The notes under the pieces: model-generated
Database searches by the model: none
What the model saw: the letters and a program-made list of their open reading frames with translations, nothing else
Told to the model about the DNA's origin: nothing
Assembly (NCBI GenBank): GCA_937870865.1
Contig: CALMZY010000218.1
Location: forward strand, 1-41,059
DNA from: an uncultured Lentisphaerota bacterium
GTDB taxonomy: Bacteria > Verrucomicrobiota > Kiritimatiellia > CAIQIC01 > JAGNIJ01
Direction: 5' to 3'
Length of the DNA: 41,059 bases
Shown here: positions 1 to 41,059 of the stretch, in pieces
Numbering within the stretch: position 1 is the first letter of the stretch
Layout of the letters: every line of letters begins with the position of its first letter
Program-made: the position numbers and the translations under genes

Positions 1-1
1 C

Positions 2-619
2 ACCCTGCCGCCGCATCAGGAGGACGAAGGCTGGATCCGTCGGTTGGTGCAGCACGATGCGCCATGCATTATTGCGCTGAACAAGGCCGATTCCGGAATG
101 ACGCACGGGGACGAATTCAAGAAGCTATGGCAAGGCATCTGCGCCGAGAAGACATCCGCGAAGACCGCCGAGTGGATCACTGTGTCCGGGCTGACCGGCA
201 ACAACGTGGGCGAACTGGTTTCCCTGCTCTTCCGGACGGTGCCGGAGGGGCCGCACCTGTTCCCCGACGACATCCTCACGGATTTTCCCCGCAAGCTCGC
301 GATCGCCGACATCGTGCGCGAGAAGTACTTCCAGCTGCTCAAGGACGAGCTGCCGCACGAGCTGGCCGTGGAGATCGACAAGATCGACGAAAAGGACGAT
401 CGCTGGGAGGCGCACGGCACGATCTTCGTGAACAAACACTCCCAGAAAGGGATCGTCATCGGAACCAAGGGGCGCCTGCTGAAGAAAGTTCGCGAGGCAT
501 CTGAAAAAGAGATTGCCGAAATGTACGGCCGCCCCGTATCGCTGGAACTCTGGGTCAAGGAAGAGAAGAACTGGAACCGGAACTACTTCTTCCTGAAGCG
601 GCTCGGATACGCCGTGTAG
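2..619 (+). CDS. era: GTPase Era, C-terminal part (5' end lies outside the window)
   Basis: The frame is open from the window edge. It has an NKxD G4 motif (ALNKAD) followed by an Era-type KH domain (IVIGTKGRLLKKV, LELWVKEEKNW). Stop TAG at 617-619. Confidence 0.9.
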   Translation, partial: TLPPHQEDEGWIRRLVQHDAPCIIALNKADSGMTHGDEFKKLWQGICAEKTSAKTAEWITVSGLTGNNVGELVSLLFRTVPEGPHLFPDDILTDFPRKLAIADIVREKYFQLLKDELPHELAVEIDKIDEKDDRWEAHGTIFVNKHSQKGIVIGTKGRLLKKVREASEKEIAEMYGRPVSLELWVKEEKNWNRNYFFLKRLGYAV

Positions 620-644
620 GCCGGCTTCGCGCGCTCTTTCGTTT

Positions 645-682
645 GTTACATCCAGAAGGACGGCCGCACAGTTGAATGTAAC
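645..682. promoter_or_regulatory. Palindromic element GTTACA-N26-TGTAAC, copy 1 (PaaX-type operator-like), between the convergent era and paaX-like 3' ends
   Basis: GTTACA at 645-650 and TGTAAC at 677-682 with a 26-bp spacer centred on GGCCGC. About 34 of 41 positions match the reverse complement of the copy at 1534-1571. Confidence 0.4.
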
Positions 683-684
683 AC

Positions 685-1491
685 TTACTCAACAAGTCGG
701 CGGAGCGCTTTGACGAAGGCCTGGTGAACCCCGTAGGCCTTCATCCCCCGGTATCCGCTCGGCAACAGATCTCGAGGCAGGAGAGGATCCCGACGCATGA
801 CCTCGGTGAAATGCAACAGCTCTTCACGCATCAACGATCCAATCTCTGCAGTCGAGAGACTCTGCCTCAGCTTGCCGACTCCGTCTGACCATGTGTGGAT
901 GTAGGCTTCTTGATCTTCCTTCAGGCGATCGACATCCCACGCCTCGTCAACGACATCGTGGCTCTTGCGTGAAAGAACGGTCCGACATTCAAACAGATAC
1001 GAGACCGATTCCACGTTCAGAGCCGCCTGCAGATCCGCATACGCCGGCCGAATATCACGCGGGCTGACCCAAACGCTCTGTTGAAGGTACCCCATTCGAA
1101 GCCGCTGCAGGTAGTTCCGCAGCCCATTCCTGAACCCCCGTTCGCTCTCTTCGATATCGTAGACAAGAACACGCCACAACCCGTCCCAACGCTTGTTCCA
1201 CAACCGCTCCGGGTTCAGTTCGTCGGGGACAGCATATCCGTGTCCACTCAGCGCGATGACACGCGATCCATCGTGCCGTTTGCGGTACACGACGACGCCC
1301 GCGCTCCGGAGCCGCTGGACGGCCGCCCGATATGCGCCATCGGACGGAAAACATCCGCGAACCAAGCCACATCGCCCGCGACTGACGAGGAACTCGGCGT
1401 ATGTCGCTACGCAGTCCAGGAAGAACCCCGCCGTGCGGCGTCCCATCACGGTCAGGCTCACGTCGGGATGATGCAGCGAGAGTGTTTTCAT
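685..1491 (-). CDS. PaaX-family transcriptional regulator (winged-helix N-domain plus PaaX C-domain)
   Basis: 268-aa ORF starting at ATG 1491. The segment WDGLWRVLVYDIEESERGFRNGLRNYLQRLRMGYLQQSVWVSPRD matches the characteristic PaaX middle/C-terminal signature. The N-terminus looks like a wHTH (AYRAAVQRLRSAGVVVYRK). Confidence 0.7.
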   Translation of the reverse strand: MKTLSLHHPDVSLTVMGRRTAGFFLDCVATYAEFLVSRGRCGLVRGCFPSDGAYRAAVQRLRSAGVVVYRKRHDGSRVIALSGHGYAVPDELNPERLWNKRWDGLWRVLVYDIEESERGFRNGLRNYLQRLRMGYLQQSVWVSPRDIRPAYADLQAALNVESVSYLFECRTVLSRKSHDVVDEAWDVDRLKEDQEAYIHTWSDGVGKLRQSLSTAEIGSLMREELLHFTEVMRRDPLLPRDLLPSGYRGMKAYGVHQAFVKALRRLVE

Positions 1492-1533
1492 GGGCCACAG
1501 GATGTCAGAGCACGTTCTCCGGTCAATCCAATT

Positions 1534-1571
1534 GTTACATCCAACGATGCGGCCGTCTTTTCAGATGTAAC
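1534..1571. promoter_or_regulatory. Palindromic element GTTACA-N26-TGTAAC, copy 2, in the divergent region between the paaX-like gene and the TPP riboswitch
   Basis: ATTGTTACATC at 1531-1541 and GATGTAACAAT at 1565-1575 form a perfect 11-bp inverted repeat. The core hexamers are spaced by 26 bp, and the spacer again contains CGGCCG. Confidence 0.45.
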
Positions 1572-1647
1572 AATTCGGCGCGTCGTCGGGAGCCCTTCTC
1601 CTGCGCCCTTGACCACGGAATGAGAAGCCTGTAGCTTCCTTGCCAGA

Positions 1648-1745
1648 TCGGTCGCGGGGGAGCTTGCGCTGCAGGCTGAGATCCTCTCGGGAGGAAAACC
1701 CTTGGAACCTGTCCGGATAATACCGGCGAAGGGAGCGGCAACAGT
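1648..1745 (+). promoter_or_regulatory. TPP (THI-box) riboswitch aptamer
   Basis: Conserved blocks read directly: GGGGGAGC, GCUGAGA, and ACCCUUGGAACCUGUCCGGAUAAUACCGGCGAAGGGA. Supporting helices are P3 GCUUGC/GCAGGC, a P3a insert UCCUC/GAGGA, and P5 CCGG/CCGG. It lies about 45 nt upstream of the ATG at 1791. Confidence 0.9.
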
Positions 1746-1790
1746 CCATCTGCCCGGCTCTTGTCCCGCCTGCCGACGCAAGGAACCGCC

Positions 1791-2831
1791 ATGGCTATCA
1801 TCGGAAAAATCACGGACGAACTCTTTCAAACTGTCATCAAGCCGCGACTCGGCGCCAAGCGGCCCGAGGTCGCCGTCGGCCCGGAACAGGGCGTGGATGT
1901 CGGCATCGTCGAACTCGGCGATTACGCGATGGCGATGACGTCCGACCCGGTGTTCATCGTCCCGGCCTACGGGTTCGAGCGCTCGGCCTGGTTCGCGATC
2001 CATATCCTCGCCAGCGACGCGGTGACCTCCGGACTCGCCCCCGCATACCTCACGATCGATCTGAACCTTCCGCCGGACCTGTCCGACGCCGACTTCGCGC
2101 TCATGTGGGAGATCATCCACCGCGAATGCGAGAAGATGGGCGCGGCGATCGTGACGGGCCACACCGGCCGCTACGAAAACTGCAATTACCCCATGATCGG
2201 CGGCGCGACGTTCATGGCGCTCGGGCCGCGCGACGCCTATTGCTCGCCGAAGTTCTGCAGGCCCGGCGACAAGATCATCATCACCAAGGGCCCCGCCATC
2301 GAGGCCACCGGCATCTTCGCCGCGATGTTTCCCGATCGGATCGAAAAGCAGTTCGGCGCCGCGCTTCGCAAGGAGGCGGAGAACGTGTTCTACAAGATGT
2401 CGATCGTGGACGACGCGCGCATCGCCGCGTCCGTCGGCACGCGCGACAAGGGCGTGTCCGCGATGCACGACGCCACCGAGTACGGCATCCGCGGCGGCCT
2501 GCACGAATTCGCGAAGGCCGCCCGGCTCGGGCTCGTCGTCCACAAGGACGAGATTGTCGTCACCCCGGCCGTGAAGGAAATCTGCGAGATGTTCGCCATC
2601 GATCCGCTCAACAGCATCAGCGAAGGAACGCTGATCGCGACGGTCAGGCCCCACGCGGCGAACGAGGTGTTGAAACGGCTGCGCGACAACGGAATCGCCG
2701 CGTCCATCTGCGGCGAAATGACCGACGAGGCGAAGGGGATCCAGATGGTGGAAGGCGGCCGGCAGAAACCGTTCGATCACCCGGGTGTTGACCCGTTCTG
2801 GGAGGCGTTCTACAAAGCTCTCAAGTCATGA
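1791..2831 (+). CDS. AIR synthase-related (PurM/HypE/ThiL-fold) protein, function unknown
   Basis: ATG at 1791 is preceded by AAGGA. The N-domain (GVDVGIVELGDYAMAMTSDPVF, ASDAVTSGLAP) and the IVTGHTGRYEN segment resemble the HypE/PurM superfamily, and the C-domain has DATEYGIRGGL. The upstream TTG start of the ORF table is less likely. Confidence 0.8.
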   Translation: MAIIGKITDELFQTVIKPRLGAKRPEVAVGPEQGVDVGIVELGDYAMAMTSDPVFIVPAYGFERSAWFAIHILASDAVTSGLAPAYLTIDLNLPPDLSDADFALMWEIIHRECEKMGAAIVTGHTGRYENCNYPMIGGATFMALGPRDAYCSPKFCRPGDKIIITKGPAIEATGIFAAMFPDRIEKQFGAALRKEAENVFYKMSIVDDARIAASVGTRDKGVSAMHDATEYGIRGGLHEFAKAARLGLVVHKDEIVVTPAVKEICEMFAIDPLNSISEGTLIATVRPHAANEVLKRLRDNGIAASICGEMTDEAKGIQMVEGGRQKPFDHPGVDPFWEAFYKALKS

Positions 2832-4429
2832 CGAGATACGGATACTGGATAGCGCTTCTGATCCTTGTCGCCGCCCCTTATACGACAGGTCTTCGTCATG
2901 AGTTTGTCTACGACGACCACGGCTCAATCGTCGAGAATCCGTTTCTCGACGATCGGGATTGCCTCAAGAAACTGCTGAGATTTCAGACGATCACGGACGC
3001 TTCAGTCCCGGACGGCCGGCGGCCCGTCGTGGTCTTAAGCTACCTGCTCGACCGCGCCGTCTGGGGTCTGCGGCCCGCCGGCTTTCACGCCACCAATCTC
3101 CTGCTGCATCTGGGCGTTGTCCTTCTCCTTGCCGCCCTCGCCCGCCGGTTGCAGCCCGAACTGGGGCCCTTCCCCGGCTTCGCCGCGGCACTGCTTTACG
3201 GGCTGCATCCCGTCCTGACAGAGGCGGTGCAATGCCCGGCATTTCGCGAGGATCTACTGGTAACGCTTTTTCTGTTGCTCTCTCTTCTTGCTGCAACACG
3301 CGCAAGAACCGCCTGGCTCTCGGTCCCCGCGCTGATCGCCGCCCTGGCCTCCAAAGAGTCGGCCGCCGTCACCCCGATCCTGATGCTCTGGATGTGGTTC
3401 TGCTTCCCCGCAACCCGCCTGCCGCGGAAGCTCGCGACGACTGCGGCGGCGGTCACCGCGACGCCTGTCATTGTCTTCGCGGTTTTGTGGCTGAACAGCG
3501 GCCCGCTTCAGGCTTCGTCTTCGGAACACGCCGCGATGGCGCTCGCGTATCCGGCGAACCTGATGACGCTCCCCTGGCTATGGCTGAAACAGGTCCTGCT
3601 CCTGCTGGTGCCTCATCCCCTGATCGTCGATCACGTGATCATGTCGGTGACGCAGTTCACGGACTGGCGGTTTCTGTCCGGCGCCGCGGCCGTTGTGGCC
3701 TGCGGCGTTCTCGCCATGGCCCTCCCGCGCCGCGCGCCGTGGATCGCGTTCGGGGTCGGCTGGATGCTGATCAGCTTTGTCCCGGTCTCCAACATCGTTC
3801 CGCTTCACAATCCATTCGCAGAACGTTACGTCTATTTGACCGCCGTCGGCTTTTGCCTCCTCGCGGCGCGCCTGCTTTCCCTGACGCCCGAGCGGGAAAC
3901 GGCCTGCGGCTCCGCGCAACCCGGCGCGAAAACCTGCATCCACAGGCGCGCCCTGTTGCTCGCGTTGATCTGCATGACCTGCACGGGGCTGACGGTCCGC
4001 CGGCTCGCCGACTGGGCAGATGACTCGACGCTCTGGTCCAGAACGCTTCTGCAGGAACCGCGCAGCGCCCGGGCGCACACGTGGATGGGGCTGGGTTGTA
4101 AAAGGGCGGGCGACTTCGACAAGGCCCTGCAGCATTTCATGGAGGCCGACCGCCTGAATCCGCTGGAGGTCTCCGGCCTGATCAACATCGCGGTCCTTCA
4201 CGGCCAGCAAGGCCGGTTTGCGGAGGCGGAGGCGCTTCTGCGCGAGGCGATCCGTCGCCGCCCGGACAAGCCCGACGCGCACTGGAACCTGGCGGTCGCG
4301 CTCGACGCGCTGGGCCGCAAGGACGAGGCCATGGCTGAAGTGCAGCAGACGTTGAGGCTTGATCCGCGTTACCCGGCGGCAGTGACGCTCATGACACAGC
4401 CAGCCCCAGAAAGCGAAAGCAACCCATGA
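2828..4429 (+). CDS. TMTC-like polytopic membrane protein with C-terminal TPR repeats (putative GT-C glycosyl/mannosyltransferase)
   Basis: It has an N-terminal FVYDDHGSIVENP motif, many hydrophobic spans, and C-terminal TPR-like repeats (AHTWMGLGCKRAGDFDKALQHF.., NIAVLHGQQGRFAEAEALL.., AHWNLAVALDALGRKDEA). ATGA overlap with the upstream gene. Confidence 0.7.
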   Translation: MTRYGYWIALLILVAAPYTTGLRHEFVYDDHGSIVENPFLDDRDCLKKLLRFQTITDASVPDGRRPVVVLSYLLDRAVWGLRPAGFHATNLLLHLGVVLLLAALARRLQPELGPFPGFAAALLYGLHPVLTEAVQCPAFREDLLVTLFLLLSLLAATRARTAWLSVPALIAALASKESAAVTPILMLWMWFCFPATRLPRKLATTAAAVTATPVIVFAVLWLNSGPLQASSSEHAAMALAYPANLMTLPWLWLKQVLLLLVPHPLIVDHVIMSVTQFTDWRFLSGAAAVVACGVLAMALPRRAPWIAFGVGWMLISFVPVSNIVPLHNPFAERYVYLTAVGFCLLAARLLSLTPERETACGSAQPGAKTCIHRRALLLALICMTCTGLTVRRLADWADDSTLWSRTLLQEPRSARAHTWMGLGCKRAGDFDKALQHFMEADRLNPLEVSGLINIAVLHGQQGRFAEAEALLREAIRRRPDKPDAHWNLAVALDALGRKDEAMAEVQQTLRLDPRYPAAVTLMTQPAPESESNP

Positions 4430-4995
4430 TCACCATCGTGTCCGGCATTCCGCGCTCGGGAACCTCCATGATGATGCAGATGCTGAAAGCCGGCGGCCTC
4501 GATCCGCTCGCCGATCATCTGCGAAAGGCCGATGACGACAACCCGCAGGGCTACTTCGAATTTGAAAAGGTCAAGCGGCTCCGGCAGGACAAATCATGGA
4601 TCAGCCAGGCGGAGGGCAAAGTCGTCAAGGTGATCACCCAACTGCTGCCCGACCTGCCGGCGGACCGCACGTACAAAGTGATCCTGATGAACCGCGACCT
4701 CGACGAGGTTCTGGCTTCGCAGAGCGAGATGCTCAAGCGGCGCGGCGAATCGGGAGCCATCGCCCAGGCGGACGAGCTGAAAGGCGCGTTCCGGAAACAC
4801 ATCGAGCAGATGCGCACATGGCTGAAGCAGTGCCGGCACTTCGAAGTCCTGGAAATCCATTACGCCGACACCGTGAAGGATCCGCGGCCGCAGGCGGAGG
4901 CCATCGCCCGATTCCTCGGCGTGCCGCTGAACATCGACGCCATGGCCCGGAGCGTCAACCGGAAGCTCTACCGGCAGGTAAAAAAGGACGCTTAA
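4426..4995 (+). CDS. Sulfotransferase-family protein
   Basis: The N-terminal PAPS 5'-phosphosulfate-binding loop (GIPRSGTSMM) and the small ~190-aa size fit this family. ATGA overlap with the upstream gene. Confidence 0.65.
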   Translation: MITIVSGIPRSGTSMMMQMLKAGGLDPLADHLRKADDDNPQGYFEFEKVKRLRQDKSWISQAEGKVVKVITQLLPDLPADRTYKVILMNRDLDEVLASQSEMLKRRGESGAIAQADELKGAFRKHIEQMRTWLKQCRHFEVLEIHYADTVKDPRPQAEAIARFLGVPLNIDAMARSVNRKLYRQVKKDA

Positions 4996-5441
4996 GGCTT
5001 CGCCTTGTGCTGGTCGATCAAGCCCTGCAAATGCTTGATGTATTCTTCCGCGCCGCCGGGCTCGTAGCCGGTCTTCGCCGCCACATCGCCCTGCGGGCCG
5101 AAGAGGAGAATCGTGGGAAATCCCTGAACGGAGTACTTCTCCGCGAGCGCCTGGTTGGCTTCCTTCCGCTTTTTCGACTGCGGCGTCTGCCGCGGGAAAT
5201 CGATCAGGACACAGACGAGATTCTGTTCGGCGTAATCCTTGAATGCCTTTTTGCTGAACACTTCCTTATCCAGCCTCTTGCACCAGCCGCACCAGTCGGA
5301 GCCGGAGAAATCCACGAGCACGTACTTGCCAGACTCTTTTGCCTTCGCCAACGCCTCATCAAAATCCTCGGTCCAGAGTCCCGCAAACGAAAACAGCGCA
5401 CCGCCCAACAACATAACCGCGATCAACAGGCTCTTCTTCAT
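4992..5441 (-). CDS. Secreted thioredoxin-fold protein (WCGWC active site)
   Basis: ATG at 5441 is preceded by AGGAGA. It has a signal peptide (MKKSLLIAVMLLGGALFSFA) and the motif DFSGSDWCGWCKRLDKE. Confidence 0.8.
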   Translation of the reverse strand: MKKSLLIAVMLLGGALFSFAGLWTEDFDEALAKAKESGKYVLVDFSGSDWCGWCKRLDKEVFSKKAFKDYAEQNLVCVLIDFPRQTPQSKKRKEANQALAEKYSVQGFPTILLFGPQGDVAAKTGYEPGGAEEYIKHLQGLIDQHKAKP

Positions 5442-5468
5442 GAGATTTCTCCTACGGGACACCCTACC

Positions 5469-5503
5469 AAAAAACGGCGGGAATTCCATGCGGAATCCCC
5501 GCC
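5469..5503 (-). terminator. Rho-independent terminator downstream of ilvC
   Basis: The minus-strand RNA reads GGCGGGGAUUCC-GCAU-GGAAUUCCCGCC followed by GUUUUUUGG. This is a GC-rich 12-bp stem (one mismatch) plus a U-tract. Confidence 0.8.
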
Positions 5504-5535
5504 GCCTCTGACTTCTGATTTCTGACCGCTGACCT

Positions 5536-6633
5536 CTAGTATTTCCGTCCGCCGACGCCCTTCGTGCCGGCGGTGATGGCTTTGGCCTTCTCGTGCGGAC
5601 GCAGGGCGCGGACGGCCGCGCCGGCGCGCCACATCTCGGAGTCGCGGATGGCGCCCAGCTCCTTCGCCACGCGCTCCTGGTAGCCCTTCGCGCCGCAGAC
5701 CTTGATCACGCGCTCAGCTTCCTTGCCGGTCGAGACGCGCTTGTACAGCTCGTTGAACACGGGCAGGACGGCCTTCTTGAACTTCGGGCTCCAGTCCAAC
5801 GCGCCGCGCTGGGCCGTCGCCGAGCAGTTCGAGAACATCCAGTCCATGCCGTTCTCGTCCACCAGCCGGATCAGGCTCTGGGTCAGTTCCTCGACCGTCT
5901 CGTTGAACGCTTCGCTCGGGGTGTGCCCGTGCTTGCGGAGCGTCTCGTACTGGGCCTCCATCGTGCCCGCGAGGCAGCCCATCAGCACGCCACGCTCGCC
6001 GGTCAGGTCGCTGTTCGTCTCGTGCGGGAACGTCGTCGGGAACAGGTAGCCCGAGCCGATCCCGATGCCGAGGGCGAGACAGCGGTTCTTCGCGTTTCCG
6101 GTTGCGTCCTGCGCCACCGCGAAACTGGAGTTGATGCCGACGCCCGACAGGAAGTTACGGCGAACGGACGTGCCCGAGCCCTTCGGCGCGACCATGATCA
6201 CATCGACCCACTTCGGAGGAACGACGCCGCTCTTATCCTTATAGGTGATGGAGAAGCCGTGGCTGAAGTAGAGCGCGTCGCCCTTCTTCAGGTTCTTCTT
6301 CACGATGGGCCAGACCGCACGCTGGGCCGCGTCGGACACGAGCATCTGGATGACCGTGCCCTTCTTGACCGCGGTCGGGATATCGAACAGCGTTTTGCCG
6401 GGCACCCAGCCGTCGGCCTTCGCGCGATCCCAGTCGCGCTTGAACTCCGGCGCCTGGCCGATGATGACCTTGAAGCCGTTGTCCTTCAGGTTGAGCGCCT
6501 GCGCGGGGCCCTGGACGCCGTAGCCGAGAATCGCGATCGTCTCACCCTTCAGCACCTTGTGCGCCTTGGAGAGCGGGAACTCTTTGCGGGTGATGACTTT
6601 TTCCTTCACGCCGCCGAAATCAATGATGGCCAT
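5536..6633 (-). CDS. ilvC: Ketol-acid reductoisomerase
   Basis: 365 aa with an N-terminal Rossmann motif (ILGYGVQGPAQALNLKDNG) and typical KARI blocks (FSHGF, APKGSG, LTGERGVLMG). AAGGAGA precedes the ATG. Confidence 0.95.
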   Translation of the reverse strand: MAIIDFGGVKEKVITRKEFPLSKAHKVLKGETIAILGYGVQGPAQALNLKDNGFKVIIGQAPEFKRDWDRAKADGWVPGKTLFDIPTAVKKGTVIQMLVSDAAQRAVWPIVKKNLKKGDALYFSHGFSITYKDKSGVVPPKWVDVIMVAPKGSGTSVRRNFLSGVGINSSFAVAQDATGNAKNRCLALGIGIGSGYLFPTTFPHETNSDLTGERGVLMGCLAGTMEAQYETLRKHGHTPSEAFNETVEELTQSLIRLVDENGMDWMFSNCSATAQRGALDWSPKFKKAVLPVFNELYKRVSTGKEAERVIKVCGAKGYQERVAKELGAIRDSEMWRAGAAVRALRPHEKAKAITAGTKGVGGRKY

Positions 6634-6702
6634 AACACTTCTCCTTATTCTTTAGACAAACGGGATACAGGTAGCTTCGAAGCGGCCGAAAATCAAGAGC
6701 TA

Positions 6703-6758
6703 TTGACGAATCTAAATTCTGACTATATATTATGACTAGTTGTTCATATTATATAGTC
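6703..6758 (+). promoter_or_regulatory. Putative sigma70-type promoter plus inverted-repeat operator of the first phd-vapC module
   Basis: TTGACG (6703-6708), 17 nt, TATATT (6726-6731). A 14-bp inverted repeat, GACTATATATTATG (6721-6734) and CATATTATATAGTC (6745-6758), overlaps the -10 box and ends at the ATG. Confidence 0.45.
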
Positions 6759-7001
6759 ATGAAAATGTCCGTCAGCGAGTTCAAGGCCAAATGCACGTGG
6801 GTTCTGCGGGAAGTGTCCACCGAGTACAAGTCCGTGGAGGTCACCAACCACGGGAAGGTCATCGCCGTGGTTGAATCGCCGAAGCCGGAGAAGAAACACG
6901 CGCCGAAGAAGCTGCTGGGTTCGCTCGCGGGAACCGCGAGCCACGTTGGCGACATCGTGTCGCCGGCCGTGAACACCAAGGACTGGGACGCCGCCCGATG
7001 A
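6759..7001 (+). CDS. Type II antitoxin, Phd/YefM-like
   Basis: A small ORF (MKMSVSEFKAKCTWVLREV...VTNHGKVIAVV) with an ATGA overlap to a PIN toxin gene. Start is 6759 or 6765; 6732 would lie inside the predicted promoter. Confidence 0.75.
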   Translation: MKMSVSEFKAKCTWVLREVSTEYKSVEVTNHGKVIAVVESPKPEKKHAPKKLLGSLAGTASHVGDIVSPAVNTKDWDAAR

Positions 7002-7396
7002 AGTACGTGCTCGACACCCACGCGTGGTTCTGGAGCCTCACGGATCCCGATCAGCTTCCGGCAAAGGTCCGGGCCGCTCTCGAGAATCCACGCAACGCGC
7101 CCTTCGGGCTGGCCGCGATCAGCCTTTGGGAGCTGTCGAAACTGGTGGAGAAAGCCCGGATCACGCTGACCATCCCTCTCGCCGAGTGGATCCGCCGGGC
7201 AACCGATCCCGACCTGATCACAATCCTCCCCCTGACAGAGCAAGTGGCCGTCGACTCCACAACACTTCCCGGCAATTTCCGCTCAGACCCGGCGGACGAA
7301 CTGATCATCGCGACGACACGCCTCCATGACGCGACGCTGATTACTGCGGATCGGAAGATCCTCGCCTATGGCTCTGTGAAGACGCTGTGGCAGTGA
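6998..7396 (+). CDS. vapC: PIN-domain ribonuclease toxin VapC
   Basis: 132 aa with YVLDTHAWFW (first acidic residue), ISLWEL, and DPADELIIATT...LITADRKI, which are typical PIN acidic motifs. Confidence 0.85.
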   Translation: MKYVLDTHAWFWSLTDPDQLPAKVRAALENPRNAPFGLAAISLWELSKLVEKARITLTIPLAEWIRRATDPDLITILPLTEQVAVDSTTLPGNFRSDPADELIIATTRLHDATLITADRKILAYGSVKTLWQ

Positions 7397-7399
7397 ATG

Positions 7400-7454
7400 T
7401 CCAAGGATTGGAAAAATCCTCGCCATTTTTCCCAAGGCTTGGAAAAATCCCCCC
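7400..7454. repeat. Dispersed double-hairpin repeat, copy A (TCCAAGGATTGGAAAAA ... TTTTTCCCAAGGCTTGGAAAAA)
   Basis: Two AT-rich palindromic units about 9 nt apart, followed by a C-run. Related copies lie at 14851-14909 and 32314-32366. Confidence 0.6.
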
Positions 7455-7709
7455 GTGCCGCGACAATTCAACAACCTGACCGCTTCGGAGCTGTACTGCC
7501 CGCGCTGCAAGGCGTCGCGGCCGGTGCGGGAGCGGCTCCTACTCGTCCTGCCGCACGCGGAAATCTTCGACTACCGCTGCACGGCTTGCGGAGAATCGCT
7601 GGGCTCGCGCGAGGTGAAAGCCAACCCGCTGGCGGCCGTGCAACGCAAGCCGCGCACGCACACGGCATCCCCCGGCCGCAAGCCGCAGGGCTATCTGCCC
7701 GGAAAATGA
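7455..7709 (+). CDS. Small zinc-ribbon protein (CPRC...CTAC), hypothetical
   Basis: 84-aa ORF with a GTG start. Two CxxC pairs (YCPRCKA, RCTACGE) are 24 residues apart, and the tail is basic. No clear SD. Confidence 0.5.
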   Translation: MPRQFNNLTASELYCPRCKASRPVRERLLLVLPHAEIFDYRCTACGESLGSREVKANPLAAVQRKPRTHTASPGRKPQGYLPGK

Positions 7710-7766
7710 TTGGTGCGGCAGCGTCGCAGGTATATGATTCGACATGGCTCAAACGAGGGGGTGTTC

Positions 7767-10700
7767 ATGAAGACCACGAAGTTGTTCCTCTGCCTTCTTC
7801 TCGCGATCGTTCCTTGGGCGGCTGATGCCGCGTTCACGGTTTCCGTGTCGCCGGGCACGATCGCCTGGGATTCGAACACCTGGGTGAACGTGCGCATCAC
7901 CAACAACGCGGCGCAGGGCTACGCCGCCAACCTGACGATCTACATCGATCCGGACACCAACGGCGTGGTCGGTCCGATGGACGTTCCGTTGTTCAGCGTC
8001 ACGCTGAGGGACGGCCGGACCAACCGGTTCGGCGCCGTGACGATTCCGGACGACGACGACGGGATCACCAACAGAGCGATCCTCACGCGCATCCCCTGCT
8101 TCGGCATCGACAACCCCCTGCACACGGTCGGGCGCTACATCGTGCAAGTGGCGTTCACGAACGGGACGTCGCCCGCGGTCACCACGTTCACCGTCACCCA
8201 GCCGACAACGACCGTGTACATCACCGGCCGCGTGCTCCGCTACGGCGACGACGCCCCGATCGGCGCGGCGTTCCTCGATATCTATCCGTTCACGCGGGCC
8301 GCGGGATTCACGCCCGGCACGTGGACCGACACGAACGGCGCGTTCCGGCTGTATCTTCCGCCGAGCATGACCGGCAACGTCCAGGGCATTGTGGCAGGCG
8401 GCTTCGGGTACTTCAGCGTGCCGTACCGGGATGACATCGGCGAATGGATTTCCGGCTACCGTTTCCAGGGCGACCTGCATGCCGGCGACAACGCGCTGAC
8501 CAATTCGCTGCGGCTCGTCGTCGCCGACGGATCGCACGTGCTCAGCCTGTCGGGCCAGGTGGTCGACGGCGAGACGAACCCCATTCCCTTCGCGCTCGTG
8601 ATGTTCGAAGAAGACAGCGAGGATGACAGCGACGCCGGGTCACTGGCCGTGGCGGACATCAACGGCAACTTTTCCCTGCCGGTACCTGACGGCATGACCG
8701 GGTGGGTCGGCGCGGAAGGCGGGTTCCTGAACCTGCGGGGGTTCGTCGCCAGCGGCAACGGGCCGTATACCGTGACACAGGATATTTCCGGCATCGTGGT
8801 CGAATGCCCGACGGCCACGATTCTCGCGCGCAACCTCGTGATCGACTCGGGCACCGGCGCCGGTGTCGCAGGCGTTGGAGCGGGCTTCGAGGCGGACATG
8901 TATTGGAGCTCCGCGTACAGCGTGACCGGCGGCTTGTACGAAATCGGGCTTGTTTCAGAAACGTACAAGGCGGGCATTGAAGACGACATGCTTCCGTGTC
9001 TCGGCTACAGCGGCGCGTCCGGCTACGAAGGCCTCGCGATCACGAACGCGGGCATCTACACGAACGTGCCGTTTTATCTCATGCGCGGCTACCCTCTCTC
9101 GGGGACCGTCTTCGATCGGCAGACCAACACGCTGACGGACGGCAAGGTGCAGGTCAACCCGTTCGGGAGCTGGAACGGTAACGACGTGGACGTGAACCGG
9201 CACGGCGTCTACGTCATGCTGGCGGCAACGGGATCCTACCAGGTGACCGCGGAGGATTTTGCGGGTTACCTGAGCCAGAGATACACCAATCATTTCACGT
9301 GGGAATGGGATAACGGACCGGTTGCGGACCCGGTGATCGTGTCCACAAACGGCGCGACGAACATCAATTTCTTCCTGCCCGCGGCGGCGTATATCCGCGG
9401 CACTGTGCTCGGGACCAATTCGCCGATGGAGAACGTACAGGTCGAGGCGCGGGTCCGCGTGGACGAGGACAATATCGAGGGGCGCGGCAACACCCAGACC
9501 GGACCGGACGGCTCGTACGAGCTCGCCGTGCCCGCCGGCGCGGACTACATCGTCGGTGTGCAGGCGCCGAACGGCACGTTCTTCCTTCCCCAGTACTGGA
9601 GCAACAAAATGCAGGACTCCGAGGCGGACCTCGTGGCGACCGACACGAACGCACCGGCGGAGAACATCAACTTCAACCTGCAGCTCGGCGGGCGCATCGA
9701 GGGCGCCGTGTACGAGCCCGACGGTTCGACGCCCCTGATTCACACGTGGGGTTACGTGGAAGCGCGGACGACAAACGAGATGCCGTCCGGCGTGGGCGGA
9801 GACGACATCGATCAGGACGACGGCACGTATGGATTCACGGTCGCGCCCGGAATCTACCACCTGCGCGCCCAGACCGACGGGTGGCCGGACCAGTACTATG
9901 ACGGCGTTCCGGAATCGCAACGGGACCTGGCGACCCCTGTCACCGTCGAGGTCAGCCAAGTCACCATCGGCATCGACTTCACGATGCTCGTTCCGAGCTA
10001 CATCGAGGGCAATGTCACGGACGACTTCGGGCCGGTGAGCGGCATGCAAGTGCAGGTCAGCTACGTATCCGACACGAACAACTGGTGGACCTCGTGGGTC
10101 GGCCAAGGCAACTCGGATGCGTCGGGCTATTATTCCGTGGAGGTTCCGCCGGGCACGAACTACATCGTTTCGACACAACCCGACGACAGCAGTTGCTACC
10201 TGCAGCAGTACTGGAGCAACGCGACAATCGTCCAGGACGCGACGCTGGTCGAGGTGACGAACAACATGACGCTCTCCGGAATCGACTTCAGCCTGGAACT
10301 CGGCGCGCGAATCGAGGGACAGGTATGGAACGAGCTCGGCGATCCGATGGAATCCGTACAGATCGAGGCTCATCGGTTTGACACCAACGGGTCGACAATC
10401 TGGGGTGGCGGCAGCCAAACGGACGGCGACGGCACCTACGGCTTCGTCGTGCCGGTCGGCACGGGCTATTTCGTGCGCGCCGGCCGGCCGTGGTCCGTCA
10501 GCGAGGAGAACTGGTGGTATCCGGAGACCTTCTACAGCAACAAGTTTTCCGAACCCACTTGCGATCACATCCGGGCTGATGCGGGTGCCACCGTGAGCAA
10601 CGTCGATTTTCATCTCGCGCTTGGATACCGGGTTGAAGGATTTGTCTACGATTCCGACGGCGTTTCTCCCGCCCCCAACGGTTTCGTGTTCAGCGAGGAG

Positions 10701-11405
10701 ACATCCGGGCCCTTGCATCACTTTGGCGCCACGCAGTGCGAGGGCGACGGATCCTACCAGGTCTGCCTGCCCAACCATCTGCCGCTGCATCTTTGCGGAA
10801 CGGCCCAGGACCGGGTGCCGGAGTATTACGACAACGTCTACAGCGGCGAGCAGGCAACGGCCATCCAGCCCGCCGCCATGACGACGACGCGCGTCGATTT
10901 CGCGCTGTACTCCTGGACGGAGGACGCCGACGGCGACGGTCTGTTTAACTACCAGGAGGACACGCGGCCGGACGGCGTCTTCAATCCCATCCAGGACTGG
11001 TCGTCCTACGTCACCAACCACACCGATGGCGACCAGATCAACGACCGGGACGAGAGAGACTGGGATATCAACCCGCAACTGCCGGACACGGACGGCGACA
11101 CATTCACCGACTGGCAGGAGACCTACGTCACCGGAACGGACGCAACGGCGTCCCCCTCCGGCTCCAACAGCTATCTCCATTGCCTGCAGACCACGCGCGT
11201 CGGAACCGACGTCATCGTGAACTGGTCCGCGGTCGAGTATGCGGGCAATTACTACATCCAGCGTTCAACGAACCTGACAAGCGGCGCGTCGTGGATCGAT
11301 TTGTTCGGTCCGATGTCCGGAACGGGCGCGGTGATGACCGTCACTGACATCAACGCACCGCCGAACTCGGCGTACCGGGTGAGGATCCCGTATATCGCGC
11401 CGTGA
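7767..11405 (+). CDS. Large secreted repeat protein (tandem CarboxypepD_reg/Cna-B-like beta-sandwich repeats, C-terminal thrombospondin type-3-like Ca-binding repeats)
   Basis: ATG at 7767 follows GAGGGGG. It has a signal peptide (MKTTKLFLCLLLAIVPWAADA). There are at least five ~100-aa repeats of the type ...YW/YYSN...INFxLxLGxRIEGxV.DxxG.P. The acidic motifs DADGDGLFNYQED, HTDGDQINDRDE and DTDGDTFTDWQE lie near the C-terminus. Confidence 0.8.
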   Translation: MKTTKLFLCLLLAIVPWAADAAFTVSVSPGTIAWDSNTWVNVRITNNAAQGYAANLTIYIDPDTNGVVGPMDVPLFSVTLRDGRTNRFGAVTIPDDDDGITNRAILTRIPCFGIDNPLHTVGRYIVQVAFTNGTSPAVTTFTVTQPTTTVYITGRVLRYGDDAPIGAAFLDIYPFTRAAGFTPGTWTDTNGAFRLYLPPSMTGNVQGIVAGGFGYFSVPYRDDIGEWISGYRFQGDLHAGDNALTNSLRLVVADGSHVLSLSGQVVDGETNPIPFALVMFEEDSEDDSDAGSLAVADINGNFSLPVPDGMTGWVGAEGGFLNLRGFVASGNGPYTVTQDISGIVVECPTATILARNLVIDSGTGAGVAGVGAGFEADMYWSSAYSVTGGLYEIGLVSETYKAGIEDDMLPCLGYSGASGYEGLAITNAGIYTNVPFYLMRGYPLSGTVFDRQTNTLTDGKVQVNPFGSWNGNDVDVNRHGVYVMLAATGSYQVTAEDFAGYLSQRYTNHFTWEWDNGPVADPVIVSTNGATNINFFLPAAAYIRGTVLGTNSPMENVQVEARVRVDEDNIEGRGNTQTGPDGSYELAVPAGADYIVGVQAPNGTFFLPQYWSNKMQDSEADLVATDTNAPAENINFNLQLGGRIEGAVYEPDGSTPLIHTWGYVEARTTNEMPSGVGGDDIDQDDGTYGFTVAPGIYHLRAQTDGWPDQYYDGVPESQRDLATPVTVEVSQVTIGIDFTMLVPSYIEGNVTDDFGPVSGMQVQVSYVSDTNNWWTSWVGQGNSDASGYYSVEVPPGTNYIVSTQPDDSSCYLQQYWSNATIVQDATLVEVTNNMTLSGIDFSLELGARIEGQVWNELGDPMESVQIEAHRFDTNGSTIWGGGSQTDGDGTYGFVVPVGTGYFVRAGRPWSVSEENWWYPETFYSNKFSEPTCDHIRADAGATVSNVDFHLALGYRVEGFVYDSDGVSPAPNGFVFSEETSGPLHHFGATQCEGDGSYQVCLPNHLPLHLCGTAQDRVPEYYDNVYSGEQATAIQPAAMTTTRVDFALYSWTEDADGDGLFNYQEDTRPDGVFNPIQDWSSYVTNHTDGDQINDRDERDWDINPQLPDTDGDTFTDWQETYVTGTDATASPSGSNSYLHCLQTTRVGTDVIVNWSAVEYAGNYYIQRSTNLTSGASWIDLFGPMSGTGAVMTVTDINAPPNSAYRVRIPYIAP

Positions 11406-11410
11406 TCCAC

Positions 11411-11490
11411 TCGTAATCGTAATCATAATCGTAATCCTGGCCCGCCGAGGTAGTTCTCGATTACGATTACGAGAACGATTACGATTACGA
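11411..11490. repeat. Tandem-word palindrome H1 (hexamer TCGTAA x4 / TTACGA x5)
   Basis: The left arm is TCGTAA TCGTAA TCATAA TCGTAA. The right arm is TTACGA TTACGA GAACGA TTACGA TTACGA. It fills the 90-bp gap between stop 11405 and the rsmI ATG at 11496. Confidence 0.75.
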
Positions 11491-11495
11491 GCGAT

Positions 11496-12218
11496 ATGAA
11501 TCCCGGCCTTTACATCGTCGGCACGCCGATCGGCAATCTCGGCGACATGACGCTTCGCGCAATCGAGACGCTGAAGTCCGCGAACCTGATCGTCGCAGAG
11601 GACACGCGCCACACGCGCCATCTGCTCGATCGCTACGAGATCGGCACGCCCACGATCAGCTGTCACAAGTTCAACGAAGCGTCGCGCGTCGACCTCGTGC
11701 TTGGAAAGATCCGCGACGGACAGGCGGTCGCCATGGTCACCGACGCGGGCATGCCGGCGGTCTCGGACCCCGGCTCGCGGGTCGTCGCCGCGTGCCATGA
11801 CGCGGGAGTTGCGGTGACCGTAATCCCGGGACCGTCGTCGGTCACCGCCGCCGTCGCGTTGAGTGGTTTCGGCGGCGCCGGGTTCTTCTTCGAAGGCTTT
11901 CTTTCCCACAAGTCCGCCGCGCGCGAGCGCCGGCTGGCGGAGCTGGCCGATTGCGAAGCCCCGGTGGTCCTTTTCGAGTCGCCGTACCGCCTGCTCAAGC
12001 TGCTGGGCGAAATCGAAAAGATTCTCGGCGCGCGGCCGGTGTTCGTCGCGAGAGAAATGACAAAGCATTTCGAGGAGCATCTGCGGGGCCCCGCGGCGGA
12101 GATCGCGGCGAAGTTCGGGGGGCGGACGGTGAAGGGCGAATTGGTCGTGGTGATCGCGCCGGGGCAGAGTCCAAGAGAGTCCAAAGTCCAAGGTCTAAAG
12201 TCCCAAGTGGTCCTCTGA
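11496..12218 (+). CDS. rsmI: 16S rRNA (cytidine1402-2'-O)-methyltransferase
   Basis: N-terminus LYIVGTPIGNLGDMTLRAIETLKSANLIVAEDTRHT plus GMPAVSDPG, typical of the RsmI/tetrapyrrole-methylase fold. The last ~16 codons are encoded by the left arm of palindrome H2. Confidence 0.9.
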   Translation: MNPGLYIVGTPIGNLGDMTLRAIETLKSANLIVAEDTRHTRHLLDRYEIGTPTISCHKFNEASRVDLVLGKIRDGQAVAMVTDAGMPAVSDPGSRVVAACHDAGVAVTVIPGPSSVTAAVALSGFGGAGFFFEGFLSHKSAARERRLAELADCEAPVVLFESPYRLLKLLGEIEKILGARPVFVAREMTKHFEEHLRGPAAEIAAKFGGRTVKGELVVVIAPGQSPRESKVQGLKSQVVL

Positions 12219-12260
12219 CGTTGGACCTTGGACTTTAGACTTTGGACTCTCTTGGACTTC
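12167..12260. repeat. Tandem-word palindrome H2 (heptamer AGTCCAA family)
   Basis: The left arm is GAGTCCAA GAGAGTCCAA AGTCCAA GGTCTAA AGTCCCA. The right arm is TTGGACC TTGGACT TTAGACT TTGGACT CTCTTGGACT. The rsmI stop (12216-12218) lies in the loop. Confidence 0.75.
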
Positions 12261-12291
12261 CCCATTAACCGGGCCGCGATTGACAGGTATA

Positions 12292-12804
12292 ATGCCCGGT
12301 GTTAGCGTGAACTCCATCTTGGAGCTCCGCCGACTGGTGAAACGAACAACGGCATTTTTGTTGGTGCTTATGACCGGTACCCTCGTGGGCGTGGCGGATT
12401 ATTCGATCGCAGCGACGCAGAACCGCGCGCGGATTCTGCGCGTGGAGCACGTCGTGGACGCGGGCGCGGCGGGCGCGGAAAACTCCAGCCTCATGGCCTC
12501 CCGTCTTCCGAAGTTTTCCGACGCAACGACCTCCTCGCCCCGCGAGCTGTTCACCATTTACTGGGAGCCCGCCGCCGCCGTGCCCGCCGGCACGCTGGTG
12601 ACGTTCGAGTATCTCCAGGAGGCCTCGGCGCATGTTCAATTTCTGTCCATGAAGTACGAATGGCCGGTGGACGGCGAGGAAAAAGCCCTCTTTGCGATTG
12701 ATGTGGGCGGCGCCCGGCCGGCGGGTCGGGTCACCGCCTGGCGCGCGCGGGTGGTTTATCGCGGCCGCCTCCTTGCGGAAAACCGGTCGGAAACATGGAG
12801 ATAA
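12292..12804 (+). CDS. Hypothetical secreted protein (first gene of the STAS/PP2C operon)
   Basis: The ORF has an N-terminal hydrophobic signal-like segment (KRTTAFLLVLMTGTLVGVA) and overlaps the next gene by 10 nt. The start is uncertain: TTG 12280, ATG 12292 or GTG 12337. Confidence 0.5.
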   Translation: MPGVSVNSILELRRLVKRTTAFLLVLMTGTLVGVADYSIAATQNRARILRVEHVVDAGAAGAENSSLMASRLPKFSDATTSSPRELFTIYWEPAAAVPAGTLVTFEYLQEASAHVQFLSMKYEWPVDGEEKALFAIDVGGARPAGRVTAWRARVVYRGRLLAENRSETWR

Positions 12805-13370
12805 TCAACGTGGCAGCTCCCGAACAACCGGTCGACAAACTTCTCGTGGGCATCGGCGGCGAGATCGCGTTCATCCGCGTCCTCGGCCGGGGCTCCTTCA
12901 AGATCAGCACGGCGCTGAAGGAATTCTCCACCGCGGCGATCGACACCGGCTGCACGAGCCTGGTCCTCGACATGGCCGAGTGCGTCGGCATGGACAGCAC
13001 GTTCATGGGCGTGCTGGCAGGGCTTGCGTTCCGGCTCAAGCAGAAGTCGTCCGCCGGCCGCATCACCATGGTCAACCTCTCCGTCCGGACACGCGGCCTC
13101 CTCGCCACGCTCGGGCTGGACCAGGTGATCGATCCCCACATGGCCGGCGCGACGCCGGAGAATCTCCAGCCGTATTTTCAGAGCACGGCCAGCCGGATGA
13201 CCGCGCTCGACACGCGCGAGAACAGCACGCGTGTCACCGCGGAGACGATGCTTGAAGCCCACGAGAACCTCGTGAAGCTCTCCCCGGAGAATCTTCCGAA
13301 GTTCAAGGACGTGCTCGCCTTCCTTCGGGAGGATCTCAAGGCGAACCAGCACGACGGCCAAAAACAGTAA
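12795..13370 (+). CDS. STAS-domain protein (anti-sigma-factor-antagonist-like) with a ~70-aa C-terminal extension
   Basis: IRVLGRGSFKIS...LVLDMAECVGMDSTFMGVLAGL...ITMVNLSVRTRGLLATLGLDQV matches a STAS fold with the conserved DS(T) phospho-site motif. Confidence 0.75.
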   Translation: MEIINVAAPEQPVDKLLVGIGGEIAFIRVLGRGSFKISTALKEFSTAAIDTGCTSLVLDMAECVGMDSTFMGVLAGLAFRLKQKSSAGRITMVNLSVRTRGLLATLGLDQVIDPHMAGATPENLQPYFQSTASRMTALDTRENSTRVTAETMLEAHENLVKLSPENLPKFKDVLAFLREDLKANQHDGQKQ

Positions 13371-14827
13371 TGAGTTTCCTGTTTCAAATGGGCGTTCTGT
13401 TCTTCCTCCTCACGGTCGCCGGCATCGGCGGCACCGCCGCCCTCGTGGTCCTGTTCTTCCGCAACCGCCGGCTGAGGGAGCAGCGCGACGTGCTGCTCCA
13501 GGAAAAGGAAGTCATCTACGGCTTCGTGCACGACGTGGCCGAGGTGTTCGCCGACGCCGCCACCGTGGAACTCGACCTGATGTTGAAGCGCGTGCTGTTC
13601 TACGCGCTGCGTACCACGAAAGCCGGCGCCGGGGTGATCTACCTGTTCGAGCCCGGGGGCGAGATGCTTCGCGCGCGGGCCATCAACGGCATCTTCCCGC
13701 CCCTGCTCGGCGGCGTGGATACCGGCCTCGAACGCGCGATGAGCAAGTCCCAGCACGTTCAGCAGCTCGTCGCCACCCGGCTGATCAGCAAGGGCGAGGG
13801 ACTCGTGGGCACCGTGGCCGATTTCGGATCGCCGATCCTGATCGAGGACGCCGAAACCGACCCGCGCGTCCCGCGCTACGAGCTCGATTTCCTCCGCGTG
13901 CATTCCCTGCTGCTGGTCCCCATGCGGTTCCATCAGAAGATCATGGGCGTGCTGGCCGTGGTCAACCGCGTGGACGGCAACCCGTTCATCCAGACCGACA
14001 TGAATCTTCTCCAGTCGCTCGCGGACCAGGCCTCGGTTTCCGTCCACTACGCCGGCCTGCGCGAGTCGCTGGACGAGAAACAGCGCATGGACCACGACCT
14101 CAGCGTCGCGCGCCGGATACAGACCGCCCTCCTCCCGAAGGAGCTGCCGCGCGTCGAGGGCGTCGAGCTCGCCGCGTTCAATTACCCGGCGCTCGAGATC
14201 GGCGGCGACTACTACGATTTCGTGCAGGTGGACGACACGCACCTCGGGATCGCGATCGCGGATGTCTCGGGCAAGGGCATCGGGGGCGCCATCATGATGT
14301 CCGTCTGCCGGAGCGTCCTGCGCGCGCATGCCCCGCGGCACCCCAGCCCGGCGGACGTCCTGCGGCTCATCAACCAGGTGCTGTCCCAGGATGTCCAGGA
14401 GGACATGTTCGTCAGCATGCTGTACATGGTCCTCAACACCGCCACCCGCGAACTCACGGTGGCGCGCGCCGGCCACGAACGCCCGATCCTCTGCTCGGGC
14501 GACAAGTCCGGCTTCACGATCATCGACTCTCCGGGCATCGCCATCGGCCTGTCCGACTCGCAGACCTTCGACAAGACCCTGAAGGAGGTCACCCTTTACC
14601 TCAAACCGGGCGACGTGATCGTGGCCTACACGGACGGCATCACCGAGGGCATGAACGAGCGCGACGAGGAATGGGGAGTGGACAGCTTCCTGGATTCAAT
14701 CCGCACGGCGGCCGACGAGGGCGCGCACAGCGTGCTGAACAACGTCCGGCAGCGGCTCGAACGGTTCGTCGGTGACCGGCCCCAATACGACGACATGACG
14801 CTGCTCGCGATCCGCGCCATGCGGTAG
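13370..14827 (+). CDS. Membrane-anchored GAF-domain PP2C (SpoIIE/RsbU-type) serine phosphatase
   Basis: It has an N-terminal TM segment and a GAF-like region (GLVGTVADFGSPILIEDAETDPR...LLVPMRFHQKIMGVLAVVN). PP2C motifs follow (ARRIQTALLP, GGDYYDF, IADVSGKG, YTDGITE, DDMTLLAI). TAATG overlap with the STAS gene. Confidence 0.85.
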   Translation: MSFLFQMGVLFFLLTVAGIGGTAALVVLFFRNRRLREQRDVLLQEKEVIYGFVHDVAEVFADAATVELDLMLKRVLFYALRTTKAGAGVIYLFEPGGEMLRARAINGIFPPLLGGVDTGLERAMSKSQHVQQLVATRLISKGEGLVGTVADFGSPILIEDAETDPRVPRYELDFLRVHSLLLVPMRFHQKIMGVLAVVNRVDGNPFIQTDMNLLQSLADQASVSVHYAGLRESLDEKQRMDHDLSVARRIQTALLPKELPRVEGVELAAFNYPALEIGGDYYDFVQVDDTHLGIAIADVSGKGIGGAIMMSVCRSVLRAHAPRHPSPADVLRLINQVLSQDVQEDMFVSMLYMVLNTATRELTVARAGHERPILCSGDKSGFTIIDSPGIAIGLSDSQTFDKTLKEVTLYLKPGDVIVAYTDGITEGMNERDEEWGVDSFLDSIRTAADEGAHSVLNNVRQRLERFVGDRPQYDDMTLLAIRAMR

Positions 14828-14850
14828 ACGCGGTTTGCAGATCGCGTCCG

Positions 14851-14909
14851 CTTTTCCAAACCTTGGAACTTTTCCCGGCCGTTTTTCCAATCCTTGGAAG
14901 ATTCCCCCC
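14851..14909. repeat. Dispersed double-hairpin repeat, copy B
   Basis: CTTTTCCAAACCTTGGAACTTTTCCCGGCCGTTTTTCCAATCCTTGGAAGATTCCCCCC. It is nearly colinear with copy C at 32314-32366. Confidence 0.6.
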
Positions 14910-15000
14910 TCCGGAACCGGCCTTTCTCCGCGATTGACGAACCACGCTGGCTGAGTATTGTCTGTGAGTTCGTTGCACGATAAGGAACGGGTAGTACTCT

Positions 15001-15597
15001 ATGAAGGAACAGCATTCAAAGCACGCCGCCGACCACAAGGCGCACGAGAAGAAACCGGAGGACGCGAAGGCGGAGCCGAAGCCCGCCGCGCCGGCCGCGG
15101 CGCCGTCCGAAATCGACCAGCTCAAGGACCGCATCCTGCGGCTTCAGGCGGATTACGACAATTTCCGGAAGCGCACGGCCCGCGACCAGGACGAGATGGC
15201 CTCGCGCGCCAACGCCGATCTCATCCTCAAACTCCTTCCGATCATGGACCATTTCGAGCGGGGATTGCGCGAGGCCCGCGCCCACAAGGCGGACCAGTTG
15301 GTGGTCGACGGGTTTCAACTGATCTACGACCAGTTCATGTCCTCCCTGCAGAAAGCCGGGCTTGTGCCCCTCAATGCCGAAGGGCAGATGTTCGATCCGA
15401 ATCTGCACGAGGCGATCACCCACATCCCGTCCGAGGAGCATCCGGCGGATACGGTCGTCACCGAAACGCGTCGCGGCTATCTCCTCGGCGGCAAGCTCCT
15501 GCGCGCGTCGCAGGTGATCGTCAGCAGCGGGCCCGCCGTTCCGCCGTCGGCCGCCGCGGAAACCCTGCCGGGCGAACCCGGCGAGAAAGCCCCCTGA
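15001..15597 (+). CDS. grpE: Nucleotide exchange factor GrpE
   Basis: 198 aa with [17 protein letters not shown] and a typical GrpE C-terminal beta domain ([16 protein letters not shown]). Confidence 0.95.
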
Positions 15598-16778
15598 TGG
15601 CCCCCGCCAAGAGAGACTACTACGAGGTGCTCGGCATCCCGCGCGAGGCGTCGGCGGACGACCTGAAAAAGGCGTACCGCAAACTCGCGCTCCAGTACCA
15701 CCCGGACAAAAACCCCGGCAACGTGGAGGCAGAGGAGAAGTTCAAGGAGATCTCCGAGGCGTACGAGGTCCTGAGCGACCCCCAGAAGAAGGCGATGTAT
15801 GACCAATACGGTCACCAGGCCTTCCGCCCCGGCGCGGGCGCGGGCGCCGGGTTCGGCGGCTTCGGAATCGATCTCGAAGAAGCGCTCCGCACGTTCATGG
15901 GCGCGTTCGGCGGCGGCGGAAGCATCTTCGACAATTTCTTCGGCGGCGGCGAACCGTCGCGGGATTCCTCGATGCGCGGCGCGGATCTTCGATTCGACCT
16001 CGAAATCGAATTCGAGGAGGCGATTTTCGGTTCCCAGCGGGACGTGACCCTGCCGATCATGGACGAGTGCGAGGCCTGCAAGGGAACGGGAGCCGAGCCG
16101 GGCAGCAAGAAGGAGAAATGCCGCCGCTGCGGCGGCCGCGGCATGATGATCAGCTCGAACGGATTTTTCCAGGTCCGCCAGACCTGCCCGTCCTGCGGCG
16201 GCACCGGCGAGACCATCGCCAACCCCTGCCGCACGTGCCGCGGCGAGGGCCGCGTACGCAGCAAACGGACGCTGAACCTGAAAATTCCGGCCGGCGTCGA
16301 GACCGGTTCGCGCCTCCGGCTGGCCGGCAAAGGGGAAGGCGGCTCGCGCGGCGGGCCGGCGGGCGACCTGTACGTGGTGCTTCACGTCAAACCGCACCCG
16401 CTGTTTCAGCGCAAGGACGAGGACATCTTCATCGAGATGCCCGTGCCGTTCCACGTCGCCGCGCTCGGCGGCGAGATCAATGTTCCGACCATCCACGGCT
16501 ACACGGCCCTGAAGATCCCGCCCGGCACCGAGAGCGGCACCGTCTTCCGGCTCCGCGGCAAGGGCCTGGCCGGCGTACACGGCTTCCGCAACGGCGACCA
16601 GCACGTCCGCGTCAGCGTCGAAGTCCCGCCGAGACTGAACGGCGACCAGCGCGACGCGCTCCGCCGGTTCGCGGAAGTCTGCACCGACGCCCATCATCCG
16701 CAGCAGAGGAAGGTTCTCGACGCGGCGGAAGAGTTCTACACGCACAAGAAGGCGATGGAAGAGGGACGGGAGAAATGA
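15597..16778 (+). CDS. dnaJ: Molecular chaperone DnaJ
   Basis: ATG at 15597 overlaps the grpE TGA. It has a J-domain ([13 protein letters not shown]...YHPDKNPG), a G/F-rich region, and four CxxCxGxG zinc-finger repeats. The 606-aa ORF-table entry is an upstream artefact extension. Confidence 0.95.
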
Positions 16779-16912
16779 CGAATGTCTAATGACGAATGAC
16801 GAAAGAATGACTCAATGTCGAATGTCGAAAAAGGCACCAATGGACCCGCGGGAGCTTCGTCATTCGGTCATTCCGACATTCATTCGTCATTGGGGTTTGG
16901 TCATTCGTCATT
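16774..16912. repeat. Tandem-word palindrome H3 (heptamer AATGACG family)
   Basis: The left arm is AATGACG AATGTCT AATGACG AATGACG ...CAATGTCG AATGTCG (16774-16827). The right arm holds CGTCATT-type words (16856-16912). It spans from the dnaJ stop to the probable rsmE start. Confidence 0.75.
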
Positions 16913-17654
16913 GAAATCCCACGCCCGCTGTTTCATCCCTCCCTCTGACTGGTCCCGGAACGACGTCACGCTCGACGAGCACGAATCCCACCACCTGCTT
17001 CACGTGCTTCGCGTGAAGCCCGGGGACAAGGTCGAGGTGTTCAACGGCGAGGGCGGCACGGGCATTGCGGCCGTCGAATCGGCGGTCCGCGGCGCCGTCA
17101 TGGTCCGCTTTCTTGAACGCGTGGAACGGAAACGACCGGCCGTTCGATTCGCTCTCATCCAGGCCGTACCCCGCGAGCAGAAGATGGACCTGATCATCCA
17201 AAAGGCGACCGAACTCGGCGCGGCGGTGATTCTTCCGGTGACCACGGAACATGCGGTGGTTCACGTGAAGGCCGACCGCCGCGAGGGCAAGCGCGAGCGC
17301 TGGGAGAAGATTGCGCTGAACGCCGCGAAGCAGTGCGGCACAGCGTGGCTCCCCCGGATCGCTCCCGCCCAGACCCTGTCGGCATTCCTCGCCGGCGAAC
17401 GGCGGATCGACGCCCTGCTCGTTTGCGCGCTTGACGAGAAAACCGTTCCGATCCGTGACGCCATTCAATCCATCAAGGCCCGGTCCATTTCGAGCGTGGG
17501 CGTGCTGGTCGGCCCGGAAGGCGACTTCAGCGCCGCGGAAATGGAGGCCATTCGGGCCGCCGGCGCGATTTCCGTCAGCCTCGGCGACAGCGTCCTGCGC
17601 ACCGAAACTGCGGCGATTTACGCGCTGGGCGTGTTGCGGTACGAGTTCCTGTAA
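16911..17654 (+). CDS. rsmE: 16S rRNA (uracil1498-N3)-methyltransferase
   Basis: Shows the RsmE pattern (RCFIPP..., HHLLHVLRVKPGD, LIQAVPREQKMDLIIQKATELG, VGPEGDFS, LGDSVLRTETA). The probable start is TTG 16911. The ORF-table start at 16815 would translate the H3 palindrome arm. Confidence 0.85.
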   Translation: MKSHARCFIPPSDWSRNDVTLDEHESHHLLHVLRVKPGDKVEVFNGEGGTGIAAVESAVRGAVMVRFLERVERKRPAVRFALIQAVPREQKMDLIIQKATELGAAVILPVTTEHAVVHVKADRREGKRERWEKIALNAAKQCGTAWLPRIAPAQTLSAFLAGERRIDALLVCALDEKTVPIRDAIQSIKARSISSVGVLVGPEGDFSAAEMEAIRAAGAISVSLGDSVLRTETAAIYALGVLRYEFL

Positions 17655-17747
17655 ACCCCTTGAAATTGCGAGTTTTTTTGGCTTTTTCAGGCCCGGACCG
17701 TGCGGTATGTTGCTCATTTTCGGCTAGGGGGAGTGCTTGGTTTGACC

Positions 17748-18410
17748 GTGAGTACATACCCAAAATCCAGAACCGGCCGAACGGTTGTTTCGTCGGTCCT
17801 CGCCGTGCTCATCGGTTCGGTTGTTCTTTTCTGCCGGGCCCAGATTGTTCAATCCAGCTTCGAAGAACCGCTCAGCCCCACGTGGCAGGGCCCGGAGGGC
17901 GGCGGGGCCTGCGGCGGGTTCGGCGAAGGGGCCGTCATCGGCATCGGCAAAGAGAACTTCGTGCATTCCGGCAAGCACGCCGTGAAGCTGGCGGTCGGCG
18001 ATGACGGCAATCCGAACGCGATGGCGTGGGCCGGCGTCATGCAGATCCTGCCATGCGTGGCCGGGAAGAAGGTGCGTGTCGGCGCGTGGCTGTACTACAG
18101 TTCCGTCTCAATGCCCCTGCTCAACACCTCCCAGGCGCAGCTGAAAATCGAGTATTTCGAGGACAAAGACGCCAAACAACTGCTGCCCGGCCATGTTTTT
18201 CTGAGCACGCCATTCAATTCCGCGACGTACAAGGCGGACACGTGGCACCTGATTGAAGCGTTTGACCGCGCCCCTCAAAACGCGCGCAGCCTGAAGTTTT
18301 CAATCGTCATCACCTCCCAGAACGCGACCGCACGACGCCAGGCAGTCTGGCTGGACGACATGTTCGTGGATGTCCAGACGGCACGGCAGAGGCTTCCTTC
18401 GAATTCCTGA
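17748..18410 (+). CDS. Secreted protein with carbohydrate-binding-module-like (CBM4/9-type jelly-roll) features
   Basis: Signal-like N-terminus (STYPKSRTGRTVVSSVLAVLIGSVVLFCRA) followed by a beta-rich region ending in VWLDDMFV. The start is uncertain (GTG 17700 or GTG 17748). The fold assignment is tentative. Confidence 0.5.
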   Translation: MSTYPKSRTGRTVVSSVLAVLIGSVVLFCRAQIVQSSFEEPLSPTWQGPEGGGACGGFGEGAVIGIGKENFVHSGKHAVKLAVGDDGNPNAMAWAGVMQILPCVAGKKVRVGAWLYYSSVSMPLLNTSQAQLKIEYFEDKDAKQLLPGHVFLSTPFNSATYKADTWHLIEAFDRAPQNARSLKFSIVITSQNATARRQAVWLDDMFVDVQTARQRLPSNS

Positions 18411-18510
18411 GTGTTTTTCTTTGAAAGCGCTTAGCAAATCAATTGCCTCCGGCACGTCAACCCGGTATAAGTTCAGCTTCGAGTTGCGTTCGAACCGATC
18501 AGGTCAACGA

Positions 18511-19932
18511 ATGAAAATCCGCCTCTTTTTGGTTTTTGTCTGCCTGTCTGCAGCCGGTATTGGGATCGCTTTCGTCGGCGGCTGCGCGCCGACCAAGAGC
18601 GACAAGACGGCTGACGGCCGGACCATTGTCACCTACTGGGAGAAATGGACCGGCTTCGAAGGCGACGCCATGCAGGCGATCGTCGACGATTTCAACAAAT
18701 CGCAGGACCGGATTTTCGTCGAGCGCCTCCCCGTCAGTTCCATCGACCGCAAAATCATGCTGGCCACGGCGGGCGGCGATCCGCCGGACATCGCCGGACT
18801 GTGGTCCTGGGCCATCGCGAATTACGCCGAGAAAGGCGCCATCACCCCGCTCAACAAGATGCTGGCGGAAGCGGGTATTTCAAAGACCAACTACATTCCC
18901 GTATTCTGGGATTTGTGTTCATACCGCGGGTTCACGTGGGCCCTGCCTTCCACGCCCGCGACGATGGCGCTTCACTGGAACAAGAAGATGTTCCGCGAAG
19001 CGGGGCTTGATCCCGACGTGCCTCCGAAGAGCCTGGACGAATTGGACGCCATGGCGGAGAAACTCACGGTCGTCCAGATTGACCGCAAGGGAAAGAAGGC
19101 CCGCGTCCGCTACACCGACCTGACCCCCGAGGAAAAGGAAGCGCGGGATTTCAGCATCGTTCAACTGGGGATCTCGCCCGCGGAACCGGGCTGGTACAAC
19201 CAGATGTGGGGCTACTGGTTCGGGGGCCGGCTGTGGGACAGTGACCGCAAGATCACGGCCAACAGCCCGGAGAACGCGGCCGCGCTCGATTGGTTTGTCA
19301 GCTACCCGAGAAAATACGGCCTGCGCAACATGCAGACCTTCGGCGCGACGTTCGGAAATTTCTCGTCGCCGCAGAACCCCTTCCTCGCCGGCCGCATCGC
19401 GATGGTGATCCAGGGCGTCTGGATGTACAACTTCATCAGCAAGTACTCGCCGGGCATGGAATGGGGCGCCGCGCCGTTCCCGTCGAAGGACCCCGCGAAA
19501 ACGCCGAATGTGACAATCGCCGAGTGCGACGTGATGGCCATTCCGAAAGGCGCACGGCATCCGAAGGAAGCGTTCGAGTTCATCCGGTACGTGAACAGCC
19601 AGGCGCCGATGGAAAAACTCTGCATCGGCCAGCGGAAATTCTCACCGCTCGCGATCTGCAGCCCGGATTTCGTCCAGAAGCATCCGAACCCCTTCATCGA
19701 GGTTTTCAGCGACCTGGCCCGGAGCGAGAACGCGCTCTATGTGCCGCAAATCTCCATATGGAACGAGTACGTGGAAGAGATGAACGTCGCCTATGACCGC
19801 GCGAACATCGGCGCGAAAACGCCGCGGGACGCGCTCACGATCGCCGAAGAGCGCGTCCAATGGAAATTCGACCGCATCATGCGCCGGTGGGACAAGGTCA
19901 AGGAAGAGCGCATCAAGGAGTGGAGCCAATGA
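18511..19932 (+). CDS. Sugar ABC transporter substrate-binding lipoprotein (family 1 SBP)
   Basis: ATG at 18511. It has a lipoprotein signal (MKIRLFLVFVCLSAAGIGIAFVGGC) and SBP_bac_1-like sequence (YWEKWTGFEGDAM..., QGVWMYNF). Confidence 0.85.
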   Translation: MKIRLFLVFVCLSAAGIGIAFVGGCAPTKSDKTADGRTIVTYWEKWTGFEGDAMQAIVDDFNKSQDRIFVERLPVSSIDRKIMLATAGGDPPDIAGLWSWAIANYAEKGAITPLNKMLAEAGISKTNYIPVFWDLCSYRGFTWALPSTPATMALHWNKKMFREAGLDPDVPPKSLDELDAMAEKLTVVQIDRKGKKARVRYTDLTPEEKEARDFSIVQLGISPAEPGWYNQMWGYWFGGRLWDSDRKITANSPENAAALDWFVSYPRKYGLRNMQTFGATFGNFSSPQNPFLAGRIAMVIQGVWMYNFISKYSPGMEWGAAPFPSKDPAKTPNVTIAECDVMAIPKGARHPKEAFEFIRYVNSQAPMEKLCIGQRKFSPLAICSPDFVQKHPNPFIEVFSDLARSENALYVPQISIWNEYVEEMNVAYDRANIGAKTPRDALTIAEERVQWKFDRIMRRWDKVKEERIKEWSQ

Positions 19933-20882
19933 CACGCGGTGAATTCCGAACGCTGATGACCGGGCTGGCCTTCACCAGTCCGTGGATCCTGGGCTTCCTC
20001 ATCTTCACGCTCTACCCCGTCGCGGCCTCCATCTACTACTCCTTCTGCGATTACGACGTCCTGTCCCGCCCCGTCTGGATCGGCACGCTGAATTACCACG
20101 ACATGCTCACGGACGCCGTGTTCTGGAAGTCCCTCAAGAACACGTTCTACTACGCCTTGGTATCCCTTCCTCTCGGACTGATCCTGTCCCTGCTCGTCGC
20201 CGTCCTGCTCAACAATTCGGTCGTGGGACGGCCGGCGTTCCGGACGTTCTTCTTTCTCCCCTCTCTCGTTCCGGCGGTCGCGCTGGCCATGTTGTGGCTG
20301 TGGATTTTCAACGGCGAGTTCGGCATCCTGAACTATGCCATGAACTGGGCCTGGACGAAGATCGGCGTGTTTGCCGCCTGGGTGTCGGCGTTCTTCTCGG
20401 ACGCGCCTCTTCACTGGCCCAAGCCGCACTTCCCCAACTGGCTGGCCGAGGAGCAATGGGTCATGCCGGCGATCATCATGACCTCCCTGTGGGGCATCGG
20501 CGGAACGGTCGTGATCTACCTCGCCGCCCTCCAGGATGTGCCCCGCGAGCTGTACGAGTCCGCCGATATCGACGGCGCGTCCACGTGGACAAAGCTGCGC
20601 CACATCACGGTCCCCATGATCTCGCCGGTGATTTACTTCAACCTGATCATGGGCATCATCGGCGCGCTCCAGGTCTTCTCGGGCCCGTTCATCATGTTCG
20701 GCGGAAGCGGGCCGAACCGCTCCGCGCTCTTCTACGCGATCTACATCTATCAGAACGCTTTCGAATACAACCAGATGGGGTACGCGTGCGCCATGGCCTG
20801 GGTCCTTTTCCTGATCATCCTCGCGCTGACCTGGCTCGCCACACGGGCAACGCGTAAACACGTTTACTACGCAGGGGAGTAG
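19929..20882 (+). CDS. Carbohydrate ABC transporter permease (MalF/UgpA-like)
   Basis: ATGA overlap with the SBP gene. It has six hydrophobic spans and an EAA-like loop (ALQDVPRELYESADIDGASTWTKLRHITVPMISP). Confidence 0.85.
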   Translation: MTRGEFRTLMTGLAFTSPWILGFLIFTLYPVAASIYYSFCDYDVLSRPVWIGTLNYHDMLTDAVFWKSLKNTFYYALVSLPLGLILSLLVAVLLNNSVVGRPAFRTFFFLPSLVPAVALAMLWLWIFNGEFGILNYAMNWAWTKIGVFAAWVSAFFSDAPLHWPKPHFPNWLAEEQWVMPAIIMTSLWGIGGTVVIYLAALQDVPRELYESADIDGASTWTKLRHITVPMISPVIYFNLIMGIIGALQVFSGPFIMFGGSGPNRSALFYAIYIYQNAFEYNQMGYACAMAWVLFLIILALTWLATRATRKHVYYAGE

Positions 20883-20886
20883 TGCC

Positions 20887-22182
20887 ATGAAACAGTTCTT
20901 CAGCCGTCTTGCGATCTATATCCTCCTGATCACCGGTTCGGCCATTTTCCTCGTCCCCCTGTTCTGGATGATGTCCACGGCGCTCAAGCCGATTGACCAG
21001 ACCATGGCCATGCCGCCCACCTGGATTCCATTCCGCCTGTACGCCCAGCTCGACGGCGAGCGCGTGTCCGTGAAAACCGGCGAAACCCTGTCCGCGCCGG
21101 CTGTCGTGGTCGTGATCAAGGAAACCGGCCAGAAGCGGATTGTCGCACCGGACCAGGTTGTCAAAGGCCGGCTGGTCACGCGCGACAAATCCGGCGAGCA
21201 GATCAAACTGCCCGTGACGGTCGTCAAGGAAATCCCCGCGTCGAAACAGGAACCGTGGATCCGGGTCACGCCGGAAGAAGTCATGGCGGCCATCCAGGCC
21301 GGCAAAGGGGATACATCGCTCGTGTCCAACTGGGACGTGGTCCCGCAGAACTCGCTCGTCAGGGAGCGGGCCCTCCGGTGGGACAATTTCGGCAAGGCCA
21401 TCAAGGCTCTCGGGGTCTACGAATTCACCCCGCGCGAGCTCGCCAACAACTGGCTGGGCATTGTGCCCGGCGCCTGGCGCGACAACCTGGCCTCCAGCCT
21501 CTACGAGAAGATGAGCCCGAAACTGAAGAGGATCTTCTCCCTCAACTTCACCGCCTACCTGAAAAACACGCTCATTCTCTGCGTCCTGACCGTGCTCGGC
21601 ACGGTGCTTTCCAGCGCGCTCGCCGCCTACGGCTTCGCCCGCATCCCCTGGCGCGGCCGCAACAAGGCCTTCGTGATCGCCCTGGCAACGATGATGATCC
21701 CCTTCCCCGTGATCATGGTCCCCGTCTACTGCCTGTTCCGATGGGCCGGCTGGATCGGGACCCTGCGCCCCCTGTGGGTCGGCTCCTTCTGCGCCGGCGC
21801 GTTCAACGTGTTCCTTCTGCGCCAGTTCTTCATGACCATTCCCAAGGACCTGTCCGACGCCGCGCGCATCGACGGCTGCAGCGAGTGGCGCATCTTCTGG
21901 CAGATCATCCTCCCGCTCAGCAAGCCCGCGCTGATGGTCGTCGGCCTGTTCCAGTTCATGGGAACCTGGAACGACTTCCTTGGCCCCCTGATTTACCTGA
22001 CGAACCAGAAGGACTTCACGCTCGCGCTCGGCCTCCAGTTCTACCAGAGCCAGCAGGGCGGCACGGAATGGCACTACCTGATGGCCGCCAGCACCCTCGT
22101 CGTCCTGCCGATCATCGTCCTGTTCTTCTTCACGCAGAAGACGTTCATCGAAGGCATTTCGATGACGGGCATCAAGGGGTGA
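20887..22182 (+). CDS. Carbohydrate ABC transporter permease (MalG/UgpE-like) with a ~170-aa extracytoplasmic insertion after TM1
   Basis: It has an EAA loop (FMTIPKDLSDAARIDGCSEWRIFWQIILPLSKP). Residues ~35-205 between the first and second hydrophobic spans are hydrophilic, which is not usual in ~280-aa MalG-type permeases. Confidence 0.85.
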   Translation: MKQFFSRLAIYILLITGSAIFLVPLFWMMSTALKPIDQTMAMPPTWIPFRLYAQLDGERVSVKTGETLSAPAVVVVIKETGQKRIVAPDQVVKGRLVTRDKSGEQIKLPVTVVKEIPASKQEPWIRVTPEEVMAAIQAGKGDTSLVSNWDVVPQNSLVRERALRWDNFGKAIKALGVYEFTPRELANNWLGIVPGAWRDNLASSLYEKMSPKLKRIFSLNFTAYLKNTLILCVLTVLGTVLSSALAAYGFARIPWRGRNKAFVIALATMMIPFPVIMVPVYCLFRWAGWIGTLRPLWVGSFCAGAFNVFLLRQFFMTIPKDLSDAARIDGCSEWRIFWQIILPLSKPALMVVGLFQFMGTWNDFLGPLIYLTNQKDFTLALGLQFYQSQQGGTEWHYLMAASTLVVLPIIVLFFFTQKTFIEGISMTGIKG

Positions 22183-22185
22183 TGG

Positions 22186-22255
22186 GAACGCCGGACGTCG
22201 AACGCTGAACGCCGAACTTCGAAGTTCGGCGTTGGACGTTGGGCGTTCGGCGTTT
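22186..22255. repeat. Tandem-word palindrome H4 (5 + 5 heptamers, GAACGCC family)
   Basis: GAACGCC GGACGTC GAACGCT GAACGCC GAACTTC | GAAGTTC GGCGTTG GACGTTG GGCGTTC GGCGTTT. There is no loop (centre CTTCGAAG). It begins 4 nt after the permease stop. Confidence 0.8.
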
Positions 22256-22278
22256 AGTCATTCAGACCTTGGAGAAAA

Positions 22279-23883
22279 ATGAAACCTCTGAACCGGGAAC
22301 AGCTTTCGTGGGTTGACGAAACCCTTTCCTCCCTCTCGCTCGAGCAGCGCGTCGCCCAGCTTCTCCAGCCGAAGATCGACCGCCCTTCCGACGTGGACTT
22401 TCTCCTGAAAACAATGGAGAAGATCCCGTTCGGCGGGCTGTTTGTCTGGGGCGCGCCGCGCGAGGCGCACCTCGAGCGTATCGGCCGTCTGCAGGCCGCC
22501 AGCCGCATCCCGATCGTCGTCGCGGCCGACCTTGAAAACGGCCCCGGCTACATTGTCCACGACACCGCCCGCTTCCCGGACACGCTCGCCGTGGGCGCCG
22601 CCGACAGCGAGGAACTGGCCTATACCATGGGCAAAGCCGCCGCGCTCGACGGCCGCGCGTCGGGTATTCATTGGACGTTTGCGCCCGTCGTGGATGTCAA
22701 CGTCAACCCCGACAATCCCATCGCGAACACCCGCTGCCTCGGCGACAACCCGGAGCGGATTGGAAAGCTCGCCGCCGCCATCATTCGCGGCATGCAGGAC
22801 CACGGTCTCGCTGCCTGCGCAAAGCACTTCCCCGGCGACGGCCTCGACGATCTCGACCAGCACATCTCGACCTCGGTCAACCCGCTCTCTCTGGAAGAGT
22901 GGAAAACCGTTTCGGGCCGCGCATTCAACTCCGCATTCGCCGCCGGGGCGTGGAGCACAATGGTCGGTCACATCGCCTTCCCGGCCTGGGACCCGGAAAA
23001 AGACGGGCGAGGCGCCCTCCGGCCAGCGACCGTCAGCCGCCGCATTGTGACGGACCTTCTTCGCAAGGAGATGAAGTTCGGCGGGCTGGCCGTGACGGAC
23101 GACATGAACATGGGCGGCGTCGCCGGCTACATAAACCTGCGCGACCGGACGGTCGGCTGCATCAAGGCGGGCTGCGACATGTACCTCTTCCCGCCTATGC
23201 CGTACGCGTACGACACGCTCGTCGCCGCGGTCCGCTCCGGCGAGCTTTCCGAGGAGCGCGTGACGGACGCGGCGCGCCGCGTCCTCGAATTCAAGGCCCG
23301 GCTGAACCTGCACACGGGCCAGGTTGTCGGCCGAACGCCGTCCGCCGCCGAGGCGGCGGAGTTTGAAGACGCGGCCCAGCACATCGCGGAGCGCGCGCTC
23401 GTGTGCGCGCGCGACACGAACAAGCTTCTCCCCCTGCGCCTCCCGCCGGGCGCCCGGGTGCTGACGGTCACCCTGACGAACGACGGACTCGAATTGGCCG
23501 AAATCGACAAGGAACTGGCGGCGCGCGGATACCAGGTCACGCATATCGTGGCGGACAACTACGGGTGCGTGGATCGGTTCATCCGCGAGGTGGACGCCAT
23601 CTTCATCAACTTCATGTTCAAGGCGAACTGGGCCGTCGGATCGGTGCGCTCCATCGGCCCGCACAACCGGATGTACATGAACGGATTCTACATGGAACAC
23701 CCGCGGGTCGTCTTCACGTCGTTCGGCTCCCCCTACCACCTGCGGCAGTTCGGTTCGCTTCCGAACCTCCTCAACACGCATTCGTCCTCCCCCGGCAGCC
23801 AGCGCGCCGCCGTGGCCGCGTGGTTTGGGGAAATCCCGATCGCGGGCAAGAGCCCGGTGGGGAACCTTGAGCGAACTTTTTAG
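22279..23883 (+). CDS. Glycoside hydrolase family 3 protein (NagZ/beta-glucosidase-like N-domain)
   Basis: 534 aa with GH3 blocks (AADLENGPG, PVVDVN.NPDNPI, KHFPGDG, AVTDDMNMGG). Confidence 0.85.
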   Translation: MKPLNREQLSWVDETLSSLSLEQRVAQLLQPKIDRPSDVDFLLKTMEKIPFGGLFVWGAPREAHLERIGRLQAASRIPIVVAADLENGPGYIVHDTARFPDTLAVGAADSEELAYTMGKAAALDGRASGIHWTFAPVVDVNVNPDNPIANTRCLGDNPERIGKLAAAIIRGMQDHGLAACAKHFPGDGLDDLDQHISTSVNPLSLEEWKTVSGRAFNSAFAAGAWSTMVGHIAFPAWDPEKDGRGALRPATVSRRIVTDLLRKEMKFGGLAVTDDMNMGGVAGYINLRDRTVGCIKAGCDMYLFPPMPYAYDTLVAAVRSGELSEERVTDAARRVLEFKARLNLHTGQVVGRTPSAAEAAEFEDAAQHIAERALVCARDTNKLLPLRLPPGARVLTVTLTNDGLELAEIDKELAARGYQVTHIVADNYGCVDRFIREVDAIFINFMFKANWAVGSVRSIGPHNRMYMNGFYMEHPRVVFTSFGSPYHLRQFGSLPNLLNTHSSSPGSQRAAVAAWFGEIPIAGKSPVGNLERTF

Positions 23884-23929
23884 TCCAAAGTCCAAAGACC
23901 GTTCGACTTTGGACCTTGGACGTTGGACT
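23882..23929. repeat. Tandem-word palindrome H5 (AGTCCAA x2 / NTTGGAC x3)
   Basis: AGTCCAA AGTCCAA AG - loop ACCGTTCGA - C TTTGGAC CTTGGAC GTTGGAC. It starts inside the GH3 TAG stop and uses the same word family as H2. Confidence 0.7.
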
Positions 23930-23937
23930 CCTGCAAC

Positions 23938-24708
23938 ATGCTGATTGCCACCTTCAACGCCAACTCGATCCGCTCGCGCATGGACGTGATCCTGCGCTGG
24001 CTCGCCGATCACAAGCCGGATGCGCTCTGCATCCAGGAAACGAAGGTCCAGGACGCCGAGTTCCCGCGCCGGCCGATCGAGGACGCGGGGTATCACGTCG
24101 TCTTCAAAGGTCAGAAGGCCTACAACGGAGTGGCGCTGCTTTCGCGCACGCCGCCAGCCGAAGTCTCCGCCGGGCTTGATGACGAACCGCGCGACGAGCC
24201 GCGCCTGCTGCACGCGAAAATCGGGCCGGTCCATATCGTCAACACGTACGTCCCGCAGGGACGCGACATCCACCACGAGATGTACGCGTACAAGCTGGCG
24301 TGGTTCGGGCGTCTACGCCGGTTCTTCGACCAACGCTTCAAGAAGACTGACCTGCTGGTCTGGGCCGGCGACCTGAACGTCGCGGCCGAACCGATCGACG
24401 TTCACAGCCCGGAACTGTACGGCAACCACGTCTGCTATCACGAAGGGGCGCGCGACGCGTTTGCGAAATGCCGCGCGTGGGGATTCGTCGATGTCTTCCG
24501 GAAGCATCACCCCGAGCCGGGCCACTACACGTTCTTCGACTACCGCACGCCCGACGCCGTGAACAAAGGAGTCGGGTGGCGCATCGACTATCTCCTCGCA
24601 AGCCCGGCCCTGGCGGAAAAATGCACGGGGGCGGCCATTGATCTCAAGCCGCGGCTGGAAAGCAAACCCTCGGACCACACCGTGCTGATGGCGGAGTTCG
24701 ATCTTTAG
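23938..24708 (+). CDS. xth: Exodeoxyribonuclease III
   Basis: MLIATFNANSIRSR...PDALCIQETK...GYHVVF.GQKAYNGVALLS...WAGDLNVA...SDHTVLMAEF are classic Xth/APE1 motifs. Confidence 0.9.
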   Translation: MLIATFNANSIRSRMDVILRWLADHKPDALCIQETKVQDAEFPRRPIEDAGYHVVFKGQKAYNGVALLSRTPPAEVSAGLDDEPRDEPRLLHAKIGPVHIVNTYVPQGRDIHHEMYAYKLAWFGRLRRFFDQRFKKTDLLVWAGDLNVAAEPIDVHSPELYGNHVCYHEGARDAFAKCRAWGFVDVFRKHHPEPGHYTFFDYRTPDAVNKGVGWRIDYLLASPALAEKCTGAAIDLKPRLESKPSDHTVLMAEFDL

Positions 24709-25070
24709 GGCGCCAAATCGAGGTGAACGGACGTCTCGATGTTGCCGTCCTTGGTGATCGTGATCTGGACCTTGTAACCGCCGTCGCGGTGGATATATCC
24801 GCCATCTTTGGCGGTGACGTACTTCAGCGGCGTGACCGCTTCCATGGAGACGCTCGACTCGCCCTTCGGAACCACCGTGACGGTTTTGGAGCTGTTCGGC
24901 TCGATCTTCTCGATGATCTGGCTGAACCCGTTGCCGCGAAGGATGATGTCGGTGACCGCCGACGTGGAGTTATTGACCACGGTGATCTGCGGGGGATTGC
25001 GCGCTCCGCACGCCGCAACAACAACGGCCGCGAGAACGCCCGCCAGAATACGAATCATAGCCATCCGCAT
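24705..25070 (-). CDS. Small lipoprotein, hypothetical
   Basis: ATG at 25070 follows GGGAGG. It has a lipobox (ILAGVLAAVVVAAC) and a beta-rich ~100-aa mature part. It lies 42 nt downstream of, and co-oriented with, the kinase gene. Confidence 0.55.
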   Translation of the reverse strand: MRMAMIRILAGVLAAVVVAACGARNPPQITVVNNSTSAVTDIILRGNGFSQIIEKIEPNSSKTVTVVPKGESSVSMEAVTPLKYVTAKDGGYIHRDGGYKVQITITKDGNIETSVHLDLAP

Positions 25071-25112
25071 AGATACCTCCCTGTTCCGTCGGAGGACACA
25101 TCCCATCATTCT

Positions 25113-27395
25113 TCAGATTCCGCCCATTTTTTCAAGTCGAAGAAGAATCAGGTTCACCACGGGCTGGGGCAGGTAAAGCGATACCCGTGCCTTGGAATCG
25201 CCGAGCCCAAAATAGCCGTATTCGTCGTTCGCCACCAGTTCGCTGTCAATGCGGACAACCTGATTGACGACTTCAACCCGATGCCCGATGCGCCATTTCG
25301 CGCTCCCCTTGGTCTGCGACTGAATGAAATTGTATGCGTGCCACTGTTCGGAGAATACGGTGGGCTCGAGCCAAAGCGATTCGTCGGGATGTTCGTTCAC
25401 CAGCTGCGCGGCGGCAATGCGGTCGGCGCTGTCCGTCACCAGCAGAAGCTTCTCAAACCCGTTCCCGAAATCGCCCTCCGTGGAGTAGTAGAAAAAACTG
25501 TCCCTGGGAAATCCCGGACAATTCAGATTCTTGCGGGGCGAAATCGGCTTGCCGAGGATTCCCGCCGCCTCCCGCAGAGGCATCAGGTAGTAAATCTGTC
25601 CGAACACAATCAGCGAGGGATTCGGACTTGGGTCGAGCGCCGGCTGACCCTTGCTGGAAAGCAGGCTCTTCAAATCCGCGACGATCTTGGCGCCGCCCGT
25701 CTGCGGGTTGTTCCAGGTGGGGGCCAGCGTCAACTGATCTTTGGACTGCGCGACCTGCTGGGGCGCGGACGTGGAAGCAGGCGCTGCCCTGATCGCGATC
25801 GGCGAGGTGGGCTCCGCGTTTTTCGAGCCGGCCCGGCCTGAATCCATCAGCGTCGATTGGCGGCAGTCCGAAATCAGGCGGTAGCACTGATTGATGAGCT
25901 CTTGCATCTTGATTTCCGGCGGGGCGTAGGCGCGGCAGGATTCGAACGCCGCGATGGCGTCGCGGCATTGCTGCTCCACCGACTTCAGAATGTCCGGATT
26001 GCTGCGATCGGCCAGGTAGGCCTTGTACTTCGCCAGCGCGTCGTTGAATTGCCTCGCGCCCCGAAGGAACGAGGGGTTCTTCCACTGGATGGTATCCGCG
26101 GCCCCCGATTTACCGGCGTTTTCAGACGGCTGCTGGTCCGCTGCGGGCGCCTGCCAGTAGGACGCATCGCCCTCCTTGGGCGGGGAGCTTTTGACGTAGG
26201 AGCGCGGAGGAAGCGGTCTTGTTTCCGTTTTCCCGCTCCAGTAATCACGGCTCTGCGAGGGGTGAGTCTCCCGATACTTCAGGAAAAACAGTGTCCCATA
26301 GGCCAGCAGAACCGAGACGGCCATGAAGAACAACACCAGAACGGCGCGGGCCAGTTCCCCCCCGGGCTTGCGCGATACGCCGGACTTCTCCCGCATGTCC
26401 TTGGGCAGAATGATCTTCTGTTTGACCACCACCTTGGGTTTCGGCGACTCGACTTCCTTGGGCGGCTCGGGCTCCGGCTTCGCCGCCGGTTTTGGCTTGG
26501 CCATCATTCGGATTTCGCTGCGAAGGACTGTGCTGTGGCCCGCGGCAAGCGTGCGCGCCGCCGGCAGGTCGCCATTCTGAACATGCTTCATGTCCGCCAG
26601 GACTTCGGCCCAGCTCTGGTAACGCAGGGTGCGGTCCTTCACCATCATCTTCTCGATCAGCCACGCCACGCCCTCGGACAACTCCGTGTTGATCTGCTGC
26701 GGATCGGGCAGGTAGTCGGAAATCTGGCGCTCCACGACCTCAAGCTCGGAACTGTCTCCGAACGGCAGGCGCCCCGTCGTCATGTGATACAGCATCGCGC
26801 CCAGCGAGTAGATATCCCCGCGGCAGTCGAGATCCGGCTCCCCGCGCGCCTGCTCCGGAGAGATGTAGTGAGGGGTCCCCTCGAACATCTCGCGGCTGGT
26901 GCCGGGCAGGCTTGTTCCGAACACCTTCGCGAGTCCCATGTCGGTGATTTTGATGGACCCGTCCTGGTCCACCAGCACATTGGCGGGTTTGACGTCGCAA
27001 TGGATCAGCCGCGCCTCGTCCCACGCGTACGCGAGCGCGAGCGCAACGCCCTCCGCGACCAGCAGCGAGTGTTTTTCACCCAGCCTCCGCCGGCGCTGCA
27101 GCAACTCGCCGACCGTGCAGCCGGCGACGAACTCCATGACCAGGTAAACCAGGTCTCCGGACGAACCCGCATCGTAGATCTGCACGATACCGGGATGATT
27201 GAGCTTGGCTGCCGCCCGGGCCTCGAGATGAAACCGCTGAATGGCCTCCTCATCGCGAAGGAGATCCGGGGAAAGAATCTTGATGGCGACCACCCGGTCC
27301 AGCGACACCTGGCGCGCCGTCCACACCGAGGCCATCGCGCCCGCGCCGACTTTCGCGATGATCTCGTATCCGGGCAGGTCTGGTGTTCTGTCCAT
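25113..27395 (-). CDS. Hanks-type Ser/Thr protein kinase with one TM segment and a large extracytoplasmic C-terminal region
   Basis: Kinase subdomains are present: GAGAMASVW, VAIK, HCDVKPANVLV, ITDMGLAK, GTPHYISPEQ. A TM segment (AVLVLFFMAVSVLLAYGTLFF) lies near residue 350. The ~390-aa C-terminal part has no motif I recognise. Confidence 0.9.
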   Translation of the reverse strand: MDRTPDLPGYEIIAKVGAGAMASVWTARQVSLDRVVAIKILSPDLLRDEEAIQRFHLEARAAAKLNHPGIVQIYDAGSSGDLVYLVMEFVAGCTVGELLQRRRRLGEKHSLLVAEGVALALAYAWDEARLIHCDVKPANVLVDQDGSIKITDMGLAKVFGTSLPGTSREMFEGTPHYISPEQARGEPDLDCRGDIYSLGAMLYHMTTGRLPFGDSSELEVVERQISDYLPDPQQINTELSEGVAWLIEKMMVKDRTLRYQSWAEVLADMKHVQNGDLPAARTLAAGHSTVLRSEIRMMAKPKPAAKPEPEPPKEVESPKPKVVVKQKIILPKDMREKSGVSRKPGGELARAVLVLFFMAVSVLLAYGTLFFLKYRETHPSQSRDYWSGKTETRPLPPRSYVKSSPPKEGDASYWQAPAADQQPSENAGKSGAADTIQWKNPSFLRGARQFNDALAKYKAYLADRSNPDILKSVEQQCRDAIAAFESCRAYAPPEIKMQELINQCYRLISDCRQSTLMDSGRAGSKNAEPTSPIAIRAAPASTSAPQQVAQSKDQLTLAPTWNNPQTGGAKIVADLKSLLSSKGQPALDPSPNPSLIVFGQIYYLMPLREAAGILGKPISPRKNLNCPGFPRDSFFYYSTEGDFGNGFEKLLLVTDSADRIAAAQLVNEHPDESLWLEPTVFSEQWHAYNFIQSQTKGSAKWRIGHRVEVVNQVVRIDSELVANDEYGYFGLGDSKARVSLYLPQPVVNLILLRLEKMGGI

Positions 27396-27592
27396 CGGGC
27401 TTGTGTCCCCGGCTTTTCCTGCAATTCATCAGCACGCAGCGCCGCCAACATAGCATGTCGTCGCCGGGTTGAGAATACCATATGGCTTTCGCCCTGTTTA
27501 CATCGTTCAGAAACGGGTTGAAACCTGCGCCCCTCTGCCATACGTTGTGTGTGACAGAACAGCCTGTTTCATCACGAACCGGAGCGTTGATC

Positions 27593-28594
27593 ATGCAACG
27601 AGTAAAAGCCCTTTTATTTCTTGCCGCCGCCGTGGCGGCCGGCAGCTGCTTCGCGCAGCAGCCCGAGGCCACTCATGCCCCCAGGATCGTCTGCGCCGAG
27701 CCGGTCTTCAACTTCGGCGAGATGGACAGCTCCAAGGACGTCGTGCATACCTTCGTCCTTCGAAATGAAGGAGACCTCTCGCTGGAAATCGGACGGATCC
27801 GGCCTTCGTGCGGATGCACCGTCGCCAGCATCTCGCAGAACACCGTCCCGCCGGGAGGCCAGGCCGAAGTCACCACGCGGCTTTCACTGCGCGGGCGCCA
27901 GGGGGAACAGCACAAAACCATCAGCGTGGAGTCCAATGACCCGAAACAGCCGACGCTCGTCCTGTCCCTGGAGGGCACGGCGGTCGAGGAAATCCGTATC
28001 CAGCCCAACCAGCTGTTCTTCGGCCGGATCACCACGGACAGCGCCATCACGGGATCGGTCATCATCACGATCCAGAACACCAACTCCGTCAACATCACGA
28101 AAACATCGTCCAACACCAGCAACCTGACCGTCTCCACCGAATCCACGCCCGACGGAAAATCCGTCCGGGTTCTGATCGCCACGTGCCCCCCCCTCTCCCG
28201 GGGCACGCTCCGCGGCAATGTGCGCGTGGAAACGGATCACCCGAAGTATCCCTCCGCGGACATCGCCGTCTCCGCGTTTGTCGTCGGCGATCTCACCTTC
28301 GCGCCGGAGGAGTTGCTGGTGGTCGCGTCCCCCGGGCAGACGCCCGCGCGTTTCGTGCTCGTGCGCTCGGAAACGGGCAAGAAGTTCGAGATCACCAAGG
28401 TGGAAGTGCCCATCCCCTCCATGACCTACAACATCACGCCCGTGGACGCAGGCGGCTACCAGGTCGAAGTGGGAGGCATTCCCCCGACCGTCGAGGTGGA
28501 AGGCAAGTCCCTGCGCATCCAGACCGACCTCCCGGGCGCGGCGGACATCGTCATTCCATTCCGTTTTGTCCCGGCGACCCCGTCTGTCCAGTAA
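27593..28594 (+). CDS. DUF1573-domain secreted protein
   Basis: It has a signal peptide (MQRVKALLFLAAAVAAGSCFA). The DUF1573 hallmark is FNFGEM...V.HTFVLRNEGDLSLEI..IRPSCGCT. Further Ig-like beta repeats follow. Confidence 0.8.
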   Translation: MQRVKALLFLAAAVAAGSCFAQQPEATHAPRIVCAEPVFNFGEMDSSKDVVHTFVLRNEGDLSLEIGRIRPSCGCTVASISQNTVPPGGQAEVTTRLSLRGRQGEQHKTISVESNDPKQPTLVLSLEGTAVEEIRIQPNQLFFGRITTDSAITGSVIITIQNTNSVNITKTSSNTSNLTVSTESTPDGKSVRVLIATCPPLSRGTLRGNVRVETDHPKYPSADIAVSAFVVGDLTFAPEELLVVASPGQTPARFVLVRSETGKKFEITKVEVPIPSMTYNITPVDAGGYQVEVGGIPPTVEVEGKSLRIQTDLPGAADIVIPFRFVPATPSVQ

Positions 28595-29095
28595 ATGGCG
28601 CACACCACAAAAGCATCCGGGCGTCTTCTGGCTCACATCGCAGGCCTCCTGCTCGTGGCCGTCGTGTGCGGCGTGGCCGCGCAGGTCATCCGCCGCGATC
28701 CCATCCCCTGGTTTGAGACCTGGTCGAACTACATCGAGGCCAAGGCCCTGAAGGAAGGAATTCCCCTGGTCACTTCCGCGCAGGTCCTGGGTTTTCTTCA
28801 GGCCGGCACGCACCTGATCCTGGACGCGCGGCCCGCCGTCGATTACGAATCCGGCCACATCCCCTCGGCCCGATCCGTCCCCTACGAATTCGTGTCCGAG
28901 GCGCTCATGCCGGTTCAGCCGTACCTGACGCCGTCCGGTCCGATCGTGACGTATTGTTCCGGGAAAAGCTGCGACGAGTCATTGCTGCTGACCCAGTACC
29001 TGCGGCGGCAGGGATTCACGAATGTCGTGCTGTTCGCGGGCGGGTTTGAAACATGGAACGCCGAGGGCCATCCCGTCGAGCGGGGTGCCCGATGA
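28595..29095 (+). CDS. Membrane-anchored rhodanese-domain protein
   Basis: It has an N-terminal TM and a rhodanese fold, with LILDARPAVDYESGHIPSA and the active-site loop YCSGKSCDES. The start abuts the previous stop (TAAATG). Confidence 0.8.
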   Translation: MAHTTKASGRLLAHIAGLLLVAVVCGVAAQVIRRDPIPWFETWSNYIEAKALKEGIPLVTSAQVLGFLQAGTHLILDARPAVDYESGHIPSARSVPYEFVSEALMPVQPYLTPSGPIVTYCSGKSCDESLLLTQYLRRQGFTNVVLFAGGFETWNAEGHPVERGAR

Positions 29096-29523
29096 AGATC
29101 GCGGTCATCCTCAGCAAGCTGGTTCTCGCCGCGATCTTCCTGCTGGCGAGCGTGCCGAAGATCATTGCGCCCGACGAATTCGCCGTCGCCGTGTTCCGCT
29201 ACCAGCTCCTGCCGGACGCCGCGGTCAACCTCGTGGCGATTTTTCTACCGTGGGTCGAACTCGTGGCGGCCATCACCATTCTGATCCCGCGCACAAGCGC
29301 GGCCGCCGCAGCGATCATCTTCGGACTGCTCGCCGTCTTCACGGCGGCGATCTCCATCGACCTCGTCCGCGGCATCGATATCTCTTGCGGCTGCTTCACG
29401 CTCGACGCAAACGCCGGCCCGATCGGCTGGTGGGAAGTGGTGCGCGACGTCGCGTTTCTGACGATGGCGGGATTCGTTCTGTGGTCGGGCCTGCGGCCGG
29501 TGAAGTCGCCCGCTTCGATATAA
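29092..29523 (+). CDS. MauE/DoxX-family integral membrane protein
   Basis: ATGA overlap with the rhodanese gene. It has four hydrophobic spans, and KLVLAAIFLLASVPKIIAPDEFAVAVFRYQLLP resembles the MauE/DoxX N-terminus. A CGC motif lies in the third loop. Confidence 0.65.
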   Translation: MKIAVILSKLVLAAIFLLASVPKIIAPDEFAVAVFRYQLLPDAAVNLVAIFLPWVELVAAITILIPRTSAAAAAIIFGLLAVFTAAISIDLVRGIDISCGCFTLDANAGPIGWWEVVRDVAFLTMAGFVLWSGLRPVKSPASI

Positions 29524-29555
29524 CGTGGACGAGGTCCGTCCCGGCGGGCGAGTCG
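29521..29555 (+). repeat. Left copy of the imperfect direct repeat bordering the AbiE cassette
   Basis: TAACGTgGACGAGG...CGGCGGGCgAGTCG, compared with TAACGTaGACGAGG...CGGCGGGCaAGTCG at 31166-31205. Confidence 0.45.
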
Positions 29556-29686
29556 AGGCTCCTGTAGGCTTTCGGTTATGAGCTATTCAAGCCCTTGTAT
29601 CTGCACCGACGTCAATCTACGCGCTTACAGTAACATTATATAACATTAGAGTTGCATATTGTTACGTAGACTGTAAGTATACCGGC

Positions 29687-30517
29687 ATGAATTCAGCGGA
29701 GAAAGAGCGTGTTGAGACACTTCAAAGAGTGATCGCCAAGACGGTGGCGGCCAATCCGGCAGGTCGAAACCTGCCCCTGATCGGCGGCTTTCGATATCGA
29801 TTCCTCGACGAGAGCGTCCGCACGTCCGACGATATCGACTACCATTGGAGCGGGGACTTGGGTGAAAAACAGAAGGAGCTTCTCGCTCTCTTTGAGCGCA
29901 AACTACTCCCCGAGGTTCGTCGGCGTTTACGTTACGAGTGCAGTGCAGGCCTGCGTACAGGGCCTGACGCCGACTCGCCAGCCGTTCGGGTCGTGGATCT
30001 CTCTTTCTGGCAAGAGGGGTCCTCCTTCGGCAGGATTGAGATCCCTGTTGAGATCACGCGTATCGCCTGCGCTGATCCTGTCATTGTTCGCACGGCGGAC
30101 GGGACGATCTATTCTACGGTTTCAAACGGCGACATGATCGAGAGCAAGGTTATCGCGATCTTCAATCGCATGTACCTCCGGCATCGCGATCTCGTGGATG
30201 TCTTCCTTTTCCGTGATCAGGTTCTGCCGGACTCCGACCGCCGTCTGGCGGCAAAACTGAAGGCCCTGGACATCCCTGCATCTTCTGTTGATAAACAAAT
30301 GGACGACCTTCGCAACAACAAGGCCTATCACGCCCGCGCCATCCAGGAGGTCGTTGACACACAACTGGACCTGGCTGCAGCCGATCAGATAAGAGACGCC
30401 GGCGGTGGCAAGATGATGATGGAAGACGTTCTGAAGGTGTTGGTTTCCCTGCTGCCACAGGGTTCTTCAAATCACAAAGCAAGACCGAGAAGAGGAACTG
30501 GCGATGAGAGCGCTTGA
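29687..30517 (+). CDS. abiEii: AbiEii/DUF1814-family nucleotidyltransferase toxin
   Basis: LPLIGGFRYRFLDESVRTSDDIDY matches the GG...R.S.DIDF NTase motif. ESKVIAIFNRMYLRHRDLVDVFLF matches the K..A...R...RD..D motif. Local GC is visibly lower than in the flanks. Confidence 0.7.
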   Translation: MNSAEKERVETLQRVIAKTVAANPAGRNLPLIGGFRYRFLDESVRTSDDIDYHWSGDLGEKQKELLALFERKLLPEVRRRLRYECSAGLRTGPDADSPAVRVVDLSFWQEGSSFGRIEIPVEITRIACADPVIVRTADGTIYSTVSNGDMIESKVIAIFNRMYLRHRDLVDVFLFRDQVLPDSDRRLAAKLKALDIPASSVDKQMDDLRNNKAYHARAIQEVVDTQLDLAAADQIRDAGGGKMMMEDVLKVLVSLLPQGSSNHKARPRRGTGDESA

Positions 30518-31118
30518 CTGGCAAAGATTCTTTCAGCAACAGCGTGATGAGCATCGCAAGATGGTCTTCACGACCGCAGAGCTTGCCAACGTTGCTCAAG
30601 CCAGTCCCGGGGTACTGAATGTCGCCCTGCGCAGATTGGTGAAACAAGGGGTTCTCGCACGGTATGCGGCTGGCCGGTATGGCCTGCCCGGCGCGGTCAG
30701 TCCGGAGGACTTGGTACCCACTTTGGACACCTCGGCCTACGTTACCGCGATGTACTCCCTTTACAGGCACCAGATCATCACGCAGGCGCCGACGGAGATC
30801 ACCTGCTTCACCAACCGCCGACATAACCGATCCAGGGTCCGAAAGACCCCATTTGGCCGCATTGTCTTCGTGTGTGTCGAGTCAGCCGTGTACTCCACCC
30901 CACGGGACGGTGTCATGGCCTCTGGGGAGCAGGCGTTCTGCGACTTCATTCATGTCTGCCGGAAACGCGGCGTGCGAGCTTCCAGCCTCGTTACCTTTAG
31001 AAACATGGATCGGTTGGACCGACAATCTCTGGCTGAAATCCTAATCCGTTATCCAGTCGCTGCACGTCGCGAAGCCACTCGCCTTCTGGCCAAGAACGGC
31101 TTGATGATGCCCGGCTGA
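30504..31118 (+). CDS. abiEi: AbiEi-family (COG5340-like) winged-helix antitoxin/transcriptional regulator
   Basis: It has an N-terminal wHTH (FTTAELANVAQASPGVLNVALRRLVKQGVLARYAAGRYGLPG) and a C-terminal domain typical of AbiEi-like proteins. It overlaps the toxin gene by 14 nt. Confidence 0.6.
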   Translation: MRALDWQRFFQQQRDEHRKMVFTTAELANVAQASPGVLNVALRRLVKQGVLARYAAGRYGLPGAVSPEDLVPTLDTSAYVTAMYSLYRHQIITQAPTEITCFTNRRHNRSRVRKTPFGRIVFVCVESAVYSTPRDGVMASGEQAFCDFIHVCRKRGVRASSLVTFRNMDRLDRQSLAEILIRYPVAARREATRLLAKNGLMMPG

Positions 31119-31165
31119 CAGCAGCGTGAATCTGCCTGTGTCCTCCGAAGCAGCGAAGGGCGGGG

Positions 31166-31205
31166 TAACGTAGACGAGGCGCCCTACGTCGGCGGGCAAG
31201 TCGCA
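31166..31205 (+). repeat. Right copy of the imperfect direct repeat bordering the AbiE cassette
   Basis: See 29521-29555. Two matching blocks (14 nt with 1 mismatch, 14 nt with 1 mismatch) are separated by a 7 vs 10 nt variable segment. Confidence 0.45.
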
Positions 31206-31387
31206 TGCCCTGTGCCACCCAACCTCAGCGCGGTCAGAGTACTGGGTGACTCACTTCCGGCCGCACTTCGTTCTGAAGTCCACGAAATCACGGCGGTTTT
31301 CCTAAGAAATCCGATGGCTGCTTTTTAGGGGATTCTGAGCAGCAAGGGCATGAATCGTCGGAGGAATCCAGCCCCGCCTTGAAGCTG

Positions 31388-32326
31388 TTACGGCTCAGCC
31401 GCCAGCTTGTTCACCATTCTCAGCACAACCCGCCCGACGGTGCCGAGGCTCTCCGCGCTGAGCTTGTCCATGCTGTCCGCCGGGGTGTGCCAGTAGTCGT
31501 TCCGGCCCGGCGCGCTGCCGAAGTGGAAGTCGATGATGTCGATGGCCGGAATGCCTGCGCTGAAGAAGGGATCGTGGTCGTCGCCGATCTGCAGGGGGGA
31601 CAGCATGAACTTGTCGCGGGTGCCATCCTCCCGCGCCGCATCGAACACCATGGAAATCAGCGCGGGCGTGCTGTTGCGCGGGAGGGTGACGGTTAGATCG
31701 CGGTCGCCGATCATATCCATCAGGATCATCGCCTTGACGTCCGCGGCCTGGCCGTTCTTGAGCATCTTCTTCGCCAGATACCGGCTGCCCTGCAAGCCAT
31801 CGAACACGCCGTAATGCTCCATGCATTCCTCGCCGTCGAAGAACACGAAGACCACCTCGAACGGGAGCTCCGGGCTTTTCGCCATCACGCGCGCGAGCTC
31901 GATCAGCGCGCCTGAACTGGAGGCGGAATCGTTCGCGCCTTCAAACCCGGGGATGCCCGACTTCGTGTCGTAGTGAGAGGCCAGGAGCACCCGCCCCTTT
32001 CCTCCTCCCGGCAGTCGCCCCATGACATTCCGGAAGACCGTCTCGCCCAGGGGACTCTGCGCCTTGAACTCGTCGATGGACGCCTCGACCCCCGCGGCCT
32101 GCAGGCGCTCGCACAGGTGTTTCGCCGCCGCTTCCGCGCCGGCCGTCGCGGAATCCCGTGGCCCCAGCGCCACAAGATCGCCCGCCTCCCGGAGCGCCCG
32201 CGCCCCGTCGAATGCCGCCGGGTCCAGCGGCGGACCCGACCGGGCAGGCTCCGCCGGCTTCTGCCGGCAGGCCGCCAGCAGAACAAGGCAAAAGGCAACT
32301 GCCCGGATCGTATTTTTTCCAAACAT
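31388..32326 (-). CDS. M28-family metallopeptidase lipoprotein (aminopeptidase/glutaminyl-cyclase-like)
   Basis: It has a lipoprotein signal (MFGKNTIRAVAFCLVLLAAC) and M28 blocks (LLASHYDTK, GANDSASSSGALIELAR, FVFFDGEE, MILMDMIGD, DDHDPF). The first ATG (32326) lies in the loop of repeat copy C. Confidence 0.8.
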   Translation of the reverse strand: MFGKNTIRAVAFCLVLLAACRQKPAEPARSGPPLDPAAFDGARALREAGDLVALGPRDSATAGAEAAAKHLCERLQAAGVEASIDEFKAQSPLGETVFRNVMGRLPGGGKGRVLLASHYDTKSGIPGFEGANDSASSSGALIELARVMAKSPELPFEVVFVFFDGEECMEHYGVFDGLQGSRYLAKKMLKNGQAADVKAMILMDMIGDRDLTVTLPRNSTPALISMVFDAAREDGTRDKFMLSPLQIGDDHDPFFSAGIPAIDIIDFHFGSAPGRNDYWHTPADSMDKLSAESLGTVGRVVLRMVNKLAAEP

Positions 32327-32366
32327 TGGAAAAATTCCGGCCTGTTTTTCCAATCCTTGGAAAAAC
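32314..32366. repeat. Dispersed double-hairpin repeat, copy C
   Basis: TTTTTTCCAAACATTGGAAAAATTCCGGCCTGTTTTTCCAATCCTTGGAAAAA, between the potD stop and the M28 gene start. Confidence 0.6.
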
Positions 32367-32380
32367 GGGCTGCGGCCGAC

Positions 32381-33409
32381 TTATTCCGCGGCCTTGATCT
32401 GGTCCCAGATCTTCGTGTACTTCACGTTATCGTCGCCGAGATCCTCGATGACTTCGCACTTCGCCTTGATCTCGGACTTCAGGAAGATCGATTCGTTGTT
32501 CCGGATGTCCTCGCCGAGAAACTCGTAGCTCGCCCGGTTCGGGCACAGGTAGCTGATGAACTCCGTATTCTCCGCGGCGACGTGCGGATCGTGAACGAAG
32601 TTGATGAACTTGTGCGCGAGTTCGACGTTCCGGGCTTCCTTCGGGATCACCATGTCGTCGCACGCGATGGAGGTCCCCTCCTCCGGGATGGCGAATTCAA
32701 TATCCTCGTTTTCCTCCTGCACCTGGAAAATGTCGCCGCTGTATCCGTGAACCGCAAGGAATTCGCCGGACGCGAGGCCCGTCTTGTACTGCTCGTTCTC
32801 GAACTTCGCGAGGTTCTTTTTCCAGCGGATGACCACATCGCGCGCGGCCTCGAGCTCGCGCTGGTTCACCGTGTTAAGGCTGAATCCGAGGGATTTGAGC
32901 GCCGCGCCGATCGTTTCGCGCATATCGTTGAGCATCGTCATGCGGCCTTTCAGGTCGGCCCGCTCGAACAGGGACCAGGACGCCTTGAAATCGGGGACCT
33001 TGCTCTTGAGAACGGCAATGCCGGTGTTGCTCAGCATGTAGGGAACGCTGTGCTGCATCTCGCCGTCCATGGCGATCCGGAGATACTCGGGATCCACGTT
33101 GGCCAGGTTGGGCGCCAGGTTCCTGTTGATCGGCTGGATCATGCCCTGGTCGTGCATGATCTTGACCATGTAGCTGCTGGGAAAGACAAGGTCGTAGCCG
33201 GTCGCCCCGGCCTTGAGCTTGGCGTACATGGCCTCGTTGGAGTCGAAGGTGTCGATGACCACCCGGCAGCCGTTCTCCTGCTCGAACCGCTGAACGAGTT
33301 CGGGCTTGATGTAGTCCGCCCAGTTGTAGATGTGCAGGACCGGCTGGCCGCGCTTGCAGCCGCAGGCCAGGCTCAAGAACGCAAGGACAACGAGCGCTGT
33401 CTTCCTCAT
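32381..33409 (-). CDS. potD: Spermidine/putrescine ABC transporter substrate-binding lipoprotein
   Basis: ATG at 33409 follows GAGGAGA. It has a lipobox (LAFLSLACGC) and PotD-like sequence (LHIYNWADYI, YDLVFPSSY, VPYMLSNTGI). The upstream 560-aa extension in the ORF table is an artefact. Confidence 0.9.
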   Translation of the reverse strand: MRKTALVVLAFLSLACGCKRGQPVLHIYNWADYIKPELVQRFEQENGCRVVIDTFDSNEAMYAKLKAGATGYDLVFPSSYMVKIMHDQGMIQPINRNLAPNLANVDPEYLRIAMDGEMQHSVPYMLSNTGIAVLKSKVPDFKASWSLFERADLKGRMTMLNDMRETIGAALKSLGFSLNTVNQRELEAARDVVIRWKKNLAKFENEQYKTGLASGEFLAVHGYSGDIFQVQEENEDIEFAIPEEGTSIACDDMVIPKEARNVELAHKFINFVHDPHVAAENTEFISYLCPNRASYEFLGEDIRNNESIFLKSEIKAKCEVIEDLGDDNVKYTKIWDQIKAAE

Positions 33410-34176
33410 GATTTCTCCTCCGTCAGACGTTGACTGAACCATACCGCCGCGAACGTAACCAGGAGCAGGATCGTGGAAAGGGCGTTGATCAGCGGCGGAG
33501 AGCCGTGCTTGATCATGCTGTAGATCCGGATCGGCAGGGTCGTGGACCCGGGCCCGGCGACGAAGAACGTGATCACGAAATCGTCGAGGGAAAGCGTGAA
33601 GGCCAGGAGCGCGCCGGCCGCGATGCCCGGAAACAGCAGCGGCAGGAGCACGCGCGTGGCCGCCGTCCACCAGCTCGCGCCGAGATCCTGCGCGGCCTCG
33701 ATCACCGAGAAGTCGAAGTCCTGCAGCCGCGCGAGCACGACCATGGCCACGTAGCTGATGCAGAACGTGACATGCGCGAGGAAGATCGTGAAGAGCCCGA
33801 GCTGGATCTTCATCGCGACAAACAGCAGGAGCAGGCTCATGCCCATCAGGATCTCGGGCACCACGAGCGGCGTGTAGATCAGGACGTAGTGGACCTTCTG
33901 GATGCGGCTCGCGAACCGGTGGAGGGCGAAGGCCGCCGTGGTGCCCAGCACGGCGGAAACGACGGTCGCCCCCACCGCGATGATCAGCGTGTTCTCCAGG
34001 GCGCGCCAGATGTCCCGCTCGTGCAGGAGGCGCTTGTACCAGACCAGGGAGAAGCCCTCCCACGTCCCGCCGAAGCGCGACGCATTGAACGAGTTGGCCA
34101 CGAGCACAATGATCGGGAGGTAGAAGAACACGAGGACGAGGATCAGGGTGATGAGCGGAAGACGGCTGTGCTTCAT
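33406..34176 (-). CDS. potC: Spermidine/putrescine ABC transporter permease
   Basis: 256 aa with six TM spans and an EAA loop (IEAAQDLGASWWTAATRVLLPLLFPG). ATGA overlaps on both sides. Confidence 0.9.
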   Translation of the reverse strand: MKHSRLPLITLILVLVFFYLPIIVLVANSFNASRFGGTWEGFSLVWYKRLLHERDIWRALENTLIIAVGATVVSAVLGTTAAFALHRFASRIQKVHYVLIYTPLVVPEILMGMSLLLLFVAMKIQLGLFTIFLAHVTFCISYVAMVVLARLQDFDFSVIEAAQDLGASWWTAATRVLLPLLFPGIAAGALLAFTLSLDDFVITFFVAGPGSTTLPIRIYSMIKHGSPPLINALSTILLLVTFAAVWFSQRLTEEKS

Positions 34177-35054
34177 GCGTCCTCCTCGATCAGCGGATCC
34201 TCCTCGATGCCCTTCCTCTTCTGCAGAACCAGCACCGCGAGAAGCGGCGCGAGAACCGCGAGCGTGAGAAACGCGGAGAGCCCGCTGGCGTGCGGCAGGT
34301 TGCGGTCCACGAAGGTACGCTGGGCGATCTTGTTCCCGATCATCTCGCTGTGCGGCCCGCCGACGATGTCCGGGATCACGTAGGAGCCCAGCGCCGGGAT
34401 GAACACGACGAGGATGGCGGTGAGCAGGCCGCGCCGGATGCCGGGCAGGAAAATGCTGAAGAACGCGCGGAGTTGATGCGCGCCGAGGTCGCGCGCGGCC
34501 TCGATCAGGCGGAAGTCGAACTTCTCCGCCGCGGCGTAAATGGGAAGGATCGCGAAAGGCAGGTAGGTGTACACCATCACCAGCAGGATCGCGCCGGCAT
34601 TATACAGCAGGGAGGTGTCCGGCGCGACGAGGTGCAGCCCGACCAGCGCGTGCTTCAGCGGCCCCTCAGGATGCAGGAGAACCTTCCACGCGAAGATGCG
34701 GATGAGGAAGCACGTCCAGAACGGAATGATCACCAGGAGAAGGAGCTTCTGCTGCCAGGTCTTGCTGAGACGCGACATGCAGTAGCCCGTCGGCACGGCG
34801 AGGAGGATGCAGGTCGCGGTCGTCGCGATGCTCAACCAGACGGTCCGCCAGACGATCGACGGGTAATTCGGATTGCCGAGGCTCTTCAGCGTGTCCAGCG
34901 TCCACCCCGTCCCGATGCCCCCGTACGGATCGGACGGCTTGAAGGTGATGATGAAAACGATCAGCGTCGGGATGACGAACAGGACGCACAACCACGTGAA
35001 GGACGGAGACGTGATCAGCCACTCCCACAAACGTTTCTGCTGGACCTTGTTCAT
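34173..35054 (-). CDS. potB: Spermidine/putrescine ABC transporter permease
   Basis: 293 aa with an EAA loop (IEAARDLGAHQLRAFFSIFLPGIRRG). TAATG overlap with potA. Confidence 0.9.
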   Translation of the reverse strand: MNKVQQKRLWEWLITSPSFTWLCVLFVIPTLIVFIITFKPSDPYGGIGTGWTLDTLKSLGNPNYPSIVWRTVWLSIATTATCILLAVPTGYCMSRLSKTWQQKLLLLVIIPFWTCFLIRIFAWKVLLHPEGPLKHALVGLHLVAPDTSLLYNAGAILLVMVYTYLPFAILPIYAAAEKFDFRLIEAARDLGAHQLRAFFSIFLPGIRRGLLTAILVVFIPALGSYVIPDIVGGPHSEMIGNKIAQRTFVDRNLPHASGLSAFLTLAVLAPLLAVLVLQKRKGIEEDPLIEEDA

Positions 35055-36262
35055 TACGTGCGCGTCGCCCGGGCCACCACCGGCAGGCCGTTCGCCCCCA
35101 GGGAAACGCCGTTCGTGTCCCCCGGTTCATCCGGAGGCAACTCCATGAGCTTCTCGTCGGACTCGCTGTATCTCTCGAGCATGAACCCGTCGTCGCCATG
35201 CCACGAAAGCCAGACGATTTCCTTCCACGTAATCGGCTTTTCATCGAGCATGAACCGGCTGTGCTGCTGGTAGACGGAAATCCTGTAGTCCTGCACGCGG
35301 ACCCAGTACTTCGTGACCGAACCGAGATAGATCACGTCCTCCACCCGCCCCTGGACCACGTTATGGTGATTGTCCTCCAGCGGCCGGTCGCGCGAGATGC
35401 GGAATTTTTCCGGCCGCACGCTGAGATACACGGGGTTGCCCACGTGGATCTGGTTGTCGTTGTAGCACACGACATCGGGGAAGCCTTCCACCTCGAGCCG
35501 GCAGAAATTGTCATCGAGCAGCTCGACCACCTTGCCCTCGAAGAAATTCGCGTCGCCGATGAAGGCGGCGACAAAGCTGCTCTTCGGCGCCTCGTAGATC
35601 TCTCCCGGCGTCCCGATCTGCTCGATCTTTCCGCCGTTCATCACGGCGATCCGGTCGCTCAGGCTCATGGCCTCGCCCTGGTCGTGCGTGACATACAGGA
35701 AGGTGATGCCGACTTCGTCGTGGATCTGGTCCAGTTCAATGAGCATCCTCTGGCGCAGCTTCAGGTCGAGGGCGGCGAGCGGCTCGTCGAGCAGGAGCAC
35801 CTGCGGCTTGTTGATCAGGGCGCGGGCCACGGCGACGCGCTGCTTCTGGCCGCCGCTGAGCTGGTCGGGACGCTTGTGCGCCTGGTCCTTCATCTGGATC
35901 AGCGCCAGCATCTTGTCAACCTCCTCGCTGATCTCGGCCCTGGGGCGCCGGGCGATCTGGAGGCCGAACGCGATGTTCTGCCAGACGGTCATGTGCGGGA
36001 AGAGCGCGTAGCTCTGGAAGATCGTGTTGACCTTGCGGTGGTTGGGCGGAAGGTCCGTGATGTCCTGCCCGTCGAGAATGACCCGGCCGGTGTCCGGATA
36101 TTCAAAGCCGGCAAGAATTCTCAGGAGCGTTGTCTTCCCGCAGCCGCTCGGCCCGAGAAGCGAGAAGAATTCCCCTTTCTTGATGGACAGGGAAACGTGA
36201 TCGACCGCGCGGACCTTGCCGAAGTGTTTGGAGACGTCTTTAAATTCGAGAAAATCGCTCAC
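35054..36262 (-). CDS. potA: Spermidine/putrescine ABC transporter ATP-binding protein
   Basis: GTG start. It has Walker A (GPSGCGKTT), the signature LSGGQKQRVAVARAL, Walker B (LLLDEPL), and a C-terminal TOBE-like regulatory domain. Confidence 0.95.
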   Translation of the reverse strand: MSDFLEFKDVSKHFGKVRAVDHVSLSIKKGEFFSLLGPSGCGKTTLLRILAGFEYPDTGRVILDGQDITDLPPNHRKVNTIFQSYALFPHMTVWQNIAFGLQIARRPRAEISEEVDKMLALIQMKDQAHKRPDQLSGGQKQRVAVARALINKPQVLLLDEPLAALDLKLRQRMLIELDQIHDEVGITFLYVTHDQGEAMSLSDRIAVMNGGKIEQIGTPGEIYEAPKSSFVAAFIGDANFFEGKVVELLDDNFCRLEVEGFPDVVCYNDNQIHVGNPVYLSVRPEKFRISRDRPLEDNHHNVVQGRVEDVIYLGSVTKYWVRVQDYRISVYQQHSRFMLDEKPITWKEIVWLSWHGDDGFMLERYSESDEKLMELPPDEPGDTNGVSLGANGLPVVARATRT

Positions 36263-36374
36263 ATCAACAAATCTCCCGCGTCAACGAGCGCGCGAAACCT
36301 GAGTGCCTGCAACTCAGTGCTGATATTAGGACAAAGATTCCGGGACGCAAGCCGGAGTACGCCAAAAAAATAAT

Positions 36375-37526
36375 TCATCGCGGAGAGGGATCCATCTCCC
36401 GCGCCCGCCGGACGCGGCGGGAGATGGACGGATGGCTGTGCAGCAGAAACTCGATCCACGCGGGAGGTTCCCGGTCGGCCAGATTCTGCGCGGCCAGTTT
36501 CTCCAGCGCGCTCACCAGGGCGCCGGATGAACCGAGCGACGCAACGGCATACGCGTCCGCCGCATATTCGCGGCGGCGGGAGTACGCGTTGGAGACCGGC
36601 ATCGTGACCAGCGAGAACACCAGCAGGCAGAAGACAAAAATCGGGAACGAGCCGATGTCGTCCGGTCCCGCGAAGCCGAACATCGCGACCAGCCGTTGCA
36701 GGAACAGGCGCGCCAGGTAGAATCCGCCGGCGGCGAGCAGGCTCCCCGCGGCGATCAGGCGCGCCATGTCCCGATGCTTGTAGTGCCCGATTTCATGGGC
36801 CAGCACCGCGATGATTTCGTCCTGCGAATAATCCTTGATGATGGTGTCGCCCAAAATGATCCGGCGCGTGTTTCCGAGGCCCGTGAGCGCCGCATTGCCC
36901 GCATTCGTCTTCTCCTCCAGACCCCATTGAAAGACACCGACAACCCGCAGCCCGGCCTTCTCCACGAAGGACTTCACGGCATCCGCGAGGGCCGGATTTT
37001 CGATCGGCTCGAACTTGTGAAACAGCGGCATGATGACCACCGGCGCCACGGCGGCCAGCACGACCACGAAGAGAACATAGAAGGCGGTCGCCCAAATCCA
37101 CCAGAGGTTCGGGGCATAACGGAGGAAGGCATAGATCACGCCGAAGAAAACGGTGGCGACTCCCAACTCGATGGCGAGCGATTTGAGGTAATCGACGAAC
37201 CAGCCTTCGAGGTCCTGGTTCGACATGCCGTACCGGTGTTCGATGACGTGCTCGCCGTACAGGCTGAGGGGAAACATCACGGCGGCGAAGCCGAAGACGG
37301 TGATCAGGGTGTAGAAGGCGTTGACCAGCGGCCAGATCGCGCCGAACCGGGTCCGCAGGCCGTCGGCGAGGTACACGGACGCTCCGCTGAACAGGTACGC
37401 CGAGAGAATGATCACCGTCAGGAGGATGCGGACGACAAACAGCCGGTTGTGGATCAGTTCGTATTCGCGCGCCCGTTCTTCAGGATTCGGGTTGAGCGCC
37501 GGCTCTGACGTGTTCGGGTCGGCCAT
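36375..37526 (-). CDS. M48-family (Ste24/HtpX-like) integral membrane zinc metalloprotease
   Basis: It has multiple TM spans, the HEIGHYKHRD zinc motif, and a downstream EYAADAY motif. Confidence 0.85.
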   Translation of the reverse strand: MADPNTSEPALNPNPEERAREYELIHNRLFVVRILLTVIILSAYLFSGASVYLADGLRTRFGAIWPLVNAFYTLITVFGFAAVMFPLSLYGEHVIEHRYGMSNQDLEGWFVDYLKSLAIELGVATVFFGVIYAFLRYAPNLWWIWATAFYVLFVVVLAAVAPVVIMPLFHKFEPIENPALADAVKSFVEKAGLRVVGVFQWGLEEKTNAGNAALTGLGNTRRIILGDTIIKDYSQDEIIAVLAHEIGHYKHRDMARLIAAGSLLAAGGFYLARLFLQRLVAMFGFAGPDDIGSFPIFVFCLLVFSLVTMPVSNAYSRRREYAADAYAVASLGSSGALVSALEKLAAQNLADREPPAWIEFLLHSHPSISRRVRRAREMDPSPR

Positions 37527-37536
37527 GAACTACCTG

Positions 37537-38442
37537 TTAGAGACTGTCCGAAAGGCCCAGGATGACCAGCAGGCGGTCGAGGTCGTCGTTCGAATAGTAG
37601 TCGATCTCAACCGTGCCTTTGACTTTCTTGCCGTTCGCAAGCGTCTTGCACGGGGAAATCCGAACGCTGGTGCCGAAGTGCTGGTGCATTTGGTCGGACA
37701 GATGCTTGAGGTGCGCCTCCGGGATATCCGATTTTTCCGCGCGCGGCTTCTTGGCACCTTTCAGCAGGCGGTGCACGATGTGCTCCACCGTGCGGACGGA
37801 CATCCCCTCTTCCACCGCCCGGACCGCGAGCAGCTCCTGCTCCTTCGGAATCTCCAGCCCGAGAATCGCCTTTGCGTGGCCCGGCGTCAGCTGTTTCTCC
37901 GCCACGAACCGCTTCACCTTGTCGGGAAGATCCAGCAACCGCAACGCGTTGGCCACCGTTGCGCGCGCCTTGCCAACCCGCTGGGAAATCTGCTCCTGGG
38001 TCATCTCAAATTTGTCGGCGAGAAGGCGATAGCCCTCGGCTTCCTCGATGAGGTTCAGGTCTTCGCGCTGAAGGTTCTCGATCAGGGCGAGTTCCAGGGC
38101 CTCGCGATCGGACACTTCCATGAGGATCACGGGAACCTGCCGGAGTTCCGCCGCCTGCGCGGCCCGCAGGCGGCGCTCGCCCGCGATCAGCTCGTACTTG
38201 TCCTCGACCCGCCGCACCAGGAGCGGCTCCAGGATGCCGCGTTCGCGAACGGAAAGGGCGAGCTCCTCGAGCGCTTCCGCGGCGATAGTCTTCCGCGGCT
38301 GCCACGGGCTCTTGTGAACCTTCTCGATGGGAACCTGGACGATCCCGCCCTTCGCCTCGGCAACCGGAGCTTCCGCCGGCGGCGTCGCATCCTTGATCAG
38401 CGCACCCAGCCCGCGGCCCAGACCTATGTGTTTTGCACCCAT
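37537..38442 (-). CDS. parB: ParB/Spo0J chromosome partitioning protein
   Basis: Contains GLGRGLGALI, the ParB box LIAGERRLRAA, and an HTH (TQEQISQRVGKARATVANALRLL). No parA lies upstream in this window. Confidence 0.9.
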   Translation of the reverse strand: MGAKHIGLGRGLGALIKDATPPAEAPVAEAKGGIVQVPIEKVHKSPWQPRKTIAAEALEELALSVRERGILEPLLVRRVEDKYELIAGERRLRAAQAAELRQVPVILMEVSDREALELALIENLQREDLNLIEEAEGYRLLADKFEMTQEQISQRVGKARATVANALRLLDLPDKVKRFVAEKQLTPGHAKAILGLEIPKEQELLAVRAVEEGMSVRTVEHIVHRLLKGAKKPRAEKSDIPEAHLKHLSDQMHQHFGTSVRISPCKTLANGKKVKGTVEIDYYSNDDLDRLLVILGLSDSL

Positions 38443-38498
38443 GTGTGGGTATAAGGCTTAATAAGAACCGGTGGAAAAAACAACTTCTATTGTGGAGG

Positions 38499-38573
38499 GA
38501 CGCTTGACGCTGGACACTTGAAACCTGGGGCGCGTCAACGAAGCCCCCCAGTTTCAAGCGTCACGTTTCCAGT
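38499..38573. repeat. Tandem-word palindrome H6 (heptamer GACGCTT family)
   Basis: The left arm is GACGCTT GACGCTG GACACTT GAAACCT GGGG. The reverse complement of the right arm reads GAAACGT GACGCTT GAAACTG GGGGG. It is followed by the hairpin TTTCCAG-TAT-CTGGAAA (38566-38584). Confidence 0.65.
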
Positions 38574-38603
38574 ATCTGGAAAATCTGCTCCGCATGATCA
38601 CTG

Positions 38604-38612
38604 TGGTATAGT
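38604..38612 (+). promoter_or_regulatory. Extended -10 promoter element (TGGTATAGT) immediately upstream of the HAD gene ATG
   Basis: TGn-TATAGT ends 6 nt before the ATG at 38619 and there is no SD. This implies a leaderless or near-leaderless transcript. Confidence 0.35.
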
Positions 38613-38618
38613 GGCGTC

Positions 38619-39230
38619 ATGCTTCAGAACATCCTCTTCGACATCGGCACGGTTCTCCTCCACATCAACTACGAACCCGCCCTCGCGCTGGCGCACCGGT
38701 ATTGCGACCCGGCCAAACTCGATGCCCTGCGCCGGTTCTTCACGTTCGAGGACCGCGACCCGATGATCCGGGAGTATGAAATCGGGGCGATCTCGACGAA
38801 GGAGTTCTTCCGCCACTTCGCCGAGGTCACAGGATTCTCAGGCACGCTGGATCAGTTCGTCACGACGTATCAGAACATGCTGTCGGAAAACAAGCCGATG
38901 ATCGAGTTCGCCCGCGAGCTCTCGCGGAAGTACAACGTGTACCTTGTGACCAACGCGGGCGCCCTCCACACGCCCAACATCTATGAACAGTTTGCGTCGC
39001 TGCGATTCTTCAAGGACGAAGCCTCCTCGTGCTACCTCGGCGCCGTGAAGCCCGACGCCGACTACTACAGGAAGGCCCTGGCCAAATTCGGGATCACGCC
39101 CGACACCTGCCTGCTCGTCGACGACCGCCCGGAGAACGTCGCCGGCGCGGAAGCGTTCGGCATCCGATCGATCCTCTACACCACCGCGGACGCGACAATC
39201 GCCGCCGTGCGGGCGGCGCTCTTGACATAG
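38619..39230 (+). CDS. HAD-superfamily hydrolase (subfamily IA-like)
   Basis: It has motif I (ILFDIGTVL), motif II (YLVTNAG), and motifs III/IV (KPDADYYRKAL...CLLVDDRPENV). Confidence 0.8.
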   Translation: MLQNILFDIGTVLLHINYEPALALAHRYCDPAKLDALRRFFTFEDRDPMIREYEIGAISTKEFFRHFAEVTGFSGTLDQFVTTYQNMLSENKPMIEFARELSRKYNVYLVTNAGALHTPNIYEQFASLRFFKDEASSCYLGAVKPDADYYRKALAKFGITPDTCLLVDDRPENVAGAEAFGIRSILYTTADATIAAVRAALLT

Positions 39231-39250
39231 CTATATTACTTGGCTATGTT
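39222..39250 (+). promoter_or_regulatory. Putative promoter of the second phd-vapC module, with AGCTAT direct repeats
   Basis: TTGACA (39222-39227, inside the end of the HAD gene), 17 nt, TATGTT (39245-39250). A/GGCTAT is repeated at 39229, 39243 and 39251. The ATG at 39259 lies 8 nt after the -10 box. Confidence 0.4.
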
Positions 39251-39258
39251 AGCTATGT

Positions 39259-39579
39259 ATGAATGTTAAGATTGCCGACCTGAAAAACAATCTCAGCCGC
39301 TATCTCGCGCGTGTCCGCCAAACAGGCGAAACAATTATCGTGTGCGACCGTGACGAGCCGGTGGCATCCCTCTCTCCGATCCAGCGAGACGAGGACGCGG
39401 AATGGCAGCGCTATCGCGAAGAGTGCCTCGCGCGCGCAAAGAAGATCGGGCTCACGATCGACATCCCTCTCACGCGGCGGAATCCAGCCGCCAAGCCAAA
39501 AGCAAACCCGACCATCGCCCCGGATGGACGAACCGATATTCGCACCATCGACCTCGTGCGGGGGAAGAGGGATTACTGA
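39259..39579 (+). CDS. Type II antitoxin, Phd/YefM-like
   Basis: MNVKIADLKNNLSRYLARVRQTGETIIVCDRDEPVASL is a typical Phd N-terminal fold. Its stop overlaps the toxin ATG (TGATG). Confidence 0.75.
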   Translation: MNVKIADLKNNLSRYLARVRQTGETIIVCDRDEPVASLSPIQRDEDAEWQRYREECLARAKKIGLTIDIPLTRRNPAAKPKANPTIAPDGRTDIRTIDLVRGKRDY

Positions 39580-40064
39580 TGAACCTCTTCTGGGACAGCA
39601 GCGCGATCCTTTCGGTTGTGTTCAGGGAGAGCAAGTCGCCCCAAGCCGTTCAGGCGTGGGATGCCGGCGAGTATGCGTATGCGTGGCACTGGCTGAAGAT
39701 AGAAACCGCCAGCGCGCTGGCGCGCCGCAGCGCGAACCCCGGCCAGTGGATACACCTCCAGAAGATGCTCGGCATGTTCCGTTTTCTCGAGCTTCCTGAA
39801 ACCGAGTATGACGACCTCTGTGCAGCCAACCGCCGATGGCGCCTCACGGCGGCGGACGCCGGACACCTGTTCTGCTTTCAGCAGGCGTCCTTTGTCCTGC
39901 CCGACCTCCAGCTGGTCTGCTTCGACGAAGAAATGACCTCCGTCGCGCGCAAGGAGGGGTTTCTTCTTTGGACCCCGCCCGAGGCAGGCTCGGCGACCCC
40001 CGCCCTCGTCCGCGAGACCCGCTCTTCCTACGGCCGGAAGCGCAAGCGCGCGGCGCATGTTTAG
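39579..40064 (+). CDS. vapC: PIN-domain toxin VapC with a basic C-terminal tail
   Basis: ATG at 39579 (MNLFWDSSAILSVV...). Acidic positions are D6, E (ELPETE), DAGHL and FDEEM. It has a ~30-aa Arg/Lys-rich C-terminal extension. The upstream part of the ORF-table entry 39402.. overlaps the antitoxin and is rejected. Confidence 0.75.
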   Translation: MNLFWDSSAILSVVFRESKSPQAVQAWDAGEYAYAWHWLKIETASALARRSANPGQWIHLQKMLGMFRFLELPETEYDDLCAANRRWRLTAADAGHLFCFQQASFVLPDLQLVCFDEEMTSVARKEGFLLWTPPEAGSATPALVRETRSSYGRKRKRAAHV

Positions 40065-40140
40065 GCTTGCCCGCCCGCCGTTTCGCCGCTAGATTCCCAC
40101 CCACTTTGGGCGGCTTAAAGCCCTGATTCAACGCGGAGAA

Positions 40141-41059
40141 ATGGCCATGACACGCAACAAGCAACTGCTCGACTGGGTGAACGAAGTCGCCGCCCTTTGC
40201 ACGCCGGACCGCATCCACTGGTGCGACGGTTCGAAGAAGGAATACGACTCCCTTTGCGACCTCATGGTCAAGACCGGCGCGGCCGTCCAGCTGGACCCCG
40301 CGCGCCGGCCCGGCAGCCTCCTCTTCCGCTCCGACGCGAGCGATGTGGCTCGCGCCGAGGAGCGCACCTTCATCTGCGCGAAGACGCGCGAGGACGCCGG
40401 CCCCACCAACAACTGGATGGACCCGACCGAGATGAAGGCGCTGATGACCAAGTCCTACCGCGGCTGTATGAAGGGCCGCACGCTCTACGTCATCCCGTAC
40501 AGCATGGGACCCATCGGCAGCCCAATTGCGAAGATCGGCGTGGAGATCACCGATTCGCCGTATGTCGTCGTCAACATGCACATCATGACCCGCGTGGGCA
40601 CCCAGGTCCTCGAGTCGCTCGGACCGGATGGCGAGTTCGTGAAGGCCCTGCACTCGCTTGGCGCGCCGCTGGCGCCGGGGCAGAAGGATGTGCCGTGGCC
40701 CTGCAACCCCGACGTCCAGCAGAAGTTCATCACGCACTTCCCGGAGACGCGCGAGATCTGGTCCTACGGCTCCGGCTACGGCGGCAACGCCCTGCTGGGC
40801 AAGAAGTGCTACGCGCTGCGGATCGCCTCGGTGCTGGCCCGGGACGAGGGCTGGCTGGCCGAGCACATGTTGATCCTCAAGATCACCGGCCCGGACGGCC
40901 GCGTTTACCACCTGACGGCCGCCTTCCCGTCTGCCTGTGGCAAGACGAACCTCGCCATGCTCGAGCCGACCGTGCCCGGCTGGAAGGTCGAGACCGTCGG
41001 TGACGACATCGCCTGGATGCGCTTCGGCGACGACGGCCGCCTGTACGCCATCAACCCCG
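40141..41059 (+). CDS. pckG: Phosphoenolpyruvate carboxykinase (GTP), N-terminal ~306 aa (3' end outside the window)
   Basis: The frame is open to the window end. The translation [31 protein letters not shown]...PTNNWMDP...YVIPYSMGP...[14 protein letters not shown]...[13 protein letters not shown] matches GTP-PEPCK signature blocks. It is absent from the ORF table because no stop is reached. Confidence 0.95.

Follow-up and report, generated by a model that had tools for sequence, protein, structure and literature searches.

Why does a TPP riboswitch precede an operon that holds no recognisable thiamine gene? Few signals lead to thiamine genes as reliably as a TPP riboswitch, and genes newly placed in TPP-riboswitch regulons have repeatedly proved to be real components of the pathway or of salvage. 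The 2024 report on oarX offers an example (PMC11223231). We met the question in a 41,059-nucleotide stretch of DNA from an uncultured Lentisphaerota bacterium (the window), where the first regulated gene, unlike that of known TPP-riboswitch operons, comes from a family that we found in no thiamine annotation. An earlier note on this DNA had offered two answers: either the first gene is an unrecognised thiamine-related kinase or ligase, or a glycan/sulfation function is tied to TPP status.

A TPP aptamer heads a translationally coupled operon

Running Rfam cmscan, we obtained a single match in the whole window, to RF00059 at positions 1646 to 1751 of the + strand (71.4 bits, with the gathering score at 54.3; E = 2.9e-12). 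The match spans the full model (positions 1-105 of 105), with P1 formed by 1651-1655 and 1735-1739. The aptamer motifs GGGGGAGC, GCUGAGA and ACCCUUGGAACCUGUCCGGAUAAUACCGGCGAAGGGA, already quoted in the earlier note, are all present. Among 27 orthologous aptamers upstream of the first gene, compensatory changes were found in P2 and P5, where 4 of 11 predicted pairs are altered on both sides. We consider it virtually certain that this element is a TPP riboswitch, as had been claimed. Like known TPP riboswitches (THI element), it is full-length, carries the canonical conserved cores and lies 5′ of a same-strand operon. The classic layout is feedback on a thiamine gene, and we propose the same layout for the window.

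The three downstream coding sequences (1791-2831, 2828-4429 and 4426-4995, all on the + strand) are coupled by ATGA overlaps exactly as described before. Gene 1, here called T, starts at the ATG at 1791 within an open reading frame of 1761-2831 and encodes a 346-aa PurM-superfamily enzyme with AIRS_N and AIRS_C domains. Gene 2 encodes a polytopic membrane protein of 533 aa that carries TPR repeats at its C-terminus, and gene 3 a 189-aa sulfotransferase-family protein. The sulfotransferase call was borne out by two Pfam domains above cutoff, Sulfotransfer_3 (PF13469, 52.6 against 27) and Sulfotransfer_1 (PF00685, 48.3 against 22). Gene 2 had been read as a GT-C/TMTC-like TPR membrane protein; its TPR part stood, with TPR families above threshold and PDB sequence matches confined to that part and none outside it. 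The TMTC/GT-C glycosyltransferase part was dropped, as TMTC_DUF1736 scored 16.7 against a threshold of 27 bits. A convergent thioredoxin-like gene (4992-5489, - strand) abuts the operon end.

Gene 1 belongs to an unnamed branch of the PurM superfamily

Scored against Pfam, T exceeded the cutoffs for AIRS_N (PF00586, 36.3 against 24) and AIRS_C (PF02769, 80 against 23.1), which places it in the superfamily. None of the curated equivalog models for HypE, ThiL, SelD and PurM reached its cutoff, and the opinion that gene 1 is not recognisable as any of these holds. The scores were 53.5 against 184.15 bits for ThiL (TIGR01379), 88.8 against 251.6 for HypE (TIGR02124) and 48.1 against 125 for SelD (TIGR00476). 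PurM (TIGR00878) gave no match at E ≤ 0.01, and PDB PurM entries were matched only at E values of 1e-3 to 6e-3. The AF2 model of T (pLDDT 94.5) was searched with Foldseek, and all top matches were superfamily members: HypE with a TM score of 0.80, ThiL-TMP complexes with 0.66-0.70 and SelD with 0.68.

HypE (PDB 2Z1E, 3WJP) is thus the best neighbour in structure as well as in sequence (2i6r, E = 2e-22). The C-terminal cysteine of HypE carries the carbamoyl/cyano group; T ends in ...DPFWEAFYKALKS, without Cys, and no hyp genes were found near T. The motif IVTGHTG of T had been taken for a HypE motif. However, HypE has IVTGDTK, so that T carries GHTG instead of GDTK, and the His at this position matches GGHS of SelD. 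In the alignment with SelD (PDB 3U0O), GK(I)S of T falls on GCK20IS and GGH(T) on GGHS, and T resembles SelD also in often adjoining a NifS-type lyase. Its N-terminus (MAIIGKIT) keeps the Lys, but the N-terminal loop is without Cys or Sec, and no selenium gene context was seen around T. Throughout the family, the invariant residues are Asp residues, which we take to be those expected to bind Mg-ATP in the PurM superfamily, together with Lys6, His124 and His226. There is no invariant cysteine, and such a pattern is more in keeping with a kinase than with a persulfide carrier.

The family comprises 641 clusters at 50% identity (E < 1e-30) and keeps 57-62% identity across phyla. Annotation pipelines call its members "AIR synthase family protein" or else, mistakenly, "HypE", and our search found no literature on it. 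Within the PurM/ThiL/HypE/SelD superfamily, T represents a widespread and strongly conserved branch that has had no name until now.

The riboswitch and thiamine genes accompany T across phyla

Checking whether the synteny of riboswitch and gene is kept elsewhere, we found a + strand TPP riboswitch immediately 5′ of T in the window and in 30 of 175 other loci, from three phyla (Verrucomicrobiota, Zixibacteria and Chloroflexota). In the 23 loci where Rfam testing gave a riboswitch, the score was above the gathering score. Our own covariance model, run on 160 loci, gave at least 58 bits in 28 of them. Three divergent aptamers (L165, L166 and L167) scored 41-44 bits with this model, and Rfam bore out two of them, those of L165 and L167. 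Elsewhere in the 1.3 Mb scanned no riboswitch was found, all other covariance-model matches being at or below 15 bits.

The gene neighbours of T point the same way. Six Dehalococcoidia loci have riboswitch-T-thiE operons (ThiE, TIGR00693, 200-205 bits against a cutoff of 145). One locus (L080) has a riboswitch-thi4-T operon (Thi4, TIGR00292, 331 against 148), and in another (L057) a thi4 fragment adjoins T. T is also fused to ThiN (PF10120, 122-155 bits) in both orders, T-ThiN and ThiN-T, and the L165 fusion has its own TPP riboswitch (63.7 bits). In these fusions T takes the place of ThiD in the ThiD-ThiN architecture, and the NCBI pipeline names one of the proteins (P0271) "ThiDN". In an archaeon (L162/L171), T-ThiN divergently adjoins thiC and a genuine thiL (TIGR01379, 194.6 against 184.15). 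T thus co-exists with ThiL and is therefore not simply ThiL. A Thi4-type pathway has five core enzymes, and four of them (ThiC, Thi4, ThiE/ThiN and ThiL) were seen adjoining T; no ThiD was seen beside it in Pfam domain lists and in a search that partly used hand-entered seed sequences.

These linkages lend strong support to the first answer of the note, a thiamine-related kinase or ligase that has gone unrecognised. Judging from them, T very probably belongs to the thiamine pathway, as an ATP-dependent enzyme that would act at the ThiE/ThiN node, next to the thiamine-phosphate synthase step. If T is such an unrecognised thiamine gene, the locus would be a case of ordinary end-product feedback.

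Genes 2 and 3 are passengers

The alternative, in which genes 2 and 3 are the real regulated targets and a glycan/sulfation function is tied to TPP status, appears very improbable to us. It can draw on the ATGA overlaps that join all three genes of the window, and on the presence of gene 2 behind T in five Verrucomicrobial loci (the window, L001, L003, L081 and L082). These five, however, form one clade and are the only loci with this arrangement, and no homologue of gene 3 was found among the 80 loci searched, which leaves it unique to the window. Moreover, the riboswitch precedes T alone in L002 and L023, L003, a close relative (75% identical), has the T-gene 2 pair without any riboswitch, and it is T that the riboswitch tracks across phyla. 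Genes 2 and 3 are lineage- or clade-specific passengers of the operon.

Possible activities of T

Our best explanation of the locus as a whole, to which we give an even chance, combines TPP feedback on T, an action of T at the ThiE/ThiN step, perhaps as an HMP-P kinase, and genes 2 and 3 as passengers. The activity taken for itself is a tentative assignment, put forward at somewhat less than an even chance: T may be a non-orthologous HMP-P kinase (HMP-P + ATP -> HMP-PP). It would do ThiD's usual job, by a chemistry analogous to that of ThiL (PDB 3C9T), which has the PurM-type fold and ATP dependence in common with T and phosphorylates a phosphomonoester in the thiamine pathway. Like ThiD, which carries out this very reaction, T sits with TMP synthase in operons, and beside ThiN it holds the position that ThiD has in archaeal ThiDN (HMP and HMP-P kinase plus ThiN). 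The two enzymes are not homologous, ThiD having a ribokinase fold and T a PurM fold, and the function of T is deduced from context.

A further set of neighbours concerns sulfur. Among 128 riboswitch-less loci, T is clustered with NifS in 64, and its immediate upstream neighbour is NifS in 31 and NifU in 19. The locus of T includes NifS in 76 cases and MnmA in 18. Several phyla also have MnmA, an Rrf2 regulator and genes for cysteine or homocysteine in these clusters. Among the arrangements seen are Rrf2-T-NifS-NifU in WOR-3, T-MnmA in Latescibacteria and NifS(-NifU)-riboswitch-T in four loci (L008, L040, L051 and L125). An HMP-P kinase role gives no reason for the frequent place of T beside NifS, NifU and MnmA, and this clustering in several phyla counts against it. 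So do the GK(I/L) N-terminus and the GGH(T) motif, which are SelD-like and not ThiL-like and could mean an AMP-forming or other chemistry.

The main rival to the kinase is a role in the thiazole branch, which we regard as possible but unlikely. Here T would turn ADP-thiazole (ADT), the product of Thi4, into thiazole phosphate, a substrate of ThiE/ThiN, through SelD-like cleavage of an ADP-linked substrate; or else it would drive, with ATP, the hand-over of sulfur from NifS to a sulfide-dependent Thi4. SelD works with NifS-like lyases, and the pervasive NifS, NifU and MnmA neighbours, the four NifS(-NifU)-riboswitch-T loci and the alignment with SelD at Lys20 and the GGH motif all suit such a role. 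Thi4 adjoins T in L080, within one riboswitch operon, and in L057, and the ThiE/ThiN links would fall into place as successive steps should T yield thiazole phosphate. T occurs mainly in uncultured lineages, which we take to be largely anaerobic and where a sulfide-dependent Thi4 is presumably typical. On the other hand, the wider family, ThiN fusions included, does not keep Cys113 and Cys131, which makes a persulfide relay by T unlikely. No more than 3 of about 175 loci have Thi4 next to T, hydrolysis of ADT has no need of an ATP-grasping PurM fold, and a sulfur donor fused to TMP synthase would be unusual.

We hold it to be improbable that T is a divergent ThiL, serving as another or an alternative thiamine-monophosphate kinase. 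The common superfamily and fold, with the TM scores to ThiL-TMP complexes given above, would agree with this, and the ThiE/ThiN links would again be consecutive steps. Against it stand the low score with the ThiL model, the bona fide ThiL right beside T-ThiN in L162, L164 and L171, and the GKI and GHT of T in place of the ThiL-type motifs GEF and GGD. Slightly less probable still is a general role in sulfur trafficking or thiolation (of tRNA or of cofactors, for example, downstream of NifS) to which the thiamine links are secondary. The NifS and MnmA counts and the gene orders in WOR-3 and Latescibacteria would be expected of it; however, the riboswitches of the window and the 30 loci, the thiE operons and the ThiN fusions are specific thiamine signals, and T has no invariant cysteine.

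Returning to the ThiE/ThiN node, we lean towards a statement that covers both the kinase and the thiazole product: T would have an activity other than that of ThiL, either standing in for ThiD as an HMP-P kinase of PurM fold or supplying the long-missing link from Thi4 to TMP synthase. It would serve many uncultured and mostly anaerobic bacterial phyla as well as archaea, and genome-based calls of B1 auxotrophy in these groups would then err systematically. The groups with T are Dehalococcoidia, WOR-3, Omnitrophica, Zixibacteria, Verrucomicrobiota and MAGs labelled Patescibacteria or DPANN-type archaea. Riboswitch, operon and fusion evidence together identify a large enzyme family that is very probably a hitherto unrecognised part of thiamine biosynthesis. 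If T supplies HMP-PP or thiazole phosphate, vitamin B1 prototrophy has been mis-scored in reconstructions of many uncultured lineages, and the PurM superfamily gains a new reaction type. The tie to NifS, NifU and MnmA may point to an added link between thiamine synthesis and sulfur/PLP metabolism.

Putative promoter and expression platform

Comparing six Verrucomicrobial leaders (the window, L001, L002, L023, L081 and L082), we infer a promoter of the form TTGAC-N16-18-TAnnnT upstream of the aptamer. CTTGAC is kept in all six at a constant distance from the aptamer, although the flanks have diverged, and places the putative -35 box TTGACC at 1609-1614 (+ strand). At 16-18 nt after TTGAC, each leader has a TAnnnT (TAGCTT, TATCGT, TATTTT, TAGGTT, TATGGT and TATAGT). 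In the window this candidate -10 box is TAGCTT at 1632-1637 (+ strand), behind a 17-nt spacer, with a predicted TSS at about 1643-1646. A simple promoter consensus scan, whose threshold was stricter, left the -10 box unflagged.

The earlier note had also proposed UUCCUUGC (1636-1643, + strand) as a 5′ strand that sequesters the SD region at 1778-1785. The 8-nt complementarity is exact, and a match of this kind turned up in about 2.5% of dinucleotide-shuffled sequences. But UUCCUUGC lies upstream of the predicted TSS and overlaps the conserved -10 box and discriminator, and therefore it is probably promoter DNA that is not transcribed. In five homologues only 4-6 nt of the complementarity to the SD region remain, and we rejected this helix.

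At 1752-1790 (+ strand) we propose a translational expression platform, in which no terminator-like site was found. It would consist of a candidate anti-SD CUCUUG (1758-1763), a candidate switching sequence UCCCGC (1764-1769) and the SD AAGGAA (1780-1785). When the aptamer was masked, the minimum-energy fold of the window's platform had the SD paired with an upstream pyrimidine tract. Folds that pair the SD were also obtained in L001, L002 and L023, where the intended P1 constraint was mis-set. Most likely, judging from these six related leaders, abundant TPP causes the riboswitch to repress translation of the operon. Once TPP is bound, the P1/P2 5′ strand GCGGGG (1654-1659) would be held inside the aptamer, and the platform would fold so that AAGGAA is paired. 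Without TPP, the switching sequence, which is conserved as UYCCGC in all six platforms and is complementary to GCGGGG, would pair with that strand and free the ribosome site.

A standard TPP riboswitch precedes a PurM-superfamily protein

Scanning the whole window against Rfam, we obtained a single match, to RF00059 (TPP riboswitch; 1646-1751, + strand), which covered the model in full and scored 71.4 bits (gathering score 54.3; E 2.9e-12). The aptamer motifs quoted in an earlier note on this DNA were found in the sequence, and the window riboswitch is a standard RF00059 member. Three genes follow on the + strand: gene 1, hereafter T (1791-2831; start ATG at 1791, 346 aa, with AAGGAA at 1780-1785 5′ of the start), gene 2 (2828-4429; 533 aa) and gene 3 (4426-4995; 189 aa). 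Both ATGA overlaps said to couple them are present as described. The 3′ end of the operon abuts a convergent thioredoxin-like gene and ilvC.

T contains both AIR-synthase-related Pfam domains. Scored with the curated equivalog models, it missed every cutoff: HypE gave 88.8 bits (cutoff 251.6), ThiL 53.5 (184.15), SelD 48.1 (125) and PurM no match. T is a PurM superfamily member outside all named families. Gene 2 encodes a polytopic membrane protein with TPR repeats at the C-terminus. Its TMTC_DUF1736 match is below threshold (16.7 versus 27 bits) and its PDB sequence matches are confined to the TPR part, so the GT-C assignment proposed earlier is unproven. Gene 3 belongs to the sulfotransferase family of Pfam.

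A PaaX-like regulator with PaaX_M Cas2-like and PaaX_C domains (685-1491, − strand) separates the Era GTPase gene from the riboswitch in the window only. Era stands directly 5′ of T in three of the genome or metagenome loci around T homologues (L-numbers; here L001, L003 and L081), and the PaaX-like gene looks like an insertion that left the promoter and the riboswitch undisturbed. At 6732-7396 (+), an 89-aa ORF lacking Pfam matches overlaps a PIN-domain protein (132 aa), forming a typical VapBC-type toxin-antitoxin pair. A secreted protein of 1231 aa with repeated CarboxypepD_reg-like domains (7710-11405, +) has no relation to the riboswitch finding.

The riboswitch is linked to T across phyla

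T matches more than 6000 clusters at 90% identity (E ≤ 1e-10) and 641 clusters at 50% identity (E ≤ 1e-30). Homologues in other Verrucomicrobiota are 75-79% identical to the window protein, and identity is still 57-62% in Chloroflexota/Dehalococcoidia, WOR-3, Stahlbacteria, Krumholzibacteria, Latescibacteria, Zixibacteria, Acidobacteriota, Brocadiaceae and Syntrophobacteraceae. Further members come from MAGs labelled Omnitrophica, Patescibacteria and Aenigmarchaeota, and from one archaeon. One Dehalococcoidales locus (L052) carries two same-strand copies separated by 1.3 kb (4957-5991 and 7339-8373), each 58% identical to the window protein.

Around T homologues, we fetched 80 loci from genomes and 80 from metagenomes, and a few more later. 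A strict regular expression for the TPP core matched only five loci, all of them Verrucomicrobial apart from one from Zixibacteria. The resulting impression of a clade-specific link was overturned by a looser expression, by Rfam and by our own covariance model. All 20 looser matches sent to Rfam exceeded the gathering score (62-73 bits). The covariance model, trained on 27 aptamers upstream of T, recovered every regular-expression match as well as L065 (truncated at the contig end) and L150. Its scores were bimodal, at least 58 or at most 15 bits, and it detected no riboswitch elsewhere or on the opposite strand in the 1.3 Mb scanned. The later loci L165/L166 (63.7 bits in Rfam for L165) and L167 (59.5 bits) carry the riboswitch too. 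Altogether, a TPP riboswitch lies directly 5′ of T in the window and 30 other loci, and compensatory changes occur in P2 and P5 among the 27 aptamers. The distance from aptamer to T start codon is mostly 70-160 nt; it reaches about 450 nt in L079, and thi4 intervenes in L080. A 75%-identical Verrucomicrobial orthologue (L003) keeps the Era-T-gene 2 synteny with no TPP riboswitch at 5775-6001; TPP control of T was lost, or never gained, there within the Verrucomicrobial clade.

In the Zixibacteria locus L079 (69 bits in Rfam), a tRNA gene (5367-5439) stops 2 nt short of the aptamer (5441-5540), and the stretch of about 450 nt between aptamer and T is AT-rich, with no convincing ORF. This riboswitch may share a transcript with the tRNA and then be freed by processing, or may be a decaying copy.

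The other two operon genes do not share this distribution. Gene 2 follows T only in the Verrucomicrobial clade (the window, L001, L003, L081 and L082), no gene 3 homologue was found in the 80 loci searched, and in L002 and L023 the riboswitch and T are followed directly by a convergent ilvC. The riboswitch therefore serves T, and the suggestion that a glycan or sulfation function is tied to TPP status is not supported.

A conventional translational OFF switch is suggested

A CTTGAC element, a 16-18 nt spacer and TAnnnT are common to all six Verrucomicrobial leaders, although the surrounding sequence has diverged; TAnnnT ends 7-9 nt 5′ of the P1 helix. From this leader conservation, the putative promoter boxes of the window are TTGACC (1609-1614, +) and TAGCTT (1632-1637, +), which predicts a transcription start near 1643-1646. 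The earlier note had placed at 1636-1643 an anti-SD strand of a sequestering helix. As this segment overlaps the predicted −10 box and discriminator, it is probably not part of the mRNA. Its exact 8-nt complement, seen in 2.5% of shuffles, is nominally unusual, but the longest comparable complement in five homologous leaders is only 4-6 nt. Overlapping the predicted promoter and not conserved, the helix is not supported.

The platform of all six leaders contains a UYCCGC motif (window copy 1764-1769) that is a complement, if G-U pairs count, of the conserved GCGGGG on the 5′ strand of P1/P2 (1654-1659); the fold computed without constraint includes this pairing. With the aptamer masked, the minimum-energy fold of the window platform pairs the SD with a pyrimidine tract 5′ of it; L001, L002 and L023 gave the same SD pairing, but with the P1 constraint mis-set in all three. 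No terminator-like site was found between aptamer and gene 1. Taken together, the SD pairing, the UYCCGC features and the lack of a terminator suggest, across six related leaders, a conventional translational OFF switch.

Thiamine genes adjoin T or are fused to it

Clustering the neighbouring ORFs and annotating their representatives, we found a riboswitch-T-thiE operon in six Dehalococcoidia loci, with ThiE (TIGR00693) at 200-205 bits against a cutoff of 145. L080 has a riboswitch-thi4-T operon, in which the sulfide-dependent ADP-thiazole synthase (TIGR00292) scores 331 versus 148. A thi4 fragment lies directly 3′ of T in L057. That ORF (6974-7513) is only 179 aa long, the usual length of Thi4 being about 260-280 aa, and may reflect a frameshift in sequencing or be a pseudogene.

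An exhaustive search of representative T-family proteins (P-numbers) revealed fusions with ThiN, the alternative thiamine-phosphate synthase that is non-homologous to ThiE: T-ThiN in P0124 and P0185, and the reverse order in P0149 (PF10120, 122-155 bits). P0271, from the archaeon Ca. Norongarragalina meridionalis, is 84% identical to P0124 and is named 'ThiDN' by the NCBI pipeline. In the Ca. Norongarragalina lineage (L162, L164, L171), T-ThiN divergently adjoins thiC and a 295-aa gene that satisfies the ThiL equivalog (194.6 versus 184.15 bits).

The Thi4-type pathway has five core enzymes: ThiC, Thi4, ThiE/ThiN, ThiL and ThiD. The first four were found adjoining T and ThiD was not. ThiD, ThiM and ThiG were not detected in 1.46 Mb around T, using hand-entered query seeds run without a positive control, and the Phos_pyr_kin domain is absent from the Pfam lists of the annotated T-representative contexts. 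An apparent T-PfkB fusion (P0204) was disregarded, its contig being riddled with frameshifts. A singleton T-ThiE 'fusion' (P0278) holds no more of the ThiE domain than its N-terminal part; as a possible artefact, it was counted only as adjacency. Genomic contexts of the distant representatives P0134, P0222 and P0392 were uninformative. In L165, a ribD-ribE-ribBA-ribH operon headed by an FMN riboswitch (15879-16023, − strand; 100 bits) and the T-ThiN gene under riboswitch control lie about 6 kb apart, giving a small vitamin-gene neighbourhood.

Four independent lines concur (the ligand-specific riboswitch in three phyla, the operons, the fusions and the four adjoining thi genes), making it well supported that T is an enzyme of thiamine biosynthesis. 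T probably represents a thiamine enzyme family that is new and is common to many uncultured anaerobes, and the riboswitch itself is an ordinary regulatory device that exposes it. Databases call T no more than 'AIR synthase family protein', 'hydrogenase maturation factor' or 'HypE'. The parts of the full-text literature covered by our search, Thi4 comparative-genomics papers included, do not mention the family; SEED, RegPrecise or other papers may note it.

T is tentatively an HMP-P kinase

An AlphaFold2 model of T (71-sequence alignment) reached pLDDT 94.5 and pTM 0.92. Foldseek against the PDB placed HypE first (TM 0.80), then ThiL (0.66-0.70), SelD (0.68) and PurM, the same order as the sequence profiles. 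HypE 'IVTGDTK' and SelD 'GGHS' align with T 'IVTGHT', but the C-terminal cysteine of HypE is absent from T. The invariant N-terminal 'GK(I)' of T aligns with SelD 'GCK20I' and lacks the Cys/Sec. When the family is widened to the ThiN fusions and to members of only 27-46% identity, the invariants are G5, K6, D36, D52, H71, D76, G123-H124-T125, D160, E171, M225-H226-D227, T229-E230, D334 and W337, whereas Cys113 and Cys131 are invariant in close relatives only. Judged by these residues, T looks like an ATP/Mg enzyme with a small substrate, not a persulfide or Fe-S protein.

The ThiN fusions, and the operons with the non-homologous ThiE, put T directly next to thiamine-phosphate synthesis, on one side or the other. 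The following step is that of ThiL; the preceding steps supply HMP-PP (ThiD) or thiazole phosphate. A ThiL equivalent is unlikely, since a bona fide thiL adjoins T-thiN, and the idea of T as the organism's ThiL was demoted. In the fusions, T takes the ThiD position of the well-known ThiD-ThiN architecture; ThiD was not found beside T; and ThiL performs in a PurM-type fold the same kind of chemistry as HMP-P phosphorylation. On these points, the likeliest single function of T would be that of a non-orthologous HMP-P kinase, an assignment we hold tentatively. The main rival, doubtful in our view, places T in the thiazole branch, in ADP-thiazole processing or in delivery of NifS sulfur to Thi4, and it better fits the SelD-like motifs and the NifS neighbourhood. 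A NifS-dependent sulfur-carrier role, at first favoured from neighbourhoods, was demoted in view of the ThiN fusions and the unconserved Cys113/Cys131. An AIR synthase paralog feeding ThiC was rejected, as PurM models are unmatched and the fusion partner is ThiN rather than ThiC.

In the thiamine pathway, T would act in the manner of ThiD or ThiL. The earlier note is partly borne out: one of its two alternatives, an 'unrecognised thiamine-related kinase or ligase', is supported by the riboswitches, thiE/thi4 operons and ThiN fusions, with kinase activity a tentative reading; its glycan/sulfation link and sequestering helix are not supported.

Sulfur and cofactor genes surround riboswitch-less T

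Among T loci without the riboswitch, NifS is present in 64 of 128, and the immediate upstream gene is NifS in 31 and NifU in 19. Other neighbours are an Rrf2/CymR-like regulator, CysK, CysE, a ThrC-like protein, COG1900/NIL (homocysteine synthesis), MOSC, FdhD, NadA and MnmA. This context extends beyond Dehalococcoidia: Rrf2-T-NifS-NifU occurs in WOR-3, T-MnmA in Latescibacteria and NifS-NifU-MnmA-CsoR-like-T in a 'Patescibacteria group' MAG, and in L161 a ThiN-T fusion overlaps mnmA. Four loci (L008, L040, L051, L125) join both contexts, with NifS(-NifU), then the riboswitch, then T.

The NifS/NifU/MnmA link is not accounted for by an HMP-P kinase. Pyridoxal kinases overlap with kinases of the ThiD type, and PLP enzymes are found among the neighbours of T (NifS, CysK, the ThrC-like protein and a cystathionine-synthase-like protein); speculatively, this overlap could bridge an HMP-P kinase and the NifS-type neighbours.

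In several Dehalococcoidia loci (L004, L006, L020, L032, L033), T is followed 3′ by a BcrA/BadF-type ATPase, which scores 145 bits with TIGR00241 (acyl-CoA dehydratase activase family), and by a MOSC-domain protein. An Acido-Lenti-1 sRNA (RF01687, 44.5 bits) lies at 4309-4354 (− strand) in a Brocadiaceae MAG (L048), about 1.6 kb 5′ of T.

Follow-up and report, generated by a model that had tools for sequence, protein, structure and literature searches.

According to the order of Pfam domains, a first block of genes in the window, i.e., the whole stretch of 41,059 nucleotides that was analysed (62% G+C), comprises a CarboxypepD_reg gene, the element H1, a TP_methylase gene and the element H2. 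The genes dnaJ and rsmE, with H3 between them, come later; further on, a solute-binding protein gene and two ABC permease genes are followed by H4, a GH3 gene, H5 and an Exo_endo_phos gene. H1 to H5 are long imperfect palindromes, each arm of which is a tandem array of about 2–8 units of 7 nt (6 nt at H1).

Element H4 (positions 22186–22255) is made up of five plus five heptads, GAACGCC and GGCGTTC, around the centre AACTTCGAAGTT. As an earlier, sequence-only reading had stated, it lies between the permease and GH3 genes, beginning 3 nt after the ABC permease stop codon (22180–22182) and ending 23 nt before the GH3 start at 22279. H1 (11410–11491) is a palindrome of hexamers, in which 4.3 copies of TCGTAA and 5.5 copies of CGATTA are separated by a 21-nt gap; it fills the spacer that separates the TP_methylase start (11496) from the stop (11405) of the CarboxypepD_reg gene, which encodes 1231 aa, and is 5 nt away from either. 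H2 (12167–12260) is an AGTCCAA palindrome of about 5+5 heptads (–66 kcal/mol); the TP_methylase ORF (11496–12218) crosses its left arm and has its stop codon in the loop, at 12216–12218. H3 (16774–16912), between dnaJ and rsmE, consists of about 7+7 interrupted AATGACG heptads, with a CGAA box every 7 nt and a gap of about 25 nt between the arrays; the dnaJ stop codon overlaps the first heptad (aaTGAcg). The short AGTCCAA palindrome H5 (23882–23929; 2.3+3.4 heptads) likewise begins on a stop codon, the TAG of the GH3 gene being part of its first heptad (tTAGtcc), and the ATG of the Exo_endo_phos gene follows about 9 nt past its last heptad. Thus, with 5, 23 and about 9 nt left before the next start at H1, H4 and H5, respectively, the elements nearly fill their spacers.

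A sixth locus, H6 (38499–38573), is a doubtful member: its left side has three GACGCTT heptads, its right side about one. Nor is it found at a 3' end, since the flanking genes, parB on the minus strand and a HAD hydrolase gene on the plus strand, diverge from it. The sequence-only reading had placed all six loci in a family sharing one architecture, and had five of the six start 0–6 nt from a stop codon. The shared architecture, with arrays on both arms and inverted repeats, holds for H1 to H5 but is doubtful for H6 (about 3+1 heptads); the stop-codon placement holds for H1, H3, H4 and H5, but not for H2 with its stop codon in the loop, nor for H6. A one-armed array, which that reading had missed, occurs on the minus strand at 5507–5537 (TCTGACT, 4.4 copies), directly 3' of the stop codon of the minus-strand gene ilvC (5536–6633). 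It is of an AGTCAGA type, purine-rich on the minus strand.

Tandem Repeats Finder reported period-7 arrays on both arms of H2–H5, period-6 arrays on both arms of H1, and an array on the left arm only of H6; the arms of H2 and H4 comprise 4.4–4.6 copies. The eight longest inverted repeats of the window (I1–I8) are all arms of H1–H4. Self-identity within the arms amounts to 0.50–0.92 at lag 7 (0.85–0.90 at lag 6 for H1), as compared to about 0.1–0.3 at off-period lags. These data agree with the initial description of a tandem 6–7-nt word followed by its complement, and of a 7-nt period that is non-coding. The words indeed differ between loci, though H2 and H5 have one word, AGTCCAA, in common.

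RNA folding gave z-scores of –3.3 to –9.9 against dinucleotide shuffles for H1–H6, with free energies of –36.7 kcal/mol for H1 (z –5.5), –66.3 kcal/mol for H2 (z –9.9), –57.8 kcal/mol for H3 (z –5.2), –53.3 kcal/mol for H4 (z –8.4), –20.9 kcal/mol for H5 (z –3.4), and –34.0 kcal/mol for H6 (z –3.3). That pairing in H4 can shift by a whole heptad, as had been proposed, was confirmed by calculation: left heptad 3 matches its in-register partner at 4/7 positions and the neighbours of that partner at 5–6/7, and pairing in the +7-nt register yields –45.7 kcal/mol versus –50.0 kcal/mol in register. The early observation that U-tracts are missing also stands; none occurs 3' of any element, the 3' flanks being devoid of T-runs. 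A consensus terminator scan of the region from 11 to 25 kb found terminator-like sites in numbers not above those of shuffles, and none that coincided with an element. Intrinsic (Rho-independent) terminators were rejected on these two grounds, and integron attC sites, CRISPR, parS and Chi-like sites on architecture and context alone. Searching Rfam at gathering thresholds gave zero matches at the elements, the sole match in the window being a TPP riboswitch elsewhere.

The stability of the hairpins of H1–H5 (–21 to –66 kcal/mol), and their position directly 3' of stop codons, both inside and at the ends of operons, would be expected of selected RNA stem-loops, acting as REP-like 3' stabilisers, as processing sites, or as U-less terminators that set differential expression within operons. 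REP and BIME sequences of enterobacteria and pseudomonads are dispersed imperfect palindromes, which occur at gene 3' ends and inside operons; REP RNA can protect upstream mRNA, the standard example being malE–malF. A promoter-like site at 12265–12293, 3' of H2, is consistent with a transcription-unit boundary, and the pyrimidine-rich 3' arm of the elements also agrees with this reading. However, the missing U-tract and the location of H6 count against it, and the comparative data presented below make selected stem-loops an unlikely explanation.

Words and arrays outside the window

Scanning metagenomes with the pattern AAGTCCAA-N5-35-TTGGACYTTGGAC retrieved at least 116 distinct elements with the AGTCCAA palindrome, on contigs from soil, peat, sediment and freshwater with G+C contents of 33–69%. 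Almost all of the elements listed extend past the search pattern into the same layout, which consists of about four N-GTCCAA units, AGTC, a unique loop (median 20 nt), GACT, and about four TTGGAC-N units. Among the matches listed, the modal unit number is four in both arms (54/116 and 70/116). Nearly every one of the 116 listed elements has a loop of its own; a similarity search of the loops of metagenomic elements revealed few, weak cases, among them the contig pairs L181/L187 and L209/L219, which have loops that are alike within unrelated flanks. Contig L146, which carries an AGTCCAA element, is acidobacterial, its GlnE protein being 82–87% identical to Pyrinomonadaceae proteins, so that the AGTCCAA word is common to at least two phyla.

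The metagenomic flanks of the listed matches, 626 kb in total, contain 381 period-7 arrays, as compared to 29 and 38 arrays with periods of 6 and 8, respectively, and the copy number of the period-7 arrays peaks at 4–4.5. Other words make up 138 of the 381 arrays, and 49 of these 138 are part of inverted pairs. When ORFs were called by a simple stop-to-stop rule, 52 of 136 ORF stops fell at positions –5 to +3 relative to the first heptad, which again is in line with RNA stem-loops at gene ends; many metagenomic arrays, however, are not at 3' ends.

AATGACG palindromes are present on 12 contigs of a viral collection, where they show a CGAA box every 7 nt and a variable 3-nt spacer. TCGTAAA, the 7-nt version of the H1 word, forms arrays in three unrelated contigs and a palindrome in one of them, L142. 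The words GAACGCC and GACGCTT were not found outside orthologs; in viral contigs GAACGCC occurred in simple hairpins only. A scan of the viral collection with the bare 14-mer AGTCCAAAGTCCAA gave mostly single matches among those listed. Contigs dense in direct heptamer arrays were also seen among these matches. The order of AGTCCAA arms in viral contigs was forward at 8 and reverse at 3 loci (about 4 versus 1 for real arrays), numbers which are too small to be interpreted. Searching the literature for the words themselves produced no relevant match. STRR sequences of cyanobacteria are heptamer repeats; the literature on cyanobacterial small dispersed repeats did not provide a usable match. For Calothrix, three tandem heptanucleotides are mentioned (PMC4692102).

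Pairing and polarity of the arms

In the 116 listed elements, the variable seventh position is complementary in 48% of partner heptads, the expectation from composition being 44% (within-element shuffle, P = 0.29), and only 4 of 152 core deviations are compensated. The arms nevertheless share a “flavour” irrespective of register, as seen from core variants (14 versus 8.2 expected, P = 0.026) and from an overlap in N composition whose observed value was reached by 0 of 2000 permutations; this fits common ancestry or lineage preference rather than maintenance of pairs. With elements oriented by a single flanking ORF, mismatches of the G:T type (50) are not in excess over those of the A:C type (44; P = 0.6). 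Fourteen elements of the window lineage have equal fold energies on either strand, with 32 G:U pairs on the plus and 35 on the minus strand; H4 folds better as the sense strand (–51 versus –38.5 kcal/mol), a point in favour of an RNA stem-loop. The lack of covariation, of a G:U excess and of strand asymmetry means that there is no signature of a selected sense-strand RNA structure; compensatory changes and register-specific complementarity are absent. For a REP-like effect on mRNA stability, which the sequence-only reading had brought up for H4 because of its position, the data give no positive signal.

What persists in each arm is a tandem array of one word, drawn from a partly shared vocabulary, and not a set of co-evolving base pairs. 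The complementarity of the arms is a by-product of one word being present in both orientations. The sequence-only reading, which had seen conservation of structure and not of sequence, has to be revised on this point, given that the arms do not covary in the 116 AGTCCAA-type elements and that the word recurs across phyla. DNA uptake sequences, namely Neisseria DUS and Haemophilus USS, also occur as inverted word pairs that form hairpins downstream of genes, with complementarity as a by-product. They have a single word of 10–12 nt per arm and one word per species, usually with terminator features; the likeness is that of a word in both orientations, and the difference lies in the roughly four tandem heptads per arm of the elements described here.

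The arms have a polarity. In non-seed inverted pairs the 5' arm is purine-rich, with A>T in 20 of 27 (P = 0.019) and G>C in 21 of 26 (P = 0.0025), and the same applies to 11 of 12 window-lineage elements. Where an array adjoins an ORF stop, the sense strand of that ORF is its purine-rich strand (12 versus 2 cases for single arrays), a result which the calling of ORF ends may favour, since stop codons are themselves purine-rich.

Fixed arm polarity, absence of base-pair covariation, recurrence of words across phyla and the sharp peak of arm length at four units would all be compatible with binding sites for a nucleic-acid-binding protein, one monomer per heptad. The same applies to the make-up of the heptad, which comprises a conserved core and one or more free positions, as in GTCCAA+N and CGAA+N3. 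Candidates are cold-shock-domain or OB-fold proteins on the pyrimidine-rich single strand, or ribbon-helix-helix proteins on duplex heptads; about 4–5 monomers would polymerise per arm, and a convergent pair would constitute either a symmetric nucleoprotein complex or a hairpin tuned by the protein. Tandem 7-bp heptads, both direct and inverted, are bound by the omega repressor of pSM19035. GTCTTTG/T, the heptamer reported to be preferred by CspB, resembles the right-arm consensus of H2, GACTTTG. CspB of B. subtilis is cited in PMC4679880 as binding heptamer repeats with one protein per heptamer. On the other hand, at least five words in one genome would call for several specificities or a loose one, and neither the window nor its relatives have a candidate protein gene linked to the elements. 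Protein binding is, in our estimate, quite unlikely. Its extension to a cis-code common to several phyla, with one monomer per heptad, modules of about 4–5 heptads that set the stoichiometry, and convergent pairs at cistron boundaries, is more doubtful still; if true, the “prime-number periodicity” of intergenic DNA in prokaryotes would have found a function.

Fast turnover of the elements at fixed gene junctions

The relatives identified by their GH3 genes are MAGs of the PVC group, labelled Lentisphaerota, Kiritimatiellae or Verrucomicrobiota. Contig L263, from an independent ENA assembly, is 99.64% identical to the window over 3.3 kb, with 12 SNPs, and contains an identical 5+5 H4. The possibility that the arrays arose by assembly or sequencing error, which the sequence-only reading had named as fatal to its proposal, is practically negligible: the identical H4 in an assembly that differs by 12 SNPs elsewhere, orthologous elements in MAGs of different projects, and more than 100 similar elements in unrelated metagenomes speak against it, although L263, a short contig, ends within H5, and repeats are a frequent site of assembly breaks.

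Comparison of the window with relatives revealed three junctions at which elements are present or absent, or differ in their words. The closest relative, L001, has 92.5% nucleotide identity overall, but 47% across H4 and 52% across H5. L002 is 80% identical overall and 91% across H4, within a locally conserved tract; H4 itself has about 97% identity in the two, against about 80% for the genomes, and the adjoining 3' end of the permease gene also reaches 90–94%. At the junction of the permease and GH3 genes, GAACGCC heptads are present in the window and L263 (5+5), in L002 (5+4, i.e., exactly one right-arm heptad fewer) and, diverged, in L129 (3+5); the sequence is unrelated in L001, L127, L130, L131 and L264. 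When folded, the H4 site of L001 and L127 is unstructured (z –0.1 and 0.1 versus shuffles).

The junction of the GH3 and Exo_endo_phos genes contains AGTCCAA elements in the window (2.3+3.4 units) and L002 (4.4+5.7 units), an unrelated hairpin of a 9-mer word in L001 (z –4.9), a palindrome of an octamer word in L129, the left arm of which lengthens the GH3 ORF by 9 codons, and no element in L127, L130 and L131. Between dnaJ and rsmE, the AATGACG element comprises about 7+7 heptads in the window and 3+3 in L001; an octamer palindrome takes its place in L002, and L127 and L131 have a spacer of 3–15 nt only. In several relatives, the genes overlap where H3 and H5 are located. H2 is old, with orthologs in L001 and, in a decayed AAATCCG form, in L127. 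Thus, the elements turn over fast: they are gained, lost and replaced at fixed gene junctions among close relatives. Their unit numbers change by one heptad at a time, in some cases on a single arm.

Both of the unlikely roles discussed above lose ground by these observations. RNA stem-loops under selection are hard to reconcile with the lack of a hairpin at the H4 site of L001 and L127 and with overlapping genes at the H3 and H5 sites, and protein-binding sites would not be expected to be freely gained and lost between close relatives.

Turnover would, in principle, be explained by classical non-autonomous transposable elements, of the MITE or the REP/BIME-like type, which are mobilised in trans by a dedicated transposase. 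Indeed, the boundaries between presence and absence are sharp at stop codons, and one junction may hold different elements in different relatives. Moreover, an alignment read by eye shows about 69 of 72 positions shared between H2 of the window and the L002 element that follows GH3, the loop and the variant heptad GGTCTAA among them; the occurrence of these near-identical copies at non-orthologous loci implies that copies spread or convert between loci. The similar loops in unrelated flanks of L181/L187 and L209/L219 fit as well. However, the uniqueness of nearly all loops of the listed AGTCCAA elements counts against this reading, and no target-site duplication is visible when filled and empty junctions are compared (window versus L127 and L131), although one may escape notice in flanks so diverged (about 75–80% identical). 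A transposase domain was found neither in the scanned ORFs of the window (41 kb of the genome) nor in the called genes of the relatives, and other mobility signatures, such as terminal inverted repeats with target-site duplication, were not found either. REPs are units of 20–40 nt with one conserved sequence and a GTAG-type head, have no 7-nt periodicity, and are associated with RAYT transposases. The elements of the window differ in that they lack a GTAG- or GGAG-type head and a single conserved palindrome of 20–40 nt, and in that their words vary. Classical transposable elements are quite improbable.

Relation to known heptamer repeats and proposed origin

The initial impression that the elements do not belong to a described repeat class was mistaken. 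Intergenic heptanucleotide tandem repeats are documented (Mrazek 2007; Mori et al. 2019, PMC6344855), and so are convergent pairs of them (PMC4692102). According to Mrazek 2007, as summarised in PMC4679880, no long simple repeat is more abundant in many prokaryotes than the heptanucleotide type, for which polymerase slippage has been proposed as the cause; surveys, including the SPADE study of Mori et al. 2019 (PMC6344855), show 7 nt to be the prevailing tandem period of non-coding intergenic sequence across many phyla. Tandem heptamers are reported to be the most abundant periodic repeat of prokaryotic intergenic DNA, with function and origin not established (PMC6344855, PMC4692102). The dominance of period 7, roughly ten-fold over periods 6 and 8 in the contigs sampled here, is what the surveys of long simple sequence repeats (Mrazek 2007; PMC6344855) have in common with our data. 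These surveys describe direct arrays, and do not analyse convergent architecture, arm polarity or a shared vocabulary.

The GGGAATC repeats of Xanthomonas (Rehm et al. 2015, PMC4692102) have a preferred size of four units and lie on average 28 nt after the upstream ORF, which is much nearer to them than the ORF that follows; about 70 of 186 arrays per genome form convergent pairs capable of forming stem-loops, length and sequence vary between close species, and no role has been demonstrated. The elements of the window resemble them in being intergenic 7-nt arrays with a preference for four units and a convergent arrangement, close to where the upstream ORF ends. The differences are that a genome of Xanthomonas has a single, G-rich word with the potential to form G-quadruplexes, whereas at least five words, none of them with such potential, occur here, in a genome of the PVC phylum in which the palindromic form is the rule and often overlaps a stop codon. 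TAACTGA direct repeats are common to Beggiatoaceae, Cyanobacteria and Bacteroidetes and occur in sets of 2–6 copies; cold-shock proteins, with one heptamer per monomer, have been proposed as binders (MacGregor 2015, PMC4679880). They, too, represent one word in distant phyla, intergenic and adjoining the boundaries of coding sequences. However, 169 direct sets contrast with 1 indirect set, most of them are located just upstream of start codons, and the words are others.

The elements are this PVC-lineage genome's version of the intergenic heptamer repeats of many prokaryotes, each of them a convergent pair of heptanucleotide-repeat modules with typically about 4–5 units, or about 30 nt, per arm. 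They share with that class the 7-nt unit (6 nt at H1), the proximity to stop codons, the size of about four units, the convergent arrangement, and the variation in unit number between close relatives (7+7 versus 3+3 at H3, 5+5 versus 5+4 at H4), some elements being replaced outright.

As to their origin, we favour, with a probability of roughly 45%, i.e., somewhat short of even odds, dispersed and slippage-prone elements which act at the DNA level and are tolerated between a stop codon and the next gene. Arrays would grow and shrink by replication slippage, copies would spread or homogenise via a transposition or gene-conversion route, and elements would persist only in the narrow slot from the stop codon to the ribosome-binding site of the next gene. 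When transcribed, such an element would unavoidably form a stem with a free energy of –20 to –66 kcal/mol and no U-tract behind it. The stem would loop out the insertion, so that the stop codon and the next start may stay close; it may also block 3' exonucleases, or attract RNase III, the substrate of which is double-stranded, at cistron boundaries. Such an effect on RNA would be a consequence of the element, not the target of selection.

Several observations do not fit easily. The mode at four units is not the monotonic distribution predicted by pure slippage, and points to a ruler or to selection. Words that recur across phyla (AGTCCAA in the PVC group and Pyrinomonadaceae; AATGACG) and the purine-rich 5' arm suggest that sequence and orientation matter, and are left unexplained by a neutral or selfish model. 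Further difficulties are the high identity of H4 between the window and L002, qualified by the similar conservation of the adjoining permease 3' end, and the negative result for a transposase and other mobility signatures. Since slippage-prone, tolerated elements account neither for the four-unit mode nor for polarity and the cross-phylum vocabulary, protein binding and RNA hairpins stay alive as competing explanations.

The finding thus belongs to a described but unexplained class and does not establish a new one; what sets it apart is that one genome uses several words, that palindromes are the rule, and that the elements are placed on the stop codon. For annotation, the elements are of practical relevance, as they extend or truncate ORFs (TP_methylase in the window, GH3 in L129), break assemblies (L263), and will mislead the prediction of terminators and gene ends in such MAGs. 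Together with its relatives, the window represents a compact natural experiment, in which the same junctions are empty, filled, or occupied by other words in genomes that are 75–99% identical. The interest of the elements lies in the constraints they place on an open question rather than in newness of the class: any explanation has to accommodate an arm length of about four units, the purine richness of the 5' arm, a vocabulary partly shared across phyla, and the absence of base-pair covariation. The last of these argues against the default reading as RNA hairpins, and directs attention to DNA-level dynamics or word-specific binding.

Protein C-termini and a promoter-like site at gene-end palindromes

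Palindromes built of heptads or octads alter protein C-termini at two loci. The left arm of H2, the AGTCCAA palindrome at the end of the TP_methylase open reading frame, codes for the final ~17 residues of that protein (12167–12218), and on L129, a contig of a relative, the left arm of the palindrome at 6806–6892 codes for nine extra residues of the GH3 protein. Directly 3' of H2, the plus strand carries a promoter-like site, TTAACC-17-TATAAT (12265–12293; score 10/12). Two relatives' contigs, L001 and L127, conserve the segment ccccattaaccggg..gattgacaggtat(a/g)at.

Heptad arrays in other contigs

Dense direct heptamer arrays with many different words occur in six contigs of the IMG/VR viral collection (L030, L039, L050, L054, L102 and L114), at about 4.5 copies each and with up to 15 arrays per 13 kb; a TTTGGAC array in L050 comprises 28 copies. 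Several of the words, such as GAGGGGC and CACGGAGG, resemble Shine-Dalgarno sequences. In the 64%-identity relative L003, AAATCCG/CGAAA heptads are located 5' of the GH3 gene (2455–2675), and a complementary TTTCG arm follows about 100 nt beyond them; this arrangement may represent a long-loop form of the heptad-palindrome architecture.

Other features of the window

A TPP riboswitch (RF00059; 1646–1751, plus strand) scored 71.4 bits, as compared to a gathering score of 54.3, and is positioned just 5' of a plus-strand open reading frame starting at 1761. The hairpin of H6, a doubtful member of the palindrome set with partial GACGCTT heptads (38499–38573), lies directly 5' of parB (37537–38442, minus strand). 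Around the start of a 293-aa open reading frame on the minus strand (34173–35054), the unit CGCGAGAAACGCGAG forms 2.9 imperfect tandem copies with a period of 15 (34234–34275).

A second palindrome type

A palindrome type distinct from the heptad elements, TTTTTCCAAnnnTTGGAAAAA, is present as two tandem copies (32314–32370) in the spacer that separates two minus-strand genes, Peptidase_M28 and SBP. In relatives without H4, the GAACGCC palindrome, the spacer between the permease and GH3 genes is likewise filled by this TTCCAA...TTGGAA motif (L131, 9867–9920; L264, 95–150; L130, 8618–8648). This palindrome may be an operator, or may constitute a further dispersed palindrome family.
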